From NCBI GenBank assembly GCA_038231275.1, contig JBBRLQ010000035.1:1-64000 (forward strand): a stretch of DNA of 64,000 bases, in the 5' to 3' direction. Positions within the stretch are counted from its first letter, which is position 1, and every line of letters begins with the position of its first letter. Positions 1 to 64,000 of this stretch are shown here, in pieces. The DNA is from Polyangiales bacterium. GTDB taxonomy: Bacteria; Myxococcota_A; Polyangia; Polyangiales; Polyangiaceae. A model generated the notes under the pieces. The model searched no databases, had not been told where the DNA came from, and saw only the letters and a list, made by a program, of their open reading frames with translations. Position numbers and translations under genes: made by a program.

Positions 1-139
1 ACGAGATCTCCTTCGCGAGCCCCTTCTTCGACTGCACCTTCACCAGCGCAGCCGTCAGCGTCGTCTTGCCGTGGTCGATGTGACCGATCGTGCCGACGTT
101 CACGTGGAGCTTGTTCCGGTTGAATTTCTCTTTCGCCAT
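1..139 (-). CDS. tuf: Elongation factor Tu, N-terminal part (continues off the window edge)
   Basis: Reverse strand reads [31 protein letters not shown], which contains the EF-Tu G1 motif GHIDHGKT. Lies directly downstream of four tRNAs. Confidence 0.98.
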
Positions 140-206
140 GACGGGCTATCTCCGAGATGAGTGCCGGCCCGCTCAGAGGCGGCGGCACGAGTGGGGCTGC
201 GGTTCG

Positions 207-278
<72 letters not shown>

Positions 279-359
279 GATCGAAAGCGGGTTGTGGCTG
301 ACCTGCTGATGATGAAGGCGACGTATCGAGTGAAAGCGGATTTGGAAGCGGTTGCTTCG

Positions 360-432
360 AGCGGGAGACCGGGTTCGAACCGGCGACGTTCAGCTTGGAA
401 GGCTGACGCTCTACCAACTGAGCTACTCCCGC
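360..432 (-). tRNA. tRNA-Gly(UCC)
   Basis: GCGGGAGUAGCUCAGUUGGUAGAGC...CUUCCAA...GGUUCGAACCC...CUCCCGCU. Confidence 0.96.
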
Positions 433-502
433 GGACGGTTCGAGCGATGCGAAGAAGCACGAAGAATGAAGAGAAAGGAGCGAACGGCGAAGCAGTGGGA
501 AG

Positions 503-584
<82 letters not shown>

Positions 585-630
585 GAAACTTCACGATTTA
601 TTGCGAATCAAAAGTCTCCATCCGGTGCAG

Positions 631-702
631 AGCTGACGAGGGGACTTGAACCCCTAACCACCTGTTTACAAAACAGGTGCTCTGCCATTGAGCTACGCCA
701 GC
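631..702 (-). tRNA. tRNA-Thr(UGU)
   Basis: GCUGGCGUAGCUCAAUGGCAGAGC...UUUGUAA...GGUUCAAGUCC...GUCAGCU. The order Thr-Tyr-Gly-Thr-tuf matches the classic tufB operon. Confidence 0.96.
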
Positions 703-741
703 ATGACGTTCCAGGTGGGATCCCTGGACAAGCGGGCGCGA

Positions 742-770
742 AGAGTAGCCGCGCACGGCATAGCTAGCAA
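742..770 (-). promoter_or_regulatory. sigma70-type promoter of the tRNA-tuf operon
   Basis: TTGCTA-N17-TACTCT followed by a GC-rich discriminator (TCGCGCCCGC), about 40 nt upstream of the first tRNA. Confidence 0.65.
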
Positions 771-1010
771 GCAAAGCGAAAGCCAGAGAGTAAACCTAAG
801 CAAATTCAGGCAAGTAAGTCAGGGACACCTAACGACGGCCGCGACACGTCGGGCGCAGGGCGCACGAAGATACACGACCGCCTTCGGGGTGGCGCGAGGT
901 AGCGCGACGCGTGCCAAGAGTCAAGCGGCGGCTTGCTGCTGAGATTGCTTGTGGAAACGGCGGCGCACGGCGCGCGAAGATCGATCGCCGGGGCGGTGCG
1001 TAGATTCTGC

Positions 1011-1682
1011 ATGCCCTACCGCGACCTCGCCGCGCTGAAGACTCGCCATGAGGCGCTGGCCAAGGATCTCGCCGACATCCAGGCGAAGACAAAGGAGCTG
1101 AGCGGGCTCGCGCAAGAAGAGGAGCGCGTGCGTCGGGCGCTTGCGGAAACGGAGGCGCTTCTTCGGCAGACCCAACCCGTGAGCGCGCCGCTCAAGCTCG
1201 AGACGTTGACCGTCGCGTCGCCGTGCTCGGCCAAGTGGGACGAGATGACGGGCGACGACCGGGCGCGCTTTTGCGGCAAGTGCGAGAAGAACGTCTACAA
1301 TCTCTCGGCGATGAGCGCTCCGGAGGCCGAGGCGCTGCTTCGCGAGAAGGAAGGCGACGTCTGCGTGCGGTTCTTCCAGCGCGCCGACGGCACGGTGATG
1401 ACCGCCGACTGCCCGATCGGCGTTCGCCGGAAGCGCGTTCGACGGCTGGCGGTGCTCGCGACGGCGGGAGGCGCGCTGAGCGCGGTCGCGGCGATGATGG
1501 TTCCGCACGCGACCATGGGCGCGTGCAAGCCGCCGCACCGAGACCTGACGACCAACGGCGAAGGGCCGGTGGGCGTGACGCAGCCCCCTAGCGATGCCGT
1601 GCCGATGATGGGCTCCGCAGTGCCGATGCCGCCGCCGCCGCCGGTGCGGATGGGCCGAGTGGCGACTCCGCACGGGAACTGA
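1011..1682 (+). CDS. Hypothetical membrane protein: coiled coil, Cys-rich putative metal-binding domain, TM helix, Pro-rich tail
   Basis: Motif ASPCSAKWDEMTGDDRARFCGKCEKNVYNLS...VCVRF...DCP, then a hydrophobic segment. Start set at MPYRD. Confidence 0.75.
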   Translation: MPYRDLAALKTRHEALAKDLADIQAKTKELSGLAQEEERVRRALAETEALLRQTQPVSAPLKLETLTVASPCSAKWDEMTGDDRARFCGKCEKNVYNLSAMSAPEAEALLREKEGDVCVRFFQRADGTVMTADCPIGVRRKRVRRLAVLATAGGALSAVAAMMVPHATMGACKPPHRDLTTNGEGPVGVTQPPSDAVPMMGSAVPMPPPPPVRMGRVATPHGN

Positions 1683-1685
1683 CGG

Positions 1686-1895
1686 TCATCCGCAGCCGCA
1701 AGGGCTGCTGTCGTCGTGCGCGGCGCGCAGCGAAGCCACGGAGATCGCGGCGCTCGCGCCGATGAGTCGGCGCCGGCGCGACGCGGCGAACCGGCGAAAG
1801 AGGCCGGCGATCCCGAGGGCGACGTGATCGAGCGCAGGGTTGATGGCCAGAGCCGCGATCCCGACCACGATGAGTAGGACGTTGGAGAATTGCAT
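1686..1895 (-). CDS. Small hydrophobic protein (69 aa), divergent from lysR
   Basis: AAGGAG RBS upstream of ATG 1895; MQFSNVLLIVVGIAALAINPALD...SPCGCG. Confidence 0.55.
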   Translation of the reverse strand: MQFSNVLLIVVGIAALAINPALDHVALGIAGLFRRFAASRRRRLIGASAAISVASLRAAHDDSSPCGCG

Positions 1896-1954
1896 CTTGG
1901 GGCTCCTTCGACCCTCTTTGTAAGGCCGCACCTTCGCATCGTCACTCCACCTAT

Positions 1955-1973
1955 TTGCACATTGGCTGTGCAA
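1955..1973. promoter_or_regulatory. Putative LysR operator (inverted repeat)
   Basis: Perfect TTGCACA-N5-TGTGCAA palindrome in an AT-rich gap between divergent genes. Confidence 0.65.
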
Positions 1974-1983
1974 TAATGCATCG

Positions 1984-2871
1984 GTGTTCGAATGGGATGA
2001 TGCCCGGTATTTCTTGGCCATTTGCCGAACGAAGTCGCTGTCGGAGGCGGGCCGTCGACTCGAGGTGAACCAGTCCACGGTCGGGCGGCGGCTCCGGGCC
2101 CTCGAGAAGTCGCTTGGGACCGTTCTCTTCGTCCACACGGCGGACGGGTACCGCCTCGGACCCGCAGGCGAGCGCTTGCGGCCGCTCGCCGAGCGGCTCG
2201 AGGAGGCGGCGTTCGCGCTGGAGCGGGAGGCGACCGGACGGCAAGAGGCGCTGCGCGGGAGCGTTCGGATCACAGGTCCCGACGCGTTCAGCGCGCGCGT
2301 CCTGGTTCCGCTGCTCGCGGATCTGCGGGAGCGCATGCCGGGCATCGACGTCGAGCTCGTGGCGGAGAACCGCACGCTCAACATCACCACGCGCGAGGCC
2401 GACATGGCGGTCCGAACGCTGCGGCCGAAGGAGCCACAGCTCGTGACACGACGCCTCGCAGAGCTCGGGAGCTCGCTGTATGCGTCGACGGCGTACCTCT
2501 CGCGTCAGCCGATCACTACGGCGGGGCTCGCGCGGCACGCGTTCGTCGGCGTGGACGACGCGAGCTGGGCCGAGGAGATCTGGCTTCGGCGCACGTACCC
2601 GAACGCGCGCGTGGTGATGAAGACGAACAGCACGCCGTCGCAGCTCGCGGCGACGCACGCCGGGATGGGGATCGGCATCCTCCCGTGTTACATCGGCGAC
2701 GCGGAGCCAGGCCTCGTGCGCGTGGCCGAAGAGCGCGTCGTCGTGCGCCACGTGTGGCTGGCGCTCCACCAAGACCTGCAATACACGGGACGCCTGCGCG
2801 CGTGCGCCGATCACCTCACCGAAGGGATCGTCGCGCAGGCCGACGCGCTCGCGGGCATCCGGACGCGCTGA
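1984..2871 (+). CDS. LysR family transcriptional regulator
   Basis: N-terminal HTH (WDDARYFLAI...SLSEAGRRLEVNQSTVGRRLRALE), then a substrate-binding domain (READMAVR, GMGIGILP). Confidence 0.95.
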   Translation: MFEWDDARYFLAICRTKSLSEAGRRLEVNQSTVGRRLRALEKSLGTVLFVHTADGYRLGPAGERLRPLAERLEEAAFALEREATGRQEALRGSVRITGPDAFSARVLVPLLADLRERMPGIDVELVAENRTLNITTREADMAVRTLRPKEPQLVTRRLAELGSSLYASTAYLSRQPITTAGLARHAFVGVDDASWAEEIWLRRTYPNARVVMKTNSTPSQLAATHAGMGIGILPCYIGDAEPGLVRVAEERVVVRHVWLALHQDLQYTGRLRACADHLTEGIVAQADALAGIRTR

Positions 2872-2899
2872 GTGGAGCGAAGCGCAGCGGAGCGAAAAC

Positions 2900-2928
2900 G
2901 CTGCCGACGGAAGCGATCGAACGGCAGC
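2900..2928. terminator. Hairpin between convergent genes
   Basis: GCTGCCG...CGGCAGC inverted repeat between lysR and the TPR lipoprotein gene; no U-tract. Confidence 0.35.
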
Positions 2929-2942
2929 TCGCAGCGCCGCGG

Positions 2943-4100
2943 CTACTTCGGCGCCGAGGCCTTCGCGGTGGCCTTCTTCTCGAGGAGGTCGAGCGCCTTC
3001 TGAAGCTCCTCCTCCGTGAACGGGAACTTTTTCATCTGCGCCTTCTCTTCCTCGAGCGCGACGTCCATCTCCGCCTTCGCCTTTTCGGCGCGCTTGATCC
3101 AGGCCGAGTTGTCCTGGCCCGCCTCGCCGATGGTGAGCGTGCGTCGCAGCATCTCCGCGCCCTTCTCGAGGAGGACGCGGTAGCGGAGGTGCATCATCCC
3201 GAAGAAGAGCTGCTTGTCCTTGTCGCCCTTCGCGTTCTGCGCAGGGATGATCATCAGATCTTTGTGGAGCGCGCGGTACATCTCGCCGATGCGATAGCCG
3301 CTCATCGCCGCCCAGTGCATGTCGACGCTGCGGATCGCGTCGGCGTACGCGCTCTGCGCGGCCATGAGGCCCGACGCGCGTGCGTTGATCTTGACGAGAA
3401 AATCGTCGGTCACCGGCAAGAACGAGATGCGCTCGCTGCGCACGCGGCGGATCTCGCCGAGCGCGAAGCGGAGCTGCGCGGCGGGGCTCGGGAGGCGGCC
3501 GGTCATTCCGTATTTCAAGCCCTCGACGAGATCGAGGCCGTTCTGCACGTCGGTGGACGCGCCGACGTCGTCGCCCGCTTCGATCTTGGAGAGGCCGCGC
3601 GCGCCGAGGCCGGTCATGCGATCGACGTCGTCGGCGTCCTTGCGCGCGAGGAGGGCGTCGCCGATCTTGCCGAGCGCGGCCCAATCCTCGAGGTACGCGC
3701 AGAGCTGCGCCTCGCGGACGAGCGCCGCGCGTGTTCGCGTCGACTCGGGGAACCGTTTGATGAGATCGTCGTACGTGGCCTTCGCCTTCTCGCGAAGCTC
3801 GAGCCCTTCGTAGGCAGTCGCCAAACCGTACAGCGCGTCCTCGGTGCGCGGCCCCGTCGGATCGGCGGCGAGGAGCGTCTCGAACGCGTCGGCCGCGTCG
3901 CGCCACTTCTGCGCGAGGATGGCGCGCTCGCCTTTTTCCATGAGCTCCTTCGCGCTCCCCTCCGCGCGCGGTCCGACGATCTGCGTCGGAACCTCGACCT
4001 TCAGCGGGGGCGTCGGCGCGGAGCTCGAGGGAGGAGGAGCGCCCCCGCACGCCAGCGCAAGGAGGGACGCGATCGAGACGACGCCGAGGCGAAAGCTCAT
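2943..4100 (-). CDS. TPR-repeat lipoprotein (BamD/YfiO-like repeats)
   Basis: Lipobox LALAC-GG, Pro-rich linker, TPR patterns (ALYGLATAYE, YDDLIKRFPES, AAQLRFALGE). Start set at MSFRLG. Confidence 0.8.
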   Translation of the reverse strand: MSFRLGVVSIASLLALACGGAPPPSSSAPTPPLKVEVPTQIVGPRAEGSAKELMEKGERAILAQKWRDAADAFETLLAADPTGPRTEDALYGLATAYEGLELREKAKATYDDLIKRFPESTRTRAALVREAQLCAYLEDWAALGKIGDALLARKDADDVDRMTGLGARGLSKIEAGDDVGASTDVQNGLDLVEGLKYGMTGRLPSPAAQLRFALGEIRRVRSERISFLPVTDDFLVKINARASGLMAAQSAYADAIRSVDMHWAAMSGYRIGEMYRALHKDLMIIPAQNAKGDKDKQLFFGMMHLRYRVLLEKGAEMLRRTLTIGEAGQDNSAWIKRAEKAKAEMDVALEEEKAQMKKFPFTEEELQKALDLLEKKATAKASAPK

Positions 4101-4297
4101 CGCTCGATTCAAGCACGAATTTCCCGGGCCGCGGGCGTCTGCGCATGCGCGCGCACAAGCGCGTACCGGGCACTGGAATCCTTCGACGTGAGCGGTGTCA
4201 GTTGCATCCCGCGTGGACAGGCGCATGTTGGTTCTCGCGCGGGGGAATGAACGGGAGGACGCGCACGTAAGCGAATCAGACACGCTGGCCCCAGGGC

Positions 4298-4313
4298 TGG
4301 CGCGAACGTCGCT
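4298..4313 (+). promoter_or_regulatory. Putative sigma54 promoter
   Basis: TGGCGCG-AACG-TCGCT (GG-N10-GC) upstream of the 64-aa ORF. Confidence 0.4.
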
Positions 4314-4390
4314 GACCCCAACGGGCAGACCGCGGCAGCGACCCATCGGATGGCTATGGCGACAACGAAAAGGCCTCGGAGGAATCGTCT

Positions 4391-4585
4391 ATGAAACAGA
4401 TGACTCGGCTCTCGCTTGGCGAGCTCGTGGATACCGCCCGAACCCTCGACCTCCAGATCCTGAAATTGGATCGCCGCGGCGTGCGCGCGACGCCGGAAGA
4501 TCTCCACCGCGCCGCAGAGCTGAAAAAGATTCGCCTCCAGACGAAGGACCGCCTGCGAGAGCTCAGTTATAGGTACAGCCGCTAG
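4391..4585 (+). CDS. Small coiled-coil protein, DUF465/YdcH-like
   Basis: GGAGGA RBS; C-terminal ELKKIRLQTKDRL resembles the DUF465 signature. Confidence 0.7.
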   Translation: MKQMTRLSLGELVDTARTLDLQILKLDRRGVRATPEDLHRAAELKKIRLQTKDRLRELSYRYSR

Positions 4586-4609
4586 ACTCGACGACGCAGA
4601 GAGACCCCG

Positions 4610-5092
4610 TCAGGGCTCGTCGACGCTCTTCTTTGCCTTCGCGGGCACGGGCGGCGTCGGCGCCGGGTCTTCGTGTTGCTGCTGCAGCGAGCGGCGGTTG
4701 TTGGTGAGCGACTCGATGCCGTTCTGGTAGACGGCCTCGTTCATTTCCGCGATCGCCTCGGTCATCCGCGTCTTCCAGTCGGCAGGCAAGACCCCGGGAG
4801 TCTCGGACTCCATCGACTGGGCGAGGAGCAGCCAGTGGCGTGCGTCGGCGCGGTAGCCGATGCGGTAGTCCGTCATGCCGCGGAGGTACGCGTAGTGCGC
4901 GCGCTCCGGCGTGGACAGGTGCGACGTGTCCGGCTCGAGCAGGCGGAAGATCGCCAGCGCGCGCTCGTGGCTATTTTGCTCGAACGCGGTCTGCCCGCGC
5001 GAGAGATCGTCGCGGTAGGTGCTGCACCCCATCGCCGCAGGAAGGACTAGCAGTACGAAGAGCGCGAGGGGCAAGGCGATGGACGGTCGCAT
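4610..5092 (-). CDS. Hypothetical lipoprotein with a TPR-like helix pair
   Basis: Signal peptide ending AMGC-ST; YAYLRGMTDYRIG motif. Confidence 0.8.
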   Translation of the reverse strand: MRPSIALPLALFVLLVLPAAMGCSTYRDDLSRGQTAFEQNSHERALAIFRLLEPDTSHLSTPERAHYAYLRGMTDYRIGYRADARHWLLLAQSMESETPGVLPADWKTRMTEAIAEMNEAVYQNGIESLTNNRRSLQQQHEDPAPTPPVPAKAKKSVDEP

Positions 5093-5119
5093 CGCCTCCG
5101 AGAGTACCGAAGAAGAGGG

Positions 5120-6571
5120 CTACTGTACGAAGAAGTCTTTGACGACCGCCATGTGCTGCATGGACGCGGCGGCGCTGTCGCCCGCGAGCGAGGGCGGCGC
5201 GTCGGCGATGGGGCTGAACACTCGCGTGTCGAAGACGAGGCCGTTCGGACGCTCCACGGAGCCCAGTCGGGTCGGGCGCTGGAAGGTCCCGAGCGCTCCG
5301 CTCACCAGCACCCAGTCGTAGTGCTTGGCGCGTGATGCGTTGGTGTTCACATTTCCGCTTTGATCGTCGGGCAGCGGTGCGTTCACGTCCACGTACGCGC
5401 TCAAGATAGAGAGGAGCGCGGGATCGGAGGTGTTGAAGTCGCCGCCGATGGCGACATAGTCCCCTGCGGGGACGTTCGCCTGCAGGTAGCCCACGAGGGC
5501 TTGACCCTCGGCGATGCGCGCGCTGGCGTTGCTCGTCAGGAAGTGGACGCTGACGGCCCACAGATCGCGGGCGCCGGGGACGTCGATGCGCGCCCACGTG
5601 AAGTCGCGGTTCGTGACCTGCGGATCGTCCCACACACCGGACTGCACGATGGGGTACCGGCTGACGACGCCGTTCGGGATCTGGACGAGCGGCGCGCGCA
5701 CGTACGAGAACTCGGGACCGAACGCGGAGTCGACGAACGCGCGGAGGCTCGCGTCGTCGTTCGCACCGTAGTTGAGCTCCTGCACCAGCGCGACGTCGGG
5801 GGCGAGCGCTTTGAAGATGCGGATCCCCTCACCGGGATCGTACGACTGCGCGTTGCCGCTCGAGAGGTTGCCCGCGACGATGCGCAGCGCTCCGGGCGAA
5901 CCGGTATCCGGTGCAGCATCGCGCGTCGCGTCGGCGGTCGCGTCGGGTGCGCCGCCGTCGTCCGCGCTCGGCGCGAAGTCGGTTCCGTCGATGCGCTTGC
6001 CGGGAGAAGACGCGAGCGTGGAGCGCGCCGTGTGGAGGACCCACGCGTTCGCGGCGGAGCTCCCGTCGGGGTCGCGGTTGAACGAGACACCGTCGGTCGA
6101 CGCGAGCGACGCGTCGTACGTGAGGCTGTCCACGACGACGCCCGTTGCGTCACGGAGCGTCACGGTGTCGCCGCCGTTGCCGAGGCTCAGCGCGCCCGTC
6201 GACGCCGCGAGGGCGTTGGAGAGGCCGGCCGGGATCGCAGCAGCGCCGCCGAAGACCGCCAGCGCGCGTCCCGCGCCGAGCGTCGTCACCCCGAACGTGT
6301 GGCGCACGGCGACGCCGTCGGAGAGCGTGTAGCCCGTCAGATCGATCGCGGCCGAGGTCGTGTTCACGAGCTCGATCATCTCGCCGGCGGTGGCGGCGCC
6401 CGGCTCATTGGCGAGCACTTCGTTCACGAGGAGACCGGCGGCGCCCGGCGGCGTCACTGCGGCGACGGCGCGCGACTCGTCGGTACCCGGCGGGTCTCTT
6501 GGCGCGGAGCAGGCGCCCGCGAGCCCCGCGAGGAGGAGTCCCCCCCAGAGGACTACGCGCCAAGACCGCAT
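5120..6571 (-). CDS. Lipoprotein with a lamin-tail domain and an endonuclease/exonuclease/phosphatase (EEP) domain
   Basis: Lipobox LAGAC. LTD motifs LVNEVLAN, EMIELVN, LGNGGDTVTL. EEP motifs PDVALVQE, GGDFN, YDWVL. Start set at MRSWRVV. Confidence 0.85.
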   Translation of the reverse strand: MRSWRVVLWGGLLLAGLAGACSAPRDPPGTDESRAVAAVTPPGAAGLLVNEVLANEPGAATAGEMIELVNTTSAAIDLTGYTLSDGVAVRHTFGVTTLGAGRALAVFGGAAAIPAGLSNALAASTGALSLGNGGDTVTLRDATGVVVDSLTYDASLASTDGVSFNRDPDGSSAANAWVLHTARSTLASSPGKRIDGTDFAPSADDGGAPDATADATRDAAPDTGSPGALRIVAGNLSSGNAQSYDPGEGIRIFKALAPDVALVQELNYGANDDASLRAFVDSAFGPEFSYVRAPLVQIPNGVVSRYPIVQSGVWDDPQVTNRDFTWARIDVPGARDLWAVSVHFLTSNASARIAEGQALVGYLQANVPAGDYVAIGGDFNTSDPALLSILSAYVDVNAPLPDDQSGNVNTNASRAKHYDWVLVSGALGTFQRPTRLGSVERPNGLVFDTRVFSPIADAPPSLAGDSAAASMQHMAVVKDFFVQ

Positions 6572-6648
6572 GATGATGTTCGGCCTACGTGCGCAATGCG
6601 CGCGAGCTTCCCCACGCGCTCGAATCCCGTCGGCGTCTCTTTTCGCTT

Positions 6649-7956
6649 TTAGCGGCGAGGGATCGAAGGACGTGCGCGGCGACGGCGGACGAGGAGCAGC
6701 AGGGACGCAGCGAGCGCCGCGAAGGGAGCCGCGCTCGCCGTGGTGCCGCTGGCCGCACACCCACACATGGACGACGACGCGCGGTTCGGCGACGGCGAGG
6801 ACGATGGAGCCGACGGCGGCGCGGCGTTGACCGGAGGCGCGGGCGCGTCGCACTCCCACCCCGGCTTCGCGCGGAAGCTGCACGTGTCCAGCAGCGAACC
6901 GTCGACGCGCTTGGCGACCATCTTCACGGCGCCTTCGCTCACCTCGAATGCGACGTAGTGGTACGTCGACTCGACCTTGCGCGTGCTCGCGAGCGGCTGC
7001 TTCACCCGATAGAGAGGCGCGCCGCCGCCGCCCGAGACGACGTAGCGCATGCCCTTCTCTTCGCCGCGCTCGTAGATGTGATCGTGCCCGCTGAGGACGA
7101 GGTCGACCTTCTTGTCCTTCAGGAGCCGATCGACGCCCCCCGACAGCAGGCGCGGGTTGTCCCCGTGGGGACCGGCGGAGCGGTAGCCGAAGTGGACCAC
7201 CGCGATGCGCCACGCGAGGCCGGGCTCCTTGGACGCCGCGTCGAGCGCCCCCTTCAGCCAATCGATCTCCGCGCCCGAGTCGAAGGTGTCCTGGCCGTTC
7301 AGGAGGAAAAATCGCGTATTTTGCCAGCGGAACGAGCCATAGAGGCGCGGCAGCTCCTTGTCGCGATCGATCGTGGGGCCGAAATAGCGGAGGTAGTTGT
7401 CGCCGGCGCGCTCGATGAGCTCGTGGTTGCCGACGCAGCCGAACATGCAGCGGTCGCGAAGGAGCGGGTTCTCGGCATCGAAGAACTGCTGCCAGTCGCT
7501 CGCGTCGCGCCCGTCCTCGACGTAGTCGCCGGTGTTGAGGAGAAAATCGCCGGGGGCCTGCTGCATCGCGCGGACGACCGACGCGTGCGCGACCGGATCG
7601 CTGCGATTGTCGCCGTAGACGAGGAACGTGAACGCGCCCTTCGCGTCGTCCTTCGGCGCGGTCGTGAACGTGCCCTTCTGCGACGCGGCGCCGGCGTGGA
7701 GTGTGTAGGCGTACTTGCTGGAGGGCTCGAGGGCGCCGACGCGGAGCGAGTGGAACCCCTTCGCGTCCTTGCTCTCGACCTTCTTGGGTGCCCCCGCCCC
7801 GCTGTCTCCGGCGCCTGCTCCGACCCGCGCGACGTCGAGGCTGACGGGCTGCGGCGGCTCGACCTCGACGCGCACCGTGACGGCGTCCGAACCGAGCTCT
7901 TGCAGGTAGGGCCCCTTGGCAAAAGGGAGCGCCAAAACGAGGGCCAAGCCGAGCAT
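6649..7956 (-). CDS. Secreted purple-acid-phosphatase-like metallophosphoesterase with a MYXO-CTERM-like anchor
   Basis: KGPYLQ FN3-like N-terminus; GD, TGDYV, GNHE and SGHDHIYER motifs; C-terminus CGCAAS...LLLLVRRRR. Confidence 0.9.
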   Translation of the reverse strand: MLGLALVLALPFAKGPYLQELGSDAVTVRVEVEPPQPVSLDVARVGAGAGDSGAGAPKKVESKDAKGFHSLRVGALEPSSKYAYTLHAGAASQKGTFTTAPKDDAKGAFTFLVYGDNRSDPVAHASVVRAMQQAPGDFLLNTGDYVEDGRDASDWQQFFDAENPLLRDRCMFGCVGNHELIERAGDNYLRYFGPTIDRDKELPRLYGSFRWQNTRFFLLNGQDTFDSGAEIDWLKGALDAASKEPGLAWRIAVVHFGYRSAGPHGDNPRLLSGGVDRLLKDKKVDLVLSGHDHIYERGEEKGMRYVVSGGGGAPLYRVKQPLASTRKVESTYHYVAFEVSEGAVKMVAKRVDGSLLDTCSFRAKPGWECDAPAPPVNAAPPSAPSSSPSPNRASSSMCGCAASGTTASAAPFAALAASLLLLVRRRRARPSIPRR

Positions 7957-8127
7957 CGAAAACGACGTTTACCAGGAAAGGCTTCGAGACGCGGGCACGT
8001 ATGAGTCGGCGCTCGTCCCAGGCGCGATGCCGGGACAGGGCCGAGGCGCGTACGTGCGTCTCGCACTCCTGGCCACCCCCCTGGCCGCGTTCAATGGAAA
8101 AGCCAGCCTCTCTGATCCCCGTCACAA

Positions 8128-8156
8128 TTGACCAGCCTCGGGGGGCGGACTACGGT
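8128..8156 (+). promoter_or_regulatory. Putative sigma70 promoter of the kinase gene
   Basis: TTGACC-N17-TACGGT. Confidence 0.5.
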
Positions 8157-8258
8157 TCTAAAGAGCCGGGATCTTCAGAGGAAGCGTCTTCCGACGGGTC
8201 TCCGGACATCGACGCGCTCATCCCCGTGCACGTCGAGGACGGATTCTGTCGAGGAGTC

Positions 8259-10277
<2,019 letters not shown>

Positions 10278-10376
10278 CCTGCGTGTGGGTCGCTCCAGTC
10301 CGTCGCGGCTCCGAGCTCTGCCTTTGGCGTCGCATGTCTTGCGTGCGCAACACGCCTGCCATATGACCAGCCGACC

Positions 10377-10874
10377 ATGAAACTGCTCGCCCACTCTCCT
10401 CTCGTCGTCCTCTTGACCCTCCCGCTGCTCGCCTGCAGCTCGTCGTCGTCCACCAGCAGCAGCTCCAGCTCGAGCAGCTCCGGTACGTCTGGCAGCTCGG
10501 GGACCTCCGGCAGCTCCGGCACCTCCGGCAGCTCGGGCGGCACGGACTCCGGCGCTGGCGTTCCGGCCATCGTCGAAGGCTGCGCGACCGCCGACTTCGT
10601 CGACGACACCGCGAGCGCCACCGTCGCCGTGACGCCGTGGGACACGACGCTCGGCAAGAAGTGCATCAAGATCAAGGCAGGCACCACGGTGACGTGGGCG
10701 GCGAGCGCGACGCATCCTCTCGTCGCCACAGCCGGCGGCACGACGCCGAACCCGATCCCTTCCACTGCGGCCGCGACGGCGCAGTCGATCGCGTTCCCCA
10801 ACGCAGGCGTCTACGGGTACCAGTGCGCCGTGCACCTCAGCCTGATGCACGGCGCGATCTGGGTCGTGCCCTGA
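10377..10874 (+). CDS. Cupredoxin/plastocyanin-like lipoprotein
   Basis: Lipobox LLAC, Ser/Gly/Thr linker, type-1 Cu ligands H(PL)...C-x2-H-x3-M (YQCAVHLSLMHG). Confidence 0.85.
   Translation: MKLLAHSPLVVLLTLPLLACSSSSSTSSSSSSSSSGTSGSSGTSGSSGTSGSSGGTDSGAGVPAIVEGCATADFVDDTASATVAVTPWDTTLGKKCIKIKAGTTVTWAASATHPLVATAGGTTPNPIPSTAAATAQSIAFPNAGVYGYQCAVHLSLMHGAIWVVP
10474..10538 (+). repeat. 18-bp coding tandem repeat encoding (SSGTSG)n
   Basis: AGCTCCGGYACSTCYGGC-like unit repeated 3-4 times. Confidence 0.8.
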
Positions 10875-10892
10875 GTCGGAACGCGCGCCGCG

Positions 10893-12329
10893 CTACTGCA
10901 GCGTGAGCTTTCCGACGCGGCTGAAGCCGTACACGAAGTAGACCTCGCCGTCGTTGCCCTGGACGATGGCGGTGATCTGTCCGAGGTTGCCGGGCGCGGT
11001 GATGTCGGCGAGCGGCTTCGCCACCGGTCCGTAGAACTGACCCTGGCATCGCTTCAGCGCGCCGAGCTCGGCGCCTTGGTTGTCGCTGAAAAGGTACACG
11101 CCGGCGAGCGCCGGGATGCTGATGCCGCGGTACACCGTTCCGCCCTGAATCGCGCGGAAGTCGGGGAAGAGGCCGCCGTTGCGATCGACCGAGAGGATCG
11201 GCGGAGTGTGCGGCGACGGACCGCCGAGCGGTTTGCTCCCGCATGTGCCTTGCTGGGTCCCCTCGAACGCCGGCCATCCGAAGTTCGCGCCCTTAGTGCC
11301 CGCGGGGAGGAAATCGATCTCCTCGTGCGTGTCTTGTCCGACGTCGCCGAGATAGAAATCGCCGTTCAGCGGATCGAAGCTGTAGCGGAACGGGTTGCGC
11401 AGGCCGTAGTGCAAGACGCGCGCGTCGTTCGCGAACGGATTTCCCGCCGCAGCAAACGGCGCGGCTACGTTGATGTCGAGGCGCAGCACCTTGCCGTTCA
11501 CCTTCGTGATGTCCTGCACCACCCCGGGCAGCGAGCTCTCGCATCCGCCGCCGCCATCGCCAGTGGCCACGTAGAGGAACTTGTCGGGCCCGAACATGAT
11601 CGTGCCGCCGTTGTGGTTGGGTTGGGACGGCGGCATGACGACGATGTCCTGAACCTTGGTGGGATCGGCGACGTCGGCGTTGGCCGCGGAGCGCTTGAAC
11701 TCGACGACCGCGTCGGTCCCGGCGGCGGAGTACGAGCCGTCCGCACCGTCGGCGGGGCTTCCCATGACGAAAAAGCGTCCGTTGGTCGCATAGTCGGGAT
11801 GGAACGCGATGCTGAGCAGACCGCGCTCGCCGGGGTTATTTCCGATTCCGGCGGAGATGTCGAGGAACGGGGTCGCGAGGACGGCGCCGGCTCGGACGAT
11901 GCGAACCACGCCGGTCTGCGAGACGACGTACCAATCCGTCGACCCCGGGGGCTGAGACGCATACAGCGCGCTGCCGATGGTAGACGCCGTGATCGGCACG
12001 ACCTTGAGCGCCGGGAAGACCGGCGGCGTCGCCGTGCAAGGGACGTTCACGTCGGCGCCCGTGTCCTTCGGGCCGCTGTCGCCGCTGCTGCCGCTCGCGC
12101 CACTCGTGCCGCTGGCTCCGCTCGTGCCGCTGGTTCCACTCGAACCGCTGGTCCCGCTGGTCCCGCTCGAGGCTCCACTCGTGCCGCTGGTTCCGCTCGA
12201 GGAGGTCGCGTCGGTGCCGCCGTCGTCCGGCGTCACGCCCGCGGAGTCGGAGCCACCGCACGAGAAGACCGACGTTCCGCCAGCGACCGCGAGGACTGCG
12301 AGGAAGGCACGGGTTTGGGTTCGGTTCAT
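10893..12329 (-). CDS. PQQ-dependent glucose/sorbosone dehydrogenase family lipoprotein
   Basis: GERGLLSIAFHPDY, NHNGG, LYVATGDGG, GLRNPFR, GDVGQ, NFGWP; N-terminal lipoprotein Cys followed by an SGTSG linker. Confidence 0.92.
   Translation of the reverse strand: MNRTQTRAFLAVLAVAGGTSVFSCGGSDSAGVTPDDGGTDATSSSGTSGTSGASSGTSGTSGSSGTSGTSGASGTSGASGSSGDSGPKDTGADVNVPCTATPPVFPALKVVPITASTIGSALYASQPPGSTDWYVVSQTGVVRIVRAGAVLATPFLDISAGIGNNPGERGLLSIAFHPDYATNGRFFVMGSPADGADGSYSAAGTDAVVEFKRSAANADVADPTKVQDIVVMPPSQPNHNGGTIMFGPDKFLYVATGDGGGGCESSLPGVVQDITKVNGKVLRLDINVAAPFAAAGNPFANDARVLHYGLRNPFRYSFDPLNGDFYLGDVGQDTHEEIDFLPAGTKGANFGWPAFEGTQQGTCGSKPLGGPSPHTPPILSVDRNGGLFPDFRAIQGGTVYRGISIPALAGVYLFSDNQGAELGALKRCQGQFYGPVAKPLADITAPGNLGQITAIVQGNDGEVYFVYGFSRVGKLTLQ
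12080..12205 (-). repeat. 9-bp-period coding repeat encoding (SGT/SGA/SGS)n
   Basis: Encodes SSSGTSGTSGASSGTSGTSGSSGTSGTSGASGTSGASGSSG. Confidence 0.8.
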
Positions 12330-12363
12330 GGCCTAACAGCCTAGCAGCCACGGACCAGGTGTT

Positions 12364-14136
12364 CTACCGCGCCCGTTTTTTCAAGCGCACACGGAGACCC
12401 ACAGGCGTCAGCGTGAAGGCCATGAGCTCTTTCACGTCCTGCGACCGACCGACGCGCTCGACGTCGAAGCTCTTCGCGAGCATCGCGAGGACCACGCGCA
12501 TCTCGACGAGCGCGAGGGTGCGGCCGGGACAGATGCGGGGGCCCGAGCCGAAAGGCACGTGCGAGGCGACGTCGTGGGGCTTGCCGCTGGAGCCGGCGTC
12601 GATCCACCGCTCCGGCAAGAAGGAGAGCGGCTCGTGGAAGCGCGAGGGATCGCGCGTGGGGAAGCGCGCGAGGGCGACGATGCCCGTGCCGCGCGGGATG
12701 GCCACGTCGCCCACGACGACGTCCTCGTTCGGCTCGAAGAAGAAGTGCGGCGCGACGGGGCGTAGGCGCATCGCCTCGTTGGCGACGGCAGTGGCGTACG
12801 GGAAGCGATTGGCTGTGTCGAGATCGGCGGCGACCGTCGACGTGCCAAGGACGTCGTCGGCCTCTCGGCGCAGAGCGTTCCATGCGTCGGGCGCGTCGCA
12901 CAGGTGATGCACGGCCCACGCGAGCGTGTAGGCGGTCGTGTCTTCCCCCGCGAGGAGCATCGTGAGGGCGTTGCCGAAGATCACGTCGTCGGCGAATGGG
13001 CTGCCGTTGGCGTCCTTCGCAGCGAGCATCGCCTCGATGAAGTTCGCGGGATGGGCGGCTCGTGACGGATCGTCGGCGAGCTTCTTCTTGGCCGCGAGCA
13101 CGACGCCGGTGAGCCACGCGTGAAGCGCCTCGAGCGCGCGATCGAGCTTGCGATCCTGGGGCAGGCGGAAGTAGCGCCAGTACGGCATCGGCGAGTTGAG
13201 GCGACGATGAAAGGCGGGGAAAACATGCTCGAGGTGACGCTGGATGACGTCGTCGTCCTTGCCCTCGAGCGTGTCGAGGTCGTGGCCGAAGACGAGGAGC
13301 GTCGTCACGTCGACGGTGAAGCGCTTCAGCTCCTCGGCGAGATCGAGCACGCGCCCGCTCTGGGCCGCCGCGGTCCACCGACGGTGGAGCCTTTGCGCGA
13401 TGCTCTCGAGCGTCGGGTAGAAACCGCGGAGGTGGCGCTGCGAGAGCGCCTCCATGGCGAGGCGACGCTGCGATCGCCACGCGTCGCCCTCGGCGGAGAA
13501 GACACCGCTCGCATACATCTCGGCGAAGATCGCCTCGACCGGCGACATGCGGCGGAACGTGTCCGGCCGTCCGCGGAACATCGGCTCGGCGAGCTTGGGA
13601 TCCGACGTGACGACCACCGGTCGGCGGCCGAGGGAGATGCGCAGCATCGGGCCGTACTGGGCGGCCCACTCCTCGAAGACCTCGTGGATGCGGTCGGCGT
13701 CGACGGAGAGAAAGTTTCCGATGAAGGGGAGACCCGGCGGGCCCGGCAAGTCGGCGATGGTGCGCGTCGCCTTCGGCTTCGCCTGCGTGCGCGCGATGGC
13801 GAGCGGCGCGACGTCGACCAGGAGCTCGCCGCCCTCTTCGCGAACGGGGCACGCGCGGAGGCACTCGGCGCCTCCTTTGCGGCGGCCGGTCTCCGCGTCG
13901 AAGCGCCAGCGGTGGTTCTTGCAGACGAGATCGCCGCCGTCGAGCTCCCCTTCCCCGAGGAGCGCACCCTGATGCGGGCAGCGACCCTCGAAGACGCGCG
14001 GGCCGGACTTCGTGCGGACGAGGACGAGGTCGACGCCGCCCGCGGAGATCGCGTGCGGCCCGTCCCCTGTGAGCTCGCTCGCGCGCGCGACCCTTCGAAA
14101 ATCGTCCTTTGCGCCACCTCCGTCCCCGCTCGCCAT
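12364..14136 (-). CDS. Rieske [2Fe-2S] domain-cytochrome P450 fusion
   Basis: N-terminal CPHQG...CKNHRW. P450 part has the Pro-rich hinge LPGPPGLPFIGN, AGEDTT, EAMR, PERW and the heme motif FGSGPRICPG, all in one uninterrupted frame. Confidence 0.95.
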   Translation of the reverse strand: MASGDGGGAKDDFRRVARASELTGDGPHAISAGGVDLVLVRTKSGPRVFEGRCPHQGALLGEGELDGGDLVCKNHRWRFDAETGRRKGGAECLRACPVREEGGELLVDVAPLAIARTQAKPKATRTIADLPGPPGLPFIGNFLSVDADRIHEVFEEWAAQYGPMLRISLGRRPVVVTSDPKLAEPMFRGRPDTFRRMSPVEAIFAEMYASGVFSAEGDAWRSQRRLAMEALSQRHLRGFYPTLESIAQRLHRRWTAAAQSGRVLDLAEELKRFTVDVTTLLVFGHDLDTLEGKDDDVIQRHLEHVFPAFHRRLNSPMPYWRYFRLPQDRKLDRALEALHAWLTGVVLAAKKKLADDPSRAAHPANFIEAMLAAKDANGSPFADDVIFGNALTMLLAGEDTTAYTLAWAVHHLCDAPDAWNALRREADDVLGTSTVAADLDTANRFPYATAVANEAMRLRPVAPHFFFEPNEDVVVGDVAIPRGTGIVALARFPTRDPSRFHEPLSFLPERWIDAGSSGKPHDVASHVPFGSGPRICPGRTLALVEMRVVLAMLAKSFDVERVGRSQDVKELMAFTLTPVGLRVRLKKRAR

Positions 14137-14182
14137 GGCGGGGATGCTACGCCGCGCGCCGCCGCCCGACTACACTGGCCCC

Positions 14183-15823
14183 ATGCGGAAGCTCCTGCCG
14201 ACCCTCGCCGTCGCGGCCGCGGTCGCGTGCTCCTCGACGAAGAGCGCACCCGTGACTGCCGCGCCGCCGACGAAGCCGACCGCGGCGCAGCAAGCGCGCG
14301 CCGACCAGCTCCTCACGGGTCCCGACTGGTACCGCCACGCCGTCGTCTACGAGGCGAACGTCCGCTCGATGGCCGACAGCAACGGTGACGGCATCGGCGA
14401 TCTCGCCGGGCTCACCGGCAAGCTCGACTACCTGAAGGGGCTCGGCGTCGACGCGATCTGGCTCATGCCGATCATGCCGAGCCCGTTCAAGGACTCCGGC
14501 TACGACGTCGCCGACTACCGCGGCATTGATCCCGCGTACGGCGACATGGCCGCCTTCGACGCGTTCCTCGCGGCCGCTCACTCGCGAAAGATCCGCGTGC
14601 TCCTCGATCTCGTCTTGAACCACACCTCGAGCGAGCACGCGTGGTTCAAGGACTCGCGCTCGAGCAAGACCAGCGCGAAGGCCGACTGGTACGTGTGGTC
14701 CGACACGCCGTCGCGCGCCGACATCGGGTGCGGGACGTACGGCCCGCAGTTCGGCGACGTCGCGTGGACGCTCGAGCCGGCGCGGAGCCAGTACTACTTC
14801 CACCGCTTCTACGCGCAGCAGCCCGATCTCAACTACCGCAACCCAGAGGTCGTGAAGGAGACGCTCGACACGGCGAGGTTCTGGCTCGACAAGGGCGTCG
14901 ACGGCTTCCGGTGCGACGTCATCGGCCTCCTCTTCGAGAGCGCGAAGGGATGTGACCTCATCCCCGAGACACTCGACTACATCCGCCAGCTCCGCGCAGT
15001 CCTCGACGGCTACCCCGATCGCGCGATGGTTGCCGAGTCCAAGATCACCAGCGTCGCGCCGTACTTCGGCAGCGGGAAGGACATGTTCCACATGGCCTTC
15101 GATTTTCCGTACGGCTACTTCTGGGGGCTCGCGTTCAACGCAGGGAACCGAAAGATCGCGTTCGACGCCCTCTCGACCTCGGCGACGGGGTTTCCGCCGG
15201 GCGCGCAGGACGCGTCGCTCATCGGGTCGCACGACGTGCAGCGCGCGTGGACGATCGCGCAGGGCCTTTCGTGGCGGCACCGCCGCGCCGCAGAGATTTC
15301 GATGCTCACCAAGGCGACGCCGTTCGTCTACTACGGAGAGGAGCTTGGCCTCCGCGCGGGCCGCGGCGTGGTCGTCGACACGCGAGACTCCGCGCGAACG
15401 CCGATGGGTTGGACGCGCGCGGCGGGGCATGGCTTCACCACGTCCGCCACGCCGTGGCTCGAGTTCGGCGAGGCGATCGACGACACGAACGTCGAGGCCG
15501 AGGACGGCGATCCCGCGTCGATGCTCACGTTCTACCGCCAGCTCCTCGCGTTCCGGCGCGGGCACGCGGTCTGGGGGACCGGTGACATGGTGATGCTCGA
15601 CGTCGACAACCCGTCGATCCTCGCGTTCGTGAGGAAGAACGACGAAGAAGCATTCTTGGTCATCGAGACCTTCGCGGAGGACGATCAGGAAGGGAGCGTG
15701 GCGACCGGTGAAGTGACGACGGCCGGGACCATCGTGCGGGGTGACGCGAGCGTGCGACTCGACGGAGGAACGTTGCGCCTCAAGGTACCGGGCGGCGGCT
15801 CGGCGATCGCGCGGCTTCGGTAA
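14183..15823 (+). CDS. GH13 alpha-glucosidase/alpha-amylase family lipoprotein
   Basis: Lipobox AVAC; DSNGDGIGDL, GYDVADY, DLVLNHTS, QPDLNY, GFRCDV, AE, SHD, YYGEELG. Confidence 0.93.
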   Translation: MRKLLPTLAVAAAVACSSTKSAPVTAAPPTKPTAAQQARADQLLTGPDWYRHAVVYEANVRSMADSNGDGIGDLAGLTGKLDYLKGLGVDAIWLMPIMPSPFKDSGYDVADYRGIDPAYGDMAAFDAFLAAAHSRKIRVLLDLVLNHTSSEHAWFKDSRSSKTSAKADWYVWSDTPSRADIGCGTYGPQFGDVAWTLEPARSQYYFHRFYAQQPDLNYRNPEVVKETLDTARFWLDKGVDGFRCDVIGLLFESAKGCDLIPETLDYIRQLRAVLDGYPDRAMVAESKITSVAPYFGSGKDMFHMAFDFPYGYFWGLAFNAGNRKIAFDALSTSATGFPPGAQDASLIGSHDVQRAWTIAQGLSWRHRRAAEISMLTKATPFVYYGEELGLRAGRGVVVDTRDSARTPMGWTRAAGHGFTTSATPWLEFGEAIDDTNVEAEDGDPASMLTFYRQLLAFRRGHAVWGTGDMVMLDVDNPSILAFVRKNDEEAFLVIETFAEDDQEGSVATGEVTTAGTIVRGDASVRLDGGTLRLKVPGGGSAIARLR

Positions 15824-15831
15824 CCGACGGC

Positions 15832-16758
15832 TCAGAACGTCAGCGCGACGCTCGCGCCGGTCGGAGCGAGGCGCAGGACGGCGGTCGTCCTCGAACGATC
15901 GCGGCCGTCGGCGACGAAGAGGATCGCGGCGGTCACTCCCAACGCGGCGGCGCTGCCCCACAGCGCATACGTCCAGGTTCTCCAGCGCTGGGCGTCGTCG
16001 CGGGTCGATCCGTCATGACTGCCGCTCGACTCGAAGGAAGACCGCGCGTTCGCGAAGCGCGAGTAGGTGTAGGCGCCCGCCACGCCGAGCGCGCCGGCGC
16101 CTGCGAGCGAGGCCCACGCGAAGACCGGCGTGGCACGCTCGGGCGGGGGCAGCGGCGCGGCCTTCGGCGGAGCGGGCGAGGGCTTTGGCGGCGGCGCGCT
16201 CGGAGGGGGCGGAGTGTCCTCGAGCGCGAGCTCGACGCGCTCGCCCGCGCGGGCCAAGGTGAGCGTGCGCGCGACCTCGCTGCCGTCGCGTCGCCGAACG
16301 CGGATCTCGTGGGCGCCAGGCGCGAGGTGGACCGTCGTCGGGATCGCGCCGCGCTCGGCGCCGCGTACGAAGACGACGCCGCCCGCCGGGGCGACCACGT
16401 CCACCCGGGCGAACAGCTCGCGGTGCGTCTCGAGGCGCGCGCGCGCGTACGCCGTATCCTCCGGTCCGAGCTCACCCTCGAGCGCGCGCGCGAACGCGTC
16501 GGCACCGAGCTCGGGCTCGCCGGCGGCCTCCCAGGCGCGACCAGCGTTGTACGCCGCCGCCGCGCGCGGTGCCCGACGGTAGGCCTCGAGGAACGCGAGC
16601 GCAGCGGCGCGGTACTCCTTGCGCTCGTAGGCCGCGCGGCCGGCCCGAAAAAATTGGGCCGCATCGACCGCAGGCTCGTCGGCGCGGGCGGCGGCCGAAT
16701 CCAGCGTCCCGCCCAGCGCGAGCGAGATCACGACGACGAGGCGCCCGAAGCTCCTCAT
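15832..16758 (-). CDS. Secreted TPR + PEGA-domain protein with a C-terminal hydrophobic segment
   Basis: Signal peptide ending ARA; TPR (FRAGRAAYE...YNAGRAWE); PEGA (LAPGAHEIRV); ends in F. 4-bp overlap with the kinase gene. Confidence 0.8.
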   Translation of the reverse strand: MRSFGRLVVVISLALGGTLDSAAARADEPAVDAAQFFRAGRAAYERKEYRAAALAFLEAYRRAPRAAAAYNAGRAWEAAGEPELGADAFARALEGELGPEDTAYARARLETHRELFARVDVVAPAGGVVFVRGAERGAIPTTVHLAPGAHEIRVRRRDGSEVARTLTLARAGERVELALEDTPPPPSAPPPKPSPAPPKAAPLPPPERATPVFAWASLAGAGALGVAGAYTYSRFANARSSFESSGSHDGSTRDDAQRWRTWTYALWGSAAALGVTAAILFVADGRDRSRTTAVLRLAPTGASVALTF

Positions 16759-18293
16759 TCGTATGGGCTCGCAGCGAGGGGGCGATCGCCCGACCCCTTC
16801 GGCGGCGAAGGCGTGGCAACGCGTGGCCGGCCGCGCGCGCCCGCCGCACGACCTCCGCGTCCGGACGGCTCTGCCGACGCGCTCGCTTGCGGTGTCGCCG
16901 CGAGGTCGCTCGAGGCGCTCGACGTGCCGGGAGCGATCGCTGCGAGCGGGGGTTCGTCGGAGGGCGACCCCGCCGTCGCCGTGGCAGGCGCGACCAACGC
17001 CGCGGGCGCGGGCAGCGCAGCGGCCGAAGGAGTCACCCGCGCGCCTCCACGAAGGACGAGCGCGGCGGTCAAGGAAGCGCCGATCAGCCCCGCCGCGAGC
17101 AGCGCGGCCGCGCGACGCACACGCGATGGAGCGGGCGCGGCGACCACGCGCGGCTCGAGCAACGGAAGTGCATCGAGGGCCTCCGCCGGCGGCGCACCGG
17201 GCTCGGTCGCGAGCTCCGGCGGCGACGACACATCCTCGCGCGGCGCCTGCGCGCGCGACGAGGGCGCCAGGCGATCGAGCTCGGCGACCTGCGCGCGTCG
17301 CGTCGCCAGCTCACCGCCGACGACCATGTCCACGAAGTCCGCGACGATCGCCGGATCCGCGAGCGGCACGCCGCAGGTCGCGATCAGTCGCTCGCAAAAT
17401 GCCGCCGCGGTCGGCCAGCGGCGCGTGCGATCGAGCAGGAGCGCGCTGGCCACCGTCTCGTCGAGCGCGGCGGGGATGTCCAGCCGAACGTCGCGCAAGC
17501 GATCGGGCGCGCGCGTCGCCGCCGACAGGAGCATGGCGACCGGATCGATGCCGGCCTTGTGGAGCCTCCGCCCCGCGAGCAACTCCCACGCGACGACGCC
17601 CGCCGCCCACACGTCACTGCGCCGATCGAGCGGCTCGCCGCGAACCTGCTCGGGCGGCATGTACCCCGCCTTGCCCTTCACGATCCCGGTCGTCGTTACG
17701 CTGACGCGGATCGCGGCCTTCGCGACGCCGAAGTCCGTGAGCCGCGCGACGCCGTCGAGCCCCACGAGCACGTTGTGCGGCGTGAAGTCTCTGTGAACGA
17801 GGCCGACGAGCTGCCCCCCGTCGTCGCGAAGCTCGTGCGCCGCGTGGAGCCCCGCGAGGGCATCGCACAAGACGCGCAGCGCGACGTCGATGGGGACGCG
17901 CTCCTTCGTGCGTTGCGCGTGGCGCATGAGGGCCGCGAGCGTGCTCCCTTCGACGTACTCCATGACGAGGAAGACGCCCGCCGCGTCGTCCTCCACGTCC
18001 AGAACCTGCACGACGTTCGGGTGGCGGATCCGTGCGGCGAGCTTCGCCTCCTCGACGAGATCTTCGGCCCAGCCAGGCTCGTTCCGGAGGTGGGCGTGGG
18101 TCAGCTTGAGGGCGACCATTCGCTCGAACCCGCCGGCGCCGCGCTTGCGGGCGAGGAACACGGTCGCCATCCCACCGCTCGCGATCGGCAGGAGGAGCTT
18201 GTACGGTCCAACCCGATCGGGCGGAGCCGCGTCGCCCGCGAGCAAAGGGCGAAGGTTGGCGGGAACCACGTGCGTGAATTGTGGCACGCGCAC
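16755..18293 (-). CDS. Transmembrane Ser/Thr protein kinase
   Basis: IASGGMATV, ALK, HRDFTPHN, DFG, YMPPEQ, TM helix, Pro/Ala-rich tail. Exact start uncertain. Confidence 0.92.
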   Translation of the reverse strand: MRVPQFTHVVPANLRPLLAGDAAPPDRVGPYKLLLPIASGGMATVFLARKRGAGGFERMVALKLTHAHLRNEPGWAEDLVEEAKLAARIRHPNVVQVLDVEDDAAGVFLVMEYVEGSTLAALMRHAQRTKERVPIDVALRVLCDALAGLHAAHELRDDGGQLVGLVHRDFTPHNVLVGLDGVARLTDFGVAKAAIRVSVTTTGIVKGKAGYMPPEQVRGEPLDRRSDVWAAGVVAWELLAGRRLHKAGIDPVAMLLSAATRAPDRLRDVRLDIPAALDETVASALLLDRTRRWPTAAAFCERLIATCGVPLADPAIVADFVDMVVGGELATRRAQVAELDRLAPSSRAQAPREDVSSPPELATEPGAPPAEALDALPLLEPRVVAAPAPSRVRRAAALLAAGLIGASLTAALVLRGGARVTPSAAALPAPAALVAPATATAGSPSDEPPLAAIAPGTSSASSDLAATPQASASAEPSGRGGRAAGARGRPRVATPSPPKGSGDRPLAASPYE

Positions 18294-18319
18294 CTCTGGG
18301 GCACAATGTGACGGGTCCG

Positions 18320-19483
18320 ATGCGAAGAAAGGCCGCTGCGTGCTTCCTCGCCGCGCTCGCCGTGGCGGGCTGCTTCGCGGCGTGTCGCGTCTTCGAGCTC
18401 GGCGACGTCGTTTCGGAACCGATCGAGTGCGGCGGTGGCGATGCCTCAACGGACGGCAGCCATGAGGGCGGCGCCGCCGACGCGCGAATCGACGCGGACG
18501 ACGCGGGCTGCGACGCGAGCGGCGATCCGTGCGCGTGCCTCACGCGCGCCGTCACGTTGTCGACGCTCCTCGGCGGCACGTCGCAGGCGATGGCATTCGC
18601 GAACGGCCACCTCTACACGATCGTGGTAACCGCCGGGGGATCGCCGATCGTCTACGACACGCCAACCGACGGCCTCGACGGGGGCCCGCCTCCCGCGCTG
18701 ACGCCGGGGACGTCGTTGGTCGCGAGCACACTCGTCGCGACGCGCCAGTATTTGTTCTTCCGTCGTACCGGCAAGGACGACGGCATCTTGCGCTTGCCGT
18801 TCGGCGCGCCGGTGGAGGCGCCGCAGTCCTACTTGTCGCCGCTGGGCGCCGACCCGATCGATCTCGCGACCGACGGCGCCCAGATCTACTGGACGAACAC
18901 GATCGGCGCGGTCTGCGCGGCGTCCGTCGACGGCGCAGGTGCCGGGGATGCGGGCGTCCTTGACTCCGGCCCCTCCGGCTGCGGCGCTGCGGTCGTCGTC
19001 CCGGCGCGCGATGGAGGCCCTGCGGCCGCGCAGCTCGCGCTGAACGCGACCACGCTCTTTCTCTCCTACAATCAGAAAATTTATTCGGCACCGCTCGCGA
19101 CCGGTGCGGTGACGCCGCTCGTCCCCGTGATGCAGGGACTGTCCGTCAACGGGCTCACCGAGAGCCAGGGGCAACTCTTTTGGGCAGCGACGAGCGCCGA
19201 CGCAGGCGCGTTGGCGAGCGCGAACGACGACGGCACGGGCGCCAGGCTCATCGTCCCGAATGCGTTCGAGGGAATGGCGCTGCAAGCATCGTTCGTCGTC
19301 GACGCGGACGGCATCTACTGGGGCGCGCGCTCCTACCAGAAGGTGTGGGCCGCGGCGCGCGACGGAAGCGGTGTTCGCCTCGTCGCGTGCGAGCCGTCGG
19401 CCGTCGCCGCCCTCGCGAGCGACGCGACGTACGTGTACTGGCTCACCAGCAACGGCGTGGTCAAGCGCGCTACCAAGCGCTGA
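18320..19483 (+). CDS. Lipoprotein with beta-propeller-like repeats
   Basis: Lipobox FAAC; repeats LATDGAQIYWT, VVDADGIYWG, LASDATYVYWLT. Confidence 0.8.
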   Translation: MRRKAAACFLAALAVAGCFAACRVFELGDVVSEPIECGGGDASTDGSHEGGAADARIDADDAGCDASGDPCACLTRAVTLSTLLGGTSQAMAFANGHLYTIVVTAGGSPIVYDTPTDGLDGGPPPALTPGTSLVASTLVATRQYLFFRRTGKDDGILRLPFGAPVEAPQSYLSPLGADPIDLATDGAQIYWTNTIGAVCAASVDGAGAGDAGVLDSGPSGCGAAVVVPARDGGPAAAQLALNATTLFLSYNQKIYSAPLATGAVTPLVPVMQGLSVNGLTESQGQLFWAATSADAGALASANDDGTGARLIVPNAFEGMALQASFVVDADGIYWGARSYQKVWAAARDGSGVRLVACEPSAVAALASDATYVYWLTSNGVVKRATKR

Positions 19484-19519
19484 GCCTCGTCCGGTCAACC
19501 TCGTGATGGGTCGTTCGCT

Positions 19520-20854
19520 CTAACGAAGCCGCGCCCGAAGCTTCTGGAAGTACCGGTGGCCGAGGCCGCTCGCGGCGGCGGCGCGCGAGACGTTGCCGCC
19601 GTGCGCCTCGACGACGCGCTCGACGTACCGGCGCTCGAGCTCCTCGACGACCTTCTGTCGGGCGCGCGGCAGCGGGAGGTTTTCGGACAGGACCTCGGTG
19701 AGGTTGTCGGTGGGGCTTGCCGCGCCGCGCTCGTCGGCGACGCTTCGCGCGGCGGGATCGGCGTCGCCCAGAGCGATGCGGCGCGCGACGGCGTTGAAGA
19801 GCTCACGCACGTTCCCGGGCCACGCGTACGCGTCGTAGCGCTGCACGAGATCGGGCGGCGGGCCGCCTGCGGAGCCGCCGAGCTCGGACCAGAAGTGCGA
19901 CGCCAGGACCTGAACGTCTCCGCGACGGTGGCGCAACGGGGGCAGCTCGATCCGCGCGACCGCCAGGCGGAAGAACAGGTCATCGCGGAAGCGACCGGCC
20001 TGCACCTCGTGATCGAGATCGCGCCGCGTGGCGGCGAGGATGCGCACGTCGACGGGGAACGACCGATCGCCGCCGACCCGTCGCACCTCGGATCGCTGGA
20101 CGGCGCGGAGGAGCTTCGGTTGAAGCACGATGTCGAGGTCACCGATTTCGTCGATGAACAGCGTGCCGCCTTGGGCCAGCTCGAAGACGCCGCGTCGCTG
20201 CTGCACCGCGCCGGTGAACGCGCCGCGCTCGTGACCGAACAGCTCGCTCTCGACCAGGTTCGGCGGCACGGCCGTGCAGTCGAAGACGATGAACGGCCCC
20301 GCCGCGCGCGCGCTCATCGCGTGAATCGACTCGGCCAGCACCTCCTTGCCGGTGCCGGTCTCTCCCTCGATGACGACGGGTATGTCGCTCTTTGCGACCT
20401 TGTCGCAGAGCGGGTACAGCCGCCGCATCTCCAGGCTGCTGCCGATCACGCGGCCGAAGGCGGTCGCCGCGGGGATCGTCGCGGCGCCCTTCTGCTCGAC
20501 GCGATCGACGCGAATCGCCGTGGAGCCGACGCGCACGATCTCGCCGCCGCGGAGGAACCCCTCGGAGACGACGATACCGTTCGCGAAGGTGCGGTTCGTC
20601 GAGCCCAGATCGATGAGGCGGAGCTCGCCTTCCGAGACGTCGAGCGAGAAGTGGCGCCGCGAGACCGCCGGATCGGTGAGGCGCAGCTCGCACGCCGGGC
20701 TCTGCCCAACGAGGACACGCGACGGACGCGCGCCGTCGAGGGTGAAGGACTGCCCTTGATCGGGGCCCTCGACGATCGTGAGCACGAAGCAGCCGGTGCC
20801 CGCCGCGTCGAGCGCTGCCTGAAGCTCGGTGGGGATGAGATCCGTGGACGTCAC
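19520..20854 (-). CDS. FHA-domain sigma54-dependent enhancer-binding protein
   Basis: FHA (VSRRH, DLGSTN), [28 protein letters not shown]-terminal HTH. Start set at GTG 20854. Confidence 0.95.
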
Positions 20855-20879
20855 GCTCGTCAGTGTAGCAGCGTGCCGA

Positions 20880-22151
20880 TCATTGGAACGTGATCGGAAA
20901 GAGCAGGCTCTCCGTCGTCCAGACCGTCCCGTTCGCGGCGGGCGCGCTCTTTTGCCAAGCCCCCCAGTAGTAGGTGGTGCCGAGCTTGGCATTGCCTGCG
21001 TTGCCGCCGAATGCGCCGTCCCACGTCGCGCTCGTCGTGGCGGTGAAGGGTCCCCAGTAGAGCGGATCGTTGCCGGCGACCGTGGTGCCGATGACGGCGA
21101 CCGACGCGGCGGTGGAGCCGGGAACGATCGAGTAGGTGAACGTCACCGGCAGCGTCGCGGTGCCGCCGGTCGGAGCCATTTTTGCGTAGTCGGCGGCGGG
21201 GTAGGCGACGTCGGCAGGATCGAGCGCCACGTCGGCCGCGGCGACCGTGAGGCCCGTGCGCGCGATGCCGACCGACGGGGTGGTCGTCGGATCGGGGTAA
21301 CCCGCGTCGGCGTCGAGCTTGAACGGGTAGCGCACGATGACCTGAAACGGACCGGGCGCGACCGGGAAATCGAAGGTCCCGTCCGCGGCGCTCTCTGCGA
21401 AGTTTGCGGTCGTATGCTCGGACAGGACGCCGCCGCCTGCCTTCAAGAGCTCGCCGGCCTCGAGGTCGACCGCGAAGCAGGGCTGCGCGGCGCCGGCGAA
21501 CGCGACCTTTCCGCGCACGTGGAAGATCGGCGCCGCGACCTGCGGCACCGTGACGGACGAGACGCTGCGCTTGAGCGGCGCTTGCGCCGGCGGCGGGACG
21601 AACTGCGGGTTCTCTTGGTCGAGCAAGTACTGCCCGTCCTTCACGAGCCCGTCGGCGCTGCCATGCACACGGTACATATACGGGTACGTGCCGTTCGCGA
21701 GCGCGGCGGTGGCCGTGAACGTGCCGGTGCCGTCGCCCGTGAGCGAGACGAATGGCTGCGTCCAGTCCGACGCTTGCCCGAAGCCGCCGTACACGTCGAC
21801 GCCAGTGACGCCGCTCCACTGCGCGCGGAAACAAAAGCTCGCGTGGCCGGCCGCGCCGCTCGGGGCCGGGCACGCGCTCGGGGCCGGGGGCGCTTTGGTG
21901 ACCGCGCAGGTGAACGTCAGGGCGTTGCCGTTCGGGCCGCCGTCGGGAGTGCCGCCGCCGCCGTCGGGAGTGCCGCCGCCGTCGACGATCGCCCCGTCCG
22001 GTGAGGTAGTGCCGCCACCGTCGTCGCCGCCGCCCGACGCGTCGTTTCCAGACCCGCCCGAGAGCGCGCCCGTCGTGTCGGACGAGCACGCCGCGACCGC
22101 GAAAGGCCACACGAGGCCGGCGAGCGCCAGGAGCCGAAGCGCGGGCCTCAC
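20880..22151 (-). CDS. Lipoprotein with a CBM48/AMPK-like glycogen-binding-type beta domain
   Basis: Lipobox VAAC, Gly/Asp linker, VDVYGGF..DW...LTGDGTGTFTATAALANGTYPYMYRV. GTGA overlap with the upstream gene. Confidence 0.65.
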   Translation of the reverse strand: MRPALRLLALAGLVWPFAVAACSSDTTGALSGGSGNDASGGGDDGGGTTSPDGAIVDGGGTPDGGGGTPDGGPNGNALTFTCAVTKAPPAPSACPAPSGAAGHASFCFRAQWSGVTGVDVYGGFGQASDWTQPFVSLTGDGTGTFTATAALANGTYPYMYRVHGSADGLVKDGQYLLDQENPQFVPPPAQAPLKRSVSSVTVPQVAAPIFHVRGKVAFAGAAQPCFAVDLEAGELLKAGGGVLSEHTTANFAESAADGTFDFPVAPGPFQVIVRYPFKLDADAGYPDPTTTPSVGIARTGLTVAAADVALDPADVAYPAADYAKMAPTGGTATLPVTFTYSIVPGSTAASVAVIGTTVAGNDPLYWGPFTATTSATWDGAFGGNAGNAKLGTTYYWGAWQKSAPAANGTVWTTESLLFPITFQ

Positions 22152-23464
22152 GCCAACGCTCCTTGAACGACCGCGCCGCCCGAGATCGCCGACGTGTCGG
22201 CGCCGACGGACGCGAGCATCGTCTTGCCGAACGCCGCGAGCGACTGGATTGGGCTCACGTCGCCGCCCGCGCTGCCCGCGCCGGTCTTCGAGTCGATCGC
22301 CGTGCAGCCGTAGTCCCCCTTCACCGGCGCCACGCCGCCGACGACGCCGGCCCTCCACGGTTTGCCAATCGTGATCGACGTCTGCCAATTGGCGTTGTGC
22401 GTGCGGCCGTTCGTGTACTTCGCGCCGGCGGTGCGGCCGAACACGTTGAGCGACATGAACGTGACCTTGTCGGAGAGTCCCGCGCTCTTCAGCGCTGCCA
22501 TGAGCGCGGCGATGCTCGCGACGCCGGCGAGCGTCTCGGAGGTCTCCCTCGCGAGCCCGCCGTCGGAGTGGTTGTCCCCGCCGAACGGGATGTGCATCGC
22601 GACGACCGGCGCCACGTTCATTTGGATGAGCGTGACCGCCGCGGTGATCTGCGACGCGACGCCATTGTCCTTGATGGCCGCGAGCTGACCGAGGAGATCC
22701 TGCCGGATGCTCCGCACCTGCGACTGCGTCGTGACCATTTGATCGATGTAGGCCTTCTGCGAGGGGGACGCGTCGTTCTTGTAGAGATCGTAAATCTGCG
22801 CCATCGACTGATCGCGCATCTTCTGGAGCGTGGTGAGCGCGCCGGCCGGATTCACGAGCGTGTCGCGCAGCGCGAGCGGGGGAATGATCGGCATCGTCTG
22901 GCCGTCGAACGCCAGCGCCTCGCCAGGGGTCGACGCGCCGATGCTGATGGGCTGCGCCTGCACCGTGCCGAGGCATGGCGCGACCGCCTTGGCGAGGAGC
23001 GACGGAAGCATCTCGTGCTTCACCGACGATCCCATCATCGCGAGAACGTCCGGCTCCTTCGGGTGCACCGGCGTGTTCGTCATGATGTGCCAAAAGAGCG
23101 TGCGATCGAGGACATCCTGCGGGAGGAGGCCTCCTTGCGCGGGCGTCGCCCATGGCTTCGCGGCGGTGACGGATTTTCCGCCCATCGTGAACGTCGTGGC
23201 CGCCATCTTCGCGTCCAGCGGATGGACGATGCCCGCGTCCTCGTACGTCCCCGGCACGTTCTGCCCGATGGGATCGCCGGCGCCTGAGGTCGCGAGGATG
23301 AAGTACTGCGCCTTGGCCGCGTCGGCGCAGCTGGGCACGTCCGCGAGGGCCTTGCGCGGGTCGAGGAAGAACGCCGCCGGGAGGCCGGTCGCCAACGCGC
23401 GCAAGCCGACGGCGCCGGCGCCGAAGAGCGTGGTCATGAGAGCCTGCCTACGAGAGATCGTCAT
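22148..23464 (-). CDS. Tat-exported DUF1501/DUF1552-like protein
   Basis: Tat-type SRRQAL signal; GGDNHSD, VFGRT and GRTHN motifs; AGGAG RBS. Confidence 0.75.
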   Translation of the reverse strand: MTISRRQALMTTLFGAGAVGLRALATGLPAAFFLDPRKALADVPSCADAAKAQYFILATSGAGDPIGQNVPGTYEDAGIVHPLDAKMAATTFTMGGKSVTAAKPWATPAQGGLLPQDVLDRTLFWHIMTNTPVHPKEPDVLAMMGSSVKHEMLPSLLAKAVAPCLGTVQAQPISIGASTPGEALAFDGQTMPIIPPLALRDTLVNPAGALTTLQKMRDQSMAQIYDLYKNDASPSQKAYIDQMVTTQSQVRSIRQDLLGQLAAIKDNGVASQITAAVTLIQMNVAPVVAMHIPFGGDNHSDGGLARETSETLAGVASIAALMAALKSAGLSDKVTFMSLNVFGRTAGAKYTNGRTHNANWQTSITIGKPWRAGVVGGVAPVKGDYGCTAIDSKTGAGSAGGDVSPIQSLAAFGKTMLASVGADTSAISGGAVVQGALA

Positions 23465-23475
23465 GGTCTTTCTCC

Positions 23476-25596
23476 TCACATGCCCATCGAGACGGCGGAC
23501 GGCGACATGCACGCCAGCGTGAACGTCGACTGCAGCGCGTCGGTGACGGTAAGCCCGCCCTGTTGCTTGGCCGCGTCGAAATGCGCGTGCAGGACGGTGC
23601 TCGCGGTGGCGGCGCGCGGATCAGAGGCGGTGAGGCCCATCACGAGCGCGACGAAGTCGGCGATCGCCGCGTCCGGCTGCGCGCTCGACCACGTCTTGGC
23701 GCCCGGCGGCGGCTTCTTCGCGTCGACGACGATGCCGGCGATCGTCTCGCACAGGTTCTCGACGCCGGCGCGATAGAACAAGGACGGCTGGTTCGGCACC
23801 ACCGGCGCGACGCTCCCCCGACCGTAGCCGTCGGACGGGAGGCCGGTCACGATCGCCAACGCGCCGGCGGGAGCGAGCGCGGCTTGCGCGGCGTCGAGGC
23901 CGCAGATGTCCGCGAAGCCGAAGCGCGCGTTCCACATCGCGCAGAGGTGATCGCGCCGGGCGACGGCGACCATCTCGCCGTTGGTCGTCGCGGTGACCGA
24001 CGACGCCGTGTGCGTCGTGATCGGCGACGTCACGAGCGCCTTGACGAGCGCGCTCCACGAGTAGCCGCTGGACGTGAATGCGTCGATGACCTTCCGCAGC
24101 TCGGGATCGCTCCCGACGCACGCCTCCGAGTCGACGTAGAAGCACAGCTTGTTCGCCCACGCCTCGGCCACCCGCGGATGCGACGCGAGCGTCCCGGCAA
24201 AATCGGAGATCGTCTTCACCTGCGCCTGCACGCCTTGGAACGCGAAGAGGCCCGGCTGGCTCGCGTACGTGGGGTCGACCTGCGTGTGGTAGTTCCACGA
24301 GTAGGTCGCGGCGAGGATGGATCGCGTCGGGTCGAGGAGCTGATGGCAGCTCACGCAGTCGGGGGTCGACGCGTGCGCCGAGTCGAGGCCCGGCGTGCTG
24401 GTCGGCACGGTCGGGTCGTTGCCGTCGATCTGCGCGCCCGTCGCGACGATGAGGGTCTGGTTGAGGGTCGCGCGCATCTGGTTGCTGTCGTTGGTCTGCC
24501 AGTTGGCGAAGAACGCCGGCGTCGAGAAGAAGCCGACGCGCGGCATGCCGAGGACCATCTCGCTCGCGCCGCGCAACTTCGACAGGTCGTAGAACGGCGT
24601 GGTCGCCTCGCCGCCAGCCGGGGCGCGGACGTTCACCATCGTCCAGTCGGAGAAGTCCGCGGCCTGGAGCTGCGCGCTCGCCGCCTTCTGACCGCCGCCG
24701 CTCGGGCACGCGGTGCCATCGGCGAGCTTGCGACCGGGGAGGACTCCGAAGAGGATGTCGTAGAGCGTGCTCGCGCGCGCCGGGTACGTGATGGGATCGG
24801 TCGCGCACCCCGCTCCCCCGCCGAGCTGCGCGACGTCGGGGTCCTGAAAATGCATGTAATTTGCACTCGTCGGATCGAACGACGACGAGGGCGGCGAAAC
24901 AGGCGCGGTCTGGACGGTGATCGTGAGGTTGGGGTTCGCGATCTGGAACGCGTCCTTGAGGCGCCCCGCGTCGTCGATCTGCCAGACGTCGAGGAGGCCG
25001 TAGAACACCTTGAGGGCCGTCGTCATCGCGAACGACGTCGTGCTCATCGCGCGCGTGAAGGGCTGCGACTGCATCGCGGGGTCGAGCATCGTGCGCGCGA
25101 AGCTCTCCTGCACGCTCTGGAGGAAGAGCGCTTGCGTCGCGCGGTTCGGATCGAGCTGGAGTTGGCCGGGGTTCAGCTGATCGCCGAAGTCGCCCGCCGA
25201 GATCTGCGTCTGCTGGAACGCGAGCTGGAAGAAGCGGCGCATCTTCGTCTCGTACTGCGGGAGCTTCATCCACGCGTCGACGAGCACGCCGAGGTGCGAC
25301 GGATCGGCGACGACCGATTTCATCTCGTCGTCGGTCGGCGGCAGGCCGACGAGCACGTTCTTCACCTTCGCGACGTAGACGTAGGGCGAATCGGGCGCGA
25401 ACGGCAGCGGGGCCGGACCTCCGCCGTCGTCGCCGATCCCTCCCTCTCCACCCTTTCCGCCGTCCGCGTTCGTGCCGTCACCCGGGCCGCCCGGACCGTC
25501 GGAGGCGCCGGAGCTGCCGAAGCACGCCGCCGCGCCCGCGAGCGCGAGGGGCATGAGCGAGACGAGAAGGGAGCGGCGCGAGGAAGAGGACGACAT
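23476..25596 (-). CDS. Large lipoprotein with a single CxxCH motif (DUF1549/DUF1585/DUF1592-type)
   Basis: Lipobox AAAC; KVKNVLVGLPPT; HASTPDCVSCHQLLDP; co-transcribed with the Tat protein. Confidence 0.75.
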   Translation of the reverse strand: MSSSSSRRSLLVSLMPLALAGAAACFGSSGASDGPGGPGDGTNADGGKGGEGGIGDDGGGPAPLPFAPDSPYVYVAKVKNVLVGLPPTDDEMKSVVADPSHLGVLVDAWMKLPQYETKMRRFFQLAFQQTQISAGDFGDQLNPGQLQLDPNRATQALFLQSVQESFARTMLDPAMQSQPFTRAMSTTSFAMTTALKVFYGLLDVWQIDDAGRLKDAFQIANPNLTITVQTAPVSPPSSSFDPTSANYMHFQDPDVAQLGGGAGCATDPITYPARASTLYDILFGVLPGRKLADGTACPSGGGQKAASAQLQAADFSDWTMVNVRAPAGGEATTPFYDLSKLRGASEMVLGMPRVGFFSTPAFFANWQTNDSNQMRATLNQTLIVATGAQIDGNDPTVPTSTPGLDSAHASTPDCVSCHQLLDPTRSILAATYSWNYHTQVDPTYASQPGLFAFQGVQAQVKTISDFAGTLASHPRVAEAWANKLCFYVDSEACVGSDPELRKVIDAFTSSGYSWSALVKALVTSPITTHTASSVTATTNGEMVAVARRDHLCAMWNARFGFADICGLDAAQAALAPAGALAIVTGLPSDGYGRGSVAPVVPNQPSLFYRAGVENLCETIAGIVVDAKKPPPGAKTWSSAQPDAAIADFVALVMGLTASDPRAATASTVLHAHFDAAKQQGGLTVTDALQSTFTLACMSPSAVSMGM

Positions 25597-25609
25597 GCGC
25601 TACCTCCAG

Positions 25610-25625
25610 TGCAAAGCCGACACCA
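25610..25625 (-). promoter_or_regulatory. Putative sigma54 promoter
   Basis: TGGTGTCGGCTTTGCA (GG-N10-GC) just upstream of ATG 25596. Confidence 0.45.
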
Positions 25626-25775
25626 GCGAGCGCGCGCGCAACGACGGTGCGGATGCGGCGCAGGGGCGCCGACCTTTCCGGAGCTTAGGGCGCTTGCGTC
25701 CACCCTGGACGCAAGCGCCGCCACGTCCTTCGAGGACATGCCCCACGTCCTCCGAGGACGCGGCAGGGACGGCGG

Positions 25776-26417
25776 CTACGCCTTCCGAGCGAAGCGCAGG
25801 CGGTTCACGGGGAGGCCGTCCTTGATCGCGCGGTGCTCGCGCGGGCTGCGCGCGCCGTATGGATTCTCTGCCATGCGCGCGCTGCCGGGCGCATCGCCGG
25901 CGGGCGCGAAGAGGCCGGACGCGATCACTTGGTCCTCGTACTGCGCGGCGCGCTCGTCGACGTCGGTCTGCACGTAGAGCTCACCGCCCGCGATGAGGAG
26001 GCGCGCGATCTGCTCCAGGAACACGTCGCCCATCACGAGGCGCTTGGTGTGCCGCTTCTTCCACCACGGATCGGGAAAGTGGAGGTACGCGACCTTGAAG
26101 CCGCCGCTCGGCTGGAGGCGCGGGAGTGCGGATTTCGCGTCTTCGGCGAAGACGCGCGCGCGCGCCGCGAGTCCATGCTTAGCGAGGCGCCCGTCGACGA
26201 TCGCCGCCCACTTGCGGCGCACCTCGAGGCCGATGAGGCCCGCGTTCGGCGCCGCGACGGCGCGCTCGAACATGAAACCGCCGCGGCCGGGGCCGATCTC
26301 GATCTCGAGCCACTCGCCGCGGACGAGCGTGCGCGCGTCGACCGTCTCCCCCTCGGGCAGACGCGGCGCGTCCTCGTAGGGGCGCGGGCGGCGAGGCTTT
26401 TCGACGGCGTCGATCAT
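25776..26417 (-). CDS. trmB: tRNA (guanine-N7)-methyltransferase
   Basis: EIGPGRG, GLE, FPDPWWKKRHTKR, QTD. Confidence 0.93.
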   Translation of the reverse strand: MIDAVEKPRRPRPYEDAPRLPEGETVDARTLVRGEWLEIEIGPGRGGFMFERAVAAPNAGLIGLEVRRKWAAIVDGRLAKHGLAARARVFAEDAKSALPRLQPSGGFKVAYLHFPDPWWKKRHTKRLVMGDVFLEQIARLLIAGGELYVQTDVDERAAQYEDQVIASGLFAPAGDAPGSARMAENPYGARSPREHRAIKDGLPVNRLRFARKA

Positions 26418-26441
26418 CGCGGAGCGCGTCGACTTAGCACA

Positions 26442-28304
26442 TCACTTCGGCGGAGGCGTCGCGCACTTTCCGTTGATGCACTCGTACCCCTTGCAGCAGT
26501 CGCCGGTGGTCGTGCACTTGTCGTACTCGTTGGCGCAGCCCTTCGAGCTCGGCGCGCAGACCGGGCCGCTCGGACCTTGGATGCAATAGCCGCCGCAGCA
26601 CTGATCGCCGGCGCTGCACGACTCGCCGTCGCCCTCGCACGGCTCGAGAACCCAGAAGCCGCGGAGGTTGTCGGCGTTCGCTTCCTGCCCGTCGAGGTAG
26701 AACGCCGGGTGACTGCCGTCGGTGCCGGAGGGCGCGCCGACGTCGAGCGCGGCGACCCACAGCTTTCCGTTCTGATCGTTGTTGTCCTTCGACGGCAGCG
26801 TGTTTCCGTAGGAGCGGTGGCTCGTGAAGACGACCCAGAAGTAGCCGCCGACCGCCTCCGGCAAGAGCGTCGGCGCGAAGTTGAGATCGGGATCCGCGGC
26901 AGGCAAGTACGAGCCCGCGCCGCCGTAGCCATCGAGCTTGTCGAGGCGCACGGATTTCTTCGTCGCCAGATCGACGGCGAAGAGATCGCCGGACGCGGGG
27001 ACGACCGAGTCACCATCGGCGTCGGTCTCGAAGAGCGCGCTCGAGCCGGCGTGGTAGACGACGACCGCGCCGTCCGGCGTGAACGCGGGCCATCCGAGGT
27101 AGCGCGCGGGATCGTTGGCGACGTCGGTGAGACCGCCGAACGAGCGCGGCGCGGCGGTGTACGTCATCGTCGCGAGGGTGTGCCCGCCGCCGGTGTCCTC
27201 GTGGTTGAAGACGATTTGCTTTCCGTCGGGCGAGAACGCCGGCATCGCGGCGTTCTTGATCACGCCGTCCCACCCGGGCGCGGGCAGCGCGGTGCCGGTC
27301 TTGGTCTCGTACAGCTTCGACGGCGCACCGAACCACGTGCGGTAGTTCGTCGCCGACATGACGATGCTACCGTCCGGAAAGAGGCCGCCGTAGACGAACG
27401 CTTGATCCGGCTGCGACTTGAGCGGGGTCGGGGTGCCCTTCAGCGAGTAGCTGATGCTGGAGACACCCGCGAAGCCGTTGGCCGAGACGAGCGTCGATCC
27501 GTCGGCGCTCGCGGTGTGGCAGACGTTGCCGCAGCCGCTCGCGATGGGGACCGGCGCGCTGGCGCCTGGCGCAATCTTCATGATGCCGACCGACGCAGGG
27601 CCGCCCAAGATCTGCGAGCCGTACGTCTCGTAATAGATGACACCGCGGAGGCTCCCTTGCGCGACCGTCCACGTCTCGGTGACGGGGCCGGTGATCGCGG
27701 CGCCGGCTTTTTTCGTGACGTCGACGAGGAGCGGCTCTTTGGGGCCGGCCGCCAGCGTGATCGCGAGCCACGCCTTGGGCGAAGGGCGGGCGCGGCCTGG
27801 GCTCGACGCGCCGAAGTAGCCCTTGTAGTCGATCGCGCTCGCGTGGATGTGCACGAGCATCGCGTCGGGCGCGGTGCCGGCCATCTGCACCGTCGGCGGG
27901 AGGAGGCCGCGCGGGAAGACCGTCGCGTCGTACGGGTAGAGGAACTTGAACGCGGCGTCGCCGGTTCCGCCGCCGCCGAGGCCGCCTTGGGTGCCGGGAT
28001 CGACGTTGCCAGGGTTCTCGACGAGCGTGCACTTGGTGCCGTCCCACGTGCCGCCGGCGAGGGTGCATGCGCACTTCGGATCGTTGCAGCCCGGAGGCCT
28101 CGGGGGGCTCCCGTCGCCGCTGCTGCTTCCGCCTTCGCCGCCGAACGTGGCCCCGTCGAAATCGGCGCTGCCGTCACCCCCGCCGCTACTCCCGCTGCTG
28201 GCGCCGTCGAAGCCATGCGAGGAGCGGCCGCACGCGCCGGCGAGCGATGCCGAGAGGACGAGGGCGAAACCGAGGGCGGCGTAACGCGAGATTCCGCGGA
28301 TCAT
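26442..28304 (-). CDS. Lipoprotein with TolB/PD40-like propeller repeats and a Cys-rich C-terminus
   Basis: Lipobox LAGAC; YPYDATVFPRGL; PAFSPDG and PAFTPDG repeats; WVVFTSHR; two CC-containing Cys modules at the end. Confidence 0.85.
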   Translation of the reverse strand: MIRGISRYAALGFALVLSASLAGACGRSSHGFDGASSGSSGGGDGSADFDGATFGGEGGSSSGDGSPPRPPGCNDPKCACTLAGGTWDGTKCTLVENPGNVDPGTQGGLGGGGTGDAAFKFLYPYDATVFPRGLLPPTVQMAGTAPDAMLVHIHASAIDYKGYFGASSPGRARPSPKAWLAITLAAGPKEPLLVDVTKKAGAAITGPVTETWTVAQGSLRGVIYYETYGSQILGGPASVGIMKIAPGASAPVPIASGCGNVCHTASADGSTLVSANGFAGVSSISYSLKGTPTPLKSQPDQAFVYGGLFPDGSIVMSATNYRTWFGAPSKLYETKTGTALPAPGWDGVIKNAAMPAFSPDGKQIVFNHEDTGGGHTLATMTYTAAPRSFGGLTDVANDPARYLGWPAFTPDGAVVVYHAGSSALFETDADGDSVVPASGDLFAVDLATKKSVRLDKLDGYGGAGSYLPAADPDLNFAPTLLPEAVGGYFWVVFTSHRSYGNTLPSKDNNDQNGKLWVAALDVGAPSGTDGSHPAFYLDGQEANADNLRGFWVLEPCEGDGESCSAGDQCCGGYCIQGPSGPVCAPSSKGCANEYDKCTTTGDCCKGYECINGKCATPPPK

Positions 28305-28364
28305 CCCAAGACCTCCGCGCGCACTCTAACCCCTTTGGCGCAAAGCGGTACTATCCGCACGGCC

Positions 28365-30416
28365 ATGACGCGCGCGCACGACGACGACGCTCGGACGCCC
28401 GCGTGGAAGAAGGTGCTGCCGTTCGCGCTCCCCGCGGCGGCGCTCTTCTGGGTGTGCGCGGCGCGGGTGGTCGGGAAGGTCGGGCACGCGGCGGCGTCGC
28501 TCGACGACGCGTACATCCATTTTCAGTACGCGCGCGCGTTCGCCGAGGGGCATCCTCTGCGTTACCACGCGGGCGATCCGGTCTCGAGCGGCGCGACGAG
28601 CCTCTTGTGGCCTGCGACGCTCGCGCCGTTCTGGCTGCTCGGCTTGCGGGAAGGTCGGCTGGTGTGGGCGGCGTGGGCGCTGTCGTTCGCGGCGCTCGGC
28701 GCGCTGTCGTACGAGGTCTTTCGTCTCACGCGGCGCCTCACCGGGCTTCCGTCGGCGGTCTCTGCGAGCGCGATGGTGTTCGCGTCGAGCGCGCTCGTGT
28801 GGAGCGCGGCGAGTGGGATGGAGGTCGTGCCGCTCGCGTGGATGATCGCGCGGACGGTCCGCGTCTCGAGCGAGTGGGCGGAGGCGCTGCCCGCCGAGCG
28901 CACGGTGCGGACACGGCGCGAGCTCGTGCTCCTCGCGTTCGCGCTCCCGCTCATGCGGCCGGAAGGGGCCATTTTTTCGCTGTTCGCGGGCGCGACGCTC
29001 GCGCGGTTTCCACGCGACGGGTCTCGCGTCGAGCGCGCGAAGGCGCTGCCCGCCCTGCTCGCTCCTCTTCTCTTGCCGCTCCTCCTCCTCGTGACGACCG
29101 GGACGGCGCGCTCGTCGACGATGGAGGTGAAGCTCCTCGCGTACAGCCCTTACTACCCGGCGGGGGTCTTCGCCGACACGGTCATCGCCAACGTCCGCGT
29201 CTTGGTGGGCACGCTCCTGAACGGCGATGTATGGTCGCAGGAGTTTTTGCCCGCGCACGGGGCGCCGCTGTGGATGGGCGGGCTGGTCGCGATCGTCGCG
29301 ATGGGCCTCCAGCGTCGCGTGAAGTGGCGCGCGGCCGGCGTCCTCTTGATCGCGCTCGCGATGTTCGTGCCGTGCGTCTACGACACGTTCCTCTGGAATC
29401 GGCTGCGCTACTTGTGGCCCTTCTTCCCGGGCTGGCTCATCGGCGCGGCGTGCGCGGCGGAGCTCGTGTCCGACGTCCTCGCGTCGATCCGGCCGCGGTG
29501 GAAGGTGACCGGAGCGCTCCTCTGTGGCGCCGTCGTGGGCGCGCTGGCGATGCATCTGGATTTCGCGATCGACGACGTCGCGGAGTCGGCGAGCGGGATC
29601 GATCGCCAGCAAGCCGAGCTCGGTCGATGGGCCAAGCGGACGCTCCCTCCCGAAGCGCGCCTGGGTGTGAACGACACCGGCGCGATCGCGTACTTCGGCG
29701 AGCGGCGTACGTTCGACGTCGTCGGCCTCACAACGCCGGAGGAGGCGCGGTACTGGGTGGCCGGCGCCGGCTCGCGCCTCGAGCACTATGAGACGCTGCT
29801 GCGCGACGCGCCTTCGCGCTTGCCGACCCATTTCATCGTCTACCCGGAGTGGATGGTGTGCGACGCGGTGCTAGGACCGCTCCTCACCGAGGCCGTCGTG
29901 CGCGACGCGACGATCCTCGGCGGCCCCGTCATGCGCGCGTTCGACGCCGACTATTCGCGGCTGGGGAGCGGTGAGCGCCCGTGGTCGTCCGCCGGCGAGC
30001 CGAAGGATACTCTCGACGTCGCCGATCTCGAGAGCGAGCGCGCCCACGGGTACGAGCTGCTCGGCGCGGCGGCCGGCGAGCAGCTCGCGCGCGTCGGCGA
30101 GGCACCCGACAATCGACCGGTCGTCGACGGCGGCCGCACCAAACGCGCTCGCGAGCGCTTCTCGATACGGATCCCCGCGGGTGCAACGGCGCTCGTCGCG
30201 CGGGTGGAGGCCGAGGCGACCGCCCGCGCGCGCGTTTCGTTCGACGGCGCCGCGATCGGCACCCTCGACGTGCCGGGCGAGGGATGGAGCGAGGTGAGCC
30301 TGGATCTTCTCGTCCTCCCCGCCCTGCCCGCGCGCTCGGCTTCGCAGGGCGACTCCGTCCGCGTCGAGATCGCGAGCGACGTCCCGCTCACGGTCTACCA
30401 CTACTGGATCATGTGA
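28365..30416 (+). CDS. Polytopic membrane protein, probable GT-C fold glycosyltransferase
   Basis: LDDAYIHFQYAR after TM1, SGME, RPEG, RYL, DTGAIAYF..DVVGL; about 10 hydrophobic helices. Confidence 0.7.
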   Translation: MTRAHDDDARTPAWKKVLPFALPAAALFWVCAARVVGKVGHAAASLDDAYIHFQYARAFAEGHPLRYHAGDPVSSGATSLLWPATLAPFWLLGLREGRLVWAAWALSFAALGALSYEVFRLTRRLTGLPSAVSASAMVFASSALVWSAASGMEVVPLAWMIARTVRVSSEWAEALPAERTVRTRRELVLLAFALPLMRPEGAIFSLFAGATLARFPRDGSRVERAKALPALLAPLLLPLLLLVTTGTARSSTMEVKLLAYSPYYPAGVFADTVIANVRVLVGTLLNGDVWSQEFLPAHGAPLWMGGLVAIVAMGLQRRVKWRAAGVLLIALAMFVPCVYDTFLWNRLRYLWPFFPGWLIGAACAAELVSDVLASIRPRWKVTGALLCGAVVGALAMHLDFAIDDVAESASGIDRQQAELGRWAKRTLPPEARLGVNDTGAIAYFGERRTFDVVGLTTPEEARYWVAGAGSRLEHYETLLRDAPSRLPTHFIVYPEWMVCDAVLGPLLTEAVVRDATILGGPVMRAFDADYSRLGSGERPWSSAGEPKDTLDVADLESERAHGYELLGAAAGEQLARVGEAPDNRPVVDGGRTKRARERFSIRIPAGATALVARVEAEATARARVSFDGAAIGTLDVPGEGWSEVSLDLLVLPALPARSASQGDSVRVEIASDVPLTVYHYWIM

Positions 30417-30425
30417 ATCGATCGC

Positions 30426-30441
30426 CGGCACACCTGTTGCG
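30426..30441 (+). promoter_or_regulatory. Putative sigma54 promoter for the DUF2330 gene
   Basis: CGGCACACCTGTTGCG is close to the TGGCAC-N5-TTGC consensus. Confidence 0.6.
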
Positions 30442-30557
30442 TTATCGCGGCACGTGGACTTGCTTCTTCGCAATCTCAAGCATTCGGCGCATGGCGATCG
30501 AACAGCGGGTTACGCGCCCCTGTCACCGTTGTCATGCCTCGGGGAGGACTTCGCGTG

Positions 30558-32114
30558 ATGCGTCACCTTGGCTTTTCTTCCAGTGTTCTCGTCACGCTCT
30601 CGGCTCTCGCGGCGTTCGCCGTCGTCACAACGGCCCCCGCGGACGCGCAGGCGTGTGGTGGGTGCTTTCACGAGCCTCCGCCCAACCCGACCGAGGCCAC
30701 CGTCGTGACCGACCATCGAATGGCCTTCGCGCTGTCGCAGCGTCAGACCGTCCTCTGGGATCAGGTCAAATACGCCGGCAATCCGAGCGAGTTCGTGTGG
30801 GTGCTGCCTGTCCACCCCGGCACGCGCATCGAGCTCTCGCACGATCAGTGGCTCGCCGCGCTCGACGCGAGCACGCAGCCGATCATCAAGGAGCCGCCTC
30901 CTCCGACGTACACGGGCGGCTACGGCAACGACTACGGTGGGGGCGGCGGGTGCGGATGCATGATGAACAGCGCTTCGTCGGAGTCGCTCAGCGGGGCCAA
31001 CGGGGTGGGCGACGCCGCCGCCGCGCCGCCGCCGGTCGACGTCGTGTCGCAGCAGGTCGTCGGTCCGTACGAGACGGTGACGCTTCGCTCGACCGATCCC
31101 AAGGCGCTCGAGAGTTGGCTCCTCGGCCACGGGTACGACATCCCCACGAGCGTCCAGCCGATCATCGACGCGTACACCGGCGAGGGCTTCGACTTCATCG
31201 CGCTCCGCCTCCGCCCCGGCCAAGGTGTGCGCGCGATGCAGCCCGTGCGAATCGTCAGCCCCGGCGCCGATCCGTCGCTCCCGCTCCGCATGGTCGCCGC
31301 CGGCGTCGGGCAGAACGTCGGCCTCACGCTCTACGTCATCGGCGAGGGCCGGTACGAAGCGCAGAATTTCCCCAACGCCGTGCTCGACGACACGAAGCTC
31401 GTCTGGAACTACGGACAGAGCCGCTCGAACTACCAAGAGCTCGTGACCGGACTCATGGCGGACAACGCAGGGCGCACGTGGGTCACCGAGTACTCGAAGC
31501 GACCGGGCGTCTTCGTGACCGGCGGGAATTTCCAGGGCGGTACGCCGAACCCCCAGCCCGTCAACGCGTCCGGCAACCCGTCGCTCGCGAACGCGTACTT
31601 CGCCGGATGCGGCTCGTACGTTCCTCCGTTCACGTTCCAGGACGCCGACGGCGGCGGAGGCCTCGACGGCTCGAGTGACGGCGCGTCCAACGACGGATCG
31701 GCGGACGCATCCTCCGATGCGCCGAGCGATGGCGCGACGGACGCGAGCGGTGGGCACGACGCGGGCACGGACTCCGGCATCATCGGCGAGCCCGACGGCG
31801 GCGCGTGCGTCGGCGCGTGCTGCGACTTCGACGATCTCAACCTCGCGATGACCGGCCTCAGCTCGCGGGACGTCGTCGTGACCCGCCTCCGTGCGTACCT
31901 GCCCGTCGACGCGCTGAAGATCGGCGACCTCCGCCTCATCGCGTCGGCAACCCAGAGCAACGTCGAGAACGTGCATGTCGCGAAGTCGCCCAACTCGCCG
32001 ACGCCGACGGGAGCAGGCGTCGCGCCGATCCAGCCGTCCAAGACGGGCACCGTCATCACGCTCGGCGCCGCCCTCTTCGCGGTCGCGAGCATGCTCCGTC
32101 GCAAGCGCCGCTGA
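30558..32114 (+). CDS. DUF2330-like secreted protein with a C-terminal TM + basic tail
   Basis: Signal peptide ending AQA-CGGCF; EFVWVLPV, VGPYETVTL, LPLRM, VTRL; ends in TM-RRKRR; GGAGG RBS. Confidence 0.85.
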   Translation: MRHLGFSSSVLVTLSALAAFAVVTTAPADAQACGGCFHEPPPNPTEATVVTDHRMAFALSQRQTVLWDQVKYAGNPSEFVWVLPVHPGTRIELSHDQWLAALDASTQPIIKEPPPPTYTGGYGNDYGGGGGCGCMMNSASSESLSGANGVGDAAAAPPPVDVVSQQVVGPYETVTLRSTDPKALESWLLGHGYDIPTSVQPIIDAYTGEGFDFIALRLRPGQGVRAMQPVRIVSPGADPSLPLRMVAAGVGQNVGLTLYVIGEGRYEAQNFPNAVLDDTKLVWNYGQSRSNYQELVTGLMADNAGRTWVTEYSKRPGVFVTGGNFQGGTPNPQPVNASGNPSLANAYFAGCGSYVPPFTFQDADGGGGLDGSSDGASNDGSADASSDAPSDGATDASGGHDAGTDSGIIGEPDGGACVGACCDFDDLNLAMTGLSSRDVVVTRLRAYLPVDALKIGDLRLIASATQSNVENVHVAKSPNSPTPTGAGVAPIQPSKTGTVITLGAALFAVASMLRRKRR

Positions 32115-32122
32115 AACGACGA

Positions 32123-32163
32123 CGCCCCCCTCCCGACGAACGGGAGAGGGGCGCGGTTTTTTT
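32123..32163 (+). terminator. Rho-independent terminator between convergent genes
   Basis: CGCCCCCCTCCCG-ACGAA-CGGGAGAGGGGCG stem-loop, then a T7 tract. Confidence 0.8.
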
Positions 32164-32177
32164 CCTGCGATGAAGAG

Positions 32178-33341
32178 CTACTTCTTCGGGTCGGCCTTCT
32201 GCGTCGTCTTCGGGTCGGCCTTCGGCGTCGCCTTCGGGTCGGCCTTCGGCGTCGCCTTCGCGGCGCCCGGCGCGGTCGGCGGCTTCATCAGGCCGAACTG
32301 CATCAGCAGCTCGACGCCGTTGCCGTAGCTCCAGCCCTTGACGATCTTGCCGTCCTTCATCTGCGCGATGTCGACGCCGTGCAGCGTGACGGGCTTCTTC
32401 GTCTGCGACGTGAGCCCCATGAGCGCGCCCTTCGGCGTGCCGGTGATCGTGTACTCGGCGATCGCGAAGTCTTCGACGCCCCAGACGTTCGACTGCGGCG
32501 ACTTCAGATCGGGGAACGCCGTCATGAAGGCCTTCCAGTACTTCACCGTCTCGGCTTTGCCCTTGGAGGGCGCCGGCGCCATGAAGTCGTCCCACACGAC
32601 GTCGTCGGTGACCATCTCGCCCATCGCCTTGTCGTCCTTCTTCTCGAAGGCGGCGTAGCCGGACTTCATCGCGTCGACTTCCTTGTCCTCGGCAGCGTCC
32701 GACTTCGCCCAATGCCACTCGATGCTGGTCGGCAGCGCCGGGATCGCGCGGGCCTTCGCCTTGGAGACGCCGATCTGCGCGAGCATCGTGCCCACGTCCA
32801 TGTAGCGGTGCTCTTCCTTGATCTTGCCGTCGCCGTTGACCCACAAGATGCTGAGGCCCATGTAACCGACCGGCTTCTCGGTCGCTTTGATGCCCATCAG
32901 GTCGCCCGAGTGCGTGGCGTTGTCGACCCACTCGCACACCATCACGTCGCCCTTCGCCCAGACGCGCGCGATGCCCATCTTGACGTTCGGGAACGCGTCG
33001 AAGAACTTCTTCGACTCGGCGGTGATCACTTCTTTGCCCTTCATCGGCTCGGGCGCGCCGGCCATCACGACGGTCGCGTCGTCAGCGTAGGCGGACGCGA
33101 GCTTCGCGGCGTCGTGGCCGTTGATGCCGTCCGAAACGGTGCCAAGGAGGGCCTTCGCCGCGTCTTGCGGAGACGCCTTCGCCGGCATGGTGTCCGCGGG
33201 CGGAGTCGGCATGTCCGCGACCGGAGCGGAGGGCGTCACGGCCGGCGCCGGCGGCGCTTCGACCGGCTTCTGAGTTTCTGCACCGCCGCCACACGCGGCC
33301 ACGAGAACACCAAGAACGAGACTTCCAACAATCGTACGCAT
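32178..33341 (-). CDS. Lipoprotein with two SnoaL-like (ester cyclase/NTF2) domains
   Basis: Lipobox VAAC; two AFP[N/D]...THSG/GTPKG...DGKI domains; GAGGAGG RBS. Confidence 0.88.
   Translation of the reverse strand: MRTIVGSLVLGVLVAACGGGAETQKPVEAPPAPAVTPSAPVADMPTPPADTMPAKASPQDAAKALLGTVSDGINGHDAAKLASAYADDATVVMAGAPEPMKGKEVITAESKKFFDAFPNVKMGIARVWAKGDVMVCEWVDNATHSGDLMGIKATEKPVGYMGLSILWVNGDGKIKEEHRYMDVGTMLAQIGVSKAKARAIPALPTSIEWHWAKSDAAEDKEVDAMKSGYAAFEKKDDKAMGEMVTDDVVWDDFMAPAPSKGKAETVKYWKAFMTAFPDLKSPQSNVWGVEDFAIAEYTITGTPKGALMGLTSQTKKPVTLHGVDIAQMKDGKIVKGWSYGNGVELLMQFGLMKPPTAPGAAKATPKADPKATPKADPKTTQKADPKK
32187..32260 (-). repeat. 12/24-bp coding repeat encoding KATPKADP
   Basis: GGGTCGGCCTTCGGCGTCGCCTTC units in tandem. 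Confidence 0.8.
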
Positions 33342-33432
33342 GGCTTCAATCCTCCTCATTCGTGACACACACGCGAAGGGCCTGACCGCGCCCTCCTCCT
33401 CTTTTTTTGCTTCTTTTCTGCATTCGCCGTCT

Positions 33433-34518
33433 TCATTTCTTCGGCGCCGCCGCGGGGGTCGCCTTTGGCGCGGGGGCGATCTGCGTCGCGAGCTCGCGCC
33501 CGTCGCCGTAGCTCCACCCGTGCGCGACCTTGCCGTCCTTCATCTGCACGACATCCGCCGCGTGGAGCACGATCGCCTTCTTCGAGGCCTTGTGCGTGGC
33601 GCGGATGGTGTGCTCGCTGACGACGTAGTCTTCGATTCCCCAGACGCCTTGCGCTTCGACCTTCGCGTCGGGGAGCTGCGTCGTGAACTCCTTCAGCCAT
33701 TTGCGCGCGTCGCTCTGGCCGCGCATGCCGAGGGGCTGGGTCATGTCGTCGTACGCCACGTCGTCTTGGTGCACCGCGATGTAGTCCACCTCGTTCTTGT
33801 CGCCGATCGCCGCGAGCGCGCGCTTCCAGGTCGCCTCGTCGCGCTCTTCGCTCGCCGCGCCGGCCGCGGTCTTCCACTCGGGAGACGACGACAGGACCGG
33901 GATCGCGCGGACCTTCGCCTTCGACGCGCCGATCTGCGAGAGGATCGTCGCGTCGTCGGCGTAGCGGTGCGCCTCTTTCACGAGGCCGCTGTCGGGATCG
34001 AAGGTGAGGATCGTGAGGCCGTTCAGGCCGACCGGCTTTTCGGTGGCCTTCACGCCGAGGAAATCGCCGGAGTGCGTGCCGGTCATCGCCCACTCGACGG
34101 CGACGGTGTCCCCCTTCACGAGCACGCGGGTCGGCGCGATCTTGAGGCTCGAGATCGCGTCGAAGAGGCGCTGAACGCCGGCGGCGATTTCCAGTCGGCC
34201 CTTGCGGGGCTCGGCCCCGGGGAGGACGAGCGCGCCGTCCACCACGAAGAGACCGGCGAAGCGCTTCGCGTCGTGTTGGTTGAGCGCCTCGAAGTACGCG
34301 GGGAGGCTCTGCTTCGCGGCCTCCGCGGTCGTCATCTTGGGGACCGGCGTGGCCTCCGCAGTGGAGACGGGGTTGGGCGGCGGCGGCGCGGGAAGGGGCA
34401 GGTTGCTCGGCCGCGTCGGCACGGCCGCGGGCGCCGGAGGTTCTCCTCCGCACGCGGAGACCTGCGCCGCGAGCGCGAGAGCGAGAGCGAGCATGTGCAG
34501 CGGCCGATCGAGACGCAT
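33433..34518 (-). CDS. Second double-SnoaL lipoprotein (tandem paralog)
   Basis: Lipobox VSAC; shares THSGD..G.KATEKPVG, QIG.SKAK.RAIP.L and VQMKDGK...GWSYG with its neighbour. Confidence 0.88.
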   Translation of the reverse strand: MRLDRPLHMLALALALAAQVSACGGEPPAPAAVPTRPSNLPLPAPPPPNPVSTAEATPVPKMTTAEAAKQSLPAYFEALNQHDAKRFAGLFVVDGALVLPGAEPRKGRLEIAAGVQRLFDAISSLKIAPTRVLVKGDTVAVEWAMTGTHSGDFLGVKATEKPVGLNGLTILTFDPDSGLVKEAHRYADDATILSQIGASKAKVRAIPVLSSSPEWKTAAGAASEERDEATWKRALAAIGDKNEVDYIAVHQDDVAYDDMTQPLGMRGQSDARKWLKEFTTQLPDAKVEAQGVWGIEDYVVSEHTIRATHKASKKAIVLHAADVVQMKDGKVAHGWSYGDGRELATQIAPAPKATPAAAPKK

Positions 34519-34612
34519 CGAAGGGGGCCCCCTTGCCCCGGACGGCGTCAAATCGCCCCTTTGCGGCCTCACGTCAAGGCCCGAAGTCCGCGCGTCGTGG
34601 TATGCGTTCGGC

Positions 34613-35557
34613 GTGCGCGCGAGACCTCTCGGGAAAACGGGGCTCGTCGTGTCCGAGCTGGCGCTGGGAACCTGGGGCCTCTCCGGAGACGGCTACGCCA
34701 AAGTAGAGCCAGAGGCCGCGGAGAAGCTCGTTCGCCGCGCGCTCGACATCGGCGTCACGCTGATCGAGACCGCCGACTCGTACGCGGGCGGTCACACCGA
34801 GCTCCTGCTCGGCAAGATCCTCGAGGGCAACAAGGACGTCTTCGTGTCCACGCGCGTCGGCACCGACTGCACGAGCACACCGCCGCGCAAGCGCTTCGAG
34901 CCGGAGTATCTGCGTGCGTCGGTCGAAAAGTCGCTGAAGCGCCTGCGCCGCGAGCGAATCGATCTCTACATGCTCCACAACCCGAGCCTCGAGTGCGTGT
35001 CGCTCGGCGAGGCGACGGGGACGATGGCGGCGCTCGTGAAGGAGGGCAAGGTTGCCCACTGGGGCGTGTCCGCCGGCGATTTCGAGATCGCGAACGCGTC
35101 GCTCGACAAGGGCGCCGAGGTCCTCGAGCTCGCGTACAACCTGCTCCACTCGATCGATCTGCACCGCGCATCGGGCGACATCATGGTCGCGAGGGCCGGC
35201 GTGCTCGCGCGCTCGGTGCTCAACTACGGGATGCTCGCCGGCATGTGGAGCAAAGAGAAGGAGTTCCCGACCGGGGATCATCGCGCCGATCGCTGGACGC
35301 GCCTCGAATTCGAGAAGCGCCTCGAGCACCTCGACGCCGTTCGCTTCCTCGTGAAGGCCGACGTGCTCACGCTCCGTGCGGCGGCGGTGCGCTTCGTGCT
35401 GTCGAGCCACCTCGTGACGAGCGCCGTGCTCGGACCGCGCACCGTCGAGCAGCTCGAGCAGCTCGTGCGCGAGACCGGCGGCGGGCCGCGCTACCTCTCC
35501 GACGACGATCTCGCTGCACTCCCGCGCTTCCTCGCCAAGGTGGGGATCGCGACGTGA
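34613..35557 (+). CDS. Aldo/keto reductase
   Basis: LGKTGLVVSELALGTWG, ETADSY, SLKRL...IDLYMLH, YNLL. Confidence 0.92.
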   Translation: MRARPLGKTGLVVSELALGTWGLSGDGYAKVEPEAAEKLVRRALDIGVTLIETADSYAGGHTELLLGKILEGNKDVFVSTRVGTDCTSTPPRKRFEPEYLRASVEKSLKRLRRERIDLYMLHNPSLECVSLGEATGTMAALVKEGKVAHWGVSAGDFEIANASLDKGAEVLELAYNLLHSIDLHRASGDIMVARAGVLARSVLNYGMLAGMWSKEKEFPTGDHRADRWTRLEFEKRLEHLDAVRFLVKADVLTLRAAAVRFVLSSHLVTSAVLGPRTVEQLEQLVRETGGGPRYLSDDDLAALPRFLAKVGIAT

Positions 35558-36387
35558 CGAAGGTGGCCGGCACCGCCTACGCGCGCGCCGACGTCCTCAC
35601 GCGCGCCCTGGCGATCGCCGCCGAGGCGAGCGTCATCGTGATGGACGTGTACACGGGCGGCGGCGCGTTCGACGTCGAGTACAAGGGCAAGAACGATCCC
35701 GTCACGCGCGCCGACAAGCTCGCCAACCTCCACATCACGCGCGCGCTCGCCGAGGCGTTCCCTGGCGTGCCGATCGTCGCGGAGGAGAGCGATCCCGCGG
35801 CGTACGCCGGCTTCGAGGCGGCGCCGAGCGCGTTCTTCGTCGACCCACTCGACGGGACGCGCGAGTTCGTCGCAAAAAATGGGCAATTCGCCGTGATGAT
35901 CGGCCTCGCCGAGGAAGGGCGCGCGACGCTCGGCGTGGTCGCGTGGCCTGCGCTCGGGCGCACGTTCGCGGGGGAAGGAGGACGCGCGTTCGAGGTGACG
36001 GCCGGCGTGACGCGCGAGGTGCGTGTGTCCGTGACCGCTGCGCTCGCGCAGGCGCGCGTGGTCGTCTCGCGCTCGCATCGCGCCGAGAGGACGGGCGAGC
36101 TCCTCGCGCAGCTCGGCGCGGCGAAGGTCGATCAAGTAGGCAGCGCGGGAGTGAAAGGGACGCTCGTCGCGTGCGGCGAGGCCGACGTCTACCTCCACCC
36201 AGGCGTCGCCGGCAAGCGCTGGGACTCCTGCGCGCCAGAGGCGATCGTCCGCGCCGCCGGGGGCGAGGTCACCGACGCGCTCGGGGTCCCCTTCGACTAC
36301 CGCACCGCCTCACTGGTGAACGCCGACGGAATGCTCGCGACGAACGGCCTCCTCCACGCCGCCGTCCTCGCGCGCACGACGGCCTGA
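35554..36387 (+). CDS. cysQ: 3'(2'),5'-bisphosphate nucleotidase, CysQ/inositol monophosphatase family
   Basis: DPVTRAD, AEE, VDPLDGTREFV, SRSH, WDSCA; GTGA overlap with the AKR gene. Confidence 0.88.
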   Translation: MTKVAGTAYARADVLTRALAIAAEASVIVMDVYTGGGAFDVEYKGKNDPVTRADKLANLHITRALAEAFPGVPIVAEESDPAAYAGFEAAPSAFFVDPLDGTREFVAKNGQFAVMIGLAEEGRATLGVVAWPALGRTFAGEGGRAFEVTAGVTREVRVSVTAALAQARVVVSRSHRAERTGELLAQLGAAKVDQVGSAGVKGTLVACGEADVYLHPGVAGKRWDSCAPEAIVRAAGGEVTDALGVPFDYRTASLVNADGMLATNGLLHAAVLARTTA

Positions 36388-36403
36388 CGTCTCGCTTCCC
36401 CCG

Positions 36404-38299
36404 CTACGGTCCTCGCGGAGTCAGGCCGAACGCGGCGTTGACGCGATCGACCATCGGACGGCACCACGGGTCCACCGACGGCGTGGCCTCGGAGGGGTGG
36501 CGCGCGAGATCGAAGCACGTGAAGGTGTTGAACCCTCCCCCCGGCGGCCCCACGACCTTGCGCTCGCCCTGCATCGCGCCGACGAGCGGAATGTCCGGCT
36601 CCCACACGGCGGACGTCGTCCCCATGAGCGCGAACGGCTCCTCCGCGGCGCGTGCACGGACCAGCGATCGGGCGCTCGGATCGACGAACGGCAACGCGGC
36701 GCGATCCACAGCGAGGAGATCGGTGATCGTCGCGTGAATGTCCTGGAGGAAGGTGCGCGTGCCGGCGTACGCCGTGAGCGACGCGCGCTCGGCGTCGTCG
36801 AGCGCGTGAGGCCCGGCGACGAGCCAGCCCGGCACCCGGATCTCCTGCTCGAAGAGCGAGTGGTTGTGGTAGACGGCGCCGTGCTCGCGGAACTGCTCCC
36901 CGTGATCGGAGAGCACGACGACCACCGTGTCGTCCCAGCTCGGGAGCGTCCGCAGCTCACGCAGCATGCCGGCGATGGTGCGCTCCTGGAGCAGAACCGC
37001 GTTTTTGTACCGGTTGTGGAACTGCGTCGGATCTCCCATCGGATCGTCGGAGTCGGGCGAGAAGGGCCGCAGCCCCGCGTCGGTGCGGTACGGCGCATGC
37101 GTGTTCGACAGGTGCACGACGGCGAAATACGGAGACGCGCCCGCCTCGCGCGCGAACCGTAGTCCGTCCGCCGTCGCGCGCTCGTCCGGCGCGCCCAGGT
37201 GCTCCTGCTCGATGCCGCCGAGGTCCGCGCCGGTGACGAGGTGATCGATCCCCGCGCGCTGTACGAACGCAGAGAAATTCTCGTAGCTCGCGTTCTGCGA
37301 CGTCACGTACGCCGTACGGTACCCGGCCGCGCGCGCCACCTCCCACAGCACCGGCGCGGTGTGCGCGGTCTTGAAGTCGGTCGCCGGAGAGAGGCCCGTC
37401 CACAGGATCATGCACGCGGTGAACGTGTTGGGGGCCTGCGTCGTCAACCGCCCCAGCGGGATGCGATCGACGGCGCCGTCGTCGAGGAATCGCGAGACGC
37501 ACGTGGGCGGCGGAAAGGAACACATCGCGTCGGAGCGCACGCTCTCCGTGAGGAGCACGATCACGTTTCGTGGCCGCTCGCGCAGGGAAGCGAGCTTCGG
37601 CAGCGTCACAGGAGTGCGCACGGCCATCCCCTGACGCGCGCGAACGTCGCCGGTCAGCAGCGCCTCGAACGCGTGCGCGGCGCCGTGCGCGAAGCAGACG
37701 TCCGGCGTCGACGCCTGCAAAAAACGGCTGTCGACGCCCTCGAAGAGCACGCACCCGACGGCCGCGAGGTACGTGACGACCGCGAGGACCGGCGGATACC
37801 CCTTCGCGACCGGCGAGACGCGCCGCGCGATCGCGACGAGACCGGCGGTGAGAAGCGCGCCCAAGGCGACGACCATCCCGAAGCGCGCCGGGCTCCCCCA
37901 CGACACGAGCCACCCGCCGACGGTCCCGCGCAGCGCGATGCCGAGGCGCACCGTGTCGCGACCGACGTAGCCGTGGAAGACGAGGTAGTAGAGCGCCTGC
38001 CCGCCGTACGCGAACGTCGTCACCGGAAGCACGACGATCGCGAAGACGGCGACGACGAGCCGCGGGCGCGTCGACCACAATCGAGCGGCGAGCCACATCG
38101 GCAGGAACCAAAGAGCCGCGCCTACCAGCAGCGAGCTGAAGTAAATCGCCTTCCCCGCCGGCCGAAATCCCCAGAGGAGCGATCCGCGCAGAACCACGTC
38201 GAGCGCGAACGCCACCGCCGTCGGCGCCAGCAGCGGCAGGAGCGCGCGCGGCTCGGCGCCAATGAGCGCACGCCTCACGCGCGCGAAGCGAGATTCCAC
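36404..38299 (-). CDS. Membrane-anchored sulfatase-superfamily transferase (LtaS/EptA-like)
   Basis: About 5 N-terminal TM helices; LLTESVR, APNT (Thr nucleophile position), HAPY, SDHGE. Start set at GTG 38299. Confidence 0.8.
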   Translation of the reverse strand: MESRFARVRRALIGAEPRALLPLLAPTAVAFALDVVLRGSLLWGFRPAGKAIYFSSLLVGAALWFLPMWLAARLWSTRPRLVVAVFAIVVLPVTTFAYGGQALYYLVFHGYVGRDTVRLGIALRGTVGGWLVSWGSPARFGMVVALGALLTAGLVAIARRVSPVAKGYPPVLAVVTYLAAVGCVLFEGVDSRFLQASTPDVCFAHGAAHAFEALLTGDVRARQGMAVRTPVTLPKLASLRERPRNVIVLLTESVRSDAMCSFPPPTCVSRFLDDGAVDRIPLGRLTTQAPNTFTACMILWTGLSPATDFKTAHTAPVLWEVARAAGYRTAYVTSQNASYENFSAFVQRAGIDHLVTGADLGGIEQEHLGAPDERATADGLRFAREAGASPYFAVVHLSNTHAPYRTDAGLRPFSPDSDDPMGDPTQFHNRYKNAVLLQERTIAGMLRELRTLPSWDDTVVVVLSDHGEQFREHGAVYHNHSLFEQEIRVPGWLVAGPHALDDAERASLTAYAGTRTFLQDIHATITDLLAVDRAALPFVDPSARSLVRARAAEEPFALMGTTSAVWEPDIPLVGAMQGERKVVGPPGGGFNTFTCFDLARHPSEATPSVDPWCRPMVDRVNAAFGLTPRGP

Positions 38300-38327
38300 G
38301 GCGCGGAGGTTAGCGTAAGCTACGTGC

Positions 38328-39497
38328 GTGCGCGACCACGCGGAGATCGTCGTCATCGGCGCCGGCATCATGGGCCTGTCGATCGCCTACCACCTCGCGC
38401 GGCGAGGCGTGACCGACGTGCTCGTCGTCGATCGCGGCTACTTGTGCGGCGGCGCGAGCGGGCGCAACGGCGGCGGCGTGCGCGCGCAGTGGTCGAGCGA
38501 GGCCAACGTGCGGCTCATGCAGGAGAGCATCCGCATGTGCCGCGAGTTCGCCAGCGAGATGAAGATCAACGTGTGGTTCCGCCAAGGCGGCTACCTCTTC
38601 CTCGTCCGCACAGAGGAGAAGCGCAAATCGCTCGAGGCCAGCGTCACCCTCCAGAACGAGTGCGGCCTCGCGACGCGGATGCTCACGCCGAAGGAGGCGC
38701 AGAAGATCGTTCCGGAGCTCGGCACGGACGGCCTCGTCGCCGCCAGCTACAACGGCGACGATGGCGTCGTCTTTCCATGGCCGTTCGTGTGGGGCTTCGC
38801 GCAAGCGGCGCGCAAGCTCGGCGTCGAGGTCACCACCTTCGCCGACGTCGTGGGATTCGACACGCGCGGCGGCCGCATCGAGGGAGTCCGCATCCAGCGC
38901 GTGAACGAGCCCGCCTCGCCGGTTACGACGATCCGCACGCGCAACGTCGTGAACGCCGCCGGCGCGTGGTCGCCCGAGATCGCCAAGATGCTCGGCGTGG
39001 AGCTGCCGAACAAACCGCACCGCCACGAGATCTGCTCCACGGAGCCGCTCAAGCCGTGGCTCAAGCCGCTCGTCGCCGATCTCACGGATGGCCTTTATTT
39101 CAGCCAATCCACGCGCGGCGAGATCGTCGGCGGCGTGGGGCAGGAGCGCGTGCCGCCGGGGATCGATCAGAACAGCTCGTTCGCGTTCCTCGGCAAGTAC
39201 GCGCGCAGCCTCACGCGCGCGTGCCCGGTGCTCGGCGACGTGAAGGTGCTCCGCCAGTGGGCCGGCTGCTACGATCTCACGCCGGACGCGAACCCGATCA
39301 TCGGCCCTGTCGACGACGTCGAGGGCTTCGTGCAGGCGAGCGGCTTCATGGGCCACGGCTTCATGATGGCCCCCATCGTGGGCAAGCTCATCGCAGAGCA
39401 CATGGTCGATGGTCAGCCGTCGGAGCTCTTCGACAAATGGAACCTGCGCCGCTTCAAAGAAGGCAAGCTCCTCCACGAGGCGATGATCATCGGCTGA
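38328..39497 (+). CDS. FAD-dependent oxidoreductase (sarcosine oxidase beta / proline dehydrogenase beta-like)
   Basis: IGAGIMG, GASGRNGG, RQWAGCYDLTPD..PIIG, GHGFMMAP. Confidence 0.9.
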   Translation: MRDHAEIVVIGAGIMGLSIAYHLARRGVTDVLVVDRGYLCGGASGRNGGGVRAQWSSEANVRLMQESIRMCREFASEMKINVWFRQGGYLFLVRTEEKRKSLEASVTLQNECGLATRMLTPKEAQKIVPELGTDGLVAASYNGDDGVVFPWPFVWGFAQAARKLGVEVTTFADVVGFDTRGGRIEGVRIQRVNEPASPVTTIRTRNVVNAAGAWSPEIAKMLGVELPNKPHRHEICSTEPLKPWLKPLVADLTDGLYFSQSTRGEIVGGVGQERVPPGIDQNSSFAFLGKYARSLTRACPVLGDVKVLRQWAGCYDLTPDANPIIGPVDDVEGFVQASGFMGHGFMMAPIVGKLIAEHMVDGQPSELFDKWNLRRFKEGKLLHEAMIIG

Positions 39498-39600
39498 CGG
39501 CCTCGCGTGATTTCCTTCGGGCTCGCGCGCGCATGCGTGCGGGCGCGACGGCTCGCGAGGGTGGTGCACGGGATCCGCGCGACATCATGAGGAGCGTGAG

Positions 39601-39616
39601 TGGCACGCGATGTGCT
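39601..39616 (+). promoter_or_regulatory. Putative sigma54 promoter
   Basis: TGGCACG-CGAT-GTGCT immediately upstream of ATG 39631. Confidence 0.6.
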
Positions 39617-39630
39617 GGTGAAGAGTGCGT

Positions 39631-40374
39631 ATGAGGTTTCGTGCGTTTCTCTGCGTCTTCTTTCTCGCGGCGGCCGCGACGACGGCGGCGTGCTCCGACG
39701 GGGCCGCGCCGGCAGCGCTCGATCCGATCGACCAGGACGGCGTCCCGGAGAGCCCCGATGCCGGAGACGAACCGCTCCCGGTGATCGGTGACCCGCCGCC
39801 CGAGCCACCCGTGATCGAGGCAATCGACGCCTCGACCCACGACGCGGCGCACGACGCCGGCACGCCGAAGCCACCGCCTCCCGCCGGTTGCGTCGTCGTC
39901 ACGCCGTCGAAGGCGCCCTACGTGAAGTACGGCCTGCACCCGCGCGCGTCCGACGCCCTCGCTTCGCTCAACGTGACGGCTGGAAGAATTTCCCAGACCA
40001 TCGGCAACGCCGCCGCGTCGGCAGGAACCCACGCGCAAGACGGCACCGCCGAAGGGCGCCCTTACTCGGCCGCCACCGATCTGAGCGTCCGCGGCATGAC
40101 CGAGGCGCAGGTCTCCGCGTTCGTCGATCGGCTCACTGAGGTCGGGTTCGTCGCGTTCTACCGAAACCCCGGGCACGACGGGTGGCCGGCCTCCGAAGCC
40201 CGCCACATCCACGCGATCTGGGTGGCCGCGCCGATGAAGCTCATCCTCCGGAATCAAGTCGCCGACTGGCACGTCGGCAAGAACGGCCTCGCGAGCCACA
40301 CGACCTACACGTTCAAGACGTGGTCGACGTGCTGGCGCGACGCGATCTGGAAGGACTTCAAGACCGCGAACTGA
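39631..40374 (+). CDS. Lipoprotein with a putative Zn peptidase domain (M15/endolysin-like)
   Basis: Lipobox TAAC, acidic/Pro-rich linker, ASAGTH...ATDL...GFVAFYR...HIHA...GKNGLA. Confidence 0.7.
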   Translation: MRFRAFLCVFFLAAAATTAACSDGAAPAALDPIDQDGVPESPDAGDEPLPVIGDPPPEPPVIEAIDASTHDAAHDAGTPKPPPPAGCVVVTPSKAPYVKYGLHPRASDALASLNVTAGRISQTIGNAAASAGTHAQDGTAEGRPYSAATDLSVRGMTEAQVSAFVDRLTEVGFVAFYRNPGHDGWPASEARHIHAIWVAAPMKLILRNQVADWHVGKNGLASHTTYTFKTWSTCWRDAIWKDFKTAN

Positions 40375-40376
40375 AG

Positions 40377-41012
40377 CTACGTCGCCGGCGTCTCGGGCCG
40401 CGCGAGCTGCTCGTGCGCGAACGCGCGATCGATCACTGCGAAGGGCGGGGCCTCCGCGAGACCTCCGCGGCGCTGGAGGTCCGTGGCGACCGCGTCGTAC
40501 TCGGCGCGCGGCCGCCGCGTGGCGTGCGGTCCCTTGGCCGTGACGATCGTGAAGAGGAGGTCGCCCTTCTCGTCGACGCGCTCGAAGTACCACGGGCAGC
40601 TCGCGTACTCTTCGTGGCTCAACGCGAGGAGGAGCTTCTCGACCTCGACCACGCGATCGTCGAGCGACGCGTCGTCGATCCGCACCTTCTCGATGAGCGC
40701 GTTCCCGTCTCGCACCAAACGCGACACGCGGGGTGTGCCGGCCCCCAGCCGCGCAAGGGCGGCCGGCGCGTCGAACGGCCCCTCGGGGACGAGCTGCAAG
40801 AAGAGCCCGCGCGCCGGATCGGCGTAGAGCACGGCGTGCGCGATCCGCGCTTCACGACCGCATTTTGCGCACGTGAAGACCGAGAGGCGTCCGCGGAGGA
40901 GGCGCTCCTTCAGAGCCGGGTCCAGCGTGACGTCCACCTTCGAGAGCAGCGTCATCGGGCCGGGCGCGCCGCAGCCGGGGCAGACCACGATGTCTTCGCG
41001 GGAGGAGCTCAT
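40377..41012 (-). CDS. CpXC-domain (Zn ribbon) protein
   Basis: CPGCG...DPALKERLL.G.L..FTCAKCG...LYAD; ALIEKVRI...LDDRVVE. Confidence 0.8.
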   Translation of the reverse strand: MSSSREDIVVCPGCGAPGPMTLLSKVDVTLDPALKERLLRGRLSVFTCAKCGREARIAHAVLYADPARGLFLQLVPEGPFDAPAALARLGAGTPRVSRLVRDGNALIEKVRIDDASLDDRVVEVEKLLLALSHEEYASCPWYFERVDEKGDLLFTIVTAKGPHATRRPRAEYDAVATDLQRRGGLAEAPPFAVIDRAFAHEQLARPETPAT

Positions 41013-41072
41013 CACCGCGGCTTATACCGCGCGTTACCGCGGGCTGCACGAACGGGGGTACCATCTTCTTCC

Positions 41073-42530
41073 GTGCTCACCGATCTCGCACCCGGCACCG
41101 TGCTCGGCGACGACTTTCGCGTCGTCGCGCCGCTCTCGCGGGGTGGGATGGGGGCCGTGTACATCGTCGAGCAGATCTCCACGAACAAGCGGCGCGCCCT
41201 CAAGCTGATGCTCGAGGCACGAACGGGCGACGCGGAGATGCGCAGGCGATTCGCGCAGGAGGCGCGCGTCGGATCGCTCGTCGCGAGCGAGCACGTGGTC
41301 GACGTCATCGCCGCGGGCGTAGACGCGAAGACCGGCGTTCCGTGGCTCGCGATGGAGCTGCTCGAGGGAGAGGATCTCGCGACGTACTCCGAGCGACGAA
41401 CCGTCCTCGCGCCGGCGGAGGTCGCGGAGATCTTCGCGCAGCTTTGCCATGCGCTCGGCGCCGCGCACGACATCCCGGTCGTCCATCGCGATCTCAAGCC
41501 GGGCAACGTGTTCCTCGCGCGGCCGCGCCTCTCGGAGGCGCGCTTCGTCCTCAAGGTCCTCGACTTCGGGATCGCCAAGATCATGACGAGCGACGCGAGC
41601 ACGACGAAGGCGGTCGGGACGCCGCTGTGGATGGCGCCGGAGCAGACGCAGGCGGGCGCCAACATCTCTCCGGCGACCGACGTATGGGCGCTCGGCCTCA
41701 TCGCGTTCCGGCTGCTCACGGGGCGCCTCTACTGGAAGGGCGCGAACGAGCTCGAGCCGAAGGGCATCGTCGTGATGCGCGAGATCCTCTTCGATGCCCT
41801 CGCCCCTGCCAGCGTGCGCGCGCGTGAGCTCGGCGGCGCGGCGCTGCCGGCGGGCTTCGACGAATGGTTCGCGCACACGGTGGTGCGCGATCCGTCCGTG
41901 CGGTTCGCGAACGCGCGCGCGGCGTGGGCGGCGCTCGGTCCGATCCTCGGTTCGACGAGCAAGACGAACCCGGTGCAGGTCGTGGTGCCGGCGACGGCCA
42001 CCGGAAACGGCCCGGCCTCGGCGGTCGGCGAGCTGTCGGCGACGGTCTCGGCGCAGACGCCGCCGCCTGCGCCGCCGACGGGCCCCGCGCCCCACGCGAC
42101 GCTCGACGCAGTGGGCAACACCCTCGGGGACGGCGCCGCGGCGATCCCGCTCACCCGTTCATCGCGGCAAGGATGGGCGCTCGGCCTCGGCGCGGGGGCG
42201 GTCGCGATCGGTCTCGCGGTCGCTCTCCTCTACCCGCGCATGACGGGAAAGCATACGCCGACCTCGCCGTCTGGCGGGGCGTCGTCTCCTGCGCCCCCGC
42301 CGCAGCCTCCGCCGCCGCCCACGCAGAGCGCGACGCCCGAGCCGCCACCTCCCGCCGCCGCACCGGTCGTCGCGGTCAGCGCAGCGCCGAGCGGTCCGCG
42401 ATCGGTGCGTCCCGCGCCGCCGCCTGCCCCGCGACCTCCGCCTGGTCCAACTCCGCTGCCCGCTCCGCTCCCCAAGCCGCCGACCCCCGCGCCGGCCCCT
42501 ACCCCGTCGGCCACGCCGGTGACGATCTGA
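41073..42530 (+). CDS. Transmembrane Ser/Thr protein kinase with a Pro-rich tail
   Basis: LSRGGMGAVY, ALK, HRDLKPGN, DFG, GTPLWMAPE. Start set at GTG 41073. Confidence 0.95.
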   Translation: MLTDLAPGTVLGDDFRVVAPLSRGGMGAVYIVEQISTNKRRALKLMLEARTGDAEMRRRFAQEARVGSLVASEHVVDVIAAGVDAKTGVPWLAMELLEGEDLATYSERRTVLAPAEVAEIFAQLCHALGAAHDIPVVHRDLKPGNVFLARPRLSEARFVLKVLDFGIAKIMTSDASTTKAVGTPLWMAPEQTQAGANISPATDVWALGLIAFRLLTGRLYWKGANELEPKGIVVMREILFDALAPASVRARELGGAALPAGFDEWFAHTVVRDPSVRFANARAAWAALGPILGSTSKTNPVQVVVPATATGNGPASAVGELSATVSAQTPPPAPPTGPAPHATLDAVGNTLGDGAAAIPLTRSSRQGWALGLGAGAVAIGLAVALLYPRMTGKHTPTSPSGGASSPAPPPQPPPPPTQSATPEPPPPAAAPVVAVSAAPSGPRSVRPAPPPAPRPPPGPTPLPAPLPKPPTPAPAPTPSATPVTI

Positions 42531-43462
42531 TGCGCACGTCCATCCATCGCCCCTCGTTTCTGCTTCTCTGCATCCTCTCCTTCCTCGCGACGCTCACGCT
42601 TGAGGCCTCGAGCGCACGGGCCGATGACGACGACGCCCTCAAGCGCCGCGGCGACGATCTCGTCGCGGAACGAAAATACGACGAGGCGATCAAGGTCTAC
42701 GACGAGGCCTACGCGAAGCGTCCCGCACCTGCGATCCTGTACAACCGCGGGCGTGCGCTCCAGTTCCTCGGGCGGTATCCGGAGGCGTTGGCGTCGTTCG
42801 AGCGATTCGACAGGGACGCGCCGCCGGACGTGCGCGCGAAGGTGCCGGGCCTGGCCGCGCTCGTCGCCGAGGTGCGCGGGAAGGTCTCGCACCTCGAGGT
42901 GAAGTGCTCCGTTCCCTCCGCCCGCGTCCTCGTTCGCGACGCCGTGGTCGGGACCACCCCGCTCCCCGAGCCAGTCGCGCTCAACGCCGGCAGGGCTGCG
43001 ATCGAGATCGACGCCGACGGGTACCTGCCGTTTCACCGCGACCTGGATCTCCCGGGAGGCGGCGTCGCCACGCTCGACGCCGTCCTCGTCGCCCGCCCGC
43101 TCGCCGGCGTGCTCGCCGTGACGAGCCGCACCGCCGGAACGAAGGTGATCCTCGACGACAAGGCCGTCGGCGACGCGCCCTACGAAGCTCCGCTCCCCGC
43201 GGGACCGCACCGCGTCCGCGTCACGAAAGACGGGTTCGACGATCTCGAGACGCAGGTCGTCGTGGCCGCCGGCGAGCGCAAGGAGATCGCGCTCGAGCCA
43301 GGCGCCCGCGCGGCGCTCACGTCGAAGTGGTGGTTCTGGGCCGGCGTTGGAGCCGTCGTCGTGGGCGGCGTCGTGCTGACGGCGGCGCTCCTCACCGAGA
43401 AGCCAGGCGGCAACGGAGACTTCTCGCCGGGCCGAACCACCGCACCGCTGGTGAGGTTCTGA
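42530..43462 (+). CDS. Secreted TPR + 2xPEGA protein
   Basis: Signal peptide ending ARA; ILYNRGRALQ; PEGA repeats; KWWFWAGVG hydrophobic segment; TGATG coupling to the kinase gene. Confidence 0.88.
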   Translation: MRTSIHRPSFLLLCILSFLATLTLEASSARADDDDALKRRGDDLVAERKYDEAIKVYDEAYAKRPAPAILYNRGRALQFLGRYPEALASFERFDRDAPPDVRAKVPGLAALVAEVRGKVSHLEVKCSVPSARVLVRDAVVGTTPLPEPVALNAGRAAIEIDADGYLPFHRDLDLPGGGVATLDAVLVARPLAGVLAVTSRTAGTKVILDDKAVGDAPYEAPLPAGPHRVRVTKDGFDDLETQVVVAAGERKEIALEPGARAALTSKWWFWAGVGAVVVGGVVLTAALLTEKPGGNGDFSPGRTTAPLVRF

Positions 43463-44841
43463 TGACACGCCGCCGAATCCTCAGAGCCTCCGCCGTCGGC
43501 GCGATGGCCGCGATCGCGCTGTTCGTCCTCGTGACGTGCCGCGCCGCGACGCAAGTTCACATCACCGTCTACAGCGACAGCTGCCAGAACGGCTCGACGA
43601 CGACGATCACGTTGGGCCAGCTCGGCGACGAGCTCGAGACCAAGTTCGCGGGCCCCAGCAACAACGGATGCGGCGCCGACGGGCGTGTTGGATCGCTCGT
43701 CGTCCAGCCGAGCGGCGCTAAGGACGGGAGCTTCGCCTTCAAGGTGGTCACGGGCGTGGGCAAGTCCGCCGACGAGTGCAAGGCCCCCGACTACAAGGGG
43801 TGCATCGTCGCCCGGCGCGGGCTCGCCTTCTTGCCGCACGAAGACCTGCAGGTTCGCGTCGACATGCGCCGCGCGTGCATCGACCGCGCGTGCGATCCCA
43901 CGGAGACCTGCGTGAACGGCGGCTGCTTGCCCGCGACGCTCGATCCGAGCGCGTGCATCTCCTCACCGTGCGACGAGACCACGCTGAAGGGGACCCCCGA
44001 TTTGCCAGACGCCGGCACCGTCGCGATCGAGGGCGGCACCGTCTTCTTCGCGCCGGACGCCTCGATGCTCATGACGTACACGCTCCTCGTCGATCGCTAC
44101 GAGGTGTCGGTCGCGCGCTTTCGCAAGTGGGTCGACGCCGGGGCCACGCCCCCGTGCGACGGAGGCGGATGCTCGCTCGATCCCGGCGGCCCCTTCGCGA
44201 CCGAGATGCAGTGGGACCGTAACTGGAAGGACTTGCCGGAGTTCCAGACCCCGATCTGGACAGGGGGTGACGCCGGCTGCGTGAACGCGGCGAGCGGTGC
44301 CGTCTACTCGACCTTCGACAAGGGGGACGAAAATCTCCCGATCACGTGCATCAATTTCTACCATGCCGCGGCGTTCTGCGCGTCGGAGGGGAAGCGTCTG
44401 CCGACCTTCATGGAGTTCCAGCTCCTCGTCGCCGGCCGCGATGGGTTGCGCGAATATCCTTGGGGCAACGCCCTGCCGACGTGCGACCTCGCGATCATCG
44501 ATATTGCCGGCGATGGGGTAGGATGCGGCTTTCCGGTGCACGTCGATGCCCTCGAGGCGGGGGCGACTCCTGAAGGTATCTTCCACCTCGCCGGCAACGT
44601 CTTCGAGCACACCTGGGACATCTACGACTTCGACTCCGGCACACCGAAGAGCAACCTGATCGCGAACTTCCTCGGCCCCCACCCGCCGTGCGGCGGCCAA
44701 TTCGACGAGCAGTGCACGGGCGGCCGCGGCAGCTCGTTTCGATCCGATTCGACGGACATCCTGATCACCTACCGCCGCAACCCCCCGACCGAGGCGTACG
44801 ACGTGACCGGCATCCGGTGCGTGAAGACCAAGCTCCCCTGA
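43462..44841 (+). CDS. Lipoprotein with a Cys-rich N-terminal domain and a C-terminal FGE-sulfatase (SUMF1/CLec) domain
   Basis: DRYEVSV, P.TCINF..AAAFC...GKRLPT, YPWG, LAGNVFE, GIRC; TGATG coupling. Confidence 0.88.
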   Translation: MTRRRILRASAVGAMAAIALFVLVTCRAATQVHITVYSDSCQNGSTTTITLGQLGDELETKFAGPSNNGCGADGRVGSLVVQPSGAKDGSFAFKVVTGVGKSADECKAPDYKGCIVARRGLAFLPHEDLQVRVDMRRACIDRACDPTETCVNGGCLPATLDPSACISSPCDETTLKGTPDLPDAGTVAIEGGTVFFAPDASMLMTYTLLVDRYEVSVARFRKWVDAGATPPCDGGGCSLDPGGPFATEMQWDRNWKDLPEFQTPIWTGGDAGCVNAASGAVYSTFDKGDENLPITCINFYHAAAFCASEGKRLPTFMEFQLLVAGRDGLREYPWGNALPTCDLAIIDIAGDGVGCGFPVHVDALEAGATPEGIFHLAGNVFEHTWDIYDFDSGTPKSNLIANFLGPHPPCGGQFDEQCTGGRGSSFRSDSTDILITYRRNPPTEAYDVTGIRCVKTKLP

Positions 44842-44868
44842 ACCGGCGCCTGGACCCGTGAACGCCAG

Positions 44869-44898
44869 TTGACACCTCTTCGCGAGCCCGGCTACCGT
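44869..44898 (+). promoter_or_regulatory. sigma70-type promoter
   Basis: TTGACA-N18-TACCGT upstream of the HEAT-repeat lipoprotein gene. Confidence 0.6.
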
Positions 44899-44965
44899 CC
44901 GCATCGCGGCGGGGCAACGGGCCAACGTGGCGATCTTGCTCGGTCCGCACGATTTCGGAGGAGCC

Positions 44966-46729
44966 ATGAAGACGCTCAGAGCGCTCGGTACGTTCGCCCA
45001 TCTCTCGATCAAGGCCTCGGGCCTATGTCTGCCCGTCGCGACCCTCGGGGCGCTCGCAGGTGGGGCGCTCGTCGCGGCCTGCGCAGACGAGAACGATCCC
45101 AAAACGTGGGTGAAGCGCCTCGACGATCCGGCCCAGCGCGCGCCCGCGATCAAGCGCCTGGCGCAGTTCTTCGAAGACACCATGACGAAGGTGAAGAAGG
45201 ACCGCGAGGCGCCGGAGATGAAGGCGCTCCTCGACGAGATCGTCACGCCGATGACGAGCCAGTACACGGCGGGCAACCTCGACGACAAGACGCGCAAGGA
45301 GCTGATGAAGGCGCTCGGCGACATGCGCGACGCGCGGACCGCACCGGCGCTCGCGAAGGCGCTCAACGAGTACGATCCCGGCAAGAACGACGAGGACGTC
45401 AAGTACGCGGCGCAGGCGGTCATCGGAATGACCCAGCTCGGCAAGCCCCTCGATCCGTCGCTGGTCGACGCGCTGTGGACCGTCTTCTCCAAGTTCCGCG
45501 CGTCGCAGGCCAAGTCTATTAACCTCCTCACCGATCTCCACGACGCGGTCATCGCCGTGAAGAGCCCGACCTACGGCCCCAAGGCCGTCGAGAAGCTCGC
45601 CGCGCCGGTCGACATCAAGAGCCCGGAGTCCCAACGCGATCAGATCCAGTTCTGGCAGCTGACGTCGATCCAGGTCCTGCGGGACCTCAAGTTCACTCCG
45701 GCCGTGAAGCCGCTCGTCAAGGTGCTCCTGACGCCCGAGAAGAAGGACCTCTGGGCGACCGTCGAGGCCGCGCTCATGCACATGCCGAAGGAGGCCGAGC
45801 CGGTCCTCGTGTCGGTCATCAAGGGAGACGATCCCGAGCTCGCGAAGCTCTCCGCGGCGTTCGGTGAGGAGAAGTCTCACCTCGCGCTCGCCGCCGACGC
45901 GCTCGCCTGGCTCTCGCGCACGTCCGGCCGCGACGCGGTGTTCGGCGCCGCGGGCAGCATCGACAGCGACGCAAACCGTCAGGCATTCGGTATGTCGATC
46001 GTGAAGTTCCCGATCGACGGCCGATCCATCAGCGTCTTCCGCGGCCTCTACGACGGCATCAAAGGCAACGAGGACTCCGACATCACCGCGCGCGCCGCGA
46101 TGCTCCAGTCGTCGTCGCAGTTCTATGATCCGTCGCTGACCGGCTGGCTCCTCAAGGAGATCGGCGCGGCGAAGGGGGACAGCGCGACGGCGCTCCAGCT
46201 CCCGGCCCTCGAGGCGGCGATCAAGCTGATGACGCCCGATCAGCAGGGCGCGGTCGGCAACGTCGCCACCAAGCTCAACTCGCAAATGGACAAGATCGGC
46301 AGCCAGCAGGAGAAGGGCACCGCGTCGCTCCTCAAGGCGATGTACGAGGGCTCGAGCGCGATGCTCGCGCAGTGCCAGCAGCAAGTCTCCTGCTACACGA
46401 AGCAGCTCGAGGAGCCGGTCGCCACCGGCAAAGAGGGCGCGAACGCCAAGGCGATCAAGAGCGCGTGGATGAGCGTCATCTACGCGGGCGCCGCCAAGGA
46501 TCAGGTCCGCGGCGATCTCGTCTCGAAGCTCGAGAAGGTGAAGAACCCCGGCGCGCGCCTCGCGGTCGTGGAAGCCATCGATCGCCTCGCCCCGAACGGT
46601 GACCCGAAGGCGGCGGCGGCGCTCGAGAAGATCGTCGAGGCCGACAAGTCGTCCGGCGACAAGCTGCTGCTCCAGGCCGACGACAGCGTCGTGAAGGTTG
46701 CCCTTCGTCTGCGGGCGCGCGCGAACTGA
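44966..46729 (+). CDS. HEAT-repeat-like alpha-helical lipoprotein
   Basis: GGAGGAG RBS; lipobox VAAC; HEAT-like motifs (KALGDMRDARTAPALAKAL, AVKPLVKVL). Confidence 0.8.
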   Translation: MKTLRALGTFAHLSIKASGLCLPVATLGALAGGALVAACADENDPKTWVKRLDDPAQRAPAIKRLAQFFEDTMTKVKKDREAPEMKALLDEIVTPMTSQYTAGNLDDKTRKELMKALGDMRDARTAPALAKALNEYDPGKNDEDVKYAAQAVIGMTQLGKPLDPSLVDALWTVFSKFRASQAKSINLLTDLHDAVIAVKSPTYGPKAVEKLAAPVDIKSPESQRDQIQFWQLTSIQVLRDLKFTPAVKPLVKVLLTPEKKDLWATVEAALMHMPKEAEPVLVSVIKGDDPELAKLSAAFGEEKSHLALAADALAWLSRTSGRDAVFGAAGSIDSDANRQAFGMSIVKFPIDGRSISVFRGLYDGIKGNEDSDITARAAMLQSSSQFYDPSLTGWLLKEIGAAKGDSATALQLPALEAAIKLMTPDQQGAVGNVATKLNSQMDKIGSQQEKGTASLLKAMYEGSSAMLAQCQQQVSCYTKQLEEPVATGKEGANAKAIKSAWMSVIYAGAAKDQVRGDLVSKLEKVKNPGARLAVVEAIDRLAPNGDPKAAAALEKIVEADKSSGDKLLLQADDSVVKVALRLRARAN

Positions 46730-46745
46730 AGCGAACGCCGCCGTC

Positions 46746-48698
46746 ATGATCAGGCTGGAAGTAACGAGAGGCCAGACGGCGGGGAGCCACACCGAGTCGT
46801 CCGCGGACGTGCTCCGAATCGGGCGCGCGGACGGCTGCGATCTTCTCGTGCCCGACGATCACGTGTCGAGCGAGCACGCGCGCATCGAGTGGAGCGGGGT
46901 CCGTCACGTCCTGCGCGACAACCGCTCCACCAACGGCACCGCCCTGATCCGCGCCGGCGAGCGCATCCCGCTGGACGACGCGAACGGCCGCGAGCACGTC
47001 ATCGAGTCGGGCGACGGCATCGAGCTCGGGTCTGGTGATCGTATCGTCACCATCGCGGTGACCATCACCGAGGACGCCGACAGCGCGCGCGTCGTCGCGA
47101 TGCGCAAGATCGACGATCTGGCGCCCGCCGCGACCAAGCTCGAGAACGACATCAGCCGCGTACGCCAGCTGTACGAGGCGCAGAAGGAGATCGCGACGGC
47201 GAGCGATCTCGGCGACGTCCTCACCGCGGTGTGCGACGCCAGCTTCCGCCTCGTCCCGCAGGCCACGCACGTCACCGTCATCCTCCGCGACGACGACGAG
47301 GAGACCGCGCGCCCGACCAACACCGCCGCCGGCTACGTCCCCGTGCTCACGCGCGTCCGCGGCCAGGACGGACCCAGCTCGGGGCCCATTCCGATCACGC
47401 GCAGCGTCTTCCGCAAGGTGCTCAGCGAGCGCGCCGCGGTGCTTGCCGCCGACGCGCCGCAGGACGTCGGTCAGACCGAGTCGCTCCTCGGCGCGCAGAT
47501 CCGCTCGACACTCGGCGTGCCGCTGTGGCGCGGAGAAGAGATCCTCGGCGTCCTCCAGATGGACAACCGGGAGAGCGCCGGCGTCTTCACCGCCGGCGAT
47601 CTCGAGATGGTCGCGGTGCTCGCCCACAACGCTTCGCTCGCCGTCGCGAACGCGCGCTTGGTCCGCCGCCTCCGCGCCGCCGAGGATCGGCTGAAGAAAG
47701 AGAACGCCTTCCTCAAGAGCCGCGAAGAGACGCGCCGCACCGGCGGACGCAGCGGTCAGCAAGAGATCATCGGCCAGAGCCCGGCGATGCGGACGCTCAA
47801 CGCCCAGCTCGACAAGGTCGTCGACACGCGCGTGACGGTGCTCATCGAGGGCGAGACCGGCGTGGGCAAAGAGCTCGTCGCCGCCGCCGTGCACTACCGC
47901 TCGCGCCGACGTGACAAGCTCTTCGTGAGCCAGAACTGCGCGGCCATGCCCGAGAGCCTCCTCGAGAGCGAGCTCTTCGGCCACAAGAAGGGCAGCTTCA
48001 CCGGCGCGCACGAGGACAAGAAGGGCCTCTTCGAGATCGCCGACGGCGGCACGCTCTTCCTCGACGAGGTCACCGAGATGCCGGTGTCGCTCCAGTCGAA
48101 GCTCCTCCGCGTGCTGCAAGAGGGGGAAATCCGGCCGATCGGCGCGACACAAGAGCGCCGCGTGAACGTGCGCATCGTCGCCGCGACGAACCGCACGCTC
48201 GAAAAGGAGGTCGAGGGCGGCCGGTTCCGCGAGGACCTCTATTACCGCTTGAAGGTCTTTCCGCTGCGCGTGCCCCCGCTCCGCGAGCGGCGCGACGACA
48301 TTCCGATGCTCGCGCAGTATTTCCTCACGCGATACTCGACGGAGCTCGGCAAGCCTTCGGGTGGCTTCTCGCAGCAGGCGATGGAGCTGGTGCAGGGGTA
48401 CGACTGGCCGGGCAACGTGCGCGAGCTGCAGAACGAAGTGCAGCGCCTCGTCATTCAAATCGACGCGGGCGGCTTCGTGACGCCGGATCTCCTCTCGCCG
48501 CGCGTGCGTCAGGTCGAGGGGATGATCGAGCGCGTGCGCCCCACCAAAGGGACGCTCAAAGAGATGATGGATCAGCTCGAGCGCTGGCTCCTCATCGAAG
48601 CGCTGCGCGAGCACTCGAACAACAAGACGAAGGCAGCCGTCGCGCTCGGGATCACGCGCGAAGGACTCCACAAGAAGCTGCGCTCGTTCGGGCTCTGA
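46746..48698 (+). CDS. FHA-GAF-sigma54 enhancer-binding protein
   Basis: FHA (IGR, VSSEH, STNGT), GAF (STLGVPL...GVLQMDN), [22 protein letters not shown], Fis-type HTH. Confidence 0.95.
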   Translation: MIRLEVTRGQTAGSHTESSADVLRIGRADGCDLLVPDDHVSSEHARIEWSGVRHVLRDNRSTNGTALIRAGERIPLDDANGREHVIESGDGIELGSGDRIVTIAVTITEDADSARVVAMRKIDDLAPAATKLENDISRVRQLYEAQKEIATASDLGDVLTAVCDASFRLVPQATHVTVILRDDDEETARPTNTAAGYVPVLTRVRGQDGPSSGPIPITRSVFRKVLSERAAVLAADAPQDVGQTESLLGAQIRSTLGVPLWRGEEILGVLQMDNRESAGVFTAGDLEMVAVLAHNASLAVANARLVRRLRAAEDRLKKENAFLKSREETRRTGGRSGQQEIIGQSPAMRTLNAQLDKVVDTRVTVLIEGETGVGKELVAAAVHYRSRRRDKLFVSQNCAAMPESLLESELFGHKKGSFTGAHEDKKGLFEIADGGTLFLDEVTEMPVSLQSKLLRVLQEGEIRPIGATQERRVNVRIVAATNRTLEKEVEGGRFREDLYYRLKVFPLRVPPLRERRDDIPMLAQYFLTRYSTELGKPSGGFSQQAMELVQGYDWPGNVRELQNEVQRLVIQIDAGGFVTPDLLSPRVRQVEGMIERVRPTKGTLKEMMDQLERWLLIEALREHSNNKTKAAVALGITREGLHKKLRSFGL

Positions 48699-48704
48699 GC
48701 TCGG

Positions 48705-49199
48705 CTACGAAGCGCCGGACAGATCGTGCGCGGTCGGATGCACACCTGGATCCGCGGCCGCGGCGAGGCGACCGTAGACGTTGCCGCTCTCGGGATCGAC
48801 GGCATCGGGTGCGATGTCGGAGAGCGGACGCAGCGCGAAGCCGCGCACGCTGAGCTGTGGGTGCGGGACGACGAGGCGCTCGGTTTCGAGGGCGATGCCG
48901 TCGATCCACAAGACGTCGAGATCGATCGTACGTGGGCCCCATTTTTCGCGCCGCTCGCGGCCGAGCATGCGCTCGATGCCGAGGAGGGCGTCGAGGAGAT
49001 CCTCTGGCGCGCCGTCGTAGTCGAGGAGGACCGCGGCGTTCAGGAAGGTGGGCTGCGGCGGGCCGATGGGGGCGGTCTCGTAGACGCGCGAGAGCTTGAT
49101 GACCTTGCCGATCTTGCGCATCGCGCGGACGGCGTTGCGGAGGTGCTCGAGCCTGTCCCCAAGGTTCGATCCGAGACCGATCGCCGCGCGAAGCGTCAC
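48705..49199 (-). CDS. folK: 2-amino-4-hydroxy-6-hydroxymethyldihydropteridine diphosphokinase
   Basis: IGLGSNLG, YETAP, FLNAA, WGPRTIDLD, VPHP. Confidence 0.96.
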   Translation of the reverse strand: MTLRAAIGLGSNLGDRLEHLRNAVRAMRKIGKVIKLSRVYETAPIGPPQPTFLNAAVLLDYDGAPEDLLDALLGIERMLGRERREKWGPRTIDLDVLWIDGIALETERLVVPHPQLSVRGFALRPLSDIAPDAVDPESGNVYGRLAAAADPGVHPTAHDLSGAS

Positions 49200-49276
49200 G
49201 TCTGCGAGGGTACCAGGTTCGCCAACGGGCCGATTCGACCAACCGCGGCGCGGCCCACTGCTAGAACGGGAGCATC

Positions 49277-49666
49277 ATGAACGTCACCAAGGTCACCCCC
49301 ATCCTCGTCGTCGACGCGATCGAGCCGTGCCTCCCCTTCTGGACCGGCCCCATGGGTTACACGAAGGCCGTCGAGGTCCCTCACGAGGGGCGGCTCGGCT
49401 TCGTCCTTCTCACCAAGGAGGGCGGTGAGCTCATGATGCAGACCCGCGCCAGCGTCGCGGCCGATCTGCCGGCGATGAAGCTCGACGTCACGTGTGTACT
49501 TTACATGGATGTACCGTCGCTCGACGCGGCGCTCGAGGAGGCGAAGGGGGCGACGGTCCTCGTCCCGCCGCGTACGACGTTCTATGGCGCGCGCGAGGCC
49601 TTCCTCCGCGACGCCTCGGGCAACGTGTTCGGGTTCTCCGAGCAGGTGAAGACCGCGGGCGCGTGA
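49277..49666 (+). CDS. VOC/glyoxalase family protein
   Basis: TPILVV, LYMDV, TFYGAREAFLRD..GN. Confidence 0.85.
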   Translation: MNVTKVTPILVVDAIEPCLPFWTGPMGYTKAVEVPHEGRLGFVLLTKEGGELMMQTRASVAADLPAMKLDVTCVLYMDVPSLDAALEEAKGATVLVPPRTTFYGAREAFLRDASGNVFGFSEQVKTAGA

Positions 49667-49684
49667 TCGCGGAGGCCCGCGCGC

Positions 49685-50404
49685 TCAGGCGGCTTGGGCC
49701 TTGATCTCGGCGCTGCGGATCTCGGTGTAGACGGGCGGGGCTTCGAGCGAGAGGCGGCGACGCACTTCGCCGACGGGTAACGGGAGGAGCGTCTCCCACT
49801 CCTGTTCGGGGAACCACGCCGCCTTGAGGCCGCGACGGAAACCGTCGAGGATCGTCTTGCGCGCGTTCGCGCCGCCGCTCGGGGCGTTGAGGGTCTTGCT
49901 GAGGCCGATGACGATGATGAGGCCGATCGCAGGGTTCCACGTCTGCGCGAAGGTGAACGCCAGGAGGGCGGTCTCGCCGAGCACGTCGCCGGAGTAGCCG
50001 GTCGCCGCGTGCCAGAGATCGTGCGTGTCGCGCATGCGCGCGTGCGCCCATTCGAGGGAAGCGGGCATTGGCTGCTCGTGGGTCATCCCCTTGTCCCCCG
50101 CGGCGCGGATCCCGTCGGCCGAGATGTTCTCGCGGAGGACGAAGTCGAGGTACGCGCGGCCGAGCGATCCGTCGGGCATGCGCGCCAACGCGTCGCGATC
50201 GGCGAGGTGGTCGACGACGTCGGGGCGGCGCTCGAGCAAGCGTCGTCCCGCCTCGCTCCTCCGCAATCGCCGCGCGATCCGCGGGAGCGTGTCGCCCGAG
50301 AGCGACTCGATGATCGTGAAGACCTGGGGCAAATCGTCGGGATCCGCCGCGAGGATACGGGCGGCGCGGAGGGCTCGACGCGGCGCGAATTGAACGTAGG
50401 TCAT
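49685..50404 (-). CDS. Coq4-like protein
   Basis: PDGSLGRAY and HDLWH...GE Zn motif; AAGGAG RBS. Confidence 0.88.
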   Translation of the reverse strand: MTYVQFAPRRALRAARILAADPDDLPQVFTIIESLSGDTLPRIARRLRRSEAGRRLLERRPDVVDHLADRDALARMPDGSLGRAYLDFVLRENISADGIRAAGDKGMTHEQPMPASLEWAHARMRDTHDLWHAATGYSGDVLGETALLAFTFAQTWNPAIGLIIVIGLSKTLNAPSGGANARKTILDGFRRGLKAAWFPEQEWETLLPLPVGEVRRRLSLEAPPVYTEIRSAEIKAQAA

Positions 50405-50448
50405 GCGAAGAGCTCCTTTGGCGGACTCCCTTAGCTTTGGATCAATGA

Positions 50449-50481
50449 ACAATATTGTCAATAGCTCCGGACAAACTTGTC
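50449..50481. promoter_or_regulatory. Two putative TetR operators overlapping a -35 box
   Basis: ACAATATTGT (50449-50458) and GACAAACTTGTC (50470-50481); TTGACA on the minus strand at 50456-50461. Confidence 0.65.
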
Positions 50482-50512
50482 GGTACGTGTGGGGTGGGCG
50501 ATGCTGGCGAGG

Positions 50513-51136
50513 ATGCCCAAGCCCGCGAAAGGAAAGCCGCGGAGACGCCTGGACGCCGACGCCGCGCGGGCGCTCATCCTCGACGCAACCGAGAAGCGGC
50601 TCGTCGTGGTCGGTCCCTCGGGCATTCGCCTGCAGGAGGTGGCGGCCGACGCCGGCGTCTCGCACCCGACGGTGCTGCATCATTTCGGGAGCAGGGACCT
50701 GCTCGTGAAGGCGGTGATCTCGCGCTCCCTCCACGCGATCAACGCGTCGCTCGTCACCGCGATCGAGGCGTCGGGGGGAGACGAGTCGCGGCTCGAGGCC
50801 ATGCTCGACAACGTGGCGACCGCGCTTGAAGAGAGCGGGCACGCGCGCGTGATCCTGTGGCTCGTGCTCGAAGGTCACCGCATCGACGGCACCGACGTGA
50901 GGCTCACCCACGTCGTCGATGCGACCCACGCGCTACGCCTGGCGCGGAGGCCGCGCGGGAAAGCGACGCGCGAGGACACCGCGCGGACCGTGGTGCTCGC
51001 GTCGCTGGCGTTGGTGGCGGGCGCGGTGCTCGCGCCGACGATGCTGGAGAACGCCGGCCTCGGAGGAGGCCCGCGAAGCGCATCCGATTTTCGCAAATGG
51101 CTCGCGCGCCTTCTCTTGGCGCACTTCGACGCGTGA
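50513..51136 (+). CDS. TetR family transcriptional regulator
   Basis: ILDATE...IRLQEVAADAGVSHPTVLHHFGSRDLL. Confidence 0.93.
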   Translation: MPKPAKGKPRRRLDADAARALILDATEKRLVVVGPSGIRLQEVAADAGVSHPTVLHHFGSRDLLVKAVISRSLHAINASLVTAIEASGGDESRLEAMLDNVATALEESGHARVILWLVLEGHRIDGTDVRLTHVVDATHALRLARRPRGKATREDTARTVVLASLALVAGAVLAPTMLENAGLGGGPRSASDFRKWLARLLLAHFDA

Positions 51137-51162
51137 TCTGCTGCGCCGCGCCCGGTCGAAGG

Positions 51163-51786
51163 CTACGGCTTCGTGCCTTCGAGCATGAGCGGATCGGTCA
51201 AGGTGCCGCTGTAGCCGCCGTTGACCTGCCCGTTCTGGACGAAGAAGAAATATTGACCGCTGTGCTGCCCGCCGATCGCCGCGTCGATCGTGATGGTGGC
51301 GCCCGGCTCGGTGTCGAACGTGAAGCCGTGGATCTCCGCGCCCGTGGTCGTGCTCGAGTCGAGCTCTTGCCCTGTAGTGGAGAGGCGCGACGCACCGACC
51401 GGCGAGTCCGTCTTGAGGGCGATCGTTCCTTGGGCGACGTTCACGCGGATCGCGAAGTCGCAGGTGAGCGGCCCCGAGGTGTTCACGTTGGTGTCGCAGG
51501 TCCACCAGACGTGCCAGTGCCCGCCCGAGGAGTACTCGGTGAAGACGCCGACCCCGTCGCCCGGCTTGGCGTTCATCGTCTTGTCGGTGTCGATGTCGAC
51601 GAGGATGGGCGTCGCGCTGCTGGGGCCGCCGCTGCTCGTCGCGCCGCCGCCACCGCCACCTGACGTGCCGCCGGTGCCGCTCGGCCCGTAATCACGCGAC
51701 GGGGGAGGATCGCTACGGACGACGCACGCCGCCGTGAGCTGCGCGAGGACGGCGACGCCGAAGAGCGAGAGCTTGGAGAGGCTCAT
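51163..51786 (-). CDS. Hypothetical lipoprotein
   Basis: Lipobox TAAC, Gly/Ser linker, GGHWHVWWTCD; ATGA overlap with the upstream gene. Confidence 0.8.
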   Translation of the reverse strand: MSLSKLSLFGVAVLAQLTAACVVRSDPPPSRDYGPSGTGGTSGGGGGGATSSGGPSSATPILVDIDTDKTMNAKPGDGVGVFTEYSSGGHWHVWWTCDTNVNTSGPLTCDFAIRVNVAQGTIALKTDSPVGASRLSTTGQELDSSTTTGAEIHGFTFDTEPGATITIDAAIGGQHSGQYFFFVQNGQVNGGYSGTLTDPLMLEGTKP

Positions 51787-53222
51787 CGCCGACCCCCGCG
51801 CGAGCCGCCACCCCCACGGAACCCGCCGCCGCCGCTGGAGACGTGGGGCGCCGAGTAACTGGGCGTGGACTGGTGGAACGTGGGCGCCGACGAGTGATAG
51901 CTCGGCGTCGACGAGTGGAAGCCGCCGCTGCTCGGTGCCGAGTAGTGCTGCGTGGGCGCCGAGTAGGGGGCCGAGTAGTGCTGCGCGGGAGCCGAGTAGG
52001 GGGCCGAGTAGTGCTGCGCAGGAGCAGAGTAGTGCTGCGCGGGTGCCGAGTAGGGGGCCGAGTAGGCCGAGCGCGAGGACGGCGCGGAGTACGGCACCGG
52101 GTGCGGTGTCGGCGAGACGCCGCGGTACTGCTGCGCCGACGCGACCGGTGCGTGCTGGCCGAGCGTGGTCGGCGTGCTGCTTCCAAAGCGCGGAGCTTGC
52201 GTGTTCGCTTGCGCGTTGCCGAAGCGCGGCGCCGTGTTGGTCGAGGCCGGGAAGTGCTGCGCGACCTGCTGCGGAGGACGCGCGCCGACGGCGGTCGCAG
52301 TGGACGGCTTGGAGAACTGCTGCGCGCGCGCCAGACCGCTGTTGGTGCCGGAGGCCGGAGGATTCGTCACGCCGTAGGAGCGCGGGGGCGGACCACCGAC
52401 GGTCGGGTGCGCGACGCCGCGGCCGACGCTCGGGTTCGCCGGGACGTATGGACGCGTGTGCGACGCGACGACGGCGACCTGCGGACCCGCGACGATGTGG
52501 CCATTGAGGCCGCTGCCAACGAAGACATGCGAGCTGTGGCAGAAGACGAACGGCGCGACGGGCACGTACCCGATGCCGACGGCGTACCCGCCGTGCCAGT
52601 ACCAGGTCGGCGGCATCGGCGCCCATCCGACGTAGCCCCAGTCGTCGTAGCCCGATCGCCAGCTGACCCACGCGCCGGCGTACGTGCGGCCCGGGATCCA
52701 TCCCCACCCGCGGCCGCCGATGTAGACCCAGCGGCCGTAATGGAACGGCGCCCAGCCCCAGTCGTAGTCGCTGACCCAGACGTAGTCGTCGTCGTACGCC
52801 CAGTGACCGGCGGTCACGTACGGAGAGAACTCGGTGCCTACCACGGTCGGTGAAGGAGTCCACACGGTGCCGTAGGTCGAGTCGTCGACCCAGGTACCGT
52901 ACGGATCGAGCGCGGGCTTGAAGTCCGCGAGCGCGGCCGGATCGGTGTCCGCGTATTCGCTGCCGTCCGCGCCGACCTGGATGTCGCCGGCTTGCGGCGT
53001 GGCGTAGCTCGCCTCGGCGCCACCTTGCGCGCCGGGGACTTGGATCTGGGCGGGCGCGGTCATGTTCGGCGGCTCGCTCGCCGCGACGCTCTGCTCGGGC
53101 CCGTCGACGCCGGGCGGCGGAGGGTATTGCGCCTGCATGTTCGCCGACTCACCGCCGCAGCCGACCAACGCGGCGAGGGCGGGAAAGAGGAGCGCTGCGG
53201 CCAGACCTGCCAATGACTTCAT
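51783..53222 (-). CDS. DUF6600-like lipoprotein with a low-complexity tail
   Basis: Lipobox LVGC; LDPYGTWV, PYVTAGHW, WGWAPFHYGRW, AWVSWR, VGWAP. Confidence 0.85.
   Translation of the reverse strand: MKSLAGLAAALLFPALAALVGCGGESANMQAQYPPPPGVDGPEQSVAASEPPNMTAPAQIQVPGAQGGAEASYATPQAGDIQVGADGSEYADTDPAALADFKPALDPYGTWVDDSTYGTVWTPSPTVVGTEFSPYVTAGHWAYDDDYVWVSDYDWGWAPFHYGRWVYIGGRGWGWIPGRTYAGAWVSWRSGYDDWGYVGWAPMPPTWYWHGGYAVGIGYVPVAPFVFCHSSHVFVGSGLNGHIVAGPQVAVVASHTRPYVPANPSVGRGVAHPTVGGPPPRSYGVTNPPASGTNSGLARAQQFSKPSTATAVGARPPQQVAQHFPASTNTAPRFGNAQANTQAPRFGSSTPTTLGQHAPVASAQQYRGVSPTPHPVPYSAPSSRSAYSAPYSAPAQHYSAPAQHYSAPYSAPAQHYSAPYSAPTQHYSAPSSGGFHSSTPSYHSSAPTFHQSTPSYSAPHVSSGGGGFRGGGGSRGGRR
51940..52066 (-). 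repeat. Coding tandem repeat encoding (QH)YSAP
   Basis: Repeated GCCGAGTAGTGCTGCG / GCCGAGTAGGGG units encode YSAPYSAPAQHYSAPAQHYSAP. Confidence 0.85.
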
Positions 53223-53263
53223 GGGTGCCTCAACAAAGGATCGAACGCCTGAACGTTGGACGT

Positions 53264-53279
53264 TGCAATGCCCGAGCCG
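53264..53279 (-). promoter_or_regulatory. Putative sigma54 promoter for the DUF6600 operon
   Basis: CGGCTCGGGCATTGCA (GG-N10-GC) about 40 nt upstream of ATG 53222. Confidence 0.5.
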
Positions 53280-53484
53280 AAGGAAATGTGCGTCTTTTTT
53301 CTGAGGAGTCCAGGGGTTTCACGGGCCCTCCGGACAGTTTGCCCCGCCCCGGGTGGGCGTTCTGGGGCACCCTGCTCAGGGGGTCGGGACGACCGACACG
53401 ACGGTCCCGGACGAGTTGGCAGATCGCCCTGTAGACCGCGCCGTTTTGGCACCCACATCTCCGCCGGGGCCGAGCGGTTGAGCC

Positions 53485-53560
53485 GTCGCGCTCCTCTTCA
53501 GGTCGCGCTCCTCTTCAGAACGGGCCGCTATCTGAACGGGCCGACTCAGAACGGGCCGCT
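53485..53560. repeat. Nested short direct duplications at the 3' end of the sugar cluster
   Basis: GTCGCGCTCCTCTTCAG x2 (53485-53518); TCAGAACGGGCCGCT at 53515 and 53546, plus a variant at 53531. Confidence 0.85.
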
Positions 53561-54568
53561 GAACGGCTTGTCGGTGTTCTCGATACCGCCCGTGCCACGG
53601 GTGACCGCGCACGCCGCGAGCGCCGCGGCTTCGATCTCCTTCGCCCCCGGATAGAACGTCGGCTCGATCGCCTGGCTGCTCGGTACGGCGCTGTCGGGCC
53701 ACACCACGCGGCGCGGCGCAGCGCGGAGCGAGTCGAACGCGCGCTCCGTCACCGACGCGAGGACCTCACCGGCGACGCCGCACGGTCCCCAGTCCGAGTC
53801 CGCGACGACGAGGCGCCCGGTCTTTGCGACCGAACGGAGCACCGCCTCCATGTCGAGCGGACGAATCGTCCGCAGATCGATCACCTCGGCCGACACGCCA
53901 GCGCCGGCGAGCGCGGCGGCGGCCTTCGTCGATTCGGCGACCATCGGCCCGACCGCGACGAGCGAGACGTCGGTCCCGGCGCGCAGCACCGCCGCCTTGC
54001 CGAGCGGGACCACGTAGTGGCCTTCCGGCACGGGCGCGTCGTCCTCGTGCATCCACCGGTGCTCGATGAAGATGACCGGATCGTCGTCCTCGATCGCGGC
54101 GGCGAGGAGGCCCTTCGCATCTGCGGGGCTCGACGGCACGACGCACTTGATGCCCGGCACGTGGGAGAAGAGCGCGTGATGGCTCTGCGTGTGCTGCGGC
54201 CCGTTTCCCCATCCACGACCGACGACGGCGCGCACCACCATCGGCACGGTCTGCTGGCGCCCGAACATCGGCGCCCACTTCGCCGCGTGGTTGATGATCT
54301 GGTCCATCGTGAGGAGCGTGAAGTCGATGCGATGGTGGATCATCACGGGGCGCATCCCGAGGGTCGCCGCGCCGACGCACATTCCGGTGAGCGCGTTCTC
54401 GGCGAGCGGACCTTCGACGACGCGGTTGGGGCCGAAGCGCTCGAGCATTCCGGTGAGGGTCCCCCACACGGCGCGCGGATCGACGATGCCGACGCCGATG
54501 AGGAACACGTTCGGATCGCGCTCCATCGCGACCATGAGCGCGTCACGGATTGCTTCGCGGAACTTCAC
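53546..54568 (-). CDS. ThDP-dependent E1 beta-like subunit
   Basis: PLAEN, DQIINHAAK, DDPVIFIEH, IDLRTIRPLD; GTGA overlap with the alpha subunit. Confidence 0.92.
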   Translation of the reverse strand: MKFREAIRDALMVAMERDPNVFLIGVGIVDPRAVWGTLTGMLERFGPNRVVEGPLAENALTGMCVGAATLGMRPVMIHHRIDFTLLTMDQIINHAAKWAPMFGRQQTVPMVVRAVVGRGWGNGPQHTQSHHALFSHVPGIKCVVPSSPADAKGLLAAAIEDDDPVIFIEHRWMHEDDAPVPEGHYVVPLGKAAVLRAGTDVSLVAVGPMVAESTKAAAALAGAGVSAEVIDLRTIRPLDMEAVLRSVAKTGRLVVADSDWGPCGVAGEVLASVTERAFDSLRAAPRRVVWPDSAVPSSQAIEPTFYPGAKEIEAAALAACAVTRGTGGIENTDKPFSGPF

Positions 54569-55503
54569 GGCGCGCCTCCTTCCCACGCGGGCCACGGAGA
54601 GCTGCGCGCGTGGGCGAACGCGGCGTCGATGAGCGCCGAGATCTCGCTCTCCATCGCGTCTACCTCTGCGGGCGTGACGAGCGATCGCGCGCGCTCGAGC
54701 GGGCCGTTCTTTGCCCAACCATCGACCTCCGCCTTCGTGCGGTAGCCGAGATCGTCGTCCTCGTTGATGCCGCAGTGCTCGAGGACGCGGTACGTGTGGA
54801 ACTCGAGGAGCGTCGGTCCCGAGCCGCGTCGCGCGCGCTGCACGGCCTCCTCTGCTGCGCGCGTCACGGCACGGACGTCGTTGCCGTCGTGCGCCGACGC
54901 CGCCATCCCGAAGCGCTCGCCGTGCTTGTAGATGTCGGGCTGCGCCTGCCGATCCTTGATGTGCGTGTTCGTCGCGTAGAGGTTGTTCTCGCAGACGAAC
55001 ACGACCGGGAGCTTCCGCAGCGACGCGAAGTTCAGCGTCTCGTGGAACACGCCCTCTTCGACGGCGCCGTCGCCGAAGCTCGCGACCGCGACGCGATCCT
55101 GGCCGCGCATCGTGAACGTCAGCGCCGCGCCTGCCGCGTGCGAGATGGTCCCGGCGACGATCGCCGACGTGCCGGTGACGCCCGCCGCGAGATCGATGAG
55201 GTGCATCGATCCGCCCCACCCACGGCTGCACCCGTTCGCGCGCCCGTAGAGCTCGCTCATCATCGCCGGGAGATCGCCCCCCTTCGCGAGGTACCAGCCG
55301 TGCGAGCGGTAATAGGGGAAGACGAGATCGTCCTTGCGAAGCGCCGCGCACACGCCGACCGCGATCGCTTCGTGCCCCATGCACAGGTGCGGCGGCGAGC
55401 GCATCTCGCGGAGGTGGTAGGTCGTCTTGATGCGCTCCTCCACGCGACGGATGAAGAGCATGCGCTGGAAGAGATCGCGCGGCGAGGTGACGGCGGTGGA
55501 CAC
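54565..55503 (-). CDS. ThDP-dependent E1 alpha-like subunit
   Basis: GHEA, YRSHG, GGSMH, GDGAVEEG...ENN ThDP motif, TYR. Confidence 0.92.
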   Translation of the reverse strand: MSTAVTSPRDLFQRMLFIRRVEERIKTTYHLREMRSPPHLCMGHEAIAVGVCAALRKDDLVFPYYRSHGWYLAKGGDLPAMMSELYGRANGCSRGWGGSMHLIDLAAGVTGTSAIVAGTISHAAGAALTFTMRGQDRVAVASFGDGAVEEGVFHETLNFASLRKLPVVFVCENNLYATNTHIKDRQAQPDIYKHGERFGMAASAHDGNDVRAVTRAAEEAVQRARRGSGPTLLEFHTYRVLEHCGINEDDDLGYRTKAEVDGWAKNGPLERARSLVTPAEVDAMESEISALIDAAFAHARSSPWPAWEGGAP

Positions 55504-55530
55504 GATCCGATGATAGCGAACGACGTTCTT

Positions 55531-56637
55531 CTAGCGCCCGTAAAACGCGCGGATCTCGCCGATCATGAAGTCGACCTCGGGGTTCGTCAGGTACTGGTGC
55601 CCGGGCAAGGTCACGATGTCGGCGGCCTGCGCTTCGGCGATCGGGAAGTCGCCGCGCGCGTAGCCGAGATCTTTGGCCGCCGGCTGGAGGTGGAGCGGGA
55701 TCGGGTAGTGGATCTTGATCTCGATCCCCTTCTTGCCCATCGCCGCGATGAGGTCCGCGCGTCGCTGGGCGCGCACCATCGTGAGCTGGTAGGCGTTGCG
55801 TCGCTCCTTCGGACGCGGCGGGCACGAGATCTCGGGCACGTCGGCGAGGCCCGCGAAGATGCGCTCGGCGATGACGCAGCGCGCGTCGATCCAGCCGTCG
55901 ACCTTGTCGAGCACGTGATTGGCGACGACCGCCTGAATGCTCTGGAGGCGCTGGTTGATGCCCCAGATCGCGATCTCGTCGCGGTTGATCATGCCGTGGT
56001 TCCGGTACATGCGAAGCCACTCGGCGGCGCTCGCGTGGTGCGTTACCACGGCGCCACCGTCGCCCCACACATGGAGCGGCTTCAGCGGGTGCATGCTGAA
56101 GCCGGCGGCGTCGCCGAACGAGCCGGCGGCCTTTCCGGCGAACGTCGCGCCTACCGCCGGGCACGCGTCCTCGACGACGAGGAGCCCGCGTTTCTTCGCG
56201 ATCGCCATGATCGCCGGCATGTCGGGAGGGAGGCCGCCCCAGTAGACCGGAAGGATCGCCCTTGTTTTCCCTGTGATCGCGGCTTCGAGCTTCGTCGCGT
56301 CCATGGCGTAGACGTCGTCGGTGTCGACGAAGACGGGGCGCGCGCCGACCGCGACGATCGCGCCGGCGGTCGCGTAGAACGTGTTGACCTGGGTGATGAC
56401 CTCGTCGCCTGCGCCGACGCGGAGCGCCTTCAACGCGAGGACGAGCGCATCTGTGCCGGTGTTCGTGCCGACCACGTGCGGCACCCCGATGCGCGCTCCG
56501 AGCCGTCGCTCGAACTCGAGGACCGGCGCGCCGATCGTGAAATCACCGGTCCGCGCGAGCTCTTTGATCTTGCCGAGGATGGCGTCGATCTCCGGCTCGT
56601 CGAACTGACGGTCCAAGTAGCTGTAAGGGACTTTCAT
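55531..56637 (-). CDS. DegT/DnrJ/EryC1/StrS PLP-dependent sugar aminotransferase
   Basis: GTDAL, VEDAC, FSMHPLKPL (catalytic Lys), HYPIPLHLQ. Confidence 0.93.
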   Translation of the reverse strand: MKVPYSYLDRQFDEPEIDAILGKIKELARTGDFTIGAPVLEFERRLGARIGVPHVVGTNTGTDALVLALKALRVGAGDEVITQVNTFYATAGAIVAVGARPVFVDTDDVYAMDATKLEAAITGKTRAILPVYWGGLPPDMPAIMAIAKKRGLLVVEDACPAVGATFAGKAAGSFGDAAGFSMHPLKPLHVWGDGGAVVTHHASAAEWLRMYRNHGMINRDEIAIWGINQRLQSIQAVVANHVLDKVDGWIDARCVIAERIFAGLADVPEISCPPRPKERRNAYQLTMVRAQRRADLIAAMGKKGIEIKIHYPIPLHLQPAAKDLGYARGDFPIAEAQAADIVTLPGHQYLTNPEVDFMIGEIRAFYGR

Positions 56638-57746
56638 GGCGCGTAGAAGGAGCGGACCGCGTCGATGACGAGATCCTTCTGTTCGGGGTCCATCTCGGCG
56701 TAGAGCGGCAAGCTCACGATGCGTGACGTGAGCCACTTCGTGTTTGGAAACTCGTCCATGCGCACGCCGAGGTCGCGCGCGGCGGGCTGCTCGGGGATCG
56801 CGATCGGATAGTGGACCTTGGCGTCGACGCCCCGGGCCGCGAGGTGTTCGAGGAGCGCGGCGCGGCGCTCGGCCTGGATCACGAACGTCTGGTACGTGTG
56901 AAATTGTCCGTCGCGCTCGCGCGGCACGCCGACGACGCCCTCGAGCCGCGCGCACATGTCGAGCGCGATCGCGCGGCGCTCGTCGATCCAACCGTCGAGG
57001 TGCGTGAGCATGACATTCAAGATGGCCGCCTGGATGGTGTCGAGGCGCGAGTTGGTGCTCCATAGCTCCACCTCGTCACGTGTGCGGAGACCGTGATTTC
57101 TCGCCTTTTTGAGCCATTCGTAAAGAGTCTCGTCGTTCGTCGTGATGACGCCGGCGTCGCCAATGCCGTGGAGGTTCTTGAGCGGGTGCAGGCTGAAGCA
57201 TGCCGCGCGGGCGAGGCCACCGACGCGCTTGCCGCCGAGACGTGAGCCGACCGCCTGCGCCGCGTCCTCGATGACCGGCACGCCGCGCGCGCTCGCGATC
57301 GCGAGGATCGCCTCCATGTCGGCCGGGCGGCCCGCGAGGTGGACCGGGATGATGGCCTTCGTCTTCGGTCCGATCGCCGCCGCGAGCTTCGCCGGATCGA
57401 GGTTCATCTCGTCTTTCGTGACGTCGACGAAGCGCGGGGTGGCGCCGATGAGCGCGGCGCACGACGCGGAGGCGACGAACGAGTTGGGCGCGGTGATCAC
57501 CTCGTCGCCCGGGCCGACGCCGAGCCCGCGCAGCGTGAGGATGAGCGCCATCGTCCCGTCCGACACGCCGACGGCGAAGCGGGTGCCGCAGTACTCGGCG
57601 AAGCGTCGCTCGAACTCGGCGACCTCGGGCCCGAGGACGTACATGCCGTGGTCGACGACCTTCTCGATCGCCGCCATCAGCTCCGCCTTTACGCGGCGGG
57701 TGCGCCGCGCCAGAGCGACGTAGGGGACTTTCATCGGGGGCGGCAT
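56634..57746 (-). CDS. Second DegT-family sugar aminotransferase
   Basis: GTMAL, IEDAAQA, FSLHPLKNL, NSRLDTIQAA. Confidence 0.93.
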   Translation of the reverse strand: MPPPMKVPYVALARRTRRVKAELMAAIEKVVDHGMYVLGPEVAEFERRFAEYCGTRFAVGVSDGTMALILTLRGLGVGPGDEVITAPNSFVASASCAALIGATPRFVDVTKDEMNLDPAKLAAAIGPKTKAIIPVHLAGRPADMEAILAIASARGVPVIEDAAQAVGSRLGGKRVGGLARAACFSLHPLKNLHGIGDAGVITTNDETLYEWLKKARNHGLRTRDEVELWSTNSRLDTIQAAILNVMLTHLDGWIDERRAIALDMCARLEGVVGVPRERDGQFHTYQTFVIQAERRAALLEHLAARGVDAKVHYPIAIPEQPAARDLGVRMDEFPNTKWLTSRIVSLPLYAEMDPEQKDLVIDAVRSFYAP

Positions 57747-57747
57747 G

Positions 57748-58398
57748 TCACTCCGTCAACGTCCAATGGTACTCCCCCGTGTAGCCCGCCTGCGCGAAGA
57801 CCTCGCGCCAGCCGACGGGGTCGAAGTAGGTGAGCGCCGTGAGCTGCCAGCGCAGAAACTTCGTCTTTTGCTCCTCGTCGAGCCACGAGTCGACTTGCAC
57901 ATAGGCGTGCTTTCCGACGCGCTCGATCTCGCGCAATGCCTGGATGCAGCGCGGGAGCTCGAGGTTGTGGACGACGTTGATGGCGATGACCACGTCGAAC
58001 GAGTCGTCCGGAAACGGCAGCGCGTCGGCGCTCGCGCACACCAGGTGTGGCTTCACGTCCTCCATCGCGTTTTGGATGGCGTACTCGGAAACATCGACGC
58101 CGCGAACCTCGAGATCCGGCACCACCGTCGCGAGATCGTGCAGAAGGAACCCCTTCGCGCAGCCGACGTCGAGGACGCGATGACCGGCGCGGAGGCCGTA
58201 GAAATCCCGCATTCGCTCGGCGACCTTCACCCAGCGGCCGTCGTAGCGGTAGCCGCCGTAGCCCTGCCCGCGATCGCCATCGAAATACTCGCGGCCGAAT
58301 TTTTTCGCGATCTCGCGCTCGCTGGGGACGGCGGCGGCGCGCGCGTCGATGTCGCGCTTGGTCCGCGGGTAGCTGTCGAGGAGGTTCACTTCGCGCAC
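57748..58398 (-). CDS. Class I SAM-dependent methyltransferase
   Basis: GYGGYRYDGRW, VLDVGCAKGF, LPFPDDSFD. Confidence 0.9.
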   Translation of the reverse strand: MREVNLLDSYPRTKRDIDARAAAVPSEREIAKKFGREYFDGDRGQGYGGYRYDGRWVKVAERMRDFYGLRAGHRVLDVGCAKGFLLHDLATVVPDLEVRGVDVSEYAIQNAMEDVKPHLVCASADALPFPDDSFDVVIAINVVHNLELPRCIQALREIERVGKHAYVQVDSWLDEEQKTKFLRWQLTALTYFDPVGWREVFAQAGYTGEYHWTLTE

Positions 58399-59678
58399 GC
58401 GTCGCCTCGCCCCATGACGACGTGCTCCACGCCCGCGAGCCGCGTCTTCTCGGTGACGCCGACCCCGTCGATGACGAGAGGGCGTCGCATCGTGCGGAGC
58501 GCGGCGAGGTCCGGCTTCGCGAACACGTCCCAGTCGGTCATGACGAGGAGCGCATCGGCGCCGGCCAGCGCTTCATCGCGCGACGCGGCGAGCGTGAGCC
58601 CGCCTTCTTCTGGGACACGCACGATCGGATCGTACGCGCGAACGGTCGCGCGCCCGCGAAGCTCGCCGAGGACCTTCAGGGACATCGAGTTCTTCGTCGA
58701 GTCAGTGTCCTTCTTGTACGCGAGCCCCCACACCGCGAGGACCGGCGCCTTGGTGCGCGCGAAGACGAGCGCGTCGAGCTTGCGCCGAACCCACGCGTAG
58801 CGTCGCGCGTTGTAGTCGAGGAGCGTCTCGATGAACGCGACGTCGACCGCGCGCGCCGCCCCGAGCTCTTTCAACGTCACCATGTCGCGCTCGAGGTTGC
58901 CGCCGGCGATTCCCAGGCCCGGCCGAATGTACGCGGACCGTCCGATGCGTGCGTCCTCGCGAAGCGCGGGGACCATCTCGCCCCAATCGGCGCCGACGCC
59001 CTCGCAGAGATCGGAGAGCGTGTTCGCGTACGTGACTGCGGCGCACAGGTAGAGGTTGATCGCCGTCTTGGTGAGCTCGGCGCTCTCATAGCGCATCGGA
59101 AAGAGCGGGCAGCCGAAGCGACGCAGGCCTTCTTCGAGCCGCGGAGGCAGGGGCGACGTGGGATCGGCGCAGCCGAGGATGATCCTCTCCGGCTTCAGGA
59201 AACGGTCGAGCGCGCGGCCGAAGATGAGCGTCTCCACCCAGTAAATCACGGTAATTTTGGCGGCCGGACGCGCCGCGGCGACCTTCTCGGCGAGCGCGCG
59301 CATGAATCCTGGTGACACTTGGCTCATCACGGCGAGCGTCGCGCCCGCGGCGAGGTGCGGAATCGTCCGCTCGAGGAGCTCGTGCACGACACTGGGATCG
59401 CTGACGCCATTCTCGTCGGTGGGGACGTCGCGCGAGAGGACCACGAGCGAGGCTTCGGCGACACGCGCGAGATCCGTCGTGAACGTCATCCGCGCGCGCG
59501 ACGCCGTGAGGAGCTCGGCCAGCCCCGGCTCGTGCAGCGGCGCCTCCGCGCGCGAGAGCTTGGCGATTCGCTGGGCGTCGGGATCGATCCCGATGACCTC
59601 GCTGCCCATGCTCGCCCAGCCCACGCTCGACACGAGGCCGAGGTGCGACAAGCCCACGAACGCCGTGCGGCCGGTCAC
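58386..59678 (-). CDS. Atypical UDP-glucose/GDP-mannose dehydrogenase family protein
   Basis: GLSHLG, EPGL, SAELTK..N, D.RIG, GLAYKKDTD, YDP. The usual GG.C motif reads AGGN. Confidence 0.88.
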   Translation of the reverse strand: MTGRTAFVGLSHLGLVSSVGWASMGSEVIGIDPDAQRIAKLSRAEAPLHEPGLAELLTASRARMTFTTDLARVAEASLVVLSRDVPTDENGVSDPSVVHELLERTIPHLAAGATLAVMSQVSPGFMRALAEKVAAARPAAKITVIYWVETLIFGRALDRFLKPERIILGCADPTSPLPPRLEEGLRRFGCPLFPMRYESAELTKTAINLYLCAAVTYANTLSDLCEGVGADWGEMVPALREDARIGRSAYIRPGLGIAGGNLERDMVTLKELGAARAVDVAFIETLLDYNARRYAWVRRKLDALVFARTKAPVLAVWGLAYKKDTDSTKNSMSLKVLGELRGRATVRAYDPIVRVPEEGGLTLAASRDEALAGADALLVMTDWDVFAKPDLAALRTMRRPLVIDGVGVTEKTRLAGVEHVVMGRGDACAK

Positions 59679-60592
59679 GCCGGCCCCTCGAGTGTCGCCT
59701 TCGCCGCGTTCATGATGACGCGCGACACCCACGCGTCGTTCGCGCCGCTCGTCTTCTTCGCGCGGGCTTGCTCCTCGAAGTGCGCGAGGTCCAGGGTCCA
59801 CGTCGGATCGGGGCCGGTCGCGATCTCCCGGATTTCCTCGGGCGCGCCGCTCGGCAAGGTTCGCTTCCAGAAGAGGAGCTCGCTCTTGCCCCACTTGGTG
59901 AGACCATCCATGAGGAGCGCGCCCTTCTCGCCGACGACCTCGATCTGCCAGCGGTTCTTATAGGAGAGGAAGCTCACCTCGATCGTGAGCGTGCGATCCT
60001 CCGAGGCGAGCATCGCGTGATCGATGCCCTGCAGCTCGTAGCCTCGCCGCTGCCAGACGCGAAACTCTTGCCCGCCCTTGCCGAACACGAAGCCGGCGAG
60101 ATCGACGAGGTGGCTCGCGAGATCTTCGAGCACGCCGTACGTGCTGTCGCGCCAAGTGCCGAGGTGATCGCGCGCGGTGCCGTTCCCGTAGAACATGCGC
60201 ACGCGGTAAATGGCGCCGAGCGCGCCGGCGTCGAGGTGGCGCTTGAGCGCGACGACGTTCGGCTCGAAGTGGAAGTTGTACGACGTGTACCAAACGGCGC
60301 CGTGCGACGCGGCGCGCGCAGACAGATCCTGCACTTCGGCGGCGTCGAGGAGGAACGGCTTCTCGACGAGCGCGTGCTTGCCGCGATCGAGGAGCCAGCG
60401 CACCTGACCGAGCTTCACCGGGTTCGGCACCGCGAGGACCGCCGCGTCGAAGGTGCTCGGGTCGCAGTCCTCGAGGGCTTTGTGGTCGGCGGCGGGGTTG
60501 ACGGGATCGACCGTCGCGACGCATCGAGCCCCAAGCGCCGCCTTCCTTTTGCCGCCGATGTTGCCGAGGCCGACGACGACGTACCGCATCAT
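59675..60592 (-). CDS. Gfo/Idh/MocA family oxidoreductase
   Basis: VGLGNIG, HALVEKP, GVLEDLASHLVD. Confidence 0.9.
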   Translation of the reverse strand: MMRYVVVGLGNIGGKRKAALGARCVATVDPVNPAADHKALEDCDPSTFDAAVLAVPNPVKLGQVRWLLDRGKHALVEKPFLLDAAEVQDLSARAASHGAVWYTSYNFHFEPNVVALKRHLDAGALGAIYRVRMFYGNGTARDHLGTWRDSTYGVLEDLASHLVDLAGFVFGKGGQEFRVWQRRGYELQGIDHAMLASEDRTLTIEVSFLSYKNRWQIEVVGEKGALLMDGLTKWGKSELLFWKRTLPSGAPEEIREIATGPDPTWTLDLAHFEEQARAKKTSGANDAWVSRVIMNAAKATLEGPA

Positions 60593-62124
60593 CGGAAGTT
60601 CATCCGCTCCTCGATCGACTTGAGCTTCGCCTCGACGTCCTCCGGACTCACCGGCTGGTTGCCCTGCCGCTCGCACGCGACGGCAGCCGCGACGGCGCCG
60701 AGGATCGCGGCGATGCAGATGTCGCCGGTGACCGCCAGCGCGAGCGACGCGTACGCGAGCAGCGCGTCGCCGGCGCCGATCGGATCGCTGAGGCGATCGA
60801 CGACGGTGTCCACGGTGAAGAACTCGCGCGGCTCGAAGCCCGCGGTGCGGTAGCCGAGGAGCCCGCGCTCGCCCATCTTCAAGATGAGGTGCTTCGAGCG
60901 CGCCTTCTTCATGAGCTCGAGGGCGAGCGGCCGCACCACCGAGTCCTGATCGCCGAGCGCGAAGCGGGCCTCGCGCTCGTTGGGCGTGAGGAGATCGAAA
61001 TCCGTGAACTCGAGGATGTTGCCCCAGCGATTCGACACCTGGCTGTCGGCGACCTTGATCGCCTTCGTGGGAATCGCGTCCTTGAGCCGCCCAATCGTGT
61101 CGCGGTTGAAGATGCCGTGCCGGAAATCGCTGAAGATCACGATGTCAGCGTCCGTCGACGTGAGGCGGTCGAGGAGGTAACCCATCACCTTCTCGCTGAT
61201 GCGCCGGTTGTCGACGCGATCGACCTGCAGCATCTTGTGCCCGTCGGCGATGAAGCGCTCTTTGTGCGTCGTGGGGCGCGAGCGATCGACGAACGGCTGG
61301 CACTCGACGCCCGCGTCGGCCAGGTCCTTGAGGACGAACTCGGAGAGCGCGTCCTCGCCGAGCACGGTGGTGAACGACACGTCGGCGCCCGCAGCCTTCA
61401 CGTGGCGCGCGACGACCGCGGCGCCGCCCGTGAAGCGCTCGGTGTGGTCGTGCTTCACGCTGAACGTCGGGCTCTTGGCCGTCGCGCCGAGGAGCGAGCA
61501 GTAGCTGTAGCTGTCCACGATCGTGTCGCCCACGACGTGCACCTTCATTTTCCAGGCTTTTCGCACCGGCTCGCGCAGCTTGTCGAAGGTGACGCCCTCC
61601 GACTCCATGAGCGAGGCGAGCTTGGTGACGCCGAGCGACGGGCGGTGCGCCTCGATGAGCGCGGACGACGAGTAGACGACGTCGCCAGGCGTGAAGACGA
61701 TCTCGCCCCCGTACCCCTCCAGCGTGTCCATCTCTTCGCGCGTCCGCGGAGGCACGCCGTCTGCGAAGTATTCGTAGCCCTTCGCGTAGTAGTCGGGCTG
61801 AAGGCGCTTGATGTGCTCGATCGGCGTCGCGTGCGGGTCGATGATGACGTAGTCGACGAACTCGAGCGCCGCGAGGTTCTGCGCGCGGAGATCTTGCGGC
61901 ACGTATGGCCGCATCGTGCCCTTCGTGGCGTGGATGTCGGCGGTGAGGCTCGCGATGAGAATGTCGGCCTTCTCCTTCGCGTACATCAAGTGCCGGAGGT
62001 GGCCGGGGTGCACGATGTCGAACATCCCGTGGCACATGATGACCGAGCGCGTGCGCGGACGCGGGCCGATCGCCGCGGCGAGCTCCTCGAGCTTCTTCAC
62101 CTTCTTCGAGAAATCAGGCTTCAT
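60589..62124 (-). CDS. Bifunctional nucleotidyltransferase + PfkB sugar kinase (HldE-like, reversed domain order)
   Basis: N-terminal GMFDIVHPGH and KGYEY; C-terminal TPNERE and DPIGAGD. Confidence 0.9.
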   Translation of the reverse strand: MKPDFSKKVKKLEELAAAIGPRPRTRSVIMCHGMFDIVHPGHLRHLMYAKEKADILIASLTADIHATKGTMRPYVPQDLRAQNLAALEFVDYVIIDPHATPIEHIKRLQPDYYAKGYEYFADGVPPRTREEMDTLEGYGGEIVFTPGDVVYSSSALIEAHRPSLGVTKLASLMESEGVTFDKLREPVRKAWKMKVHVVGDTIVDSYSYCSLLGATAKSPTFSVKHDHTERFTGGAAVVARHVKAAGADVSFTTVLGEDALSEFVLKDLADAGVECQPFVDRSRPTTHKERFIADGHKMLQVDRVDNRRISEKVMGYLLDRLTSTDADIVIFSDFRHGIFNRDTIGRLKDAIPTKAIKVADSQVSNRWGNILEFTDFDLLTPNEREARFALGDQDSVVRPLALELMKKARSKHLILKMGERGLLGYRTAGFEPREFFTVDTVVDRLSDPIGAGDALLAYASLALAVTGDICIAAILGAVAAAVACERQGNQPVSPEDVEAKLKSIEERMNFR

Positions 62125-63104
62125 TTCATGAACTCGAACCACGCGCGCGTGGCTTCCTGGATGCGGTCGGGCGTCCACACCGGCGCCGATTTCCACGCGT
62201 CGATCTCGGCCAGCATCGCCGCGACGCCGTTCTCGAACCGCACCGTCGGCGACCACCCGAGCGCCGCGATCCGCGTCGTGTCGGCCCACGTCGTGTCGGG
62301 CTCGCCGGGCCGCTTGGGGACGTACACGACCTCGCCGCCGATCAGCTCGATGAGGCGGTTCACGGTCTGCGGATCGTTCGACCCGAGGTTGTAGACCGCG
62401 CCGCTCGGGGATTTCTCCGCTGCGAGAAGGAACGCCTCCGCGACGTCGGTGACGAAGACGAAGTCGCGCCGCTGGGTCCCGTCGCCGACGACCGTGAAGG
62501 GCTTGCCGTTCACCTTCTGCGCGAGAAAAACTCCGAAGACCGCGCCGTACGCGCCGGTCGTGCGGACGCGCGGACCGTAGACGTTGAACATGCGAATGGA
62601 CGCGACCGGGAGCTTGTAGACCTTCCCCCAGTGCAGCGCCGCCATCTCGCCCATGTACTTGCTGAGCGCGTACGGATACTCGGGCCGGATCGGCGCGCCC
62701 TCGGTCGTCGGCAACTCGGTCGCCACGCCGTAACAAGAGGAGGAGGCGGCATAGACGAACTTTTCGACGCCCGCGCGGCGCGACGCTTCGAGGACGGCGA
62801 GGGTGCCGTCGACGTTCGCGCGCATGTAGGCGATCGGCTTCTCGATGGAGGGGACGATGTCGCCGATGCCGCCGAAGTGGAAGACGTACTTCGCCTCCTT
62901 GAAGATGTCCGTATCCGCCGGGAGATCGCACATGTCGATCTCGTAGAGGACGACGCGCCGATCGCCTGCGTAGTGCGCGAGGTTCTCGCGGCGGCCGGTG
63001 ATCAGGTTGTCGACCACGCCGACCTCGAACCCGCGGGCGACGAGCAGGTCGACCATGTGGCTGCCGATGAAGCCTGCCCCGCCGGTGACGATCGCGCGGG
63101 GCAT
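62121..63104 (-). CDS. NAD-dependent epimerase/dehydratase (extended SDR)
   Basis: TGGAGFIG, ASSSCYG, YALSK, FNVYGP, RDFV. Confidence 0.93.
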   Translation of the reverse strand: MPRAIVTGGAGFIGSHMVDLLVARGFEVGVVDNLITGRRENLAHYAGDRRVVLYEIDMCDLPADTDIFKEAKYVFHFGGIGDIVPSIEKPIAYMRANVDGTLAVLEASRRAGVEKFVYAASSSCYGVATELPTTEGAPIRPEYPYALSKYMGEMAALHWGKVYKLPVASIRMFNVYGPRVRTTGAYGAVFGVFLAQKVNGKPFTVVGDGTQRRDFVFVTDVAEAFLLAAEKSPSGAVYNLGSNDPQTVNRLIELIGGEVVYVPKRPGEPDTTWADTTRIAALGWSPTVRFENGVAAMLAEIDAWKSAPVWTPDRIQEATRAWFEFMK

Positions 63105-63106
63105 CG

Positions 63107-64000
63107 TCAGCCGATCCCGCGGGCTTGGATCGCCTTCACGTTGAAGTAGCGCACGTCGGTGAGCGAGCCGGGCAAGCGCCCCGCCTTGAACGCGTGGCAC
63201 ATGCCGACGACCGCGTCCTCGATCGTCCGCTTCGGCGCCCAGCCGAGCTCTCGCCGGATCTTCTCGCTCGACACGTGGTACGAGCGCAAATCGTTGGACG
63301 GCACCGTCTCGAGGGTGATGGCGCCTCGCTCCGGCATCTCGCGCGTCACGACGTCCTTCACCATCGCGCCGAGCTGCGCGACCGTGTGGTTCTCGTAGCC
63401 GGCGTTGAACGTCTTCCCGGCGATCTTCTCCTTCGGCATCGTCATGAGCTCGACGTAGAGATCGGAGATGTCCTCGACGTGGATGTTCGGCCGCTTCTGC
63501 GCGCCGCCGAAGATCGTGATTTTGCCGTTGTTCACGGCCAAATTCGTGAGGATGTTCACGGTGAGGTCGAGGCGCATGCGCGGCGAGTAGCCGCACACGG
63601 TGGCGGGGCGGATGATGACCGTCGTGAAGTCGTCGCTCTGGTAGCGAAGGAGGATCGGCTCGCACATCCCCTTGAACTTGTTGTAGTCGGTGAGCGGCAC
63701 GAGGGGATGGTCCTCGGTGACCTCCGGCGCGTCGCTGACGCCGTACACGCTCGACGTCGAGGCGTAGACGAAGCGCTTCACGCCGGCCTCTTTCGAGATG
63801 CGGACCAGCGGCTCGAAGGCGTCGTAGTTGATCGACTTCGAGAGCTCGGGGTTCAGCTCGAAGCTCGGATCGTTCGACACGCACGCGAGGTGGATGACGA
63901 CGTCGACGCCGCGCAGCGCCGTGGCGAGCACTGCGGCGTCGCGCAGATCACCCTTCGTCTCTTCGAGGTTCGGGTTGCCCTTCGGCAACACGTCGTCGCC
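63107..64000 (-). CDS. NAD-dependent epimerase/dehydratase, 5' end outside the window
   Basis: HLACVSNDPS, STSSVYG, YNKFK, R.ATVCGYSPRMRLDL.VN, RPNIH. Confidence 0.9.
   Translation of the reverse strand, partial: GDDVLPKGNPNLEETKGDLRDAAVLATALRGVDVVIHLACVSNDPSFELNPELSKSINYDAFEPLVRISKEAGVKRFVYASTSSVYGVSDAPEVTEDHPLVPLTDYNKFKGMCEPILLRYQSDDFTTVIIRPATVCGYSPRMRLDLTVNILTNLAVNNGKITIFGGAQKRPNIHVEDISDLYVELMTMPKEKIAGKTFNAGYENHTVAQLGAMVKDVVTREMPERGAITLETVPSNDLRSYHVSSEKIRRELGWAPKRTIEDAVVGMCHAFKAGRLPGSLTDVRYFNVKAIQARGIG

Follow-up and report, generated by a model that had tools for sequence, protein, structure and literature searches.

A Conserved Cys-less Homolog of UDP-Glucose Dehydrogenase Paired with a Gfo/Idh/MocA Oxidoreductase in a Candidate Higher-Carbon Sugar Cassette

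Genes of the Operon

The DNA analyzed here, referred to below as the window, is a stretch of 64,000 nucleotides from a contig (C35) of a Polyangiales bacterium, and it contains an operon whose genes are listed in Table 1. Among them is a member of the UDP-glucose dehydrogenase (UGDH) family in which the catalytic Cys is missing, preceded by a gene for a Gfo/Idh/MocA oxidoreductase (hereafter Gfo).

Table 1. Genes of the operon within the 64,000-nt window. Fractions refer to the 80 loci with a UGDH-like gene in which neighboring genes were counted.
Gene product	Coordinates	Strand	Remarks
ThDP-dependent E1 beta-like subunit	53546..54568	(-)	Transketolase pyrimidine-binding and C-terminal domains
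ThDP-dependent E1 alpha-like subunit	54565..55530	(-)	TIGR03182, 290 bits (cut-off 394)
DegT/DnrJ/EryC1 sugar aminotransferase, second of tandem pair	55531..56637	(-)	17/80 loci
DegT/DnrJ/EryC1 sugar aminotransferase, first of tandem pair	56634..57746	(-)	19/80 loci
Class I SAM methyltransferase	57748..58398	(-)	50/80 loci
Cys-less UGDH-family protein	58386..59678	(-)	430 aa; open frame, GTG start, TGA stop
Gfo/Idh/MocA oxidoreductase	59675..60592	(-)	305 aa; constant partner; Pfam
HldE-like bifunctional protein	60589..62124	(-)	Pfam and profile matches; ATGA overlaps at both ends
Epi1, extended SDR, GDP-mannose-4,6-dehydratase type	62121..63104	(-)	68/80 loci, 58–69% identity
Epi2, extended SDR epimerase/dehydratase	63107..64000	(-)	Continues to contig position 64108, past the window; 66/80 loci

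The Gfo gene ends and the UGDH-like gene begins within a shared 4-nt GTGA (TGA stop, GTG start), and an in-frame GTG of the methyltransferase gene overlaps the UGDH-like stop in another GTGA, at 58386–58389. Upstream, the HldE-like protein has a swapped domain order, with a cytidylyl/adenylyltransferase-like domain at its N-terminus and a PfkB kinase domain at its C-terminus (rfaE_dom_II at residues 20–156 and rfaE_dom_I at 188–499, both with scores under cut-off); Pfam returned the same swapped architecture in all six of the other loci scanned. At the far end of the operon, an alternative GTG at 55503 is a possible start for the E1 alpha-like gene, whose neighborhood shows no gene for E2 or E3.

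Active-Site Motifs and Their Conservation

Three Pfam domains, PF03721 (residues 5–173), PF00984 (198–291), and PF03720 (315–410), were identified in the UGDH-like protein, all above their cut-offs. The query segment ESAELTKTAINL aligns with the Lys/Asn helix of solved UGDHs, and K204, N208, and D265 are all kept; the full three-domain length and the intact helix reported in the original prediction were thus borne out. The protein belongs to the family at the level of TIGR03026 (218.7 bits, cut-off 189.8) and falls below the equivalog models for AglM, TuaD, UDP-ManNAc dehydrogenase, and the PRK15057 UGDH, its equivalog scores against the curated cut-offs being 167/670, 164/700, 94/750, 67/459, and 48/757. 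An AF2 model (pLDDT 95.0, pTM 0.90) is closest among known structures to the UGDH BceC (2y0c; TM 0.88, 26% identity), and no solved canonical UGDH exceeds 159 bits against the protein.

HMMER alignment to the solved UGDHs 4a7p, 3gg2, and 2y0e places the query segment GLGIAGGNLERD opposite GPGYGGSCFPKD, so that the catalytic Cys position is Asn261 (codon AAC, 58896–58898) and the Lys of PKD is Arg264. In the same alignment, residues 9–14 read GLSHLG opposite GTGYVG and residues 118–121 read MSQV opposite KSTV. All three replacements had been predicted; translation together with the alignment confirmed the Asn, and the alignment confirmed the other two. On this sequence the protein is expected to be unable to form a thiohemiacetal or thioester. 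The same genome encodes, on contig C8, a canonical paralog with GAGYVG, KSTV, and GGSCFPKD intact, which shares 24–33.5% identity with the Cys-less clade.

The 150 nearest 50%-identity cluster representatives score 212–485 bits, and the Cys is absent from all but one of them. Conservation was assessed in a set of 150 sequences (the query and the 149 nearest representatives, leaving out a tandem canonical UGDH, P0176) that spans identities down to approximately 31%. The Cys site is occupied by Asn in 118 of these sequences, His in 16, Thr in 13, and Gln, Val, and Asp in one each, and by Cys in none. In 32 homologs sharing 59–72% identity, GLSHLG, S119-Q120, K204, N208, and G259-G260-N261-x-E263-R264-D265 are invariant. 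Over the whole set, R264 is found in 150 sequences, D265 in 148, K204 in 147, N208 in 146, Q120 in 144, E149 in 140, H12 in 135, and the NAD-ribose Asp32 in 122. The second Gly of GxGxxG is replaced across the set by Ser (83), Thr (37), or Trp (12), a departure from the canonical loop; the binding of NAD may therefore not be taken as assured.

Random decay of the gene, which had been named as an outcome that would undermine the original prediction, was rejected, because the altered motifs are invariant in the 32 close homologs and Cys never occurs at the site, which holds Asn, His, or Thr in 147 of 150 sequences. Judged from the alignments, this pattern of replacement is far beyond chance. Nor, in a sequence-level check for a substitute, is any Cys column universal among the 150 sequences, the best being C190 (117/150) and C225 (102/150).

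The gaps in score suggest that the Cys-less sequences form a clade separate from the canonical UGDHs. Confirmed relatives occur in at least 545 of 185,579 species-level genomes, with carriers in Rokuibacteriota/Methylomirabilota, Verrucomicrobiota, Acidobacteriota, Alphaproteobacteria (Azospirillum, Tardiphaga), and one Thermoplasmata archaeon; besides the archaeon, the carriers listed are soil and aquatic bacteria. Cultured carriers include Azospirillum rugosum, Tardiphaga robiniae, and Curvivirga aplysinae. A plasmid collection gave 32 matches, all at 35% identity or less and annotated as ordinary UGDH-family proteins, with no apparent member of the clade by identity or annotation. Proteins of the clade bear the database name "UDP-glucose 6-dehydrogenase," a label that is almost certainly wrong for them. 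Our search of the literature found no description of a Cys-less UGDH, none of the clade outside the lincosamides, and, for LmbR-type transaldolases in a polysaccharide context, nothing on this cassette.

The Gfo Partner and the Surrounding Cassette

A Gfo gene accompanies the UGDH-like gene in 77 of the 80 loci, and the three exceptions are loci that end at a contig end, so that it is present in all 77 with upstream DNA; in 65 of the 77 it lies no more than 335 nt upstream. G10, G13, and E77-K78-P79 are invariant in an alignment of 35 Gfo sequences. One protein (P0122; 719 aa, 57% identity) has a Gfo domain fused to the UGDH-like domain. Among proteins of at least 754 aa no Gfo fusion was found, and four UGDHs of that size carry intein-type Pfam domains. 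The UGDH-like protein and its translationally coupled Gfo probably act as one functional unit.

The other near-constant partners are the HldE-like nucleotidyltransferase/PfkB protein (75/80 loci) and the SDRs Epi1 and Epi2; a further, third SDR is found in 67/80. Transaldolase (48/80; where at least 2 kb of upstream DNA is available, 45 of 56 loci), HAD phosphatase (49/80), and SIS isomerase (41–46/80) are usual. These enzyme families were confirmed by Pfam in six loci. The window's locus has no transaldolase, SIS, or HAD gene; in this genome the pathway genes are divided between contig C35 and contig C1, where an NTP-transferase, a GHMP kinase, and SIS, HAD, and transaldolase genes lie together.

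ThDP enzymes and DegT aminotransferases are accessory modules. The check for co-occurrence with ThDP enzymes that the original prediction suggested gave a moderately positive result: E1 alpha or beta is encoded in 31/80 loci and either E1 or a split transketolase in 46/80 (DegT, 19/80), whereas none was detected in 34/80, and it is Gfo and the sugar-nucleotide genes that are constant.

Proposed Function and Comparison with Known Systems

Our preferred reading, to which we assign a probability of roughly 0.55, is that the UGDH-like protein and Gfo together remove two electrons from the secondary C6 alcohol of a seven- or eight-carbon sugar in nucleotide-activated form, oxidizing it to a ketone; the substrate, the position oxidized, the division of labor with Gfo, and the product are those that we infer. 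As part of this reading, and at the same level of confidence, the enzymes of the cassette would build such a sugar nucleotide by means of the transaldolase, the SIS isomerase, the PfkB kinase domain, the HAD phosphatase, and the nucleotidyltransferase domain, with the transaldolase, SIS, and HAD enzymes supplied from the other contig in this genome. Within the UDP-glucose/GDP-mannose dehydrogenase family, the UGDH-like enzyme would be a member of LmbL type. In canonical UGDHs the equivalents of Lys204, Asn208, Asp265, and Glu149 serve alcohol oxidation, and these residues, with Asp32 of the NAD site, would constitute a retained machinery for the first half-reaction, while those of the second would have been swapped (Asn for the Cys, Arg for the Lys of PKD, Gln for the Thr of KSTV, and His for the Tyr of GxGYxG). 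The UGDH-like/Gfo unit would then act distally on the side chain, by dehydration or by redox rearrangement, as LmbL does with LmbZ/CcbZ on GDP-octose. Tailoring of the resulting ketone would fall to the SDRs, the methyltransferase, the DegT pair, and the two ThDP-dependent E1 subunits.

Formation of a uronic acid by four-electron oxidation through a thiohemiacetal is very unlikely for this protein, because its loss of the Cys is genuine and conserved and goes together with further changes in the active site. The roles of the two oxidoreductases might be reversed, with Gfo performing the oxidation and the UGDH-like protein serving, at C6/C7 of this higher-carbon sugar, as an NAD(P)H-dependent ketoreductase, an epimerizing partner, or a dehydrating component. 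We consider this unlikely, although Gfo retains its dinucleotide-binding glycines and the EKP lysine and the glycine-rich loop is altered in the UGDH-like protein. The tight pairing and the one fusion would fit the passing of an intermediate or a hydride either way between the two proteins, and the retention of Lys204, Asn208, Asp265, and Glu149 is likewise compatible with either.

Less likely still is the function put forward in the original prediction, in which a hexose-nucleotide 6-dehydrogenase halts at the C6 aldehyde, which a DegT enzyme would aminate or the ThDP E1 pair would lengthen by two carbons. The part of it that stands is that the enzyme very probably stops short of a uronic acid, given the conserved loss of the Cys with no universal substitute. 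The two DegT genes and E1 alpha/beta that follow in the window's operon would suit an aldehyde, as would the E1 or split transketolase genes of 46 loci, but DegT genes are confined to 19 of the 80 loci and 34 lack a detected ThDP enzyme, whereas Gfo and the builders of a seven- or eight-carbon sugar nucleotide are near-constant. A free sugar aldehyde would make an obligatory second oxidoreductase needless, and no hexose-specific equivalog model comes near its cut-off. The identification of the product as a hexose aldehyde has accordingly given way to a ketone, which is expected because C6 of a seven- or eight-carbon sugar nucleotide is a secondary alcohol. Finally, a non-catalytic protein that only binds a sugar nucleotide or serves as a scaffold for Gfo is improbable: the lost Cys, the altered GxGxxG loop (with Trp in a sub-branch, 12/150), and the invariable pairing with another oxidoreductase would be in keeping with it, but the near-total conservation of R264, D265, K204, N208, and Q120, and that of Asp32 in 122/150, extends to approximately 31% identity and therefore indicates selection on catalysis.

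If the proposed two-electron oxidation is correct, the UGDH scaffold would be reducible to a two-electron enzyme by swapping the residues of the second half-reaction. The clade has a near-fixed set of partners, so that characterizing a single member biochemically would correct the annotation of many genes and direct attention to an as yet undescribed higher-carbon sugar in bacteria of soil and water and in a Thermoplasmata archaeon. More tentatively, UGDH-like/Gfo may be a general two-protein side-chain dehydratase/oxidase for higher-carbon sugars. The cassette would then yield a nucleotide-activated sugar not described before, either of C8 or, if branched or ThDP-extended, of C9–C10, which would be aminated or methylated and displayed in surface glycans. 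If so, the sugar would be used in glycans by at least several hundred species of various bacterial phyla and some archaea, and the lincosamide octose branch would be a specialized offshoot of a pathway of primary type.

Several known systems can be compared with the cassette. The canonical UGDHs (BceC, 2y0c; UgdG, 4a7p; human UGDH) share the three-domain fold (TM 0.88–0.90), the Lys/Asn helix, the Asp of xKD, and the Glu of NPEF, but only 24–34% identity; besides the Cys-to-Asn, KSTV-to-MSQV, and GxGYVG-to-GLSHLG changes, PKD is replaced by ERD and the C-terminal DxRN by DGVG. The route through WbpA, WbpB, and WbpE uses a UDP-GlcNAc 6-dehydrogenase, a Gfo-type 3-dehydrogenase, and a DegT aminotransferase, and these three enzyme families are also neighbors in the window's operon. 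WbpA-type enzymes are four-electron, Cys-dependent dehydrogenases, whereas the Cys is absent here and the cassette contains heptose/octose-building genes that have no counterpart in Wbp. A pathway of this type was rejected on those two grounds and on the scores of the hexosamine-acid equivalog models, which lie far under their cut-offs. The SDR 4,6-dehydratases of the RmlB/GMD type offer a functional analog, in which an alcohol is oxidized, a hydroxyl two carbons away is eliminated, and the hydride is returned; the difference is that here the chemistry would span two unrelated proteins and take place on an exocyclic side chain.

The cassette appears most similar to the lincosamide GDP-octose route, a precedent that the original prediction had missed, when the two are likened enzyme class by enzyme class and LmbL/CcbL by name and length only. 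In that route lmbL/ccbL are listed as "C8 dehydrogenase" and lmbZ/ccbZ as "C8 oxidoreductase" (PMC4351081, Table 2 and supplement S1), together with a transaldolase, an isomerase, a kinase, a phosphatase, a guanylyltransferase, an epimerase, and an aminotransferase; LmbL (ABX00608) is named "nucleotide sugar dehydrogenase," and CcbL (from GQ844764) has 436 aa (PMC4351081), against 430 aa here, both being of the size of an approximately 430-aa dehydrogenase. In 2015 the best non-lincosamide match of CcbL shared only 33% identity (PMC4351081 supplement), a value that does not surpass those of canonical UGDHs compared with the Cys-less clade. The conversion of GDP-octose to GDP-lincosamide is carried out by LmbM, LmbL, CcbZ, and CcbS (PMC12945683).

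As in the cassette, LmbL is paired with a Gfo/Idh/MocA-type oxidoreductase (LmbZ/CcbZ), genes are joined through 4-nt overlaps, and the pathway includes a transaldolase, a sugar-phosphate isomerase, a kinase, a HAD phosphatase, a nucleotidyltransferase, an SDR epimerase, and a DegT-type aminotransferase. The steps from GDP-octose to GDP-lincosamide reportedly include a 6,8-dehydration, according to work by Wang et al. in PNAS in 2020. The gene context of the lincosamide pathway recurs in related loci, whereas the window's kinase and nucleotidyltransferase are of another family, the lmb cluster having a GHMP kinase and an NTP-transferase in place of the HldE-like PfkB/cytidylyltransferase fusion. 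The cassette differs further in adding SDRs, a methyltransferase, and ThDP enzymes and in having no NRPS, mycothiol, or resistance genes. It occurs in many phyla, and its product is therefore probably destined for a glycan and not, as in the lincosamide pathway, for an antibiotic.

An altered and conserved active site

The minus-strand frame of the UGDH-like gene is uninterrupted over 430 amino acids, from a GTG start to a TGA stop. Each of the three UDP-glucose/GDP-mannose dehydrogenase family domains is matched, and the score against the family-level model TIGR03026 exceeds the cut-off (218.7 versus 189.8 bits); each function-specific equivalog model tested scores far under its cut-off. The top sequence match among solved UGDHs is 4a7p (E 1.7e-45, 159 bits). 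In this alignment GLGIAGGNLERD faces GPGYGGSCFPKD, GLSHLG faces GTGYVG, MSQV faces KSTV, and the ESAELTKTAINL helix faces the Lys/Asn helix; codon 261, at the site of the catalytic Cys, is AAC (58896-58898). Translation and alignment thus bear out each motif, domain, and codon observation of the original prediction. An AlphaFold2 model built with 40 homologues is confident (pLDDT 95.0, pTM 0.90), and the structures closest to it are UGDHs (e.g., BceC, 2y0c; TM 0.88, 26% identity).

A word-index search with the protein returned 4175 proteins at E <=1e-10 from 8000 candidates scored, the best 120 of which share 59-71% identity with it. Thirty-two homologues drawn from these 120 were aligned, and GLSHLG, S119-Q120, K204, N208, and G259-G260-N261-x-E263-R264-D265 are invariant among them. 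In addition, 1.84 billion cluster representatives were scanned in full, and the best 150 (212-485 bits) were aligned with the query; at the Cys position 118 of the aligned sequences have N, 16 have H, 13 have T, and Q, V, D, and C occur once each. The sole Cys carrier (P0176) is a 942-amino-acid head-to-tail tandem of two canonical UGDHs, its score summed over both copies, and was removed. In the remaining 150 sequences R264 (150), D265 (148), K204 (147), and N208 (146) are nearly fixed, followed by Q120 (144), E149 (140), H12 (135), and D32 (122). The second-glycine position of the loop is S in 83, T in 37, and W in 12, the Trp being accompanied by Thr261 and Ala263. Among the 150, none of the Cys columns is universal; the fullest are C190 (117/150), C225 (102/150), and the column of Ala76 of this protein (102/150). 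The database also holds UGDH-family proteins of 875-915 amino acids with intein and LAGLIDADG domains (P0272-P0275).

The canonical paralogue of the same genome (contig C8) keeps GAGYVG, KSTV, NPEFLKEG, and GGSCFPKD and shares only 24-33.5% identity with the clade. Random decay, which would have spoken for a pseudo-enzyme, is not seen; the active site of the clade is remodelled and conserved. Titles of PDB entries among the structural matches associate BceC Tyr10 with "the final step of UGDs reaction" and name Thr131 and Glu161 of human UGDH in a thiohemiacetal complex; these residues we take to map onto the motifs of the UGDH-like protein. The residues exchanged in the clade are those that, in studies of canonical UGDHs, have been linked to the second half-reaction. 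The gene belongs to a branch of the UGDH family that is real, conserved, and neofunctionalised, and for which UDP-glucose 6-dehydrogenase, the database name of clade members among the matches listed, is almost certainly a misnomer.

The cassette in this genome and across phyla

Genes of the window's operon and related features are listed in the table below. Four-base overlaps (ATGA or GTGA) join SDR to HldE-like, HldE-like to Gfo, Gfo to UGDH-like, and UGDH-like to methyltransferase genes. From the ORF coordinates the tandem DegT junction is apparently also an ATGA overlap, and the pair is found together in those related loci that have DegT. The domain order of the HldE-like protein is the reverse of HldE, with all scores below the HldE/rfaE cut-offs, and recurs in 6/6 other loci scanned with Pfam. 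The E1 alpha/beta pair is related to pyruvate dehydrogenase E1 at scores under the equivalog cut-offs, and no E2 or E3 gene lies near it. Split transketolase or acetolactate-synthase-like enzymes occupy its position in other genomes, as if any C2-transferring ThDP enzyme would suffice there. Past the window the contig continues with a further SDR, a GT2 glycosyltransferase, a gene homologous to the third SDR of the cassette, and a second methyltransferase. The 655-amino-acid ORF between the last two could be a transferase using the sugar.

Features of the UGDH-like operon, its surroundings, and the second sugar locus
Feature	Position	Strand	Remark
414-aa protein	49685-50929	minus	C-terminal Coq4 domain; directly downstream of operon
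DUF6600 protein	51783-53222	minus	directly downstream of operon
E1 beta	53546-54568	minus	
E1 alpha	54565-55530	minus	
DegT aminotransferase	55531-56637	minus	DegT/PseC-like, tandem
DegT aminotransferase	56634-57746	minus	DegT/PseC-like, tandem
Methyltransferase	57748-58398	minus	
UGDH-like gene	58386-59678	minus	Asn261 at Cys site
Gfo/Idh/MocA oxidoreductase	59675-60592	minus	
HldE-like protein	60589-62124	minus	cytidylyltransferase-like domain, then PfkB kinase
GMD-type SDR	62121-63104	minus	
Extended SDR	63107-64108	minus	runs past window end
655-aa ORF	C35 66585-68552 (L001 13486-15453)	minus	no Pfam match
Second sugar locus (L085)	C1 752000-767306		NTP-transferase, 393-aa ORF without Pfam match, GHMP kinase, SIS isomerase, HAD phosphatase, transaldolase, methyltransferase, GT2, GDP-mannose 4,6-dehydratase, another SDR

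When one genome per species was scanned by pattern, at least 599 stretches matched, at least 545 of them confirmed. By record title, the best 80 loci come from Rokuibacteriota/Methylomirabilota, Bacillota, Chloroflexota, Cyanobacteria, Verrucomicrobiota, Acidobacteriota, Alphaproteobacteria (Azospirillum, Tardiphaga), Nitrospira, and Elusimicrobia, and include one Thermoplasmata archaeon. Searched by tblastn with the window's neighbour proteins, these loci yielded the Gfo oxidoreductase in 77/80, the HldE-like protein in 75/80, the two window SDRs in 68/80 and 66/80, and the methyltransferase in 50/80. The three Gfo-negative loci (L006, L010, L026) start at the UGDH-like match itself, so the true Gfo frequency is 77/77. 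In 65/77 loci no more than 335 nt separate the Gfo alignment from the UGDH-like alignment; the spacing is about 0.8-1 kb in 11, with a third SDR between in several of those checked, and reaches 7.9 kb in one. The two are naturally fused in one protein (P0122, 57% identity), and SDR fusions of the UGDH-like protein occur among the representatives (P0228, P0256).

Pfam analysis of six low-GC loci confirmed the cassette families and added transaldolase, HAD phosphatase, a third SDR, NUDIX, DegT, and ThDP enzymes (split transketolase or acetolactate-synthase-like). Transaldolase is present in 48/80 loci (45/56 of those with 2 kb or more upstream), HAD in 49/80, the third SDR in 67/80, and a SIS isomerase in 41/80 at >=45% identity or 46/80 at any identity. 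The co-occurrence with ThDP enzymes raised in the original prediction is real but partial (46/80; E1 alpha or beta in 31/80, split transketolase in 16/80), and that with DegT is weaker (19/80); one or the other is found in 51/80. As many of the 80 loci are incomplete, the counts for transaldolase, HAD, the third SDR, SIS, split transketolase, and ThDP enzymes (with or without DegT) are lower bounds. The archaeal cassette (L021, from a MAG) lies among two NeuB-type synthases, GNAT acetyltransferases, a sulfotransferase, and a CMP-sugar-type cytidylyltransferase, an arrangement suggestive of a combined higher-sugar glycan island.

The window's own locus has no transaldolase, SIS, or HAD gene; on contig C1 of the same genome they are grouped with genes for a GHMP kinase and NTP-transferase. 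The SIS protein encoded there shares 59-66% identity with the ten cassette-linked SIS genes that match it best. Among 30 relatives of the same genus, family, or order, only one same-genus genome has a match at E <=1e-60, a partial gene of 75% identity, and the UGDH-like query found none in a 95%-complete same-genus genome; the cassette is therefore accessory and patchy.

Proposed reaction and the lincosamide octose pathway

The reasoning that loss of the Cys excludes a second oxidation is sound. The hexose C6 aldehyde proposed with it is not favored: the constant partners point to a higher-carbon sugar and a ketone, and to a two-protein unit with published precedent. The data show sequence features, conservation, fold, synteny, overlaps, and one fusion; substrate, regiochemistry, partner roles, and product we infer as follows. 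A 7- or 8-carbon aldose nucleotide carries a secondary alcohol at C6, which a UGDH-type site could oxidize once, to the ketone; thiohemiacetal formation, second hydride transfer, and thioester hydrolysis would be neither possible nor needed. Such a reaction would account for the exchange of the Cys, the KSTV Thr, the PKD Lys, and the loop Tyr and for the retention of Lys204, Asn208, Asp265, and Glu149. By alignment the Gfo partner retains its own NAD loop and EKP lysine; translationally coupled, it may finish the reaction with a second redox step or by eliminating a distal hydroxyl and giving the hydride back. The resulting keto sugar could then be aminated by DegT, extended through ThDP-dependent C2 addition, reduced or epimerised by SDRs, and methylated, in a combination set by each locus's gene content. 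The cassettes presumably build glycans; within the searchable literature we found no description of their product or of the wide occurrence of such enzymes in them.

Going by published enzyme descriptions, the most probable role of the UGDH-like protein is as the LmbL-type half of a two-enzyme side-chain oxidoreductase/dehydratase acting on a nucleotide-activated heptose or octose, a kind of enzyme with one characterised precedent, in an antibiotic pathway. By the same comparison, the cassette genes match the amino-sugar branch of lincosamide biosynthesis in each enzyme class. The four steps of Wang et al. are reportedly 6-epimerisation, 6,8-dehydration, 4-epimerisation, and 6-transamination; because LmbM is an epimerase and CcbS an aminotransferase, we assign the dehydration to LmbL and CcbZ. 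One account, citing Wang et al. 2020, has LmbM, LmbL, CcbZ, and CcbS convert GDP-octose to GDP-lincosamide (PMC12945683). LmbR is described as forming octulose phosphate from ribose 5-phosphate and a C3 donor (PMC5854111). Another source describes LmbR/CcbR as transaldolase, LmbN/CcbN as C8 isomerase, LmbP/CcbP as C8 kinase, LmbK/CcbK as C8 phosphatase, LmbO/CcbO as guanylyltransferase, LmbM/CcbM as epimerase, LmbL/CcbL as "C8 dehydrogenase" (CcbL, 436 amino acids; LmbL, "nucleotide sugar dehydrogenase"), LmbZ/CcbZ as "C8 oxidoreductase", and LmbS/CcbS as aminotransferase; its Table 2 places the nearest non-lincosamide homologues in Acidobacteria, Sorangium, Thermodesulfatator, and Methanosarcina (PMC4351081). 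The contig C1 gene set, separate from the window's cassette, resembles LmbO/P/N/K/R. The genes lmbL-M-N-Z-P-O are described as joined by 4-bp overlaps throughout (PMC7014725), as are the window junctions around the UGDH-like gene.
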